A stretch of DNA of 63,556 nt, the filler included, from Rhabdomonas costata (Eukaryota), in NCBI GenBank assembly GCA_019059605.1. It is 41 parts of 41 records of this genome, joined end to end, with 100 filler letters (N's around TTAATTAATTAA, not from the genome) between each part and the next. Parts side by side here need not be neighbours in the genome. Positions count along the whole stretch, not along the records: positions 31,061 to 32,513 come from JAHMHO010015559.1; 40 more parts are not named here. One strand, written 5' to 3'. Positions 1-63,556 of the stretch are shown here, piece after piece (within the stretch, counting starts at the first letter, position 1; each line of letters begins with the position of its first letter). A model generated the notes under the pieces. That model worked only from the letters and a program-made list of their open reading frames with translations. It did not search any database and was not told where the DNA came from. A program made the translations under genes and the position numbers.

Positions 1-1454
1 GTGGTGCGGGAGCTGCGGCGGGCGGTGGTGGGGGCTTCCTCAGAGTGGCTGCGTGCGGCCCAGCATTGCCGGTGGATCCGTCGAGCTCAGGAAAAGCTCC
101 GGGGCTGGGCTACCCCCCAGAAAGGCCCTCCCTCATGACCACCCAGTCATGATTGTTCCACATCAAAAGAGGGATGCGAAGCATGGCTGGCGTCTCATGA
201 TGAGTAGAGTCGTCATTGCATATTCTCGAGCAAGACTGGGATAAAGTGCTGCTGTAACCTTTATGACTCTGTTTGCCGTGGTGCCAGCGTGTGATGTGTA
301 TGTGCGTGTGCTCCTCCGTGTGTCTTTGGCTTTGGGTCACGATATGTTGGCCGCGCACCTTGGTTTGCGCACAACCCGAGAGATGGCATGCCTTCCCAGC
401 ACCGCAGCACTTCCGGGCGAATCAAAAGGACTCGGGTCGTTTGACTTATTTTGGAACGAGGTGACGGACAGTTGCATTTTCATCCAAGAGTTTAACTGAG
501 GTAAGGTACATCCCAAATTTAGCATGTCACGAGTTTTCAGTTAAAGTCCTGGGAACATGCCGGTAGGCTGGTATTCATCCATATAGTATTTTTGTAACCT
601 GTTTCATGCTACTTAGGGTTAAAAAGCATGTGTTCTGAGTTTACGTTGAAACGTGCGATGCGTTTGTATGTTAGGAATATGAGTCTGGTATCCTTCTGAC
701 TCGGTATTGGTTTGGGTGTCTCTCGTGCTTTGAAAGCCGCTTTTTAGCCTTTACAGCGAAAATTAAACTCGCCGACAGTTATTGTGTGTGAACCGGGGAC
801 AGAAACCAATACGCACATGACCCTTTGCACAATCACTGTCATGTGCAGGTTTTTGTGTTTCGCTGAGGACGTCCTTTTTTGCCTTTTTGTTCTCGCTTCG
901 CGTCCGTGCTTGAATGGGACGTAAGAGCAACCATCACAGAAAAAAATAAAAACACTTGTTCTTGGTTTACGGTTTTATGTGTATTTAAAGGGGAACTGAA
1001 ACGGTATGCTGCGATCACCTCTTTTCCTCCGATACCTGCCGCGAATTTTGGATCAAGCCCCTTTAGCTGTTATCATGAGCCCACTCACTCAATGTTTGTT
1101 GAAGAAGGTGCCGTTATGGAATATGAATTCTCTTCCGAAGTACGGTCTCGCCGACTTTGGCGAGGATGAGGATTTCGAAAAGTAAAAATAATAATAAAAC
1201 GTGACTGTGAGTTCATTAAGTTTCTTCTCAGGTTCCTCCTCCATTTCGCCGTGGAATTATCACCAGCAAAGTGGTTGCTTTCCCGCAGTGCAACCCAAAC
1301 TATCAAACAAGCGAACAAAAAAACAAACAAATAAACTAAGGTGAAATTCAAGAGTATCTATGTTCGTGAAGGGATATTTTCCACACCCAGCGGTTGCTTT
1401 TTCCATATCTTGATCCCCACCTCTCTTCCCCATTCCCCGATCCGTGTTTGTTTG

Positions 1455-1554
1455 NNNNNNNNNNNNNNNNNNNNNNNNNNNNNNNNNNNNNNNNNNNNTT
1501 AATTAATTAANNNNNNNNNNNNNNNNNNNNNNNNNNNNNNNNNNNNNNNNNNNN
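1455..1554. other. Artificial contig spacer (N-run + TTAATTAATTAA + N-run), first of 40 copies spaced about 1.55 kb apart up to ~62100
   Basis: The same 12-mer, with stops in all six frames, is flanked by Ns at 1499, 3050, 4604, 6156 ... 60502, 62054. The fragments between spacers are all ~1450 bp, as expected for length-sorted contigs. Confidence 0.99.
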
Positions 1555-1779
1555 GTTTGTTTGGTTGGTTGGGTCACGATACTGCACCCCCCTCCTAGCC
1601 CCCTGCCTTTGCATTACCAAATTTCCTTTTTTTTTTTGCAGCGCGCACCGCTACCTGGGGATGGAGGGGGGTGCAGTATCGTGACAAGAACAAAAGAACA
1701 CAAGACAATCTACAGAATCCTACCCGAAATATTCGACCCAAAGTAAAAGGAAGGGTGGTGGACGGGTGAGGTGGAGGAG

Positions 1780-2808
1780 GACCCGCCGCTTCGCCTCGAG
1801 TCTCCATGAGCACAGGCAGGAGGTGCGGGGCTTCCAGCCGTGGGTAAAGCTGTAGCCCGCCGCGCGAACTTCATGGTGCGGGAAGTCGAACTGTACCCAA
1901 GCAGCCTTGTTGTCGTCGGTGACTGAGAGCAACCCGCATCCACCCTCATTTACTCTCGCCATACCTCACTGACCACATTCCCGAATGGCCCAATGCAGGA
2001 ATTGCCACCACAGACTGCTTGTAATGTCATCACATCAGAAAGAGCCACATAAGAATGCAAGCGCGAAAAATACTGGAGCAAGGTATAACGGGATGGGAAG
2101 CGCAAAGTTCAGAAAGGGAAAGGCGCAGCCATGAATTAGGGAGGTGAACAGAGCGCACTGACGAAAGCTAAACCGAAGCAGGCCTGTGATATTTTGAAAA
2201 TGTAGCAGGCCTCTGAAGCGCTGCGTGGCCGGCCCATGGGATCAGAGTTCTCTTACCTTTCACCCTCGGCTAGTAGCAGTGCTAATTACCGGAATTAGGG
2301 ACCCAAGATAAGGGCGAGATAAGGGCATACCAACCCAGTGCATCCCTGGCTGGGACTTGAAGATGGTGGGGTACTCAGCGTGCGCAGTGTTGGTGCAGTC
2401 AATGGTAATATCGCGGTGCTTAGGGTACGACTCCACCTGAGAGAGAGGGGGGGGGCATCAGCTGTGTCCACGGGTTTTTGGTTTTTGCACGTGTTGCCCA
2501 CACAGAGAAAAAACCAAAAGCCCCAGAACAAATAATCAACAACGGCACATTCACACACGACCGGCTTTCTTAAAGTGCGTCTCGATATGGACAGGGTCGA
2601 TTCGCGAGTCTACGCGAACTGGAAATTCCGCTGAATCCCGCCAACATTATCACCACCCTCGAAGATTTGATTCGGTCGGTTTTACAGTCAAATTGATTCT
2701 CGTAGACGCGGGCTGCACTTCTTTCAACAAGGAGCACACCTGCACAAATTCTCGGCACTGCTGATAATTGAAGCTTTTCCCACCACGGCAACCAAGATAG
2801 CGAATCAC
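1780..2808 (-). CDS. Partial gene with an F5/8-type-C/discoidin-like (galactose-binding-like) domain
   Basis: Exon 2808-2740 (VIRYLGCRGGKSFNYQQCREFVQ, flanked by AG and GT). Downstream exon ~1945-1780 reads TDDNKAAWVQFDF...AAGYSFTHG...LCSWRLEA, matching the W..DF...Y...H...W.LE pattern of HECTD1/BTB-associated discoidin domains. The junction is not fully resolved. Confidence 0.5.
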
Positions 2809-3105
2809 CTGCACGAAAAAGATAATAGAAAAGGAAATCCCCAGATCCAGTGCATGTGTCAGGCAACCCAACCTGGCATAGCCCTAATCTTGGACTCATT
2901 CTCATTTTCTAGAAAACGAACAAACGAGAAGTCCGCGTATGCCGAGCCACGAGCCCTTGCAGAGGCAGCGGCGGTATTCGGTAAGGCGGGTCCGCCCACA
3001 CAACCNNNNNNNNNNNNNNNNNNNNNNNNNNNNNNNNNNNNNNNNNNNNTTAATTAATTAANNNNNNNNNNNNNNNNNNNNNNNNNNNNNNNNNNNNNNN
3101 NNNNN

Positions 3106-4013
3106 GTGTTGGGTGTGGTTGGTGGTGTTGGTCGTGGACAAGCTCCCCAAGCTTCACCTCTCCGTGATGAACAACCTGCTGCTCAAGAACGACATCATCC
3201 TGCAGCTCGTGTTCCTCATCGCCAACCCGCCGTGGTTCAGGCGAGGTTCCTTCTCCCGTGTGCCCCTCCGAGTTTCGCAGGAACGCGTTTCGATACTGTT
3301 TGCTGTTGTATCTTTTGTTTGTTTGTTGGTGAGTCTGCAGAAGGTGCTTTGATGACAGAGTTGACAAAAGCCCGTGACCGCACCGATGAGACTGTTGTTC
3401 CAGACCGCATATTTCCCTTTTCGACACCACGGAGGTTTCAGGGTCATGGTTCGCTCCTTAAAAGCAAGAGTAATGGCAGCGTACACAGTGCAGGCAATGT
3501 AGAGGTTTAGCCTGATTGAGGGGGAGGGTACCACAGCTTCCACCCACTCTCCGAGTACAATAGTATGACTGCAGAACTATGCTCGCCGGGTTGTCTTCCA
3601 GCCTGCTAACGTACAAGACATTTTCAAATAACGCGGGGAGCATTTGATGTGGGGGTAGGTAGCGCCGGACTCTTTGGCTGAGCGGTGCTGTGTGTCGGAG
3701 GCCCCTCGAAGTGCGGAGTTGTCAAGTGTCGAACAATTGGAACCGCTGGCTTGGTAGTTTAGGTGTTACAGTGGCAAGTGACTGGAAGTGTTTTCCTTTA
3801 TCACTCTCGCCCGGTTTCTCGCACAGGTGAGGGTAAGTTCCAGAAGTACCGAGAGGGACAGTGGCAGACCATCCCCAACTCTGAGCTGCTGCTGCTGTGC
3901 CAACCTGAGGCCCATGTTTGGCTCTGTCTGCACGTTTTGCTATGTGAGCCTACCTGCCGGTCCAAGTACACTTACGACAGTTACCGCCAGGAGGAGATCC
4001 TCAAGCTGCGAAG
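3106..4013 (+). CDS. ZMYND10: ZMYND10/BLU (axonemal dynein assembly factor), two internal exons
   Basis: Exons <3106-3245 and 3827-4013 join in frame through a GT-AG intron: DKLPKLHLSVMNNLLLKNDIILQLVFLIANPPWFRR|GEGKFQKYREGQWQTIPNSELLLLCQPEAHVWLCLHVLLCEPTCRSKY...ILKLR. This parallels ZMYND10 (PW.R...F....W...L.K..GQVW..L..LL). Confidence 0.85.
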
Positions 4014-4768
4014 GTGTGTGTGTGTATGTGTGCAGTCCACATCGAAGGCCTCTCTGTTCCCAAAATCCAAGACAAAGAGTGCTGGCGAAAAGCACTTGAA
4101 CGCGCGCGGTTGTTTTAAGCTGAAGGAGATAGACGGCCACATGGAGGATCGGTAGTGAGCCATATCTTAATCCTAAGACACGTTCTCCAACACAGGATGG
4201 TTTGCGCCCGTATGCTCCCTCGAGGAAATGTGACTTTGACAAAGTCAGGCAAGTGCAAGCACAACTTCTTATTCCGCCGCCTTATGTCCTCTGCCACACC
4301 CTCAGACGATTGTGACGTCTGAAAACTTTGGCATTCCAATGGGCGCCGCTCGTTGGGGGATACATCAGCCAAACGCGAACAGTTAGCAACAAAAAATACT
4401 TCAGTCAAAATAGAGACATGCCCTCTCCAGCCGGACTGCCTACTTTTGATTCCAACCACACATATATAAAATCTCTTTGAGATCTTGCCATACGCGTTGT
4501 GGATAATATATCCAGATTTGTTACCGAGCGCCTGGTGGACCAGCTGCCCACCCAAACCCNNNNNNNNNNNNNNNNNNNNNNNNNNNNNNNNNNNNNNNNN
4601 NNNTTAATTAATTAANNNNNNNNNNNNNNNNNNNNNNNNNNNNNNNNNNNNNNNNNNNNGTGTCTTGGTATCGTCGAGCATTATTCCTCTTTTTGTGTTG
4701 TCCAAGCTGTTACCCATCGCTTCTCCCAACGCTGTAACGCTGCCGCTGTCGCTGTTGTTGTCTCTCAG

Positions 4769-5775
4769 GTGCTGGGCTTTATGTGGGGTGTGAACGCGCT
4801 GCACTGGCCGGACGTGTTTCGGGTAAGTTGCATCACTTGGGTTTTTTGTCTTCCATGGGTTGAGCTTTCCTCCGTTGCCATCGATAAACATCGCATTGGA
4901 AGAATGTCAACTGGTAGTGCTCATTTTCCCTGCGCTGAATGAATTTTGGATGATGGTTGCAGACTGAAACCACAATAAAGTGGTCTGTGATGATGCGATT
5001 GAATGGGGTTCCCTCACTTCGTTTCGTGGCAAAATTGTTATCTCTGTTGCTCTGTTACTTCTGGCAACCGTTACCACTCCCCCCCCCTCAACGTCAATTG
5101 CACCCTCCTTTCCGTTGTCACTTCTCCACTTTTGTGCCCTCATCGCAGCATATCTGATTCGCCCTTCTTGCTCTCCTCTCCCTCTCCCCAAACCAACACA
5201 TACATTGTCTCCTTTTTTGTATCACTCTCACTGTAACGCTCCCCGAGCTTTTCATTGCGCCGCTCCTTTTGCTCCATTGGCTTCAATTTGCGACAGGTTC
5301 GGGCGCGCCACGCTCGAGTCATGATTTGGGACATCTTCGAGAACTATGGCACCCAGGAGTACCTTCCGTGGGTTCAGAACACTACCCTGAACAAGAGCCT
5401 CAACTTGGCCATTCCCATGGCGATCTTCCTGTTTTGGTATTCCCCTTTCCGTGTGCAAGTTGGATAGTAATGACAGTTGAGGCGACGAGAAATTCAGATT
5501 AGCACCAGCATGTGTCTTTTGTGCCCGTTCCCCACATCATTGAGGTTATTCCTCGCCGAGAACTCTGGTTTTCATCTACTGGATGCGTGGGCGGCTGCGC
5601 AGGCTTCTGGTTCCGATGCTGCCGTTCTCGTACTACTACACTCGAAACTGGGAGCGCTTTGCCTTCACCCTGACTCAGCTGGTGTACCTTCCCTTTGTCC
5701 TGAACATGGTGAAGTACGCGATCTGCAACGGGACTGGCGACATGAGGCAGTTCCAGTGCAACTGGGTCAACCCAA
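4769..5775 (+). CDS. Multi-pass membrane protein fragment, three exons, family unknown
   Basis: Exons 4769-4822, 5297-5436 and 5603-5775 have canonical AG/GT sites and splice in frame: VLGFMWGVNALHWPDVFR|VRAR...LAIPMAIFLFW|LLVPMLPF...LTQLVYLPFVLNMVKYAICNG. Confidence 0.6.
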
Positions 5776-6566
5776 GTATGATGTCCTCTCTTGAAGGGCA
5801 AACAGCTGGCCCCTGCACACGGGCGTCAAACATTTGAAACCCTTTTCATTCATTACAGCTGGTGCAAGTACTTGTCTGATGTAGCCTCTTCCGTTCCGCG
5901 GGTATTTTATCGATTCATGGGCGTGCTTCTTACCTCACCGGAGTCAGGTTCCACATGAAAGCATTTGCACTCGTGCACCAATCGGGCTGCTCGGGTTGTA
6001 TGCAAGGGGGCACACACACAAGCGAACTTCATTTCACCCACCCGCCTACACGCACAGGTGTGATCTCCAATGTAAAAGGCTCTTTCGGGGCAGTCATAGC
6101 GACCACCACGCNNNNNNNNNNNNNNNNNNNNNNNNNNNNNNNNNNNNNNNNNNNNTTAATTAATTAANNNNNNNNNNNNNNNNNNNNNNNNNNNNNNNNN
6201 NNNNNNNNNNNGTGTCATGCTCAAGGAGGTATTCTGTCTGTGTCATGGAGCTCAAGCTAACAGGGGGAAATGGAAAGAACGTTCCATGACTGGGGGCCCA
6301 GATTAAGCTAGAGAGAATCTGGATAAAACGGATGCTGAGCGTGGCGATGAAAAATAAAGGGGGGCTACCACAGTCTTTGCAATTGTGTCCATCTCCTCCT
6401 TGTGCTTGTACATGTGGGCAAGTCGCCACGTCCAATGGCTTTCCCACTTCTTACGCCAGAAGTCCTTCCCTTGCCATGCTAAGTGTCACCCAAAACAAAT
6501 GGAAAGTAGGGGGGCGGTCTACAACAAGGGCAACATCTAGAGTCTCCGCCGAAATGTTCACGTGAC

Positions 6567-6825
6567 CTTGCGCATAAGTCATTCCCGAGATCCCGTCCCA
6601 TGCAGCAACTGGAGAAGCCTCATCCGCGTTCTTGATGGCCGTCTGTAATAAACAACCATGCAACCGTGACCCTGAACACGCGTATGTATGTTGAGGAAGT
6701 AAGCAAGGAGCAAGCAAGCAAGCAAGGAAAGAGAGGAAGGATTGCAAAAGTACTTCGTATGCTTGGCAGGTTTGTTGGTACTTCTTAGAGTCCCCCGTGA
6801 GCGAAGGATGGTGTTCTCGAGCGAG
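6567..6825 (-). CDS. J-domain-like protein fragment (HPS in place of HPD)
   Basis: Exons 6825-6754 (LAREHHPSLTGDSKKYQQTCQAYE) and 6642-6567 (TAIKNADEASPVAAWDG...), GT-AG intron. The LA...HP...GD...Y/F.....AYE pattern is that of DnaJ helices II-III. Confidence 0.55.
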
Positions 6826-7967
6826 CTGCGCAAAGAATACGTGGTGGTGGGTACAAAGAGGAATGGGGATGCGGCCAGCACACGCCAGCACACACCATCG
6901 CGCGCACACACACATACACACAGAATGTGTAAGTGAGGTGAAAGGGGTGAACACATATACAGGGAGAGAGAGAGAAAGAAAGAGAGAGAAAGAGAAAGAA
7001 ACACGACCTGAAGCCACACCGAAGCACCGATGTCAAATTAAAATCAGAATGCGGAAAGACAGACGAAACGTGGCGGGTAACATACCGCAAAAAACCGCTT
7101 TCGCAGATCCTCTCGATTCACATTTTTTGGAATTTCCAAGACATCGTACGGATCTGAAGAACACAAGGTACCTTAGGGAATTCTCATTTCGGAAACCTGG
7201 GAACCAGGGGCCGGCTTCTTGGAACGCAAGTTCCCTCGCATAATTTTCTGTTAAGAAACCCTTATTGATCTTTATAATGGAAGTGGGATCACCATCCGTG
7301 CAGTTATATAGCAGTCGGTGAGAAATGCAATCGGCCGCGATGTCACCACTGCACCCATACAGATTAACCGTCCAACCCCAATTTTGGCCACTCTGCTGCT
7401 CTCCGCCAGGACCAAACGAATTGCACCTTGCAGTCTATTTACGGGGGTATATGTTGCCAAAAAACATACTTCCCCGAAAAATTTGACTTACCTCCTTTTC
7501 GATGAATCAGATTGGAATCAATTAAATCACAACTTTTACTCTCGCACACCGGTCGTTGAGAAGAGATCAGCCAGTGGAACACTACGAGCCCGCAGCGTTG
7601 TGGTCCTGAGCACAGCCTCTATTCGGCTTCTTGTTTACTTTATATCGCGCCCCGTTTTTTCCACNNNNNNNNNNNNNNNNNNNNNNNNNNNNNNNNNNNN
7701 NNNNNNNNTTAATTAATTAANNNNNNNNNNNNNNNNNNNNNNNNNNNNNNNNNNNNNNNNNNNNTGTTTGTTGGGGTTGAATCTGACTTTTCTACCAGAG
7801 ATGCTCGAAGAGTCAGATTCAACCCCCACAAATTTTTTTCCAAATGTAGCGCGCCGGGTGTGAAGGTCGCTAGCGTCCGGGAAATTAAAGAGCTGGCCTT
7901 CGCTTGCTACACACCAGCGTATCCATGCTGTGCGTCTGGTTCGCTCCCCGTCGTCTCTTCTCCCCAG

Positions 7968-8801
7968 TGGTTCGGCAGCAGCAGCTCCGGAGGGAGCACT
8001 GCCAGTGGGTCAGTGCCCTGCGGGAGCCCCGTGAGCCGCACCTCTCCACGGACCGCGGGGCCCCTGCAGAGGGACTGCGGTTCCTGGACCTCAGCCAGAA
8101 CTCCCTGGGCGACCCCACGGCGGCCGCATTGGCCCGGGTGCTAGAGGCTGAGGATGTGTTGGAGGGACTTAACCTGAGCGGCAACTCGATCGGACCGCAA
8201 GGGGTATGTGTATGTGTGTGTGTATGTGTTTGTGCGTGTGCGTTGTGCACTGAGCTCAGACTGGCTCGCTCGCTGGCTTGCTCTGTGATGTGCTCCTCTT
8301 CCGGGGAGTCGGACTGCGAGTCTACTAACCCCTTCATTGGGAGTGCTGACCCCTCTCGCCATCCTCTCAAGATTAGCAACTCCTCGAGGCTCTGGTCTTC
8401 AGGCATTATGTCCCAGTTCAAGAACGAAGAAAACAAAATGAATATGAAAGAGAGATGAAAGCCCAAAACCTGAACGGGCAAGCCCACTTCGATCAGCATC
8501 GAGTAGTAATGTGCTCAGCTCTAAATACGTTAAGCAGGCCCGAAGCTTAGGCTCAGTATGCAACCTACGAAAGGCCTCCAAATTTTTGGGTAAAGCCCAT
8601 GTAAAGGAAACAGGGCACCCGCACTCCACCAACACCAACACCTTCCTTGTTCATGGGGGGTAGGTCGGCGCTCTCCTGCAAGCCTTGTCGCGCAACAGCA
8701 GCCTGGTGTACTGCGACCTCTCAGGCAACCCTGGGGTGGAGCCAGGCAGCGGTTCCAGTGTCTCTCAAGACTTGCTCCACTCCTGCTCAGCCGCTTGGCA
8801 G
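7968..8801 (+). CDS. Leucine-rich repeat protein (RI-like/NLRC3-type repeats), two exons
   Basis: Exons 7968-8203 (LRFLDLSQNSLGDPTAAALARVLE...LEGLNLSGNSIGPQG) and 8664-8801 (VGALLQALSRNSSLVYCDLSGNPG). GT-AG intron, in frame. Confidence 0.8.
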
Positions 8802-9600
8802 GTGTGTGCCACGTGGCGAAAGTCCTTATCAACTGAAGTGCATCTGCGTGTGGAGGCGCGGAGGTGAAGCTCTAGAAAAGCACATCGAGGGTTGAGTTTG
8901 ATCCTTTGTTACGGGAAACTGCCCCCCCCCCCTGCACCCGCTCTGCGCAGGGCATTCAGTTTAGCGCGGCGCAGTGTGTTCTGGTGCGGTCCTCGCGTGG
9001 GGCATGTGCCTCGCTGCCTTTGTCTGCCCCGGTGGGGGAGTCTCGGCCGCTGCGTGGGTTCGCGGCCTCGACCCCGTACGCGTTCTTCTCTTCTGCCTTC
9101 CGTTTTCTTTCCGCCACCTGATGACCAGTGCACGCAGAAACGCAAAGTGCCTGAAGCAAAGGGGACACCACGCACAGTTGACGACCCCTGCCACCATGCC
9201 CGCTGAAATGATTCAACGNNNNNNNNNNNNNNNNNNNNNNNNNNNNNNNNNNNNNNNNNNNNTTAATTAATTAANNNNNNNNNNNNNNNNNNNNNNNNNN
9301 NNNNNNNNNNNNNNNNNNCTTAAGTGTGCTATATGTACCCACCGGAGGATAATAGTATTTCTCTTGCACGGGTTAGGGGGGGGCTCTGCCCCCCCGGCAA
9401 CTTACTTAGGGTTAGGGTGCGTTGCTACCTTATCTACAGATAATGTTTTCTTTGTTTGATTTGGAGCCTTTGTGCATGATGAGGGGAATTTGAGGGTGTT
9501 TTTTTATAGAGAAATATGGCATGCTTTGCTCTCCTTCAATCTGTTCGACTTGTGGAAGTTGGGGGTGGTGACAGGGATTTGGGGCGGGGGAATGTGCTGC

Positions 9601-9963
9601 CTGAGAAGCGGTGTAGATCACCACCTCGAACCGACCCTTGACGTGCTCCCAGAACTCCTCCAGCCCGGGCCTCTTCATTCCCCACAGCTGTGGCGTGTTT
9701 GCGTGGTTGAAGAAACAGAAAATGCCACCATGCGATGACACACACTTCTGGATAGTGGCCCTTCAAGAAAGACTTTCATTCGAAGGAATGCCGTTTTCCC
9801 TCCACTTCAAACATCCCCAACTCCCACGAACACCAGACCTCGTACGTACCGTGTAGGTGGTTCCGACTTTGAAGGTGAACTCTGGGTTCGGGATATCACT
9901 GCGGTTTGTCGAGAAGTGCACCAAAGTCTCGTCCATATCAAGCACCAGAGTTGGCCGAGGCCC
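9601..9963 (-). CDS. NIF/FCP1-SCP family (CTD small phosphatase-like) HAD phosphatase, two exons
   Basis: Exon 9963-9850 has TLVLDMDETLVH (DxDxT motif). Exon 9687-9601 reads LWGMKRPGLEEFWEHVKGRFEVVIYTASQ. The GTACG...CAG intron joins them in frame. Confidence 0.88.
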
Positions 9964-11126
9964 CTGTGCGGAGCACCACACCGCGAAGCAGAGAGGGGCA
10001 AGGGCACATCTGCCGAAACTCTCTCAGAGTGAAATATCTTTCTATTTTCCTGTGAAGTGTTTCCTGTGAAGAGACCTCGCGGGGGCGGAAGGAAACCAGA
10101 GAGGTCCGCTCAGATATGCAGTTCATGGAAGTGAGCGCGGCGGATCTCACCTCCAAACGCTTGGAGCTTGGAGTAAAAGGAGCCTGAACCATCCCAGCAG
10201 AACTATCCTCTCAAAATGGGGCATCTTCGCGAAAGACACTTGGAGGTAGTTCCTTGTTGCTGCCCAAAGTGCAGGAGAAAGAAACCTACAAGACTGGGGT
10301 AGGAGGGAGGCAGAGGAGAAGGGCTGAGTGGACCTTGGCTGGTGGTGGAAGAACCCAGTCTCTCAACCCAGCCCAAGCATCCGCAACCCTCATGGAATGA
10401 AGGTAGGCAAGAATTTGGTACCTGTATGGAAAGAAGGTTGGCAAGAGATGGGGACGGACGGCCTTGGCTTCTTTAAAAGGGTTCCTTCCATCTAAAGCCA
10501 CGGTGAGGATGGGCGCTGGCATTCAGCAGGGGAGGGGGGTGCATCTTTGGGTTAGAGGGTTGGTTTCAGTCATTATATGAATGGTGCGCGATAGGGGAGC
10601 TGCGGCCTCTTTGTCTTAATCGACAAAACGAACGATACCTACTTTCATTGAGCTCAATTTTTTTTGTTATTGTTATTGTAAGGTTTTTCAAGAGCACGGA
10701 ACGAGCCCTAACCTGAAAGGATGTGGTGAAACTGCTGTTGAAAAACCTTACAATAACAACAACAAAACNNNNNNNNNNNNNNNNNNNNNNNNNNNNNNNN
10801 NNNNNNNNNNNNTTAATTAATTAANNNNNNNNNNNNNNNNNNNNNNNNNNNNNNNNNNNNNNNNNNNNGTTTTGTGGTACATTTCTACTATTTCTCCATA
10901 TTTTGATAAATAAGGTTCTTGTAGTGGTCCACTTTTAATATTTTATGTCCATAAATAGACTATATACTTTTAAATTTATGGATCGTACATAAGTTTATTT
11001 TATCATTTTCATCTATTTCACATACTATTTTTAAAATATATAGTAAACAATATTATATCTTTATTGTATTTTTTGCTCTCGGTTAACCGTAAGCAAAAAA
11101 AAATATTTCTAAATATAGTTATATAA

Positions 11127-11370
11127 ATGGATACCATTTCAATGAGAGAATTTCTATAAAAAATATTCGAATATAGACAATGATTTTATAGATGACTTTT
11201 TTGATATGTACGAGATAGATACAAATGAAAAAAGTTTCCTAATTAATTTAGACAAAATTTCTGATTGGTTAGACGTTCAAAAATGTCATTTGAAAAATAC
11301 ATTGATAAATTCATATAAAAATATAGATTATAAAATTAAAATACACAACACAACATTAGTATTATTTTAA
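11127..11370 (+). pseudogene. Frameshifted giant-virus-type gene (MSV199/KilA-N-like N-terminal domain, Mimiviridae/Klosneuvirinae-like)
   Basis: Very AT-rich and intronless. ATG at 11127 gives MDTISMREFL. An extra T at 11157 shifts the frame, after which it reads KKYSNIDNDFIDDFFDMYEIDTNEKSFLINLDKISDWLDVQKCHLKNTLINSYKNIDYKI. This resembles the FLKKYS.I...FIDDFF...F.I.L..I..WL...K..LK.TL..SY..IDY N-terminus of NCLDV T5orf172/GIY-YIG proteins, recalled from memory. Confidence 0.65.
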
Positions 11371-11694
11371 CTTGTCAAGATCAGTTTTCGTGTCCCCCCA
11401 ATATAAGAAGAATGTGTAGTCATCTTTTGTTATGGAAAAATCATGATTTAAATAGTATGGCGATTTTATCAAGTAGATTTAATATTAAAACCAAAGATCT
11501 AAAATATATTTTTGATCACATTTGTAAAGAAAACATGACCGCTTATTAATAGATACAATGAGAGATATTAAGTATAAGTTGAGAAAAATATTTTTGACGT
11601 AATAGTGTATTAAAAAGTCATTTTGATCAGTCATTTTGATCAGTCAAATTAACTTACAAAACTAATATTACTTTATTTTAATAATATTATTTTA

Positions 11695-11979
11695 TTAATT
11701 CATAACTACGACTGTTGGTTCAGTTGATATTTGTACGTTTTGTGTTGCCTTCTTACCTTGAGGTTTTGGTTGTTTCTTTTCCTTGGGCTCCTTAGGCTCT
11801 GTTTTCTTCTTTGGCTCGCGCTTTTGTTTGCGTGGGGGTATATGTTGTGCGTAATCTTGGCTTATGTTCATGCATTCGATATCTTGTGGAAGGTGACCAG
11901 CTACAACATCAGCAGGATTAATTGGTGTTTCATCGCATGTAACCTCATCAAAGTTAACAGACATGAGATATTGATTCAT
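11695..11979 (-). CDS. Intronless Lys/Pro/Glu-rich ORF (probable C-terminal part) on the virus-like contig
   Basis: 94-aa open frame ending ...EPKEPKEKKQPKPQGKK...ISTEPTVVVMN*, followed by an AT-only intergenic tract. Its 5' side is cut by a fold-back near 12000. Confidence 0.45.
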   Translation of the reverse strand: MNQYLMSVNFDEVTCDETPINPADVVAGHLPQDIECMNISQDYAQHIPPRKQKREPKKKTEPKEPKEKKQPKPQGKKATQNVQISTEPTVVVMN

Positions 11980-12652
11980 TGGTACACTGGGTTCATTAGA
12001 AATGCCATGTTCAATTTGATGAGGTTACATGCGATGAAACACCAACCCCAGACCCTGACCCCGAATTCCGACACCCAAGAAGGCAAAGAAGGCAACTGAA
12101 CCAACGAAGCTACGAGAGACCGAATACCGACGCACGAACCCCAAAGAGACACGACCCAGAACCCCAACAGAGACACGAATACCGGAAGGCACACTGACGT
12201 AGAGAAGCAACCCCGAAATACATCCCACAACACGAACCCAAAACCGAATTCCGAAAACATACACCGAAGCGAAAAATGACGCCAGGGTCAGAAACCACCA
12301 CCTTGGCATGAACCCACACCCNNNNNNNNNNNNNNNNNNNNNNNNNNNNNNNNNNNNNNNNNNNNTTAATTAATTAANNNNNNNNNNNNNNNNNNNNNNN
12401 NNNNNNNNNNNNNNNNNNNNNCAACCACATTGGGGGGGGGGTCAAACCATCATTCATCGAGCGACTCACCCAAACTCGATAACGAGTCAGCGTTTACCCT
12501 CTTCTCATATGCTTTCTCGCAGTCGTATGATTGGTTGTCAGTTTTACGCTCAATGCGTGCGGGTTTTTTTTGCTTTGAAGGGGCTCTGTTCGGACGTGTG
12601 CAGTTAGTATGGCATCCATCACTGAAATCTTTAATGCATATGTCTGCCTCAG

Positions 12653-13820
12653 GTCGACGAGGCGCAGCACCTCAAGAATGGCACAACGAAACTTTACTCG
12701 GCGCTGTCTGAGTTTGAGTGCAACAACTTCCGTCTTCTGATCACTGGGACGCCACTGCAAAACAGTTTGAAAGAGCTGTGGTACGCGTGTACTTTGCTCT
12801 CTGTTCTCTGTTCGGATCGGTTGCATTCGTGAGATGGGGCACTAATGTACTCGTCCACCAAATCCCAGCAAGCAAATAATGTCAATAGCAAAAAATCGTC
12901 CGATAGGCAATTCCCTACGCGACCGGATGGGTGCGGGGTGCGTCTCCTCTGAGGGTTGATAGGGACTTCAGCTGCACGGCGTACTGTATTCTGGATTCTA
13001 GTTTGTGATTGTTCTGGCCTTTTTTGTTGCAGTCATTGGATAATTAAAGGGCAGAAGCACCGGCTCCAAGTTGGTGCCTTCTTCTTCTTTTTCTTCTTTG
13101 GTCAAGCGGGGTTGAATGCTCTGTATCGTGGCTCCGGCCTGCTCATCCTGCATTCACAGGAGCCTGCTACACTTCCTGATGCCGCAGAAGTTCCCCAGCG
13201 CGGCGGACTTTGAGAGGAAGTACTCCATCCACACACCCCGCGCTGTGGAGGGCGAGGGGTGCTCTGTTGTGGTTCCAGACGCCCCCGCGGACAGCCTGCA
13301 GAGCGCTCGGATCGCCCAGCTGCACCGCGAGCTACAGCCCCACATACTGCGCCGGGTGAAGAAGGACGTCGAGCGCAGTCTGCCGAAGAAGATCGAGAGG
13401 ATTCTGAGGGTGGAGCTCAGCCCGCTGCAGAAAAGGCATGCCGGGGCAGAAACAGTAAAAGGAGAAAGAGGCGTGTCTCTTTCAAGGGGCCCGCGGGCCT
13501 GTGTTGAATGTAGAACTAGTAGGATGGTTTCTTGAAAACCATTTCAAACTCATCCTCAGCAGGCCGCCAAGAATTTACCGATAAACCCGGAGGATCATCG
13601 AAGAATCAAGACAGGAGTCCTACTTGGGTTTTGGAACTGTTGGCCAATAGAAGAATCGAGATTTTTGTCGAACCCGCTGCTGGCAGGAAACATGAATGAA
13701 TGAATGTGGAAACATGAAATGGGCAGGTACTCGCGGTGGATCCTGACTAGAAATTACCTAGAGCTCAACAAGGGTACCAGCCACACCTCCTTGCTGAACA
13801 TTGTGATGGAGCTGAAGAAG
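12653..13820 (+). CDS. CHD1/CHD2-like SNF2-family chromatin remodelling ATPase, three exons
   Basis: Exon 12653-12780 reads VDEAQHLKN...[17 protein letters not shown]. Exon 13160-13435 reads [11 protein letters not shown]...[35 protein letters not shown]. Exon 13727-~13820 reads [16 protein letters not shown]...[11 protein letters not shown]. These are classic CHD motifs. The second intron is GC-AG. Confidence 0.92.
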
Positions 13821-14520
13821 GTGTGGCTGGTACCCTTGTTGAGCTCTAGGTAATTTCTAGTCAGGACCCACCAACNNNNNNNNNNNNNNNNNNNNNNNNN
13901 NNNNNNNNNNNNNNNNNNNTTAATTAATTAANNNNNNNNNNNNNNNNNNNNNNNNNNNNNNNNNNNNNNNNNNNNGTGTGGTGTGGCTTGGGTGAAGTGG
14001 TAGGTGTGCGCAAAGGAGCCCCCTGAGAGCAGGGAACAAGACGGGGCCGGGAACGCGAGACGACACCGTCGAAGGGAACTGTAACAACGAACTTAATGAA
14101 CTAAGAAGACCACGATGCCATTTTGTAGCAAGGGCGGCATCCCGGGACTGGTGGACTGATGCACCGCCTTCCGCTTCTTTTTTTATTACGGTTCTTTTTC
14201 GAGCACGCGAAAGGCATCCGAACCAATGTATCGCTGGAAATTCTGGATGCCATGCTTTAGTGAGTCAGCTGGGAGAAGGCCCGATACCACAACGACGGCA
14301 GGCCGATCGGGAAGACTAGTCCAACGGTTTCGTGCGCACGCGCGAGCGGCAATGTGTTCTGATGGTTCCAACAGTGCTTGCTTTGTGAAAATTTGGTCTC
14401 AAAGCCTAATGTTCTAATTTTCCTTTTCGTATAGCAGTCCCACAAGGCATGTTGCGTTGCCATTGTGCTTGTGAACGACCAGGTGTGCACTAAAAAGCAC
14501 CGCCACACACAAAGGAATAC

Positions 14521-15098
14521 CGGTGCAGCCCTTCTGGTCGACGTCACAGGAGATTAGATACCTGCGCAAAACCCAAACCCACGGGGCGACACACTGCACC
14601 AATCCCCCCCGCAGTCCTCTGCACAGAAGCACACCAACGCCACACACTCTAACCTCCAATCACACACCCAACTGTACACACAGCTCTTGTTTCGCACCAG
14701 AGACCTAGTTCGGCATTTTTTCTCGCCGTGGGCAGGAAAGGGAAAGCGAGATTTCCCAACGTGGGCACGCCAAGGGTTTTGGGGTGTGGCCCCCTCACAA
14801 TCATCGCAAGGTAGGGTTAGGGTTAGGGTTAGGGTTAGGGTTGCAGGTGGACACAGAAAAAGACACTCAGTACTCAAGAGCATAACTACTGAAAAACGCA
14901 ATCCCTGCTTGAGGAGCTGAGACGGTTGGATCGGTTTTCGGTCACGATGAGTGAAAACTGAGTGGTGGGTCGCATGGGGGGAGGGTTGAGTTGGGCCACG
15001 CACTGCTCCGACAGGGAGAAGGCGGACTGAAAGGCCTTGCTTAGGGCGGTCTCCAGCATCCCCACCGTGGCGAACGCCCAGCAGCCTCCGCAGGAGCC
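14521..15098 (-). CDS. Papain-family (C1A) cysteine protease, two exons including the catalytic Cys
   Basis: Exon 15098-15004 (GSCGGCWAFATVGMLE...SLSEQ) and exon 14561-14521 (YLISCDVDQKGCTG) join in frame across a GTGCG...CAG intron. Confidence 0.9.
14812..14840 (+). repeat. Interstitial telomere-type repeat TAGGG(TTAGGG)4
   Basis: Read directly from the sequence. It lies inside the protease intron. Confidence 0.9.
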
Positions 15099-15990
15099 CT
15101 TTTGCACAGAAGCACCCATTTTTATCGCCTTAACCCCAACGTCAGCCGAAAAACCCATTCTTGGAATAGCTCCAAGGAAAGAGCTGTTGTTAAATCCAAT
15201 TCCGAAGTGCCCGGTTTCACAGGGAGCACTGAAGTTGGACAGCTGCTGACCGATTTCACCCCAAAGGACAGCCACAGTGATCAGCCTGCACAGGTCGGTC
15301 CAAGAACAAGTGTCAAGGGCAATATGTCTTGTCAACAACTGCCCTAACTGTAGAGGCCCTCCGTTGATCTCGCCGCCAGCACGATCGCGAGAACATTCGC
15401 TAATATATATAGCTAGCCGACAAACCACCCNNNNNNNNNNNNNNNNNNNNNNNNNNNNNNNNNNNNNNNNNNNNTTAATTAATTAANNNNNNNNNNNNNN
15501 NNNNNNNNNNNNNNNNNNNNNNNNNNNNNNGGTTGGTTTGAAGCTGATTACTGGAGGACTACAGAACCGGTCAGGCCTGCGGGACAAGGTTGGCCGAGAT
15601 AGGGGGAAGCTGTGCTTCCTTAGCATTGGCTTCCAAGTGAGGGCTCGAATTTGGGTAGAACCCAGGAGTGAAATGTTGTTCCCCATTGTTTGCGGTTCCA
15701 TCCCAACCTCCTTGAAGCGCAGAAAAGAAACATCAGCCAACTTTTTGACGTCAGCGGATTTTTGTCCCTTCCTTTGCATGCTGAGAGATGCAACGAAATG
15801 TTCGCTTCGATGAATTGACCTTCCCTTCTCTTTTGCACCCGCCCTCTCCCCGTAGATTTCATTGTCCTTCTCAAAGGTCCTCTTGCACCGAATGATCCGG
15901 GCGATGTCGCCACCTCCAACTCCCTCCCAAGTCGGCAAGCTGGTTTGTCCTTGCATTGACATGTGCCTTGCTCTTTCGGTGTGGATTCAG

Positions 15991-16212
15991 GTGGATAGTA
16001 TGGTGCAGGAGCTAGTGCGAGGGTTGGCTGAGCGAGGTATCAACCTCCCTTTGAAGCGAATCCAGCCTTGTGCCTACGGCATGGCTGGGAAGCGGTACAA
16101 CTTGGCAGTGGTGGGAGACCGCCTGGTGGTGAAGGTGGGCGGGGGTCACGTCAACTTTCTGGAGTTCCTCGTGCGCACTCATGCCCTCAAACCACAGAAG
16201 GAGGTGAGCTAA
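15991..16212 (+). CDS. Terminal exon encoding a GAS2-related (GAR) microtubule-binding domain
   Basis: After CAG: VDSMVQELV...LKRIQPCAYGMAGKRYNLAVVGDRLVVKVGGGHVNFLEFL...*. The V(R/K)VGGG..L/F.E(F/Y)L signature is that of GAR. Confidence 0.8.
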   Translation: MDSMVQELVRGLAERGINLPLKRIQPCAYGMAGKRYNLAVVGDRLVVKVGGGHVNFLEFLVRTHALKPQKEVS

Positions 16213-17084
16213 CTGAAACCATCCTTGGTCGCTGAGCTCAGTTCTTTCAGTTCACTTTGTGCGCTTTCTGCTGTAGATAACTATTCGAGTGTCGGTAGGA
16301 ACTGATTTCCGTGTGGGCATGCCGGGTCGCATCCCTCTCACCAATCTGTTTCTCCTGCTTTCTGTCTGCTGCCTTCCGTGCCCGCTGTATTGCTTTTGTT
16401 CTTTTCTGTGAATACCCTGTACAGAGTCGAATCATGTATGCCGGACGTCTCTGGGCGGCCCTTTGTTGTAGTTCTGGATGTTCGTGGAAAGTATCTTGGG
16501 AACTGCTCTGCCGGTGCAATGGGTTTTTTGGAGGAGGAGGAAGGGGGGAGGTAAACAGTTTAACGATTTAAGCGGTGAGGTACAGATTGTTGATTTTGTA
16601 GTTCCAGTTAAAGGTAGAGTTATTCGAAGGCCAGCGCCGTGGTTGGTCAATCGGCTGACCGGAGCGGCCAGCTGAGGCGAGGCGAGGCGAGGATTTTGTT
16701 TGGGGTGAATGGGGAGTTTATGGTCATGCGCACCAAAAGCGACATGTCTGTATATCTGTATGGGATTCTCGAGTGGCCCTGATTTCCCGCGTAGTCTTGT
16801 AAGACCTTTTCACATCCCCCACCCTTACCCCAGTGCACCAAACCCTTCTCTGCCCAGTGCGCGCCAACGTGCATAAAACCCTAGGGGACATTTCCGTCAC
16901 CCTCTAACCCTCTGTTGATATAACCCGGTGTGGTTCGCAAGGTTCACCCCACCCAGTGCAGATCAAATGGTGGTGGCACGGGAANNNNNNNNNNNNNNNN
17001 NNNNNNNNNNNNNNNNNNNNNNNNNNNNTTAATTAATTAANNNNNNNNNNNNNNNNNNNNNNNNNNNNNNNNNNNNNNNNNNNN

Positions 17085-18538
17085 AACATACGAGCGCAGC
17101 AGTCCGTCGCGGTGCAGTTCATCGACATGCAAGTTGTGCTCTCGTTGGAAACGTCGTACCCCGAAGGGCATGAGAAGTTGGCGCAGGTGGGATAACCTGA
17201 ACCCACCCCACTCGATCAACCAGAAGCAAAGCCAGAAAATACAAACCCCTTGCAGTGAAGCACCACGCGGATACAGCAGCCACTGAAAGGCTCCTCGGGC
17301 TATATTCTAAACACAAACTCAAGTCCAAACTACAAAAGGTGACCTACTTTCTATGACAACAACCAACCCTTTTGATAATCGAACCTGTGCTTAACCAAAA
17401 CTGGCCCAAAGCTAAAATACCCACATGAACGACGCGCGAGATGGAAAACATTGAGATTTTCATACGTGCACAGCAGTCAGCACTGCTGCAGGTCGCGGAG
17501 GAGCAGTACTCACTGGCGTTCTTTACTCCAAACCCCGAAGGGCAGGAATAGCTGGCGCACGTTGGATAGCCTGTATGAACACCAGCATGAATCCCAACCA
17601 ACAGGGAAGCTGGAACTGAAAAGGCAAGACAGCCAGCGTAGTAGGGGTTCACAAATTATCCGCACCGGTCCGGCCACGGTGCATTGAAACGGCCACGGTG
17701 CGCCGCACTCCAATAAAAAATGATCGAAGTCTGGAGCAGTATATCGATGCCACAAGGGTTAGCAACACTGACATCGGGGGGGGGGGCACCAACCGTAGTG
17801 CCTCTCTTCTCCACGGAACCTTGCCTCAGGTTTTGGGTTCCAGCGAGTTTCTTAGATTTAACGTGGACCCCATGACGACTTCTTTAGCTGCAGAGAGAGG
17901 TAAGCCGAAGCAGACCTGGGTCTTTGCATATACAGCAGGCGTCCCGAAACGCCGCGTGGACCGTCCTTGGGTCCGCTTTTCCCGACCTTTTACACTCGGG
18001 AGTTGTGGTGCCCCTTGGCAGCTCTTTCGTATCCCATTTGTGCCGCTTCTTGCCCCTCGCAGCGGACGGCTTACCACGTCACCCTTAGCACATGTCCTTC
18101 TTTGCTTCTTTGCTTTGCTCCTTTCCCCCTCCCATACGGACTCGCTCCTGCCTGCAGCGTTTTCATTCGTTTCGTGTTAGTTTGGACACTGAAGGACGTG
18201 AGTAAGACAGAGCAGAGTTTTTGCTGCTATATGTCATCATCAAACTGGTAGCCCGAGAGCGCATGAGCAGATCTTCCCTTCCCTCCTTTCCCCCATGTGC
18301 CCGCATCCCACAAAAAAGGAGACGACCATCGGCAGAAACATCCAACCACAATACTCTCCGTATATGGAAGGAACTTTCAGCGGAAGCACAAACACAACCA
18401 GAAAGGCAAACAACATACGAGCGCAGCAGTCCGTCGCGGTGCAGTTCATCGACATGCAAGTTGTGCTCTCGTTGGAAACGTCGTACCCCGAAGGGCATGA
18501 GAAGTTGGCGCAGGTGGGATAACCTGAACCCACCCCAC
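17085..18538. repeat. Collapsed tandem repeat (or circular contig) with a 1327-bp unit
   Basis: The first 127 nt (17085-17211) are identical to the last 127 nt (18412-18538), which is the signature of a k=127 de Bruijn loop. Confidence 0.85.
17092..18523 (-). CDS. Cys-rich repeat surface/secreted protein encoded as 105-nt phase-1/phase-1 exons
   Basis: Exons 18523-18419 (identical to 17196-17092; YPTCANFSCPSGYDVSNESTTCMSMNCTATDCCA) and 17570-17466 (YPTCASYSCPSGFGVKNASEYCSSATCSSADCCA). Each is flanked by CAG and GTATG, with 6 conserved Cys. Confidence 0.85.
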
Positions 18539-20522
18539 NNNNNNNNNNNNNNNNNNNNNNNNNNNNNNNNNNNNNNNNNNNNTTAATTAATTAANNNNNN
18601 NNNNNNNNNNNNNNNNNNNNNNNNNNNNNNNNNNNNNNCCCGCAACGAATCTAGGTGCTGTTGAGGTGTTTTGGGTTTAGTGCACGAAAAAAAAACGGAA
18701 TGTGTGTGTGCTTTTCCCGGGCTATCCAATGGAGGTGGGTTCGGACTGACGACGGCAGTAGCACCGGTAAAAAGACAATTGGCCCGGACAGCCCCCTCGA
18801 CGAAGTTGATATCGAATCCCAGAAGAGAAAGGTGATCTATACACCGCATTTTTCCTGGTTGCGGAACACGAAAAAACACTCACTACACACTCAATACACC
18901 TTAGATTGGACCCTTTAAGAGAAATGGTCGAAATTAGACCTTTTTGTATGCCTTGTGGTACCTTGGAAGGTTCAAAATCATAGGGGTGTGAAAATCCACA
19001 CGATCCACACAATTGACCTAACCTTATGGGTGCAGGTGTGTTTGATGTTGGAGGTGTAGAAAAGCGCGTTTTTACGTGGTGGAGCGTTTTGGGAGCCAGT
19101 TTTCATTGGGAAAATGGCCTTTTTTCATCACAGAGGCTTTATAAGAGGTCGAAATGAGCGATTTTGGGGCACTCTGGTTCAGCAGGAGAGATATCCGGGG
19201 AGGGGGGGATCTCCCCCTTCCCGCAGTACGTGTGAACCATACCGCTGCGTGTTGAGTTTCTTGGAGGTCGGACCGGATTTCCGGCGGGCCCCGCTGGGCG
19301 GAGTCGGCGGGGGGCTCACCACCCGGATCACGGGTGAGGTCTCCACCGAAACCAGCGGGGGCGCGGATGTGTACGCCGGCAGCGAGGTGGTCGAGACCGT
19401 GGGAGAGTAAAACTGTGAGAAGCCCGCCTTCACAATAAAACGAACCTCAGTCCCAGTCCTAAACTGAGTTGATGGGTTCATGAGTTAGTTTCGTTTTGCC
19501 GGGGTAGAGGGCGATGCATGCTCCAAGCTATGCCTTTTTCCGCTGGTTTCCAGCACAGTTATGGTCCACCCCCCACCCCCACAAGTGGGGGCGAACCGTG
19601 CAATGGTGGGGGTGTGGGGCTGTGTGAGCTAGGCTAGATAGGGCAGCCTAAATCCAGCCTGTATCCAGCCTGGCTGGACCATTGCATACAAGGGTACCCT
19701 CTATGTGGGCCTGTATAGGCCTATCGCGTTTTGGGTGCCTATGGGCATACTGTTTCGGGGCTCTTGTAATTTTTTTTGTGCGCGTGGGGAGGCCGACGGC
19801 GTTCAACGTTTAGCACAGATATTGACACCATTAAATGATCAAAAACATGTAAACACGAAAATCGTCATCTAAGCGGCAGTGAAACAGTATGCCAAACCAC
19901 CTTCCTAAAAAAACAACTTCCCTGAAACGCGAAACATTTTGGCGTTTAACCGTGTAAAACACTTAACAGCGTTAAACACAAAAAGTCAATTTGGGCATGC
20001 CCCACTCCATCTGTCCGTTCCGGCCGCACCGGGGGCTGGCTTCCGCGGGGTTGGCATCCACCTAAAATAATCCCAATTGATCCACAAACCCCNNNNNNNN
20101 NNNNNNNNNNNNNNNNNNNNNNNNNNNNNNNNNNNNTTAATTAATTAANNNNNNNNNNNNNNNNNNNNNNNNNNNNNNNNNNNNNNNNNNNNGGTTGTGT
20201 GGTGTCCATCAGCAAAGTTTTGTTGTACTCCATCCACACTACACGGCGGCGCTCCGCGAAGGGGTTCTGCCTCACTCGGCTTGACCTGCCGTCATACGCG
20301 TGGAGTCATGATCAGCAAAAAGTCCTCAAAAAAGCACTCACTGTGTACCAAATGTGTATCAAAAAGAATTCGATTGGGGGATGTTAAGAAAGCATAACTG
20401 AAGGACTTTCCCGTCCATCACTTGCATTGATGAGCGGGAAATAGACGCACGCACGCACGCACACACACACACACACTTGTCGGCAGGCAAGCTAGCTGAC
20501 TTCAGGGCAAAGGAACGAGAGC

Positions 20523-20900
20523 CCATCGTAGCGCGGTAGACGGTCTTGGACTTGCCCGCGCCAAGGTACTTCTCTGTGAGCAGGGACCAATAAAAACCGG
20601 CACTGCTGTAGTCTGCAGGCTACGGGCCTTGACCCAGAAAAAGGTATCAAGGATGAGTAGTGCACTGAGATTTCATTTGCCTAACGATATAACAATACCA
20701 ATCGCAGGTGCTCACGTGCAGCTCGTAAATGATTATTCCCAATTCACTTCAAAAACTATAACAAGTTAGGGGTAGGCGAGGTTCGGACCAAGCTTCAAGC
20801 TGGGGAAGTCCGAGCATCGCAGCAGGGGCTCTGGCAGTGAAGTCCGGTGGCAGAACGCAGGCTGCCCACGAGCCGTCTCGTCGGGATGGGCGAGGTGGTC
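20523..20900 (-). CDS. Protein kinase N-lobe fragment, PKDCC/POMK-like
   Basis: Exons 20900-20789 and 20573-~20523 splice to ...PEPLLRCSDFPSLKL|EKYLGAGKSKTVYRATM, containing a Gly-rich loop GxGxxKxVY. A probable upstream exon lies at ~21574-21459. Confidence 0.55.
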
Positions 20901-21899
20901 CTTAAGGGGAGGGGAGTAAAGCAAAATAAGGCTACTCCAAGCACCTCTCGCGAGTGTGGGGTAAGTGAAAGCGTTAGTGAGTGCGTATGTCGGAGACATA
21001 GAGAGAGGGTGAAGGTTCGAGAAAGATGGGACATTCGCATCACCTGCCCGCGCGCCCTGCTTTCAGCACACCCCCACTCACAAACACAGGTCAGGGTTGC
21101 ATCGACGATGCAAGGATGAATGTATTAACTAGATAGCGCACTGGCGAGGTGCTGTACTAGTCCTCTGAGCGCCCATTGCCCTTGACGCTATGCTTGCCAG
21201 TGTGGCAAAGATGCCCACAGACAATAAGAGCTTGGGCCCTGGGGTCAGAGCCACACATGGAGACATCTGACACATCTGGTGCACAAACATTAAGCGCAGT
21301 GTAGGATGAAAGTTCAATGCAATTCAGCGCGTGTGAGATCAACTGCAATGTCGTGGCAGAGGAGAGTTCAGAGTTTCCCGTCACAGAAAAATGGGGCAAT
21401 CCGAAAGGCTCTCACCCAAGCGTGCTGGAAAGTGGGAGGACATACCGCGGTGGAATACATGTCCAGAATCATCCGAGGGTCGAGCCCCGCGGTAATGTTG
21501 GGGTGCAGCTCTGGCTTCTGCCCAGCCTCGGAGAACAGCGCCGCGGTGGTGAGGTGGGGCTCGCCCTTGCCAGGCTGCGAGGCCACAGGCCACCGTCGCA
21601 CCAAATTGGGAAGAGCCCCGGGAAGGGTCGGTGCGGAGGGGGAGGGNNNNNNNNNNNNNNNNNNNNNNNNNNNNNNNNNNNNNNNNNNNNTTAATTAATT
21701 AANNNNNNNNNNNNNNNNNNNNNNNNNNNNNNNNNNNNNNNNNNNNTGTGGGGTGGGCGCATAAGGAACAAGCGGGGCCTCGATGGGATCAAGGGCGCTG
21801 TCGGTCCTGCTCTCTTCCCCACGTGCGCCCTTGCCGCAAAAGTGGCACTGTACATCTCCGATCGCTGCGTGTGTTGTCTTGGGAGGTGTGGAGCCTGGG

Positions 21900-23190
21900 A
21901 CCCCAAATACCTGGAGAAACCGGCGGTCTACAAAGATAGCGCTGGCTTTCGCTGCTCGGGACCGGTTTTGCCGTCAGTCCTGAGGGACTCCCTGACCTTT
22001 TGGATGTCAACATAGTGCCGCCTCTGGAAGAGGAAGCTCCGCCAGACTTTCTCGACCATTTGCCTCGGAAGACCGTAGCCACGGATTCTCCTGGAAATGT
22101 GCCAGACGACCCATAATAACTCAGCCAAGTTGTTCTCGTGGGCGAATGTGGCGTGATCTGGGTAGCGCACGATGTGGTGTGAGGGTATGACCCCTCCAGT
22201 TTATGCACTGTGGTGTTGAGGACCTTGGTGCTGTACTCCCGAACTTTCTCATAGAAGCGGACCCCCTAGATACACAACAGAGCTTCCCTTCGTTTTGGAC
22301 TTGTACTCCATGCCGTCGGCGTCTTGCGATGGGAGTGGAACCTTACATGTAAATATCGTCGATGTGGCGGCAAACCGCAAGAGATTTTCCGGACCCAAGA
22401 CAGTACGACTGCGCCTTTTCGACAGGGTAGCATGCCATGTTGGAAATATGCGTGGCAGCTGGCATTCCAATGGGCATCCCATTGATTTGTCGCAGAACAC
22501 ACCGCCAACGTTCACGTAGTTGTGCTCTATCAGGTCAGGATTTCTGCAACTTGGGATCGAGTGTATCAATTTCCTTTGTGGACCGCCACTTCGATCCGAG
22601 GGTTCCCGCTGGTTGACTAAGTCCCAAGCCTCATCGACAGCTTCAATGGTCCTTTCGACCGGAACTGGAAGGAGGTGTACAAGGTGCAAAAATCCACCGT
22701 CTCTTGCCACTTCTCGAGCACAACGTCTGCATTGGCTAGGACCATCAGTGTGAAAGCATTCACTCTGTCGATGTCACAGAACGCTTTGATTCCATCCTCC
22801 GACTTGCGGATCTTATCATTCTCACGCAGGGCGTCCTAGATGAGCTGGAAGATCCACACGAGGACCTTGTGGGGCTCGTAAAGTGGTTGTCGTGTACCAG
22901 CTGGCTTGATGGCAGAGTCTCGGAATCTCGGTACAGATGCAGCAATTGTATACAATTCCGTTTCCAGTGGTGAGTTCACATAGCTCGTTGAATTCTTTCA
23001 CCTCCTTAACAACATCGTCACAGTTCATGCCGAAGGGCTCAAAGACGTTATTATCAGCGAGGTGTTTCGCCATTTACCTCCGGTACCACCGCTTGTACAC
23101 CACAAAGAAACGGTTTGGTGCACGATCATCGAGGATGAATACCAAGTCTTGGGTGCATCTTGGATCAAGCCATCTGGTACACGACAACCC
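21900..23190 (-). mobile_element. Degenerate Penelope-like retroelement reverse transcriptase
   Basis: Motifs occur in the expected order across frameshifts and stops: DLVFILDDRAPNRFFVVYKRWY (~23140-23085), TVDFCTLYTS (~22700-22670), LIEHNYVNVGG, RQINGMPIGMPAATHISNMACY (~22490-22425), RHIDD (~22370-22355), VVYLG, RYP. No introns. Confidence 0.75.
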
Positions 23191-23840
23191 CCCCCNNNNN
23201 NNNNNNNNNNNNNNNNNNNNNNNNNNNNNNNNNNNNNNNTTAATTAATTAANNNNNNNNNNNNNNNNNNNNNNNNNNNNNNNNNNNNNNNNNNNNGTTTT
23301 TGGTTCAATGTGGTAAATCCAAATCTCTAAATCGGAGATTCGTTACGCACTCTTTCTTTTGGGTTGTTGCGTGCTGTATTTTGATACAGCAGGATTAGGA
23401 GAACATTCGAACGCACTGCATAGCAGCATTGACTGCATGGTGCACAGATGGCTGTGCAAGGATGTGTGGGATATGCTCTCGAACACGGGGCTTCAGGAAT
23501 CAGTACTCTGCCAATCTTGAAACTGACTGACTATTTTCTTATTGGATATTTGGTGTGATTTTCATGTTTTGGGTTGGTATTGTTCCGATGGTGTGGTCAT
23601 CGGGGGACGAGCAAAATGGAATGTACCTTTGTTGTTCACATCTTCTCCACAGGTCTTTTTCTCTACCTTTTCCTTACCCATTTCCCGCTTACTGCTTCTT
23701 TTCTCTTGCGCGTCTCCTTCCTCCTCCACGAGGAGGGGAGATTTCTCCCCGTGCCCTTTCGTATCCCGTCCTTTATCATCTCCTTTTTCTTTTTACTTTT
23801 TGGTTTTTTCTCTGTTTCTTCCTGTCGAGCCTTTCACACT

Positions 23841-24748
23841 ATGGAAGGCTCTGAAGGGCTCAAGGGCTTTCGCTTTGGCGAGCCCACCTTCATTGACAGC
23901 GAGTCCGCCCTCAGTGATGATGGCATGGGCTCAGTAGCCAGCGATCACTCCGACGACCTCCACCGGCAGCCCAAGCTGCCCCTTCGGCGTACTACCGTAA
24001 GGTGAAGTAGTCCTTCTTCCGAAGGCGGGGCGGTTGGAACAGTTGTGGCTGAAATGTCTTCCTCTGCACCTGTTTGCCCAACATTGGGGCGGCATCCACA
24101 GTAGCCGTAGTATAATGTGATTAGATCAGGCTCTCGGCATCAAGGATATCTTTTGGGAACAATGGGATTGGGGGGAGGGGCGTTAAACTTTTAGGTCAGA
24201 ACGCAAGGGTGTGGTGCGGCTGAAGCGGGCAGATTGGTTGGGACGTTCCATGGGGTGGGCGATGCCGCTTTGCACTGCTATTTAATTTGAGATGGGTTAG
24301 GAAAGTTGTGACCGTTTTAGCTGTGCTAAACTTTTAGCAGTGCTTTACGTTCAATCCCCCCCCCCAAAAAAAAATACAAGAGGCTCAAGGAGATAGATGG
24401 TACCAGGCATGAATGAAAAGATGAAAGCAGAAAAGATCTCACTTGTATGTACACGTGGAGCCAAACGCACTGTTGGGATTTGTGAGGTGCATGGTCATTC
24501 ACTGCTGTCATCATATCGCTCATTTCATGGTATGCAGGTCTGAGATATCCCCCAATGGAATGTGTGGAATGTTTGGTGCTTCTCTTTTTCCCACCCTCCC
24601 ACCTTTTCAATGACTTCCCGTTCTTCTGCGGCAGCGCGGAAGTGTACGACGCGATGGGGTCAGTGAACTGGGTTCCCCCTGTCTTCCCGAAGCCAGACGC
24701 CGACGCGCTGTGGCTGGCGCAGACCCTGGAGGGCCACCCCTTGTTCCG
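23841..24748 (+). CDS. cAMP-dependent protein kinase regulatory subunit-like protein, 5' part
   Basis: ATG at 23841. Exons 23841-24001 and 24635-24748 give ...PKLPLRRTTVS|AEVYDAMGSVNWVPPVFPKPDADALWLAQTLEGHPLF. This is the RRxxVSAE inhibitor site followed by the P.V.PK...L...L....LF linker into the first cNMP domain. Confidence 0.85.
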
Positions 24749-25049
24749 NNNNNNNNNNNNNNNNNNNNNNNNNNNNNNNNNNNNNNNNNNNNTTAATTAA
24801 TTAANNNNNNNNNNNNNNNNNNNNNNNNNNNNNNNNNNNNNNNNNNNNGGGGGGTGTTTTCAGCTGCAGAAGGATGAGAGACATGCGCTGATGATGAGCT
24901 GAAGAATGAGAGACAAACGAAAGCTATACAGCAACCATTTGCATCTCGCTTTCGTTTGTCTCTCATTCTTCAGCTCATCATCAGCGCATGTCTCTCATCC
25001 TTCTGCAGCTGAAAATACCCCTCGCTCTCTATGATGCCCCCAGTCACAC

Positions 25050-25826
25050 CACTGGCCATCCGAAAGGCAACGTATATAGGCGAAGTAGTGGCCACTGACT
25101 GCGGTGCCTCGGTGAACCAAAACACTAAACAGGTCGTACAAGCACTCCGAGGGTGCGGAGTGCACCTGCGACCCACCTGGAACAAAAGACAGCAAAGTAC
25201 ATGAGGTATGCGAATTGCTATCTGCTCTGCTATTTGCAGTTATTTTGATCGTATGTAACTTGGACTTAAAATAAGCAAACCAGAGTGAGTGATGACCAGT
25301 GACGCAATGACACTATGCCTAGCAAAGTTTTTTCCACGGGCACACACAGACACGCAGTGACATATGCTTCTGATGGTACAGAGCTGCTGGTGGTACATTG
25401 TTTTCTGAAGCTCCGCAGGGGGCGGGTTGGCGAACAACACGCACCCTCTCCTGAATCAGTGGTTGCTGTGATCCACGGGGAGACGTCCAGAACAAGAGGA
25501 ATGGCGATCGCATCGTTCAGCTTGACGCGAGTCATGGTTTTAAAATCGAAGTCAAATCGACGGAGCTGCAGCCTGACGGGAATGAAAGAAAACAGCCACA
25601 AGCAACAGTTTTCTACTCGAGAACTGAAACCGAAACAACTGTGCAACTTTTTTTTTGCAATTTCCAAGACCACCGGTCCGTGGCAAAAAGCAACACACGT
25701 GAGGATCTTCGGAATCATCAAGAAAGACAGCCCCTTGCGCGCATTCTGCTTGCAGGCGCAAGCCTCACAAGCATATTGGTTTGCCCCTTCAAGCAGCTCA
25801 GACTGCACAAAGTTGTCCAACGCGTC
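25050..25826 (-). CDS. Ubiquitin C-terminal hydrolase (USP47/USP7-like), three exons
   Basis: Exons 25826-25699 (DALDNFVQSELLEGANQYACEAC...ARKGL...PKILT), 25572-25445 (LQLRRFDFDFKTMTRVKLND) and 25176-25050 (YDLFSVLVHRGTAVSGHYFAYIR...QW, the His box). All introns are GT-AG and in frame. Confidence 0.92.
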
Positions 25827-26889
25827 CTGTTACAAGAAAAAGTCGTGGTTTCGGCATTTCCTTGTTCGACAGAAGCAAGAAACTTTGGGTGTTGTCATGA
25901 AAAACGAAAACATGCAACAGGTTTGTTTGTGGGCTCAGTTTGTTTGAATGAAATATCTGTTTGCTGATTTTATAACGACTGAACACAGGGAGAAGGAAAA
26001 GGAGAAATAGAACGAGAAGGAAACAAAAAGTAAAATCAAAAGAGAAGTAAACCAACGTGCACAAGGCCAGTAAAGCAAACCTGTTCCTAATCTGGGTGCC
26101 GACACTTCGAGACATGACCCACTTTGTGCACTGGGCCACACACGCATCCCACATCACGCATGAAAAAGAAACGCTTGAAAGAGACTCTATTTTGTATTGT
26201 TGAAAAAACCAAACGTTGAATCGCGGTGATCCTGCTGCTTCATAGAACTTGCCAACGGAAGATGGTCACTTCCTCTCACTGGCTACACCGCACAACACAA
26301 ANNNNNNNNNNNNNNNNNNNNNNNNNNNNNNNNNNNNNNNNNNNNTTAATTAATTAANNNNNNNNNNNNNNNNNNNNNNNNNNNNNNNNNNNNNNNNNNN
26401 NTTGTTTTTGTGTGAATTGCATTCTGTCGCCCACGACTACGTGCCCTGTCGGTGCTTTGACTTCCGTTGGGCTCCCGTTGTGCAATGGTTTTTAATGTGT
26501 TGGCTTGGGCTCGTGGGTTTTCTATTTTGTTGGCTTGGACAAGATGAAATCTATGGCGGTGCTTTATTGCTCTCTGCTCATGTGCGCAGATCAGGCTTTT
26601 GACAAGTCTTGTCTTTGGCCTTGTTTCTGCTTCACGAGTGGAAGGGAAAGAAAAGAAAGCCAGCTCAAATGGGGGCAGTCGCGTCCCCCACCCCCTTCTC
26701 TCCCTCTCCTTCTCCCTCTCGTTGCCACTCTTACTCGCTTTGTAACTCAGTCTGCTTTCATAAACGAGTGAAAAGGCAGCCGTTTACGGAACAGAAGCAA
26801 AGGTATAGGCAGTCCATCGTCCTTTGGTCGCGTCTCGCCTCGATCCCATTCGCTGTGCTTACTCTGTGTATCTCTTGGCTTTCCCGCAG

Positions 26890-27705
26890 GAACCGTCTCG
26901 AGCTTCTCGGTGAGCTGGTCGCAGGTCAACTACACCGCGGCCTCCACTGTGGTGCTGTCCCCGCTGGTGGTTAGCTTTGTGGACTCCGCAGGGAATCTCG
27001 CGGCAGCCTCTGCGGATGCGGCCGGGCTGGCAGTCACCGCGGTGCTGCCCAAGCCGCTCAGCTCGAACCGGGACTTGGGGTTCGTCAGTGGGCTGCTCCT
27101 GCAGCCCTCCAGCGGGGGCCAGGTCAAGAGACTCTTTTCCGCACGTTCTGAGGCTCCGGAGATGGGGGCGGGTGCCATTTCTTCGTCTATTTCAACCCTA
27201 AGCCATTGTCAACATCGTGGGGGGACCCACAACCTAAACCGGTTGAAACGTTTTCCTTTTTCAAAGTTTGCTGCACGCCGAATGACCTTCATCTAACTTA
27301 AAAGGAGCATCAGATAGTTTTGGGTTGGATTTGAGTTCCACGTGCCAAGTTCGAGAGGTGTGCGCTTTTAATGGGATTCGAAAATGAACTTTTCCAGCGA
27401 TTTAACATGCGATGCAGCACTTTGGGCTCACGTGGACTAACAGGTGAGAAGTATATTGGTCCTTGTTCTCCTGTGAGCATTGACGTGGTTTATGTCCCCC
27501 TCTAAATAAAACTTTGACAGGCACTCTCAACAATTCATGAATTCTGTTCTAGAGCCGAGCTATTTCTTACCCCTCCCATACACACAGGCTACCTTCAGCG
27601 GCATCACCGTCACCAAGGCCTGGGCCGGCACCTACACCACAACCCTCTCCTCGACGATCAACGGGGTTGCGGTGCAGTCCCTGCAGAACTTTACCATTTT
27701 GCACG
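26890..27705 (+). CDS. Ser/Thr-rich Ig-like (invasin/Big-type) beta-sandwich repeat of a surface protein, two exons
   Basis: Exons 26890-27122 and 27588-27705: PLVVSFVDSAGN...GGQ|ATFSGITVTKAWAGTYTTTLSS. These carry D..GN, G.ATFS.(L/I) and GTY motifs. Confidence 0.6.
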
Positions 27706-29195
27706 GTCACCGGCCCTCTGCTTTCTTTATTTCGATGCTGTGCCTGCATGGATGTCGTGTTCAGGCTGCCTTCTCAACGGAACTTTCTTGTCAACGATGC
27801 CTTTGCACCCAAAATCCCGAAATCGAGTGTCATAGGACCCTCCGTGCGAGCGCCNNNNNNNNNNNNNNNNNNNNNNNNNNNNNNNNNNNNNNNNNNNNTT
27901 AATTAATTAANNNNNNNNNNNNNNNNNNNNNNNNNNNNNNNNNNNNNNNNNNNNGGTGGTGGGTGTGGGTGGTGGGGGGGTGGGCTGAGGCGCGGTTTTG
28001 TTGCAAGGGACGGTTAATGCGATTGTGGTGCGAGCAAAGCTTCTCCGCTCCCTTTGTCGGACTTGTTTGTGACTGTGTGGCTTAAATCGGTTCGCCGTTT
28101 GAAAAGTTGCCGTTGCTTTGTGGTTATACTGCACCGCTGCGGACCAAAGCAATTTCGCAGGACGGGTGGGGGAGGGGTCTGAATTTGAAATAGTAAGGGA
28201 TAGTAAGAGATAGTAAGCGGAACCTTCTGTGTTCTGCTGCTTGGTAGTTCAGGTCTGTATGCCACTGTGGGTTTCTGGAGCAGAGGGGTTAAAGTACTAG
28301 TCTTTCGGCTTGTTCTCCGTCGGCACTATCTGCGTTGAAGTTTCGGATATTTAGCGGAAATAATCTGCGCCAAAAAGACGAACGCAACTCTCCCCGATGG
28401 ATTCCAAATGGTCCGTATTCAGTGGATTTCGCACGATGGGTCGCGGAAATTCCGGCAAAAGCTCTGGGCTGCCCTCATGGTCTGGACCATTTCTTGCCTT
28501 CAATTTCCAGTGCGTCCGCATGGTCCCAGTTGAAAATAAAGCGTTAGAAACGTGCACTGCCGCAGCCACTTCCGCAGTCAACACGCCGAGCCGGCCTTTT
28601 GCATGTGCATCAGCGTTCTTCCCTATGGTGGCTTCCGCTCTGCCCTTCTGTTCCTTTCGAACCCTGAGATAACAACACCCGTTTCAGCGGCAGAGCGCTT
28701 GGGGAAAGAATTTGGGTTGTCCACGTGGGAAGGCGGTAATACGGCTCTACACCCTTACTTTTTTCACGCCGGTGGGGCCCCGCATGACAACCATATCTAA
28801 AAAAAATTAAAATTAAAAAAATTCGTATTTTACGAAATCTGTAAAATCTGTAAAATGCCTCCTCACCATGGGTATTTTCAAACGTGTTGGCGTCAGCACT
28901 TGAAAGCATGCACTATCGAATTGTTTTTCAATTTTAAATGCTCTAAATTGTGTTTTTTAAAACGTTTTTGAACGCTATATCTCTCTGGTGTGCCTTGTAT
29001 GTCTCATTTTCCAAATCGTGCAACCTTTTTAAACTGTTTCTTTTCTTTCTTCATTGACCTGCCGGGCGACCAGATGCACCTCTTGCTCTTCCTCGGTCAT
29101 ATCCCAGCAGATCGCTGTCCTGTGAGTGCGCTTTGTGGTTGACTTGTGTGGGATTCCTGCGGGACGATGACGTTCTCGGGGCTCGCTCCTTTTAG

Positions 29196-29351
29196 GTCAT
29201 TCTGAGAGGGCTGCACTTCGAGGGCTCCGCAGTGGGAATCCGCGGCGGCGAGGGCTGCGGTGTGGCCACTGAGGGCTGCACCTTCGCTGACGTGGACCAC
29301 CTCACGGAGGGCGGCGAGGTGCTTCTGGACCAGTCCCACACCGCCCGGCAG
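29196..29351 (+). CDS. Probable exon, beta-helix-like
   Basis: After TTTAG: VILRGLHFEGSAVGIRGGEGCGVATEGCTFADV, with GC3-rich codons. The 3' end coincides with a fold-back artefact. Confidence 0.4.
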
Positions 29352-31554
29352 GTCAATGAAGAAAGAGAACAAACAGACACAACTGTCCCCAAGTCAAAGA
29401 AGAACACNNNNNNNNNNNNNNNNNNNNNNNNNNNNNNNNNNNNNNNNNNNNTTAATTAATTAANNNNNNNNNNNNNNNNNNNNNNNNNNNNNNNNNNNNN
29501 NNNNNNNAAAACTCCTGAAAACCCAATTCAGACCAAAAATTGCTAAAACTGGGCTTGCAAAGAGACTCAGATCAAGATAGGGGGGAAGTTCAGGTGCTTT
29601 GGGATACCAACGAGCTCGGCTGAGAATGTTTTTGAGGGTATGCTTTCCAGAACAAAGAGAGGTCACCGCTCTGTGTAGCTCAGTGTAGAGTTTTATCCCC
29701 CGAAAAACTTCCAGTAAGTCCGAAAGTGTCTCATTTTTTTTTGCACAAAAAGGCACACCAAACGAGAGCCTCATAAGTTCGCCAAAAGTGTCCACCGCGA
29801 TATGATTGTCCGTGGCACCTCAAAGAGTCGAAACTGCATTCTTAATCAGGCACTGTCGGACTAAGCTAAAAAGGGGCTGTTGAAAAACTAGTTTCCGTAG
29901 TTTCCGTATACTCTCGTTTCCTGGCGTCCAGGTGAATGCAACGAGAGGAAAGCACAAAAACTCTTCATTTTGACAACCAAAGCGGATTGTGTACAGCGTT
30001 GGGGCCGTGGCAGTCCGCAGACTGCAAATGTATCATAAATGTGAGGGATGAAAGAAAGAGGGGGGCCTGAAAAAGAAATGAGAGTGTCTGGGAACATGAT
30101 GAGAAGGAAGGGCATGGAAGACATGGGAGACATGGGGGAAACCTCAGTTTGTACGTGGAGGTGGTTTTCTTCTCGGTCTGTTCTTTGTGTGTGTAGCTTA
30201 CCTTACTGTTTTGAGATGAGGCGGGTGAGACGTTGTCCGTTTCACATCAAAATTGAGAAACACTACCACAAAAAGCAAAAATCGGACTTACACAGGTTTG
30301 TGTATCCGGGGAAATTGATCCCGCGTTTTTGCTTTAGAAAAACGTTCGAATTCGAAAAAGGACAGTATTTGGACTTGGAGCGGTTTTGAGATTGGATGGG
30401 TTCCACATTTGTGGTTGTCTCATTTGAAGTGACTTTGCCCGGGTTGCCCGTGTCAGAATCCTCAGAATCGGGATCCCGGATTGTTAGTCCTTGAATGTGT
30501 CTGAATGCAAAGAGGATGAAGCATAAAGCATAGCGAGGACAGATTTATACATGTGTGTGGTCAGTTATTCAGTCGCTATTATTCGGGATTAAAGCTCTCA
30601 CAGGTGAAACGCGATGGTGAATGACTATCGTAGTAGCAGCACGAGTTTTTGCAGGTCTATTGGTTATTATCGAAGTGCTTTTCGCATCTGGCCGGGACGG
30701 ACGCTGCCGGCAAAACAATTTCTGGTATCCTTCCACGAGTTTTAACCGCTTCTCAATAGAAATGCCGTTTTCTCTTTCACTTATTTGCAATACGTTCCTG
30801 CCTGACTCTAATTCCTGAATTCCTGGCGTTGTGCCTCTCTTTCTTATTGCGATCAGGACCCAGACGAGGTCAGGCAACTTTGCGGAATTCTCCTGAAAAG
30901 GTGCCAGGACCGGTTTGAAGAGGGCATTTCGCATGTTCCGGTATCCTCTGCCACAACACCNNNNNNNNNNNNNNNNNNNNNNNNNNNNNNNNNNNNNNNN
31001 NNNNTTAATTAATTAANNNNNNNNNNNNNNNNNNNNNNNNNNNNNNNNNNNNNNNNNNNNGATATGGAACCGTGCCTATCCAAACGTGATCACACCGGGG
31101 TTGGAAGAGGGAGCAAGATTCCGGGAATTGAAGCAGCAGGTTTTGAAAGTGACTGGTTTGGAGAAGCACGGTTCCATATCCCAAAACGCCTCCTTGCGCC
31201 TCCTTGTAAATGGGAGGGGGGGCTCCGCTCGGGGCGATTCCAATGCACACAGTTTTTGCTCCAAGCATGTCCCAAGTGTCCATGAGACACAATTCGTCGC
31301 TTCAGCTCGGTTCCACCTGTTCCACAACTTGTGGTGGAACGGCTGCTGTTCTGAGGAGCGTGGAAGAGGGATTGATTCACAATCTCTCCAGAACTTCCCA
31401 GACATCGGCGACGAACATGACATAAGAAGCACACTGAAATCGAGCATCAAAAGTATGCGAAATGCCAACCAATGGAGCGCGCAAACGACGACAAAAGGAT
31501 CCCTCCCCTACGCAAAGAAAGGAAGAGCAAAAAACCCTTAGGAGCAGGCAGCAC

Positions 31555-32513
31555 CTTTTTGAATGGCGTGAGGACCCCCTTCGAGTCATCGTAGCACACC
31601 GGAAAGACCTTCCATTCAAAGATCGTCAGGAAGGCCAGGATGGTCAGGACGGCCTGTGCCGCAATGAAGCCGTATAGCCATCGGGTATCCCCGCTCAGCT
31701 TGCGGTGCATCACCGTGGCTACCAGCACCATAACGCACTCCAGGTAGCGGGCTGCCACCCAGAGCTGGATCGAAGGGTCTTGCTTCGGTGGGAAAACTTC
31801 CATTCCCTGTGAAAATAGAGCAGTCCAGCACCAGCTCGTTTCTGGCTTGGAGTATTGCAGTCGATGTTTTCAGGCACCACCATAAACATCTGCGGGCTGG
31901 GGGGGGGTGGGAGACTGCCAAAGAGGCAGAGAAGAGATTCTGCGGGAAAACCAAAGACCAAAAGGCAGGGCATAAAAAACAAAACTGCGATGGCAAGTGA
32001 TACCGCTCAACTCGAGCTCAGAGCTCATGTCGCCAAAACCCCAAAAGGAAGGAAAGAAGGATCGAAGCAGGTCCAAAGATCCATATCGAAATTGTTCATG
32101 CTCAAGCTCAGAAATTGGGAACCGTTGTCGCCAAAGCAAGAGTGAGGTACAAAGAATGCAATCAATGCGGAAGAGTCTGGCATTCCCATGAGGAAGTGAC
32201 AAGCAAGAGGCAACGACGGCACAAAGAGCTACCATGGATCGAAGTTGGCCACACACCTACAAGCTCAAAAATAGCAAACTGTCACCGCCAAGCCACGAAT
32301 TAGCGAAAAAGAACGCAAAAACGTTGCGGAAGAGTCTAGCATTGCACTGAGGGCAGCCTCTGAGAGCTAACCTTGTACGCCAGCATGTGGAACAGGTCCA
32401 GCGTCGCCACAAACCCGTACACGCTCCCCACAGCCACCAGCAGGCTGTTCTTCGCAATATGCCGAGTGTGGAAGACCACCAGAAAGACGCAGTATCCAAT
32501 GATACCCACCAAC
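31555..32513 (-). CDS. MASE3 membrane-associated sensor domain protein, two exons
   Basis: Exon 32512-32372 (VGIIGYCVFLVVFHTRHIAKNSLLVAVGSVYGFVATLDLFHMLAYK) joins through a GTTAG...CAG intron to exon 31806-31555 (GMEVFPPKQDPSIQLWVAARYLECVMVLVA...VFPVCYDDSKGVLTPFKK). This matches the MASE3 motifs D..H.L.YKGM, QLW..ARY.E and FP.C.....GLT.FK. Confidence 0.85.
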
Positions 32514-33114
32514 NNNNNNNNNNNNNNNNNNNNNNNNNNNNNNNNNNNNNNNNNNNNTTAATTAATTAANNNNNNNNNNNNNNNNNNNNNNNNNNNNNNN
32601 NNNNNNNNNNNNNTGGTTGTGTTCGGAGCCGAGGAGTGATCTCTTGAACAGCGTCCAAAATCATGTCAGGTGTTCAGTTGCAGAGAGCAAAAAAATGCAC
32701 AGAAGCAAAACGCAGAGCAAAATACCAACCCAAAGAGTACGAGCGAATGGCTCTCGTGTTTGCAAACACGAGAGCCAATCAACCAAATCACATGTTGGGA
32801 ACGGGTCTAGAGAAATTTATTGCTATGTGAGTATTTTTTTTGCCCAAACTCCAGCGTCAGTTCCCGTGGAGACTGCACACGCGAGCAGGGGGAGGATTCC
32901 CTCGGGGTACAGGAAAGAATATCTGAGGGAGGACTGTGTCTTGGAATTGGGATCCAAAGGGGCCCTAGACAATGAGTCAAAGATCCGAATTCGAATTTAT
33001 TAATCTTTTTTTTTACGAAGGAGAGGATCCTTTTCAGATCGAGTTTTAGCACTGTGTCAAATCTCGGTCTGTGAAAATTGCGCTCTTCATGTTGCCTGCT
33101 ACCATTATCTGTAG

Positions 33115-33984
33115 GTGTTCCAGTCGTTCAAGGCAAAGTGGGAGGAGCTCAAGCCGAAGGACATTTCCCAGATGAAGACCCGGGAGGACTGCCTGGCCAA
33201 CGGGGTGCGGTTTGTTGCGGAGAAGGCGAAGGAGTTTGCAGAGCTGAAGGAGCGTGCCGCCACTCTGGTGCAGCAGACGAAGTACTTTGACATGCCAGAG
33301 CCCGCTTTTAGCGCCGTGGAGGACCTTGACATGGATCTCACGGCTATGCAGGAGATGTGGGCTCTGTACGAGGTACATGTCAAGGGGCTGTTCTTGTTTT
33401 GTCCCTTCCGCCTCGGCCTTTTGCTCATGGTCCCTTCTACTTTTCCTGGACCGGGTCATCTCCTAGCTTAGCTTAAATTGTCTCATTGAAAGTGCTTGTG
33501 TTTGGCTGGGGGAGGGGGGGTCACTGAAAGGTTGCTTTCGAGACTACGTCTTTCTCTCACCGAGACTTGGGAGACGATTTTTTCAAGGAGCAAGGCGCGA
33601 TACAAACCTCCTCCCCATGTTTACTGGTCGTAATCGTGACCACTCCCATCGTCAGCCCTTACCTCCAGCTACAGTCGCACCATGTGGGCCTAGGACTTAG
33701 TAGATCTCTACATTTTCTCAAACTCCAAACTTGTGGTCCGCCAGACCTTTGACACCGAGCTGCAGGCGCTGTGCAAGGAAGAGTGGATGGCGTTCCGCCA
33801 GCACACCTTCCACTTCGAGGACTTCCTGAAGCAGTGGGGGGAGAAGCTCCGTGAGCACAAGTCCAGCCCTGTGGTGCTGTACATCCGGGACCGCCTGGAC
33901 AAGTGGGTCGACCTGGTGCCCCTGCTGCGGCTGATGCGGGGAGATGGGTTCACCCTGGACCACTGGCTGCAGCTCTTCCGCCTG
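33115..33984 (+). CDS. DYNC2H1: Cytoplasmic dynein 2 (IFT dynein) heavy chain, two exons
   Basis: Exons 33115-33372 and 33745-33984: FKAKWEELKP...YFDMPEPAF...WALYE|TF...EEWMAFR...FEDFLKQW...VPLLRLMRGDGFTLDHWLQLFRL. This parallels DYNC2H1 (FKARW.QLKP; EDWI.FR...FE.FL..W; RGE..S.DHWL.LFR). Confidence 0.9.
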
Positions 33985-34445
33985 GTACATGCGCGAATGT
34001 GTGGTTTCTTCAATGATCCGATGGCAGGCGGAAAATGGGCCATGGGGGTGGAGGAAACCACACCACNNNNNNNNNNNNNNNNNNNNNNNNNNNNNNNNNN
34101 NNNNNNNNNNTTAATTAATTAANNNNNNNNNNNNNNNNNNNNNNNNNNNNNNNNNNNNNNNNNNNNGTGGTGGGGGTAACAGAAAACTGGCTTAAAACAT
34201 ATGATTGTCATCTGCTAAATTAACTTGAAAAGGGTTAGTTAAACATGCCAGCACTCGCGGACTGGACTAAAGTCATTTCGAGAGTGCTGGCATGTTTAAC
34301 TAACCCTTTTCAAGTTAATTTAGCAGATGACAATCATATGTTTTAAGCCAGTTTTCTGTTACCCCACCATCAGTAACAGCAACTTCCATTGGGCCCACCG
34401 CTTTGATAACTGTGCCCTCACCAAAGAGCCCACTGCCAGCCACAC

Positions 34446-35619
34446 CTTCCTTCTTGGCAATGCGGATGCCCTCCTCCAGCAGCCGCTTCTCGCGGGCCAG
34501 CTGGGTCAGGTAGATCGGGTCCTTGGGGTCGCCCCCGGCCTCAAGGTAGTTGTTGTGGTTGGAGTAGATCGTGTGCCCCTGTGGATCCGAGACAAAAATG
34601 AAAAGTTGAGAGAGGGCTTAAGGGAACTGTTGCAAGTTATCATCCAACTTGCATCTCCTGCCCACGGCATCTTCGAACATAGATCACGTGAACTAACGAA
34701 AAGACTTTGTACGACAGCAACAAACAGTCCAAGGTCCAAGGTCCGGCACAAAGCGATATTGTGATATCGTAGCTGGGCCTGACCCCGACAAGGCAGCATT
34801 TGTACGGCTTTCTGGAAAAGTAAATCAGCATATACCCACAGAAGTGTCACGTGACAAATGTGTCTACAACTTGTTGCAGGAAAGAGTCGGGCAGAGCAGT
34901 CTCACCCACAAAATGCACTTCTCACTTTGCCCTTTGACTGTCAACAACGTTCCAGTCGCTTCCGGTGCTTTGCTCTCATTCAGAATAAAGGAAAATTTTT
35001 CCGCGAAGGTGCCAAGGGCAAGGTCGCTCTAAAAACTCGCAAAAGCACTCTCAGCACACCACGTTCGGGTTGGCCCACCAAGGGGAATCCAAGGTGTATG
35101 CGAAAAACAGCGTCAACAAGTAGCAGAAGCCTGCACATACAGAAAAAGAAAACATGATGAAATTGGGTAGAGTTTTGGCGTGTTTTCTTGGGAGCGGCGA
35201 TCAAGATTGGCTGGAATCAATCGTGAACCCTGCTTTTCGAACCCATGAAAGCCCCGAGAAGTTGCACCTATGCCGTCCACGGCGAACGTGCTGCAGCAAC
35301 ATGTGAGCGTGTGAGTGAGAGAGTAAGAGTATGTGTGTGTCTGTTTTGGGCGCTGCCAGTAGCCTGGTCGACTGTTGGTGAGCGATGCGCACTGATGTCC
35401 ACGAGTGCTCGCGAGAGGTACCGTTGGAGCGAATGGTGCCGTATGCAAGCGGCGGGGGACGGCAAGCCCGGAAGACACACCGAAGAAGGCAAAGTATTGC
35501 ACAACGCTTTCCCACAGCGGCATCTGGTGGCCATGACAGTGCACGTCGAGAACCGTGCTCTCCAGGCTTCCCTCCTCGAAGTAGAGGTCGTAGTTAATGG
35601 GAATCTGAGAAACCCACAC
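34446..35619 (-). CDS. NDUFB8 (ASHI)-like mitochondrial complex I accessory subunit, three exons
   Basis: Exons 35619-35481, 35130-35060 and 34578-34446 splice in frame: QIPINYDLYF...VQYFAFFG|FCYLLTLFFAYTLDSPWWANPNV|GHTIYSNHNNYLEAGGDPKDP. One TM helix is followed by N.YLE.GGDP, as in NDUFB8. Confidence 0.65.
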
Positions 35620-36486
35620 NNNNNNNNNNNNNNNNNNNNNNNNNNNNNNNNNNNNNNNNNNNNTTAATTAATTAANNNNNNNNNNNNNNNNNNNNNNNNN
35701 NNNNNNNNNNNNNNNNNNNGTTGTTGTGTCATTGCATTGCACAGGATGCGGGGGGGTGTAGATATTTCCGGCGCCGCCTTGAAAGAAAAGACTTGGAAAA
35801 AGGTGCCGAATGGTTACTATTCGGACTTACAGGAGCTTCAAGGATAGCAAAAAACAGTCGCCTGTTGCACTGTTATTGGCTCTTGTGCGTTGAAAGGTTC
35901 TGCAACTTTTTGTTGGAGATACACACATCTTGTTCTGTAGATGTGCGGGTGAACTTATGTGGAACGTTCAGCCTCTCTTTTTGTCGACATGGCGTGCCAG
36001 ACCAGTGGAGGGCCAGTGCAAAGGAGAAGAGGGGTGGGAGAGGGATACCGTTATAGAAATTGGGACTTCCGAGGCCCCTTATTCCCAAGTAGAGGTTGGA
36101 GAGGGAGTATATAGTGTATAACGGTGTACGTTGCTTGGTTTCGGGAACTGGTGGGAGGGTTCAGTGGAGGACAATGTAATTTCATCTTTTTTTCCCGGCT
36201 TTTTCGTCGTTTGATTGTTTGATTGCGGTGTGGCCCGAGGTGATGGTTTCATGATCTTTCCCCGAAGCCCAAAAATACACTACGAAATTGCGTCGCGGGT
36301 TGTCGAAAGTACCGCAACTGACAATAATGCCTTGGGATGAGCGCCCGTGACGGGGCTTGTACTGACGAGAGATTGGGAGAGTGCGTGCTAAGGCGGATTC
36401 AGGTAGTGCCCACCACCACCAGTTGATGACCCTTCCATTGTAAGGACAGTGCGGGGCGTATGTTCCGTCATCTCTTCTCGTTGTAG

Positions 36487-36833
36487 TCGGTGAAGGCCGT
36501 GGCGATCAGCCGCACCAACCTGACCGAGGACCAGGTGAGTACTTTCTTTTCCGTTCCTTGCCTTTTTTTTTGGGGGGGGGGGGGTAAACACTAATTCTTC
36601 CTTGATCTCTCTTTCCTTTGTCTTCTATGGGCCCTGTGCAAATACTTTTATCGGTCAATACTTGGTCGTAGTGCATGCCGTTTACATATTCGGTTACATA
36701 TTCGGGTCTCCTACAGCTTTTTTCTCTGTTTCTACAGGTGGACCTCTGCTTTGTCCCTCGCTTCCGCACCCTAACTCTCGACGACGACCGCCGCAGCGCC
36801 ATTGAGCTGCTGCTCGTGCCCCTCCGAGCCTAA
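36487..36833 (+). CDS. C-terminal two exons of an unknown protein
   Basis: Exons 36487-36534 (TAG / GTGAGT) and 36738-36833 (CAG ... TAA) read SVKAVAISRTNLTEDQ|VDLCFVPRFRTLTLDDDRRSAIELLLVPLRA*. Confidence 0.5.
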
Positions 36834-37296
36834 CCTCTCTCGCTCTCCCAAACTCTCAAACCGCATTCACACCCCAATGGCACACCTCCCCGCTCCATTA
36901 GTCACAGCTCTCTGCCCAAAACCTCCCAAACCCCCCTCGGCTTCAGCCTCCCCTGCCTTCTCCCTCCTTTACCTCTTCCTACGGAGATCACTCCCGGTTT
37001 TTTTTGCCTTCCCTTCCCTTCCTAGCTCCTTTGACTGCTTTTCCCACCCTCACCTCCTCTTGTCCTTCCAAGTAGCACCGTCGTCCCCCTTCCCTGGTAC
37101 AACGTACAACCTCAGAAGCACCGCTGACGTTGAATTCCAACCTACCATCCATTCCCTCTTTTCACCCACAACNNNNNNNNNNNNNNNNNNNNNNNNNNNN
37201 NNNNNNNNNNNNNNNNTTAATTAATTAANNNNNNNNNNNNNNNNNNNNNNNNNNNNNNNNNNNNNNNNNNNNTGTTTGGAGTTCCGACGGAGTGAC

Positions 37297-38725
37297 CTGG
37301 GAAGTACAGCAGGCTATCCCGAATCCAAGTCACTCCGTCGGAACTCCAAACGACCTGGATTGTAGAATAAGCACCCGTGGGAAGGCACAGAATCAGTAAC
37401 GGAACGTTACAAAAGGGAAACAGTGGATTTAGAACACACTGATAAGGGAAAATCAGCAATGGTCAGCACACCAAAAGGCGCGCATCCACATCGAGGACTG
37501 CGTCGACGTGCTTTTCTCCTTATATTCGCTGTAATACGGATCAGTGAAGAGAATAATGGGTTGGGTTGGCTCTGATACTTGAGTGCGGCCAGCAGTTGGT
37601 CCGCTGGTTCCGCCGACGGACTCCGCCGGCTCGGCTCGTCCTCTGGTGGTGGACAGTAATCGGATTTTTCTCTGTTTAAATAAGGTGCATGCCAGTTTGC
37701 CCAATACAATTCATTGCTATAGCGCTTTCCTTCTTTTAGGTATTGCACCCCTTGGCGGTTTTGCTCTGCAGTCACTTCCCTGCCCGTTATCTTCTTGTTA
37801 CCCTACCCCCATCCTTTCCGATTTACAGTTTCTGCTTTTGCTGTATCGGTATTATTTTGCTGAATTAAATTTTTCCTTTCCTTTCATGCAATCTGCTCCT
37901 GCCCATCTTTCCCCACTACTTCGATGCCTGAGCCTCTCTCTCTCTCTCTTGGATGGCCATTGCCTCCTTGCACCAAATGCGCTTGCTGGTTTGTGCTCAT
38001 CCCGCATTTTTTGGACTAGCTTCCTCAGAAAAGAAGCTAAAGAAGCTTTATTCCCCTTTTATCACCCGACACGGGTTCACCGCAACAACCTGGCCGAAAG
38101 CTCGAAAATTGTCCGAGGAAACGGCAAATTGGGCTGGAGGGCGATCAGCTTGGGGTCTGGCGAGCCTTTTCCGAGCGTATCAATGATGTGGGCATGACAG
38201 CAGCAAAGAAATGCCGGTCTGTTCATTTTGTTAGGGATCGGTCAATTTTTCCGCGGCACAAATTTTTACGTTTGACCCCACGTGTATCAATAAATATGCA
38301 ATAGAGGGAAGTGCTATAAAGAAGCAACAATGTGGAAATTTCAATCCGTGCTAGACGCAACATGGCGAAAATCTGACCCAAAGAGCGGTCCGGACCGAAA
38401 CCGAACCGGTGCTGGAGCAGCAACCACCAAGAATGCATCAAAGCGGGGTAGGGTATTGGGGGTGCGGAAGTCGGTCTCGTTGCGGAGGGGTGGTCATACG
38501 TCGTTGAGCGCGTTGTCTGTACCCTCTCCAAAGCCCGCGACGACCCACAGGCTACCGTTGAGAACAGCCAGCCCGAAGAATGCTCGAGCGGGAAACGCAC
38601 CGTCCGCCGTCCGCGTCCAGTTGCCCCCGGCAAGGCTGTTGCTGCACCACACGTCACTGAACGTCACAGCGTCCAAGTCGCTGTTAAGGGTCCGCCCCGC
38701 CACAACCCACAGTCGGTTCTGCCAA
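37297..38725 (-). CDS. Kelch-type beta-propeller protein fragment, two exons
   Basis: Exon 38725-38500 reads NRLWVVAG...SDVWCS...W...FPARAFFGLAVLNGSLWVVAG...LND, ending at a GTATG donor. Exon 37354-~37297 reads VVWSSDGVTW. Confidence 0.75.
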
Positions 38726-41296
38726 NNNNNNNNNNNNNNNNNNNNNNNNNNNNNNNNNNNNNNNNNNNNTTAATTAATTAANNNNNNNNNNNNNNNNNNN
38801 NNNNNNNNNNNNNNNNNNNNNNNNNAACCCGGACACACAGCTTCCAGTTATCTCGTAAAATGCAGAACCCCTTATTTTCTGGTAAATCAAAGGGTATTTG
38901 TTTATTGCCTCCCCAACATGAAAGTCCGTGCAAGTAGGTTTCAGAATCTTTTATTTGCACATCTCTTCAGCGATGGAACCGCACCAAATGCTACAGATCT
39001 TATGTCTTACTTGGAGTGCACGTCAAGAAAGAAACGCACAACTAACAAAGAAATCAAATGAACGTTCTCCTCTTCTCTTTGCATCTGTGCGGCTGTTGTG
39101 TGCGCCGGACTTTGAACACTGGTGTGTCAAATCAAATGAATGTTTCAAGATCTCTACCAGACTGCAAGGAGAGCAAACAAAGAGGAAGCTTGGTGAGGGC
39201 TGTAAAGTTTAGCGCGGAGGCAGCCGAAGAGATCCGTGCGGAAGACCCACACACGGCCGTTGAAAGGCTGAGCTAACATGGCCTTCAATTTCCCTGGAGA
39301 CCTCGCGGTGACACTTCTTTTAGAAATGGAAGACCAGCTTTCTTTTAAGTTGGGCTAGACCATGAACACCACAAACGACAAGGATGACACAGGATGAAAA
39401 CTGCTGCACATACTAAAGACCTCAGACCTGCTTCGGCTTTGCCCTCATAAAAACAAGCCCCCTTATTTCCCAGACAATTGCGGTGATGCGCATCTGCACA
39501 CACCACGTCCTCTTGGCTGCGCCGCAGCTGTGCTCGGAGCGCGGCATTCTCCTCTTGCAGGGATGCCCGTCCCCCCGGGGAGAGGGCCCTAGCACCCTAA
39601 GCGATTGCGGAGTACTGGAGCCCTCCACTGGGGACGCGCCTTCAGCTGCTGGTAGTGGTGGCAGACCGCTCGACCTGTAGACGCCAGGAAAACAAATAAG
39701 CACATCACCAATGTTTCAATATAAATGTCACCAACAGTGACCCAGACAAACAGGGTACTTGCTCTCACAGATTGCAACAGTGCAGGGAATAGGAAATGAG
39801 GAGAAGATGCCGAAACAACAAGGTTTCAATATTGCCGAAGACGGCGCCAGCCGGCTCTTTAATTGCTAAAGTACCGCTCCGGGCACCTGCTCCCTCCAGT
39901 CCCAATCCCCACAGAACGGAGGACCCACCGTCCCCGCGGAATAATTTCCTCCGAATATGAAAATCCGAGAAACAAAGCGCGCCCGTGGCAAACAGAACTC
40001 TTCCGCAAACCCGCTGGAAATGCAGCCTTGCCGAAGGATCCAATGCCACTCACCTGAGAGCTTCGCAAGTTGGTGCTTCCTTTTTAGTGGCTTGAGCTTG
40101 GGGGCACACAGAGCACCTCAGCAACTGTTGAGGAAATAGCGGTCAAGGAAATACTGATGCATTGTGCAGTTTTCCCCAAGAGGTTCCTCTTCTGTACAAC
40201 TCTCTTTTCCTCATCCTTGTCTTTTCGTGACCTCCAGCGTGCGTTGACTAAGCAGATTCCAATATGGTGCAAAAAAANNNNNNNNNNNNNNNNNNNNNNN
40301 NNNNNNNNNNNNNNNNNNNNNTTAATTAATTAANNNNNNNNNNNNNNNNNNNNNNNNNNNNNNNNNNNNNNNNNNNNGTTGGTTTTTATCTCCAGCCAGA
40401 TTCCTCGTCATCGTTTGATAAGAATTAATTGTACCCGCTGAACCAAGGACTGGAGTTTGCCCACCAATTTGGACAAGAAAAACAGCACAGTACTATGGGA
40501 GTTGGCATATTTATATGGAAGAGAGGGAGAGACGCGGAAGGGTTGGTGTACAGAAGCAATGCGTGCACAGAACACAATAAGATGCAAAGTAAGGCACATA
40601 GCAGAAACAAAATCTGCACAACCCAGAAAAGCCAGAATTGAAAAACGAATCCTTTAATCTTGTTTTTCCTCTCTCTCTCTCTTTAAAACGCCTCAACATA
40701 AAAATAGAAGCGGACAGATCACAGTGAAAAAGATGCATTGGGAGGGCAAAAGTTGGTCGTCGACCTTTCCCTCCTTTCTCTGTAGCGGTTGCTCTTTCGC
40801 CCCACTCGAGACGAGAAAAAAGAACAAAAAAGATCGTTATCAGCAAACCAAAACCTGCACCACCTCTTTCACTTATTGTCGTCCTAAAATCCCTCGTGGG
40901 TGGTGGCATCCTCCATGCTTAGCTGATCAAAAGTTAACCTCTCTGGCAAGTGATGGCTGTTTGGGATTGGAAATTTACACTTGGACTTGTTGGAAATTTA
41001 CGGCGGAAAAAGATTTGAAATTGCCATGTCGCTAGTTGCTGTATGTTTGTTTAAACGCAAGCGTTGTTCTTCCTGACAGTGTTGGGCACCATTCTGTTTC
41101 TGTTTGTTTCCAGTGGCGGCACTTTCTTTTCCTCACGACATTTTTTTGGGCGTGCTCTGTCAACCTTGGCGTCCATTGCGACACGCTTTGCCATCCGATT
41201 TAGTTCGTGGGTGTATCGAAGGCTTTCCCTGGTGCGGCCCCATAGGCAACCTCTGTGACTTGTGAGCAGTGTCCTTGGGGTGGTCGGTAAGGGCCC

Positions 41297-41500
41297 ATGA
41301 GCTCCTGCACACCCGTCCCCGTCACCAACAACACCGCGGATGGCTTTGGGTCGGGTGGGGCGGAGAGCTGGGTGCTGGCGAACTTTGTGTGGGCGATCAT
41401 CTCGGCCGCCGTTGCAAGCATCCTGGCCGCCCTGGTCAGCTTCCGCACCATTGACAAGCACATCCGCTGGAACCCGCACGCCGTGCTGCGCTCCTACGTG
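41297..41500 (+). CDS. TMEM184/OST-alpha family transporter, first exon
   Basis: M...WAIISAAVASILAALVSFRTIDKHIRWNPHAVLRSYV followed by GT. The TM helix followed by S...I..H....P...R.Y(I/V) is typical of the organic solute transporter alpha family. Confidence 0.65.
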
Positions 41501-42182
41501 GTTTTTTGCCCTTTCCACTTCCCACCGTGTACCACCAGTTACGCGTCTGGTTTTTTTAATGAACTGGTTGAAGTGATCTAACCGAGATTTCTATGCTGCC
41601 CACTCGGGCGCCAGTGTGCAGTACTCGTGGGCCCCAGCCGTTAAACCCAGCATAAAGGTGTGATGCCCGTGCTAAGTTGCTGCGGCTCTGTTTTTTGGTA
41701 CCAGGGCCCACGCGGTGAAAGGAGTGCCCCCCTCCCCCCGATTTCCGGGGCCCTCTTCACGATTGGTGCACAGGTCGGCAGACGAGGGCAAGACGGAAGC
41801 TGCTAAAAGACCCCACCGCACCCCAAAACCNNNNNNNNNNNNNNNNNNNNNNNNNNNNNNNNNNNNNNNNNNNNTTAATTAATTAANNNNNNNNNNNNNN
41901 NNNNNNNNNNNNNNNNNNNNNNNNNNNNNNTTGTTGTGTTGCTTATCAACGAAAAAGGAGTGTCGTGCAGATTCAAATTGGAGTGGATTTGTGATCGAGG
42001 GATGGCACGAGCAGCGCACTGGATCTTCACGACAAGGCAGCAAAGACACGGGACATCTCGATGTCTCATGAGGAGTAGGTCACCAGAAAAGCGCCTGGCT
42101 AATCTTCCCCCACCCCACCCCACAAAAAAAAGGGCAAGTAATCGTATTCGCAAACACACAAGGAATCAAACAGAAAGGCGAC

Positions 42183-42529
42183 CATGTCTCGCTCCACGCT
42201 GTTGAAGAAGAGAAAGCACGGGTGGCCCACAACGTTATCCATGTCCGAGGTCGAGATGGAGGACGCGCCGCTTCGGTGTACACGCTGCGGGCCATCCTCA
42301 ACCTATAGATACAGGAGGCCCCGTACGTACCCTTCCCCTTCCAAGCCGAAAGAAAGGTTTCAAAGTCGAAATTCTTATCCCTGAACTGACCACGCATTCG
42401 CGGGATGCGTAGGGGCGGGGTGGGGGAAACACGGGTCGGTGGGCAACCGTCAGAAAATGCAGCGTGGAGGTCGATCCACCAGCCAGGCAACGCAGGAAAA
42501 TGGAGAGCAAGTAGGTCTGCAGGTAGTTC
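42183..42529 (-). CDS. Two in-frame exons of an unknown protein
   Basis: Exons 42529-42448 (NYLQTYLLSIFLRCLAGGSTSTLHFLT) and 42302-42183 (VEDGPQR...HPCFLFFNSVERDM), with canonical sites. Confidence 0.4.
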
Positions 42530-44105
42530 CTGTGCAAGATGCGGAAAGAGTGGGATGACATGGGGATGGGGCGAAGCGACCATTGACACATCCACCAGCA
42601 AACAGAAATAGGAGGATGCGAGAAGCCACGGGAGACGCGAGGGAGGAGGCGCCAGGGTTCACGCATTCACAATAAAAGAGCAGAGCAAGAGTAACAGAGC
42701 GAGATGGAAGACATTTGACGAGTGCGCCCCGCAAGCCACGCGAAGGTGATCTCTCCAGGCTCGGAGGCGCTCGTGTGCGGAAAGTAGGTCATCACAAGGG
42801 ACTCTGCGCAGGAGCATTGACAAAAGAATTGGCTTTACCCTCGAAACCTCATCCACCCCACCCCGCCCCACCCGCACTGATTTGTGTGGATAGCTGACCA
42901 GGGGGATGTTTATCTGATGGTTCAGCGTGTTCTGCTACAGCCTGAATCCCGGGCGACAGCAGTTTGTGACTTTTCCTCGCAGGGTCGTGATGAAGAGCGG
43001 GGTATTATGCTCGAAGAACGAACGCTGCATTGAGTGACAAGTCCGTTTATATGTGCTGCCAATCGCTCAACGTTGTGGCACGATGTCATAACCCCAATGC
43101 TCGCTGAATAGGACGTCTAGGGGCTTCCGTACCGGGCCCTAGGGGAATCGAGCCTCGGAGGGAACCACTCACACGCACGCGCCTCACGTTCCGCCTCATC
43201 TGCGAGTCCCAAAACTTTGCAACGTACCCGTATATAGTATGCCAATTGGCAGCTTGTTGGCCACAGGACTATATAATAGGGGATGCCACTGGTCAGCCTG
43301 TAGCCCATGGACGAATTGAGCCGCTTGAGAGGGGTCCTCCCAGTGGCCCTATCTAGCCTGGCCGCCGCAGCACACCCACCCCCNNNNNNNNNNNNNNNNN
43401 NNNNNNNNNNNNNNNNNNNNNNNNNNNTTAATTAATTAANNNNNNNNNNNNNNNNNNNNNNNNNNNNNNNNNNNNNNNNNNNNGTTTGGAAAAAGGCAGA
43501 ACCCGGTGAAGCAGGGCGTTGCCATGATGCATGGAATGAAGTGAGGGAACCAGGAGTCAGCGCAGCATGGCTGCAGCAGTATACCAAAGTTAGTTGGTGG
43601 TGGACAGGTTCCACAGGATGGATGTGAAAAAAATGTCAGTTCCAGCTGACCAACAGTGTTTCTGGAGCGCATAGAAAAGATATCAGTCTCACTTTCGAAG
43701 GACTCCAAGGATGCAGGAGGCCTAGTCATCGTGGCGCTGGTGCTGGCGCTGATTCTGAAAGTGCAAAAGTCAAGGGGGAGGGAACAAACCCAGGAATGGG
43801 CACACTACGTAGCCCCATTTGAACTGTGCTGATGTTGTGTGCCGGACTTTGAACACTGGACAATGATGTTGTCACGTAGCCCCACCTTCAGACATTCAAT
43901 GACATCCAAATGGTCGGACTACCACAGCAAACCTTGGGAGAGAGGGACAGAAAGGGTCCAGAAAGTCCTGAGAGGCTTGGACTGAAGACGCGGTGCCAGA
44001 TTGCGCTCTGTTGGGCAAAGCGAGCAGCCGATCAACGACAGGACAGCTAAATTGTGTCCACGCCACTCATCCCACAGTGCACGCAGTCTCCCACTCAGGG
44101 CATGC

Positions 44106-44706
44106 CGTGATGGTGGGCTTGGAGCCGCGATCCAGGTAAATCCCCTGGGCTGTGATGTCCTCCAGAATGTTGTCCTCGACGACAGTCTCTTTGCACCTTG
44201 ACCCCGCGAAAGAGGTGCAAGAGGTGCAGATGGATGGAAAAAGCAGCCCCTGACTCGCGTAAAATGGCGGATCCATAGGAGTTCAGGATGGATCGCTGAT
44301 GGTTCTGACAGTGAACAATTCCTCGTAACCGATACATTTAGGCTGTCTAATTTGCCCTTTCTCTTCTTTACCATGTCCGAGTCCTTAACGACTGACTGGT
44401 GGCCGGTTTAAAACGGCCCCCGGCAGCCTTCATTCTATGGTGGTGAGAACGGTGGACAGTCCAGCAATCGATGGCATTTGATGAGCTTTTGATTTAATGA
44501 GATTTTTCATTGCCAATTTGAGCGGAAAAAGAAAGCGGATCCGGCGTGGGTGTTTTCACACCCATTGCATGCGTACACCCCAATCATCGTCTTGGAGATG
44601 GTGTTCCCCCGGATCTGCGCGGCACCGGCGTTGTCCAGAAAAAACCCCACGCTGTCGCGCAGGCCTTGGCCGGCCATTGTGTTGCCCTCCAGCAAACCCA
44701 GCCCAC
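44106..44706 (-). CDS. Right-handed parallel beta-helix (PbH1/CASH) repeat protein, two exons
   Basis: Exons 44706-44562 (LLEGNTM...VGFFLDNAGAAQIRGNTISKTMIGVYACNG) and 44196-44106 (CKETVVEDNILEDITAQGIYLDRGSKPTIT). Confidence 0.75.
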
Positions 44707-45113
44707 CTGTGTATGCAAATGGAGCCGCTCTCCACTCATACTACAAAGGTCACAACCAAAAGACACGTTGAAAAACTGGCGGGAAGAACTGGTGGGCTCG
44801 TCAGCTATGCTCAGTTGTGCATGCAAGCAATCAGAGACGTATTACAATGACCACAGTGCGTTCATACTGTGATAACGTGTGCTTCCTTCCCTTCCAAACA
44901 AACAAACAAAACATAACAAAACATAACAAAACAAAANNNNNNNNNNNNNNNNNNNNNNNNNNNNNNNNNNNNNNNNNNNNTTAATTAATTAANNNNNNNN
45001 NNNNNNNNNNNNNNNNNNNNNNNNNNNNNNNNNNNNGTGTGGGGTGGTACGAATACGAAATGGTGCGCAACGACGGAAAAAAAAGAAAAGGCGGAGGAAA
45101 AAACAGTACCCAC

Positions 45114-45209
45114 CGCTTCACGGGCGAGTGCCTCGCTGAGCGCCGCATCTTTGGCGGAAAGATCCGCTCGACAGGCCCGGAGCTCCCTCTGCACCCCGTC
45201 CGCAGATTC
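45114..45209 (-). CDS. Coiled-coil exon
   Basis: 96-nt exon between CAG and GTGGG, reading ESADGVQRELRACRADLSAKDAALSEALAREA. Confidence 0.4.
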
Positions 45210-46816
45210 CTGAAATTTCTAAAAGTGGGCGCGAGAATGCAAGGGGGAGCTGCACGGGCGAACCACAACACTGCGCACTTCCACACCAGCACAAATCGAC
45301 AGGTGCAAAAAACGTGGGAATAGCGGATGGGGAGTGCATGGGGGAGTAGACCAGCGACTGGAGAGCATTATCTAGGGAGTTCCAAAACCAGTCGTGGAGC
45401 GCAACTGCTGTTGAACTAAAACGTGCTGCTGGGTATACAAAGCTTTTCAACAAAAAAAGGAAAAGTGCGACTGCAAATAAGGCCCCGGGATTCAATTGGG
45501 AAAATTAGTAAAGCAGGCGAAGACCAGACGCGGTGCGGCCGGAACCAACCCACTCCCACTCCCGAGTTGTATCCACACCCACCTTTGCCACATCTCGACT
45601 TCCCTCCCCAGACATTTTGGTTCACGTCCGTGAACTAGAGGGGTGGTTCACGGGGGGGGGGGGCGAGTTTCAGCCTAAGCCCGCATTTGATGACAAGCGA
45701 ACTTTATCTTCGGCAACCTCGCTGCCTGGATGCTGCCCGTGTCTCTGGAGGTTCCGGCTTTATCTCATAGTAACGCACCATTCACCTTTCCTTCCATCCA
45801 TATGTGTGTGTGTGTGCGCAACATCGCGTGGCAAAGGAATGCAAGCACATAAACCTACCAGGGCTGCTGGGTGAGGGAGAGCTTCCAGTCGAGGAGGAGG
45901 AGGTGGTGGAGCAGGAGGAGGAGGGCTGCGGGACAGGATCTCCGCAGCGGAGATGACTTCCCCGGGTAGCGGGGGATTCTTTGCAATTTTGTGAAGCCCA
46001 CCGCAAGCTTGCACATACATGTACCCACATACTCGTACCACACTGAGTAGGGTGCAAAAGGCAGATGGTAGGGCTCTTGTAAGCCAACTGGAAGCGGCGG
46101 CTCGCATGTTTTCCACGAAGTCGGCGGATTATACTTTGAAGAGAGAAAATCAGGAACGGCAGCGGGGGGGGGGGTTCACCGTTATCATTAATTTAGGGGT
46201 AGGTGACATCGTTTACTAACTGTCCTAAAAAAACATCCCACAAAGTTCAATTTAAAAAGGCTCCTCTCCATAGTAAAAAAGGGCGAATACTTCCGAAACT
46301 TTCTGGCACTCCTTGCCCGAGGGCTGGACCTGAAAGTATAGTACTCCAGCTGAAATTCCTTCTTACCCAATGCCCTTCCCTTGCTCCCTTATTAAGTCTC
46401 CAGGAGACCCCAAAAAGAGTCAAATTTGACCTAAAACGACCGTAAAAAATTTGAAAGGCAGGACTCCACATGACCCGCCATGGAGCANNNNNNNNNNNNN
46501 NNNNNNNNNNNNNNNNNNNNNNNNNNNNNNNTTAATTAATTAANNNNNNNNNNNNNNNNNNNNNNNNNNNNNNNNNNNNNNNNNNNNTGTTTTTGGTCCA
46601 ACTTGGTAGCACCGCACAAAATTACCGCAGCCAAAGCAACGTACCACGGATTCCCTTCTATCTCGAAGAAAAATCCAACAAGAACCAAGAAACCAAGAAA
46701 CCAAGAAACCAAGAAATTTCTCTCGTAGGGTTCCTGCAGTTGCCGCAGTTGCCGTGCTGTAGGAAGCAAGCTTCAAAGCAAAGCTATGCAAGCTGCAGCA
46801 CTGTTACAAGAGCTAC

Positions 46817-47215
46817 CTCCATCCCAATGACGAAGTCGACATAGGGCCTCAGCCCGTCCTTCTCGGCATTGGAACCCGGCTCCACCTCCAGGATGCGCCA
46901 CGCACAGAGAAAAGCTCGATCAATGTTCTCCCACGTGATGGAGCACCCTAGCACCCCTTGGCCGCCCCAGTGGTCGTTCGGGGTGATCGGTACCCGGCGG
47001 ACGTTCTTGACCCTGGTGTTGAACACCTCCAGGACCATGCTTTGTTGGAGATGTTCTCTTAGGTGCTCCTTGAAAAAGGGTCCGTCCTCTTCAATGGCAA
47101 CTCCGTCGACCCCGATGATGAAGTCAAAGAACGGCAGGAGACCCGCTGCATGGGCAGGAGAATTCATGATGACTCGAGAAATTTGATACCCACATTTACT
47201 CTCTTCAGCACCCAT
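46817..47215 (-). CDS. GORASP: Golgi reassembly-stacking protein GRASP55/65, first coding exon
   Basis: MGAEES (myristoylation-type start)...GYQISRV..NSPAHAAGLLPFFDFII...WGGQGVLGCSI...WRILEVEPGSNA...GLRPYVDFVIG, then GTAGC. Confidence 0.92.
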
Positions 47216-50211
47216 AGGGCACACGAGGAGGAGGTTTTCAATGAAACAGAGTTGACCCTCCAAACGAGCAACAACGAAATTCTGCAAAAAAAAAAACGTG
47301 CTGTTCTTTCAACCGTAAAATTCTTTTGCCCCACATGTGACCATTTGCAACTTTGTTTACTCTGCACTCGGCACTTAATCAGCCCTTTCGGAGAACAGAC
47401 ACGATTCAGATCCGCTTCTGGTACCAGCAAGGGGGGCCTCGAACCATTTTTATGACCTATTTTCCCGGTGCAACACAAACCTAATGCTGCGAGAACAAGC
47501 AGCTCTCCCCGGGGACATGTGCACTGCAAACCTCTCCGACACAGAGAAAGTAAAAAGGCCCATATCGCGGCTTTGCGTCATGCGTTCCCTCAAGGGGATT
47601 CTGGTCCCCTTGAAACCCCTTACACAAATACCACCACCCGGTTAATGTGTGTATAACCACCGGATGCAGTGGGTCCCTCTCTGAATTCAGCAGCAGCCGC
47701 AAGCAATCTACAGCGGCAGCGTGATTCGAAATTTGTTCAAAGCAAAGCCCCCTGAAAAATGAAAATATATAATAAATAAATAAATAGTAGATTTATTATA
47801 TATTTTCATTTTTCAGGGGGCTTTGCTATATATAATGCCAATGTAACACCACTCTACTATCCACTTTAGGTTGGAGTACTTGAGCAACCTGTACTGTTCA
47901 TACCTACCTACTGGTAATAGCGCGGGACCTACATAAGTTACTTAGCTTAGTTTCGGCTTCCACGAAACTAAGCTAAGTAACTTTTCCCCCTCTTCCCAGG
48001 ACTCTGGCACAACAACCGCTGAGCCGAAACCACCCCACACNNNNNNNNNNNNNNNNNNNNNNNNNNNNNNNNNNNNNNNNNNNNTTAATTAATTAANNNN
48101 NNNNNNNNNNNNNNNNNNNNNNNNNNNNNNNNNNNNNNNNGGGTGGTGGTGCAAGGTTGCTATGCAAGGGTCTTACCCCGTCCCCTACTACTGGGATGGT
48201 TTTGGGGATGGTAATTTCCATCCTTCGACTTAAGCGATGTGGTTCGATGTTTGTTTTTTAAGTGTCTACTCTGCCCTCATCGGCAATTTTGAATGCCGGC
48301 GGTATGTGTGCATGTGATGCGCCCGATGAGGTGCACCGATTCTGTCCACCTTACTGGGCTTCTTGCTTGGTTCCGCTGCGAATTATGTGATGTGCATGCC
48401 TTCCCTTGCACGTCAATGCTGTGACATACCAGCCTTGACGGATTTATTCCGTACAGCATACAGCTTGCATTACATTGGCTCCGTTCACAGTTGGGCTTAC
48501 TGTGCTAGCTTGCTCGTGGGCCTGATGAGAGTACATTAGATTGGGGTGATGTTTTTTATTGTTGGGGGTAGAATGTTCGCTTTCGTCAGATTGGAGCGAA
48601 GAACAACTTCTTACCGTGATAAGTTGCGAAAAAAGCGAACCCCTGCAGGATGACGCCGATTTAACAATCATGTGGAAGATACCCTTTGGGAAAGCTTTTG
48701 CTTCCCTTCTCCAAAGCGAAAGACCGGTTCACTCCTCTCTTCATCCACTTCTTCCACCCTTTTTCGAAATTCAGCTACTGGAGGTGGTGTGGTAATTCAG
48801 TGGGGTCCAAGGTTTGGATGGCTCGTTCTTTCATTTGTTTTCTCCTCACTGATGCGTGTATTCGAGCCTGATCTTCCTGGTGCTGGTGTTTGCAGGGCTG
48901 CTTTGGGGTACTCTCTCTGTTACTGTGGGTAGACCCGCAGGGAACTCATCCCTTTGCGTGTCCTCTCTTTCGGGCTTGGCCCCACTTTTAGCCCTTTTGT
49001 TTTGGCGGAGTCTTTTCTTCGGCCGTTATCGGTTCCCCTCCAAAGCGGCTCAAAAATAGAAACCTCTGGGCAAAATCCTGCGTTTGGGCAGCATTTCCGC
49101 GTGGAATGTGTGCGCGTTCGACTGCCTGATGCTTTCGGTATGTGAGCGCTGGGCTTCGCCCCTTCTCCTGCGTTTTCGGGTTTTGTACGTTTGCCCTTTG
49201 GCCTTTCGCAAATTTCCTTTTTTCAATGCGTGGGTGATTTAAAAGGGTGTTGTACGATGCTAAAACCTCCAAACATTTCAAATGCTGTCGAGGCCCGCTT
49301 ACCCATTTAATCAAAAAAACAAACCTCACAGAAAATTGCGCCCCACACAAATGCAACCACAAAGCCATTCAATCCCAAAAGCTGCCGAACCGTTCCTGAT
49401 TCGAAGGCTTATTTTGAACTTTCGACCCTTTAACTGCCCGCCCCTTCAAAGGTGGCTTATTTTATTTCAGGTATCTTCGATTAAATGGCCCGCGCGGTCG
49501 AAAAAGTCACGCCCGGAACCCACGAGATGATCATCATTATTATTATATTATTTTGTTCGCAATGAAGAAGATTCCTTTCACCAACCCCACCCCNNNNNNN
49601 NNNNNNNNNNNNNNNNNNNNNNNNNNNNNNNNNNNNNTTAATTAATTAANNNNNNNNNNNNNNNNNNNNNNNNNNNNNNNNNNNNNNNNNNNNGGGTTGG
49701 GGCTCACCCCACTTTCGAGGGACTAGCGCTTACTCTCTCGGTTTGTGCCGTTTCCTTTGCCTCAGTCCAAGGTGGGACACTTCGTCGCCCCAGGCCGGAG
49801 TGGTCCAGCGGAGATAGGGGTGGCGGTGCGGGGAAGCGAGATCAAGTGACGCTGACGAGGACTTTCATCTGCTAGGTGAAATGGATGTCCTCCAGCAAAA
49901 GAGTGCGGCTGGTACACTCCCTCTCTCAGCTGCCTTTTGCTGACATATGCATGGATGAGTGGATCTTGTGACAAACGCAAACGCGAGCGAAATTTCTTGT
50001 GTTGTCGCAACGTTTCCTTTTTCTCCTTTTCTAGCGCCCCTGGCATGTGCAGCCGCATCTTTCCTTTCCTGGGGCATCTGATCAAACTCGTGGGCTGTCC
50101 TCTGTCACTGTGTACTAAATGCATGTAATTCTTTTGCTTTAAATCCATAGAACTTTAGCTTGTGTCCTATGTCGACTGTCGCCTCCTCCCCATCGTCGGT
50201 GCTCTCCATAG

Positions 50212-50418
50212 GACTCCTCCGGCCAAGTGCCCTTGGCTCTGGGAGTGCTCCACCGCTGCGCTGTGCTGTCCGGGCCCACCTTCGCCCGCAAGGCCATGGC
50301 CGCGGGGGACCTTGTGGACCCCGCCACGGCCACCGCGCTGCTGCACCACGCCGCGCAGCACGGCATGACGAAGTTCGCCACCACCTTACTGGAGAATGGA
50401 GTGGAGGCCTCCACGAAA
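50212..50418 (+). CDS. Ankyrin-repeat exon
   Basis: DSSGQVPLAL...LLHHAAQHGMTKFATTLLENGVEASTK, flanked by TAG and GTGCT. Confidence 0.75.
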
Positions 50419-53404
50419 GTGCTTATCTTTTTCAGTTGGATGCTCACGTGGACAGCGAGGCTTTTGTGACCTCTGTTTTGCGTTATGAGTGCCATGATAT
50501 TCCATTGGTTCAAATCCTCATTCTCCAATCCAGGTGTCCGGTCGACCGCTTCAAAAAACCAGCGCCTGTAAGAGTTTTCTTTTGGGAATGCTCAGAAGCG
50601 GAGAGTATTTCATTTGTTGGTTCGTTCGATCGATTGATGGGGGTAGGGGGAGGTAACTGTTGATGCTCACTTTCTCGCTCACTCTTCAGAGTACATTTAC
50701 TCCGTTTTGTGGAGTTCGGATGGGAGGATATCTTATCGTTGCGACTTATAAGCCTCTCCGCCGGTACACCTCTACGGAGCGGAAATGCCAGCTCCTCGTT
50801 GTGAATGTGGCATCTGCAGAGGTCTATTTTACTACCTAATTGCTTAACTTTGCTGCTTCCGTGTCTATCAAGTGTGCCGTGATCCTTTGTAGGCAGCCTC
50901 AAATTTTTAGGACTCAGGCATTTGTTACGCTGCGCTGGTTTGCGTTGCGCCCTGCTGGTTTCCCACGAAATGGTTTTCAGCACTGAGCTGTGCCGCATTT
51001 TGAGTACTTGTGTACGTTTTGCGGTGGATCAGAATCCGGGAGTCTGGAGGAGGTGGGTTATAATCTGCTGCAGTTTTTCATCACTGTGAATTCTTCTTTG
51101 ACATAGGGACAGGTGGGTTTGTTGTTTGTGTTTGTGTATGTTTGTGNNNNNNNNNNNNNNNNNNNNNNNNNNNNNNNNNNNNNNNNNNNNTTAATTAATT
51201 AANNNNNNNNNNNNNNNNNNNNNNNNNNNNNNNNNNNNNNNNNNNNCACCCCCGCCCCGTTTCATAAAGTCGACGCCCGCAGAGAGCACCAGAGCGACCT
51301 CCGGACAAACGGAAGAGACCTCCGCCCCGTTCTAGGTGCCAAGACACCTAAAGACACCTAGGTAAGCCGAGGCAGCGCCCACATTGTGCAAGCAAGGTCG
51401 GGATACAGTCCAGCTCGAGTGGGATCCAGAGGCAAGACCACCCGCAGAGGTAGGAGCCACGTAAGAGTTCCAGCAGCATAGTTGGAGTGTGACACGAACC
51501 CAATCGGCTATGTTTGGGCTGGACTTTCATGCGTCGGATCAATACCTCAACCGACAGGCAGCCGGATGTTGTTCGAGTTTTGGTGGCGCTGCCTAGAACT
51601 TCTTCGAGCTTGCGATTCTTTATGAATCTAGAAAGTACGATGTTAAGAGCAACACATTATTCTAGTTGGGTTATTTCCAATCCACTAGGGACGATCGTTC
51701 TGAAGAGTGTATTTTTCCTTCTCTCTCGGTTCTATCTCCGATTCTCAAACAAAGAGCAAGCTCAACACATGGGGAGCTTGGAAGGGGGTAGGAGGAATCT
51801 GGTCACAACAACGTCTCTTGATGATAAAAATGTGTGATCACCATGCGCTCGATGGATGGCCTGGCAAAACCTACACAAACTGGTAACGAAGAGAAAAAAT
51901 GGGCCAAACCCCAATCAAAGACGAAAAATCCAAAATAAATAGAAGGAAGGAATGCCTCTTTTGTGGTTAGGGGTGCGGTCAGCACGGCTGGTATTTAGAT
52001 GTATGGTTTGGGTCACATGAATCGGTGTCCATGGATCCGACCTGAAAAGCATGGAATTTCCAACGGAAAACGTGTCTCAAATGGTACGGCGGAGGTCAGC
52101 CCTGAGCTTTTCTAGCGGTTTAGTGTGGTGTGGATATGTGGGGTCGAAAATGCTATCCAAACAGAAGCAAAAAAGCAGAGGCGCACCGGGAGAAATAAAG
52201 AAAACGGAGAAATATAAAAAGATGAAAGTTTGATTTTCGGCAAATGGGTCGAAAGGATCCCCAAAACCACAGTATTTGCAGTGGTAGAGAAAAGCCTTTG
52301 GATGTGCTAAATGGGGATTTGTTTTCAAATGGAACTGGTGCATTGGTGGGAAAAAAGGTTAAAGTGCGACACGCTTGCAACAGAGTCGATGTGACTGCGA
52401 TGCAAAAATTAGAAAATAGAATAGAAAAGAAAAATAAAAAGCTAGGAAATTATTGGAGATCTCTAGCACGAAAACCGGTAAAAAGAGGAACACGTGTGAA
52501 CGTGCAATGGGTCTGAATTCGTGTGAAACTGGAAATCAGTCGGAAGAACCGATGAGATCACTGTCTCAAATCCGGAGTCCCGAGTGATAGATAATGCCGA
52601 AGAGGTCAGCACACCATGGTCCCGCTTGGACACTTGGTGTCTCGATGGTGGTCGGGTAGCCCTGGGATCCGTGATCCGTCAGTGATATCGATGACACAAN
52701 NNNNNNNNNNNNNNNNNNNNNNNNNNNNNNNNNNNNNNNNNNNTTAATTAATTAANNNNNNNNNNNNNNNNNNNNNNNNNNNNNNNNNNNNNNNNNNNNT
52801 TGTTGTTTGAGCGTGTTTGAGCTAACCCTAAACGCAACTTTTAAATCATTTCACTTGGCCAGTAACCTGTCTGGCGGGATGAATGATTTCCACCCCAAAA
52901 TCGGAAGCGAGTGTGCAACGGGTTTTGTTCTTCGTCTTTTTCCAACTTCGCTTTTCTCTGAGCTGGCTTACGATCTCGCTGCCAGCTGTAAACTTTTGTT
53001 TGTGCCGCTTCTCTGGCGGCACACTTCCCATGTTGATGAGTTCGTTTTTACCACTTCGAATGCTTCTCGCGTTCGTTGGCTTGGCGCACTTCTCACTCAC
53101 GGCTCATGGTTTGTTTCTTTTTTAGTTTTTGGTCTCACACATCCTTTTGCGGAACTGGGACAGAGGGAGAAAAAGATTATTGAAAGATGAATAAACAAAC
53201 AGGCACAGCCAAAGTGAAAGAAGTCAATTGGGAGGAATTTATACAGGAGGTGGAAAGAAAACTTTCATTCTTCCGTCTCGCGCTGGGTTCATGTTGTGGC
53301 GTGTTGATCTTCCCCCCCCCCATTTTTTTTTGCATGTTTTGCTGCATTTTCTGGAAGCCTAACATAATTCGCAATCTTCCCACCTTTTCATGCGGTGGTC
53401 TCAG

Positions 53405-53707
53405 GTACCTTTTGCAACATCACTGTCTCTGGACGGGTGGGGAGCTTTTCCGACATAAACGGAGTGTACCTGTTTCAGAAGCAAGTCCATGACAATCACC
53501 CGTTATACTACTCCTCGCCTTCGAACCTATACCTGTTCTTTGACGCCGCTAGCTCCTGCTGGCAAATTTCGTCGGCCCTTAGTGGGGCCCCGATTGCTTT
53601 TAATGTGGACCCCACACCTACGCCAGATCAGATCACCTTGGACTGGTTTGTGTACGACGGCTTGGGTAACTTCACTGTGGACCACAGTGTGTTTTCCGCC
53701 TGTGAAG
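53405..53707 (+). CDS. Single symmetric (phase 1-1) exon encoding a ~100-aa extracellular module
   Basis: C.ITVSG...INGVY...DNHPLY...LYLFF...WQISSAL...PDQITLDWFVYDG..F..D..V..AC, a 303-nt exon between CAG and GTATT. Cys at both ends. Confidence 0.7.
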
Positions 53708-54609
53708 GTATTTCATGCACTGTTCGTTTCTGCTTCGCGGTCAAACGCGGTCAAACCTCTGTCATCGCCTGACCGAAAACTCGTGAAACTTTCGTCGCGT
53801 TCCTTACGTGCTGCCAAGAGTTGTTTGAGGCCAGTTGTAGAGGCTCGTTCGATCTTTTCAAATAGGTGCACTTTGGAGCCGTTTTGGAGCTGGACTTTTG
53901 TTTTCGCGCGCGCTTGCCTGTGTGAAGCTCGAAAACAACCCGACACTTCACAGTTATAATACTAGCGTTTCCCACAAAATTTTTTTTTGAAAATATAGCT
54001 ATTTCAACCCCCCCTTTTTTTTGAAAAGCATGAAAATTTACAAAATTCATTTTCTCTTTTGATTTTTACTCAGACACCAAAGACTTGCCCACAAGGCTTA
54101 AAAACTCACCGAAAAAAGGGTTTGTGCTAACTCCCTCCCGCTCTTGTGAAAACCCCTCACTCTAGGCTCTTTTCAAAGTTTTGTGTTCCCCTCCAATGTT
54201 TGATGTTAACTTATTTTACCCGTTTTCAACCAGAAACATCAAAAAAAAANNNNNNNNNNNNNNNNNNNNNNNNNNNNNNNNNNNNNNNNNNNNTTAATTA
54301 ATTAANNNNNNNNNNNNNNNNNNNNNNNNNNNNNNNNNNNNNNNNNNNNTTGGTTTTCGAAGTACCAGACATATCGAGGTGTTGAAAAAACGTGATGTGG
54401 TTTCCCTTGCGCACCTGGAATTGAACCCGATTAATTTTTATAGTATCCTTTCATGTAATGACACTGTCTTTCCAACTCTGCCAGGACAGCATCGGCACTG
54501 AATCGTGTCTTCTCGACAGCTTTGCTCAACTGCTTTTTACCTTTTGGGTTATGGGGGTGCATGCGGTTTCCATGCGTTTTCATGTTACTTACCTTTTTGG
54601 GGCCGTCAG

Positions 54610-55708
54610 CGTGAGGCAGTTGTTCCGGTGAAGTTGACGGAGACTGACGTGGAAGTGACGGCAAAGTGCATGGAGCAGTTCGAGCGCACCGACGCGGAGT
54701 TCGCGGCGGCCGAGGCCTGGGTCCTGCAACAAGCGCGCAAGCTGAACGAGGAGAAGCCCGCGGCCCTCTTTCCTGTGGAGGCGTCCTCCATCAGCGTGAT
54801 TTCGGATGGCCCGAACGGAGCCGCTGAGGTTGGAGGATCCGACCCCCCCCCCCAAAAGTAAAAAATCCCCCAGGTGTGTGTGGGGTGGGGAGGGGCGGAA
54901 ATGGATGAGAGGGAAGTAGGCATGGCACACCGATACAGGCGTTGCTGGGAAAGTCGGAAAGGGATCCCTTCCTGTAGTCTGCCTGTGTCGGAGTATGTGG
55001 CTGTCAGTGGATATTGAAGAATCGTGTGAGAAGCCCGCCGAAAGGAAAACTCGAAATAAAATTGCAACTTATCCAAACAGTGCGTATGCGTGTGTGTGGG
55101 GACGGCATTTGAAGTGCAGAAGGGGAGATTTTCTGAAAATGTTTCTGAAAGATGATCTGGGTGCCCGGAATTACGCGATGGAAAGTCAAGTTCGTTCCAG
55201 TCCTGCCATTTAAATAGTGCGGTCGGTGTGTGTGTGGGGGGGGGGGAAGTGCTGTGGGCATAAGCTGACCCTGGACAAGTCTCTTGTTATGAGAGGGAGA
55301 GAGAGTACCTAGCAAGACCCAGGGGTTTGACCCCGGGTCAAGCACAGTTGGGGGGGGGGAAGGGGCGGCGTTAGACCCCCGTTAGGCGTCTAACACCCGT
55401 CTAACGCCTCCTAACCCATGCCCCTTGTTTTTGCGGACCGGTCAAATGTGCTGCAGGCCTCTGTGGGGCTGGCCGTCACCCCTCTGCGGGACGTCTCCGT
55501 CACCACTGTGGGGCTTCGTGGGGACCCTGCGCTGCCCCTCTCTGAGGCCGAGCAGCTGCCGCTCTTCTTCGGGCTGTCACCAACGCACCCCTCCATTGCC
55601 ATAGCAGCAGTCCCCGAGAAGGACCTTTTTGCGCCTGAGCCTTGCGCCGCAGCAACAGCAGCCGTGGTGGCTGCCGCATTGTACCCTGCAATTGATGGGA
55701 TTGCGAAG
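54610..55708 (+). CDS. Unknown protein, two probable exons
   Basis: GC3-rich frames at 54610-~54780 (REAVVPVKL...ALFPVE, possible GC donor) and 55457-55708 (ASVGLAVTPLRD...IDGIAK, GTGTC donor). Confidence 0.45.
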
Positions 55709-57689
55709 GTGTCCACGTTTGCCTACCACCCGTTCTATAACTGGAAGGGATTTGCCGCGTAACAGCACTGCATCCTACAATGGGGGGGGGATTGACCAAT
55801 ANNNNNNNNNNNNNNNNNNNNNNNNNNNNNNNNNNNNNNNNNNNNTTAATTAATTAANNNNNNNNNNNNNNNNNNNNNNNNNNNNNNNNNNNNNNNNNNN
55901 NATTGGTGGAAAACGCCGTCAATTGGAAACAATTCCCAACATGCATGTTCAAGAACCCGCATAACCAGGAATCTCATTTTCAGCATGTCCTGTTATACGC
56001 CGTTTGACTTCTCCAGCAAGCTAAACAATATGAACCTCCAGTCACCTTGTGTGGCTGCTTAATTTTGAGTTTGCGTGAACCTGGCCACCAATATGCAGCC
56101 TGGAACAAATAAGGCACGAATGTCTTTGATTGTGAAGCGTTTAGTCCAGGGAAACAAAACAAAAACCACGTTTTAATTAGTTGTTATACGGCGGGTTGAT
56201 CAAATCTGGCTGTTGAAACCTATCTGCAACTTTTTGGGTGTATGCAACACACACAAATGAAGGAACCTGGCCAGGGACGAAGCACAACTAGTTATCAGAA
56301 GAAAAAGTGCAACAAAGTAAATAATAAGCCATCTTGCGAAGGCATGGCCCACAGGGACACGCCGTAGTAGTGGATATCATGAGCGTAGCAATGTACGTAG
56401 GATGATGGTGTAGGCCTCGGAGGACTACGTTTTGAGCCTTTCTACTATTTGAGTTTCACCTTATCCTTAGCTGCAAATGATACAAATGATTAATCTGCTT
56501 TGCAGGAGCCATCCGTAGTAGATGGAAGTAGTTGCAGCATATCCAAAAACACTGTGATTGGTACATGGGCATATGTGTGTGGTTGATGAACCAACATTCT
56601 TGTATCATTCATTTTGGTTTCATCCTTGCATGTGGGTCTGCCTCGGTGGCCTCCTTTTTAAGTATTTCTACAATTTGGTCTTCATCTTAGCCTTATTCAC
56701 AAATGATTGGTCTGCGTAGCAGGTGCCATCAGTAGTAGAGTGCACCGCTGGTAGACATCCTGAGTTTCAAACGGCTTTTACACTCATCGAGCGTAGCGAT
56801 AGAGTGTAATGAGTGAGCTTAGCGAGTAGACGGACCATGACAGGCCACCACAAATACACCATCATGGTAGTATACATACAAGGTGTGTAGCGGTACAAGC
56901 ATCTCTATATCTGAGTGTATGTAATCACATCACTAGTATTACTTCATGCTTTTACTCAGTGGGTATTTTATGAAAATTTAAGGGGAATTTTCGCGTGAGT
57001 TTATATGTTGCGCTTTTGGTACAGGTTTCTGCAATTTCTTCATAGGTGTGGTCGCGGATGTGTTGGTTAAGTTATTTGGACAAGAAGGTGGAATTTTTGC
57101 TTGGGTTTTTGTGTTTGTGGTTCGTATTTAGTATTTTGTGGGGTGTCTGGTTCTGGTTTTATGAAGTGAGTCCGTGGTTTCATGTGTCGTTAGTCAGTCT
57201 TGTGGTGTTTGTGTTGATACTGTATTCTAGAGTATGGATCATGGATGTTTTGCCTCTACCAAGCCATCCGCTTACGCCTTTTCAACCTAAAATAAGTCAA
57301 GCAAGAAGAAAACGGCAAACTAATACAGTGCAGCAATAAAGCTTTAGACATGGNNNNNNNNNNNNNNNNNNNNNNNNNNNNNNNNNNNNNNNNNNNNTTA
57401 ATTAATTAANNNNNNNNNNNNNNNNNNNNNNNNNNNNNNNNNNNNNNNNNNNNGGTGTGGTGTGTTTGGTTGGTGTTGGTGCAGCTACTACCGCCAAGCC
57501 CCCGCAGGCTCTCCCGGTAGAACGACTGACCCTGCTGGTGCTGGGACGGCGAACCAGCAGCAGCAGCGCAGCGGCAGCGACAGCAGCGGCGGCAGTGACG
57601 ATGATGATGTCGATGCTCTGCTGACGCTCTGCGTCGCGCCGCTTGGTGCTGCAGCCACAGGGACCCCTTCAGGAGGGCTTGGGACGGGA

Positions 57690-58830
57690 GCCGTAGGTTC
57701 GAGATAGGTTCGGAGTGCAGTGGCACTCTGCCAGGTGAGCCCAAGTTGTGCCAGTTGAGTTGGGAGCAGCCCTTCGCGGGGATGGAGCGGAAGAACGCAG
57801 TGTTCCGACAAAGAAGACGGCGGGCCCAAGTGGATTGCCCTGCTGGACGCCCTTTGCAGAAGAGATGATGCCGTGCTGTGTGAATAGGGGGCATGGCACC
57901 AATTCGCCCAAGGGCCTAACCCACTTGAGGGTGGAAATGCTCTCTCGCCAAGCAGTTGAAAAGATTTGTACAAGGCAGAGGGAGCCATCTGAGGTTTCCC
58001 GCCACTCCCTCAGGCTGTGGACACTCAGTTCACAAGCGTTCGTTCGAAACACCAACCCTGACTTGGTTGGGAGCGACCACGGAACACAGACGAGGACTGA
58101 TAGGACTGATACGAGAGCAGAACTTTGCTTTCCAGTCTTCTCAGAATCTCCCCCACAGCGACTGGACGCACCCCACCACCCTCCTTTCCAAGCCCGATGA
58201 GACGAGCGCCCGCTCAGAAGAAAGAAAGCTCTGCAGGGACCTGGTCATTCCTGCAAGTTAACGAGCTTTGTTAACACAGTAAGAGCTTCTTGAGTGACTG
58301 AGGGGCTGCATCCCGCTCCAGAGCCCGGGGCAAAGGACAGCGCGGCCTCCCGGAGTGCGTCTGAACTCAGGTCCACCAGGGGCTGAGCGGGAACCGGGGC
58401 CCGTGGGACTGAAGCTCCAGGCGGATGCAGTACCTGCAGGGAGGAAAAGGTATCTGCGGCGGGCGTTGCAATGGAGAAGAGCATCCGTGCACCCTTGCCT
58501 GAGTTGCCCTCGGCCACTGCTTGCATCCCGCCCTGCACGGAGAGATGGAAAGCTCATCGCAGAGCCCGTGATCCCCACAGGCAGATGGTGGCGTCGCGGC
58601 CACACTGGGGGAAAAATTCCGGGCAACTGACCAGTGATGTAGGCGGCTGTGAACTGCGGAAGCAACCTTGCGCTGATAAAGATGGCCTCCACAAGGAAAG
58701 GATCTCAGAACCAGTTCGGGAACGGCAGGACGAGGAAGCTTGTGAACGTGTTGGAGCAGGTACGAAGGCATCCAAAGTGGCGGTGAAGGCAGCACAAGCC
58801 ACTCGCACCCCTTTGGAATATGGCTAACTC
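57690..58830 (-). mobile_element. Degenerate CRE-like (restriction-like endonuclease group) non-LTR retrotransposon RT
   Basis: Motifs in order across frameshifts: LREAALSFAPGSGAG (~58360-58310), GGVRPVAVGEILRRL (~58180-58135), PNQV.VG...ACELSVH, WANWC, IISSAKGVQQGNPLGPAVF (~57870-57810). No introns. Confidence 0.8.
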
Positions 58831-59005
58831 CATGCGAGATCTTCTTGTTCCAGGGACACCCCTCCCAAGACCGTACCCAGGCGAAGTTCGCTTGAAATGC
58901 ACATTNNNNNNNNNNNNNNNNNNNNNNNNNNNNNNNNNNNNNNNNNNNNTTAATTAATTAANNNNNNNNNNNNNNNNNNNNNNNNNNNNNNNNNNNNNNN
59001 NNNNN

Positions 59006-60225
59006 CCCCCACGGCTCTCAGCGCAGGCTGCAGCGGCAGAGGCTCTTCGGAGGGCAGCCCGGCCCTCTCGGCAAAGCGGTCATAGGGCAAACCCTCGGGG
59101 TACTCCGCCCGACACAGTGTGCGGTAGGCGGCGCGGAGGGTAGGCGTAGGCGGAGTGGTGGCGGAGCGCCTGGCCAGGTGAAGGTCGTGGTGCAGGGCGG
59201 CACGGGCGCGGGCCAGGATGGAGTCTAGGGAGAGCGTGCCCTTGTTGAGGATGGAGAGGTAGCGGGCTCGAAGCCCAACGGTTTCCTACAACATAGAACG
59301 AAAAGCACGAAGGGGCACAACGGAGCGAGAGGGGGTGCAAAGTAATCGAAAAGCTGTTCAGTACTTACCAAAAAGGAAGGCAATAGTAGTCCCCCTGAAA
59401 CAAAAAGAAACGAGTGTTTTAGCACTTTTTGAATAAGAAAAGATAGAAGTCGAACAGCTGGCAGGACGGTTTCCTTTCCTCCACCGGCTTTATAACAATA
59501 CTGGGATATGCACATTTGATTTCGCTAAATACGTGCTTTTTCCGACCTTGTGTTGGCGTGGAAGCAGCATCGACTCGTCACCACTGTCAAACCACCCCCT
59601 TCCCAATGACTCCAGGAAACAAAAACCTCAATTTCGGAGAGCGAGGCGGCGACCTTCCCTTCGAGAAGCTCAGCCGCCTCTCTCCTTGTGAAGTCCCGCG
59701 CGTACACCACGGGCACGGTTCCAAGCTGTGAGTTACCCCGGAGAGCCCTCAAAATGTCGTCCCATATGCATTCAAAACTCTTTCCAAAAGGAAGGATAGG
59801 AGATGGAAAGAGAAAGGGATAGGCCAGATTTGCACCAGACCAAAGATAGCTTCGTCTGGGGATTTCCACTATTCTGCTATGGGGCTTGGCCAACGAATTC
59901 TTGATTGCACCCGACCCGCTGAATCACCCTATTTCAGGCCCCGCGACTACTTGGTGTGGCTGGAAGGTTGTATTGTTAGGTGGAGACCCAACACCACGAG
60001 GTACCCGAAGGTAACGCATAGTTTCAAAACCAGACCACCACCAACCTTACGATGCCTGGCAAAATGACAACAAATCACTTCAACCAAGCGGTTGTGTGTG
60101 ACTCTGTGCGTGTGGAAGAATGCTCGTGTGTGTCAAACCTTTCTCAGCTCCTCAGCTGTCATTTCTGGTTTCGCAACTGCTCGAGACAGTGATTGCGGTA
60201 AATTTGACTTGGAGCATTTCGGTGC
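59006..60225 (-). CDS. Unknown protein, three phase-0 exons
   Basis: Exons 60225-60139, 59725-59627 (LGTVPVVYARDFTRREAAELLEGKVAASLSEIE) and 59285-<59006 (ETVGLRARYLSILNKG...). All have AG/GT sites and are in frame. Confidence 0.55.
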
Positions 60226-60922
60226 CTGGCAGTATCCAAAACAGACTTTGTCCTTCACACCCAGCTCACTGTGGATGTGCGTGGTAGGTGGAGTGCCCGC
60301 AACGCGAGGCAACATGGGCATAGAGTGGCATCTGCAGAAACGTGTGCAAGGGCAGAAATGTTATGAGCACAGCGCTCCCCATTTTCGAGGGAATGCTGGC
60401 TCAATCACAACCTTCAGGTGGGAACAGGCCCCCATCGTTGCGGATGAACTCACCACANNNNNNNNNNNNNNNNNNNNNNNNNNNNNNNNNNNNNNNNNNN
60501 NTTAATTAATTAANNNNNNNNNNNNNNNNNNNNNNNNNNNNNNNNNNNNNNNNNNNNGTGGTGGGTGTATTTGGTGTGGGTCGGAAGGAGAGAGATTCTG
60601 AGAAATTCAGTGACTTGCTGAAAGGGGAAATTCCCTTAAGCCTCCAGGGTTGGACCGTTGTCATCTTCGCGTGTGGCTCACTTTCACCCTCAAAACATCA
60701 TGGGTCATCGCTGAAAGTCCAAGAAAAGCACGGAAAGAGAACAAATGTCATGAGCGCACATGCAATCCGATTTCTCACCACCATTAATATGACCGATCTG
60801 GTGTGCACTGTTTGAGTTGTGCCGTGTTGAGGTGACCCTGTCAACATCAGAGTACCGTTTGTTCAACTTACTTTACAACTTTTAGCATTATCCTTTTTGT
60901 ACTTCCGGTTTTTTTACGAAGT

Positions 60923-61933
60923 ATGTGGCGGTGTGCAGTTCTTCTCTGCCTATTGCTTCAAGGGGAAGTTCTCGGCCACCGGTCTGGCCACAGCTCTGGC
61001 CATTTCTTCAGCGCAGCCCACCAGGGCGGCGGCTTTGGGCGCCTGCGTGGTCTCCCCAGCGGCTCCGCTCTCAGGGTAACGGCACCACACCGCGCTGTCG
61101 ACGGGGACACCATTCGCATGGCAGGCGGCGAGCGCATCCGAATCCGCAATGTAGATGCTCCCGAGCTCTACGAGCGTGGCGGGCAGGTTGGCAGTGGATT
61201 CGTCACTCTTCAGTGACATTCCTGCTTTGGTGTTGGGCGTGCTCCTTATCTCTCACTTCACTTGACGTGAGGGATTTCCTTGGGGTAGTGAGTTCATATC
61301 TTCTTCCCAGTTTGTTCGCTGAGAGAATGAGATAACTCCAAGTCTTCACATGGCGACACAGCATATCGAGCAAGAAATAATGTCCAAGCAAGAGTGCTTT
61401 AGGTTTCCCAGCACCACAGTGGCCTCTATTCTCTCCCTTTTCCTTCAAGTTTTCTTCGCAAAGCGACCAGCGACACTTTGTTTCACTCGATTCTACTGAT
61501 CTTTGCACCTCGCCTTCCTTAACCAATGCTTTGTGTCTGTGCTGAATTCGGACACGTGTAAACCCTCACCAGATTTGAAGTGGGTGCCTTTGTTTTGTTT
61601 TTATATTGTTAACTTTGGTTGGGTAAAAATTCATTGTTTTGGGCCCTAAGAGGGACTCACTCCTCCTGCGTTTATGAGTGCCGTACAAGAATTGAAAAAT
61701 ACCAACCTGAAATCTGATGTCGATCGGGTGTGTTGCCGTTTATGGGCCTGTATGGTCGCCTCCAGGCCGCGCAGACCGCCTTGCAGAGTGCCCTGAACCG
61801 AGGCCAGATTGACGTGGAACGACGTGGGCGAGACATCTACGGCCGCACCGTGGCCATCGTCCGCGATGTTAGTGGCACCGATATCGGCCAGGAGCTCATT
61901 AATGGTGGTCATGGGACTCCCCACGGAAATTAA
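60923..61933 (+). CDS. Secreted staphylococcal nuclease (SNase/thermonuclease)-like protein, complete two-exon gene, 143 aa
   Basis: Exons 60923-61186 and 61766-61933 with a phase-0 GT-AG intron. Signal peptide MWRCAVLLCLLLQGEVLG, then RAVDGDTI, ERIRIRNVDAPEL, GQ|AAQTAL, RDIYGRTVA and DIGQELINGGHG. Confidence 0.9.
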
Positions 61934-62850
61934 ATACATGGTGGGAAAAACCGAGTGCTGCTACCGTTTGCACAGTATCCTCCTTCCCCCGTGAATAACC
62001 CCCCCACCCNNNNNNNNNNNNNNNNNNNNNNNNNNNNNNNNNNNNNNNNNNNNTTAATTAATTAANNNNNNNNNNNNNNNNNNNNNNNNNNNNNNNNNNN
62101 NNNNNNNNNGTGGTTGCGACAGCGTGTGGTCTTCCGATGCTGAAATCGACTCAATTAATGGCAACAAATGCCCAGTGTCATAGTAAACGAAGTAAACTAA
62201 AATGGACAGGCGATGTGTCTCTCGCAGAGAATGCGCTGCATTAATGCAATTCTTCAATTTTTGAATTTTTTTTGAGGCTAAAGCTCAAAAGCGGAGGGGG
62301 AAACGGGGAAATGTGATTTGGTGGTAAACCAGGCGGGGTGTGCTAATTGGGTACAGTGCTTAATATAATAATAATGTTATCGTGGATAGAGAATCCTAGA
62401 TGGGTTTTTTGTAGCTTAAATAGAATCTCCATGTACATGATATATGATATATGACATACATGGTATATGTTGTTCAGAATGCTGTGGATTAAGGTTTTCG
62501 TGTGCAAGCTCGTGAACTTCAGTGGATAGACCAGCCGGGGCTCTATCCTCTGCATCAATGTGTCCGCATAAGGGAATCTTTTTTATGAATTTCATCATTC
62601 CACGGATGGTACGCTGATAGCCACACCCACTACATTACCTCGGTGAAGCTCATTTCCATCGTTGATGGCTCATCTCAGTTGACTGATACGTTGTTGGGGC
62701 ACACGTGCGGATGTCATCGAATTCATGGCAATGCAAGGAAAGCACCCATTAACGGTTGTCTCTCCAGGAGTGGTGTGGGATACCTTTTATGTTTGGCTGT
62801 GTCGGGATGCGGGGTGTTGCTTGACGGCTTTGTGCCCCTCTCGCGTTCCC

Positions 62851-63010
62851 ATGAATGACTCTACCGTTGTTTCCATCGTGGTGGTCGTGGTGTGCGTCCC
62901 CGTTCTTGTGCTGCTGTGTGTCTTGTTCACGGTATACTACCATCGCCGCAAACGGAGCGGGACCCTACAAACCCGGCAATGGGCCAGCGTCCATACTGTC
63001 AGCGGCCGAG
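62851..63010 (+). CDS. Exon with a single transmembrane helix followed by a basic stop-transfer motif
   Basis: MNDSTVVSIVVVVVCVPVLVLLCVLFTVYYHRRKRSG..., ending at GTGAG. Confidence 0.5.
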
Positions 63011-63556
63011 GTGAGCCTGTCAGCTGGGGCAGAGGTGGCCCGCCTCACATGTCCCCTGCGTGGATCGCCGCTGCGCGCCTGACGCCCGCTCCGCCTTCGC
63101 CCCCGCCCTCTCCGAGGTGCGCCCCCCTGTCTTGGTTTTAAAACACCTCAACTTTGTTCAGGCGATATCCCTGTCTGCTGGCGAAGACGTGCGTGGCTCT
63201 GATGCAGATACAGAGGCGGAGGGTGGGGGGTAATTATTTTGCATTCGAGTGACAGTTTAGGGAGCATGCATGTGATTTCGGTGATTAAGTGAGGGATAGA
63301 GGTGAGTTTGAGTGGTGTCATGCCCGTCCGTTACGCACACCCGCAGACACGTGGGGCATTTTCCACGATACAGATGTCAATGGTTTTTTGGGGACTGCAG
63401 GCAGGAAGTGCCTTTCCTGCTCCTTTCGGCGTGGGTGGTTTGTGTATAAAAAAAAAAGAAGAATACGATGTGAGTGCTGTCGTAAGCGGCACAAAAGGAT
63501 ACGCAAGAGCCGCCAAGGGGCACTACAACCAGCCGAAGGTGAAAGGTGAGGATACC

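Follow-up and report, generated by a model that had tools for sequence, protein, structure and literature searches.

MASE3 is, to our knowledge, a widespread membrane sensor of prokaryotes, and we know of no ligand for it. The prokaryotic histidine kinases that carry this domain have the loops HTLAYKGMGVF, QLWxAARYxE and FPxCFxEGxGLTxFKKxSEY in common and are built as MASE3-HisKA-HATPase_c, with or without a terminal receiver (REC) domain (for example P0067, P0074 and P0103); in many of them a PAS domain stands between MASE3 and the kinase, and their genes are uninterrupted. Bacterial-type inputs are also found in eukaryotic histidine kinases. The accessible text of a survey of these enzymes describes MASE1 histidine kinases in early land plants, together with CHASE, ethylene-receptor and NarX-like inputs and cases in Naegleria and Trichomonas, which serve as precedents and are usually hybrid kinases feeding a phosphorelay (Kabbara et al., 2018; PMC6324907). 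That text makes no mention of MASE3, and its sampling of Euglenozoa consists of Leishmania and Trypanosoma only, with zero histidine kinases and no euglenids. Because proteins with histidine kinase domains have been reported in Leishmania, in work whose accessible part does not sample euglenids (Salvado et al., 2015; PMC4558063), no claim to a first histidine kinase in Euglenozoa can be made here. Neither MASE3 in eukaryotes nor the histidine kinases of euglenids were the subject of any paper returned by our literature search, and the supplementary tables of PMC8219788 and PMC6324907 might list such proteins.

The DNA analysed here, referred to as the window, is a stretch of 63,556 bases from Rhabdomonas costata in which 41 unrelated contigs (1447-1455 bp) are joined by 40 spacers of 100 nt (N...TTAATTAATTAA...N), so that the genomic context of the MASE3 exons is limited to one 1453-bp contig at positions 31061-32513. 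We are fairly confident that this contig holds two exons from the interior of a nuclear gene of a euglenid-type protist, and that they encode part of a MASE3 membrane sensor, which most likely serves a hybrid histidine kinase as its input. The features of the contig are the following:

32372 to 32513, minus strand: exon A, open on its 5' side at the contig end, with 47 whole codons from 32512, reading from LVGIIGYC to LDLFHMLAYK.
32512 to 32372, minus strand: content of exon A, the latter half of TM2 and the complete TM3 of MASE3, with the conserved H-x-L-x-Y-K at its end.
31807 to 32371, minus strand: intron 1, 565 bp, phase 0, with donor GT at 32371/32370 and acceptor AG at 31808/31807.
31555 to 31806, minus strand: exon B, 84 codons, from GMEVFPPKQDPSIQLWVAARYLE to VFPVCYDDSKGVLTPFKK.
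31555 to 31806, minus strand: content of exon B, the loop G-M-x-V-F, TM4 (QLWVAARYLE), TM5 and the hairpin loop FPxCY..G.LTPFKK.
31061 to 31554, minus strand: beginning of intron 2 (donor GT, 31554/31553), at least 494 bp long and reaching the contig end.

The codon that precedes the first whole codon of exon A includes base 32513. In total, 131 codons are visible (47 in exon A and 84 in exon B), and both exons are open throughout. On translation of the minus strand, the coordinates given by the original prediction, its in-frame GT-AG junction, the further GT at 31554 and all three of the motifs that it quoted proved correct.

The original prediction had assigned those motifs to MASE3. Both exons were compared with the Pfam profile of the domain (PF17159, 226 profile positions, gathering cut-off of 31 bits). 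Each exon taken alone scored above the cut-off, which bears the assignment out: exon A reached 40.6 bits (E=2.9e-10) over profile positions 19-62 and exon B reached 62 bits (E=8e-17) over positions 63-143, the unspliced open reading frame around exon B scoring 67.2 bits. The last profile position of exon A (62) directly adjoins the first of exon B (63), and the contig thus spans positions 19-143 in a colinear way, while positions 1-18 and 144-226 fall beyond the contig ends. Against a profile of our own, built from 119 prokaryote-like MASE3 domains, exon A scored 38.2 bits (positions 25-68), exon B 60.2 bits (69-148) and the spliced product 114.1 bits, the latter aligning as a single domain over positions 25-148 with no gap at the junction. 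The NCBIfam model NF047874 (MASE3_PAS_HK), a subfamily with PAS between MASE3 and the kinase, gave exon B 32.8 bits against a cut-off of 560 bits, and the gene is not classed under it.

The insert that separates the two exons has the properties of a genuine intron. It contains 8, 2 and 5 stops in the three frames, translation continued past exon A ends at a stop 11 codons on, and a pyrimidine-rich tract precedes the acceptor (..CTGCTCTATTTTCACAG). Its GC content is 0.49 vs 0.56-0.58 for the exons, and GC3 is 0.81 in exon A and 0.76 in exon B over a background of 0.51 ± 0.05; the other eukaryote-type exons of the window have GC3 values of 0.85 (SNF2), 0.80 (dynein-like), 0.69 (GRASP55) and 0.59 (UCH). 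Using tblastn, we aligned the transcript-derived R. costata protein P0001, described below, with the window: its residues 80-123 correspond to exon A and residues 123-208 to exon B (67% identity, E=3e-31), all of the remaining segment pairs in the window having E values of at least 1.3. The junction at intron 1 falls between K123 and G124 of P0001, which runs uninterrupted across both junctions (..TYK-GMGVF.. and ..FKK-TSEY..). Moreover, after FKK the relatives all read x-S-E-Y, where reading through in the window would give VLPAPKGF... instead. The colinearity with P0001 is the strongest evidence at hand for the two splice sites. On sequence grounds, then, intron 1 is a GT-AG spliceosomal intron whose removal restores a colinear protein; its splicing in vivo and the expression of the gene we infer from the transcript-derived relative.

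The original prediction had excluded bacterial contamination on the strength of this intron, and we concur, as a canonical GT-AG intron splitting MASE3 is something that no bacterial gene would carry. A contig derived from a bacterial contaminant or an assembly chimera, with an artefactual intron, might be suspected given that MASE3 is otherwise prokaryotic (582 of 600 prokaryotic stretches proved to be relatives), that the assembly is highly fragmented and that a 25-nt inverted repeat lies at one contig end. Yet such an origin would have to place a 565-bp GT-AG insert in phase 0 exactly between two adjacent profile positions, and this, together with the distribution of relatives presented below, makes it scarcely credible.

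A word-indexed search with the window protein through a collection of 5.8 billion proteins, covering proteins of 148-2000 aa, produced 68 candidates, among which the sole match was P0001 (462 aa; 68% identity across the whole of exon B, E=5.4e-27). This protein is EukProt EP00906 P030703, i.e. R. costata RCo043423, and shows 69% identity to the window over 123 columns. Its MASE3 domain (E=1.5e-55) is followed by HisKA (E=4.1e-16), and the sequence is partial, ending inside the kinase core. When exon B was searched exhaustively with HMMER against 1.84 billion representative proteins, 733 hits were returned at E<=1e-3 and only two at E<=1e-10, P0121 and P0122. P0122 is R. costata RCo017388 (EukProt EP00906 P012172; 672 aa, 56% identity to exon B); it lacks the N-terminal third of MASE3 and carries HisKA (1.3e-7) and HATPase_c (3.4e-20), with a weak match to Response_reg (PF00072; E=0.024, 15.2 bits) that lies below the cut-off of 30.2. 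Its kinase core matches solved structures of the GacS/RetS type, with GacS 7z8n at E=3.1e-31. According to the accessible text of the source study, the R. costata proteins were predicted from 93,852 transcripts and filtered for prokaryotic contaminants (Soukal et al., 2021; PMC8219788). The closest relatives of the window MASE3 are thus eukaryotic. RCo043423 and RCo017388 share with the window the same type of MASE3 sequence (68-69% and 56% identity, respectively), colinearity over both junctions and membership of one clade; they are known from transcript-derived partial proteins, whereas the window copy is known from genomic exons.

Two further relatives are environmental open reading frames: P0121 (190 aa, 65% identity, from a 2135-bp ENA contig) and the more distant P0123 (109 aa, 42% identity, from a 760-bp ENA contig). 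Both match Pfam MASE3 only over positions 59-147 and 57-144, respectively, which is the span of exon B, and the P0121 frame extends 24 aa before and 75 aa after its match. This extent would be the expected pattern if prokaryotic gene calling had been applied to eukaryotic contigs with the same exon limits, and it counts against an artefactual intron in the window. A scan of JGI metagenomes with a four-sequence alignment of exon B gave 145 stretches by pattern, none of which was confirmed. Likewise, in a search for fused long forms with residues 1-235 of P0122 among proteins of 1177-3360 aa, none of 1199 candidates reached E<=1e-3.

The relatives also bear on the output of the receptor. The original prediction placed the output domain outside the contig, and a six-frame scan of 2351 window pieces with the MASE3 profile indeed recovered the two exons and nothing else, with E=2.2 for the piece ranked next. 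As only 131 codons lie on the contig and the output domain is off it, the kinase output of the window copy is an extrapolation from its relatives, although it is the most likely one. The adenylate/guanylate cyclase or other eukaryotic output that had been proposed finds no counterpart in the nearest relatives, since P0001 carries HisKA and P0122 carries HisKA and HATPase_c. The domain searches detected no cyclase domain in either protein, and the Pfam search no PAS domain, which sets the two apart from the many prokaryotic MASE3 kinases that contain one. A window paralogue in which MASE3 is joined to another output, such as a nucleotide cyclase or a protein kinase, could be imagined from the position of the output domain beyond the contig, from the combinations seen in prokaryotes (MASE3 with GGDEF, PF00990, in P0087, P0097 and P0110, in PAS-only proteins and with HisKA_3/HWE kinases) and from the large families of membrane adenylate cyclases described in the accessible text on the Euglena gracilis genome (PMC6366073). 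We nevertheless regard such a fusion as quite improbable: the near relatives P0001 and P0122 are both histidine kinases, the window clusters with P0001 (69% over 123 columns) within a kinase-bearing clade, and no relative in that clade has a cyclase domain, P0121 being an exon-only fragment and uninformative in this respect.

A histidine kinase output is therefore the reading that we retain. Given that the relatives have an ordinary prokaryote-type output, the description of the locus as an undescribed signalling system was too strong; it is better described as a sensor kinase of the two-component type whose host is unusual. The members of the family need not all behave alike. In the H-box region P0001 reads S-H-E-I-R-T-P and P0122 reads S-N-E-I-R-A-P. 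The His of the P0001 motif, which we take to be the phospho-acceptor of the H-box, is an Asn in P0122, and for this reason one paralogue, P0122, may be a non-phosphorylatable kinase, and not every member of the family need be active.

To place the window sequence among prokaryotic MASE3 domains, a tree of 71 rows and 124 columns, 65 of the rows being prokaryote-like, was obtained with a quick IQ-TREE search. The window groups in it with the R. costata proteins: P0001, P0122, P0121 and the window form a single clade (SH-aLRT 99, branch 1.82) apart from the 65 prokaryote-like rows, and P0123 sits on a very long branch without a resolved placement. Resolution is lacking for 45 of the 66 inner branches, and no prokaryotic sister group is supported. 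P0130 was considered as a pointer to the prokaryotic donor; it joins at SH-aLRT 57 only, and no donor is named. Among prokaryotic genomes, taken one per species, 582 of 600 pattern matches were relatives, and the best 80 of these 582 showed 27-37% identity to P0001, coming mostly from Desulfobacterota, Planctomycetota, Chloroflexota, Nitrospirota, Bathyarchaeia and Methanoregula MAGs. Exon B showed about 40-54% identity to the prokaryote-like proteins listed, with a maximum of about 54%, whereas the euglenid transcript proteins stand at 56-69%. The low identity of the best prokaryotic relatives and the separate clade argue that the gene is not a recent contaminant, and speak against a chimeric contig as well.

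The euglenid clade has substitutions of its own relative to the prokaryotic sequences, where A-W-N-S-R-R becomes x-H-T-R-H, and P0001 has in addition an insert of about 45 residues (230-276). The gene family is probably prokaryotic in origin and now resides in euglenids as an intron-bearing gene of host-like codon composition. Such a pattern is consistent with an ancient entry into euglenids, after which the gene would have been duplicated, gained introns and had its codons ameliorated; the direction and the timing of that transfer are presumed from the same pattern. The domesticated prokaryotic receptor domain of the original prediction thus stands as far as MASE3, the introns and eukaryotic residence are concerned, whereas the expected output of eukaryotic type and the new signalling system are not borne out.

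The sequence of the window copy also allows its integrity to be assessed. It retains 23 of the 27 columns that are conserved in at least 90% of 58 prokaryote-like sequences, and the four altered ones are A->G, W->F, N->H and G->E; the last changes the G-M-G motif, whose Gly is present in 93% of prokaryote-like sequences, to G-M-E. If the two exons were a dead copy, i.e. a pseudogene or gene fragment of the MASE3 kinase family that is no longer expressed or complete, these alterations would be a sign of it, as would the visibility of only two exons and the return of a single hit, at 68% identity, from the 5.8-billion-protein collection (148-2000 aa). A third exon was not found in the 494 bp downstream of exon B, where tblastn with P0001 gave no further match. 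The reading 'CASYVMFVADVW' after an AG at about 31437 was considered as the next exon and rejected, because the Glu that is invariant in S-E-Y is missing from it, its residues lack hydrophobic character and the frame reaches a stop. Against a dead copy, the exons are open over their whole length with intact splice signals, the large majority of conserved columns is retained, and the exon GC3 (0.76-0.81, with 0.49 in the intron) is typical of coding exons in the window. Furthermore, three of the four altered columns are common to, or similar in, the transcript-derived P0001 (G, V/F and H at its positions 82, 90 and 91), so they appear to be traits of the lineage and not marks of decay. On balance a dead copy seems unlikely.

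Judging from the PDB chains matched by P0122, 53 in number, all in the kinase core and none in MASE3, the MASE3 domain is without a solved structure. A model of P0001 was generated with AlphaFold from a 60-sequence alignment (pLDDT 85.2, pTM 0.72). In the model, membrane helices occupy residues 33-65, 67-91, 99-120, 134-161, 165-189, 205-227, 277-298 and 306-332, and the last of them is continuous with a long DHp helix (334-390). The lineage-specific insert at residues 230-276 is modelled with low confidence. Both window exons together correspond to residues 80-208 of P0001, and the membrane topology predicted for the fragment by the model comprises half of TM2, TM3, the Y-K-G-M loop, TM4, TM5 and the F-P-x-C...F-K-K hairpin. 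A Foldseek search of the model against the PDB gave nothing at E<=1e-3; GPCR rows had an rmsd of 8-11 Å, and only the DHp part resembled GacS/RetS. With VIA-align, in which residues ~60-338 of P0001 superposed, all 50 rows listed were GPCRs or designed GPCR-like folds (Z of 14.6-11.6, rmsd of 3.9-5.7 Å over 196-240 residues, 5-12% identity), values of Z that helical bundles attain without kinship. The seven-transmembrane, GPCR-like receptor fold hence superposes in shape on the P0001 model, and MASE3 differs from it by an eighth, N-terminal helix; we take the resemblance as a lead on shape and not as membership.

These predictions suggest a mechanism for the receptor. MASE3 would form an eight-helix membrane bundle in which the most conserved loops, H-x-L-x-Y-K-G-M-x-V-F between TM3 and TM4 and F-P-x-C-x..G-x-L-T-x-F-K-K between TM5 and TM6, both encoded on the contig, would, assuming a cytoplasmic kinase and alternating helices, lie opposite the kinase face, making them the likely signal-receiving surface. 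A ligand, or a change in the membrane, could shift the helices, the sensed signal itself being a supposition on our part, and this shift may be passed directly into the DHp (HisKA) helix, where it would set the autophosphorylation of the H-box His. In proteins resembling P0122, the phosphate could then move to a C-terminal receiver and so enter a phosphorelay.

Taking these elements together, we tentatively propose, as a scenario that may well need revision, that euglenids possess lineage-specific, intron-bearing MASE3 hybrid histidine kinases that stem from one acquisition from an anaerobic bacterium or archaeon and were later duplicated, with one paralogue devoid of the phospho-acceptor His. 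They would run a two-component phosphorelay in a phylum for which surveys record few such systems or none, and their input would be a GPCR-shaped bundle of seven plus one helices wired to the kinase helix. An intron-bearing eukaryotic branch of MASE3 would imply that the module works outside prokaryotes, and euglenids would join the eukaryotes in which sensor kinases of bacterial type are present. The gain is modest: protists and plants are well known to have acquired sensor kinases horizontally, and the arrangement of the domains is that of bacteria.

Regarding the setting of the contig, the 150 longest of the 219 stop-to-stop open reading frames of at least 85 aa in the window include five with a Pfam match at E<=1e-4, namely GRASP55/65, SNF2, NIF phosphatase, UCH and the MASE3 frame, and the source assembly is sparsely coding and eukaryotic. 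The accessible text on the draft genome of Euglena gracilis describes 2.07 million contigs (N50 of 955 bp), with 80% of introns conventional and a median intron length of 598 bp (PMC6366073), figures that the window contig resembles with its intron 1 of 565 bp. Regarding repeats, intron 1 holds a 28-nt direct repeat (32166-32193 and 32325-32352), and the inverted repeat at the contig end, within intron 2, has its 25-nt arms at 31061-31085 and 31156-31180.

The AlphaFold model of P0001 (RCo043423), the transcript-derived R. costata protein nearest to the exons in the window, superposes over its MASE3 bundle (residues 60-338) on 7TM GPCR folds in 50 of the 50 VIA-align matches listed, with Z scores among these of 14.6-11.6. 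Sequence searches found no solved MASE3 structure.

The R. costata paralogue P0122 (RCo017388) differs from P0001 in the H-box near residue 250, which reads S-N-E-I-R-A-P in P0122 and S-H-E-I-R-T-P in P0001, so that an asparagine replaces the histidine presumed to act as phospho-acceptor. The HATPase_c domain of P0122 is intact (73 bits). P0122 could thus be a modulator in the manner of RetS, or else a pseudo-kinase. A more distant match to exon B, the ORF P0123 on a 760 bp ENA contig, displays 42% identity and covers MASE3 over the exon-B span only. In the MASE3 tree it sits on an unresolved branch of 2.95. The ORF may point to another group of eukaryotes whose MASE3 genes contain introns.

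The window consists of 41 contigs of 1447-1455 bp each, strung together by size order with 100-nt N/TTAATTAATTAA spacers between them (e.g., 30961-31060 and 32514-32613), and adjacency within it therefore carries no genomic meaning. Contigs other than that with MASE3 harbor single exons of typical eukaryotic genes, recognized by Pfam matches, and there is also one ORF classed by eye:

46787-47308, minus strand, GRASP55/65 exon (Pfam E=1.4e-30)
13116-13532, plus strand, SNF2-related exon (Pfam E=4.7e-15)
24998-25312, minus strand, UCH exon (Pfam E=5.2e-8)
9433-9762, minus strand, NIF phosphatase exon (Pfam E=7.2e-5)
33115-33468, plus strand, dynein-heavy-chain-like ORF (by-eye reading only; no Pfam match at 1e-4)

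The contig at 10869-12321 has a GC content of 32.6%, whereas the other 40 range from 42 to 59%; an organellar origin or repetitive DNA are possible explanations.

Two repeats are present on the MASE3 contig. Intron 1 holds a 28-nt direct repeat (32166-32193 and 32325-32352; 86% identical, 159 bp apart), which suggests an internal duplication. A 25-nt inverted repeat, with arms at 31061-31085 and 31156-31180 (92% complementary, 70 nt between them), has its outer arm beginning exactly at the contig end (31061). It may have arisen when the assembly folded back on itself, or may be a small element that forms a hairpin.
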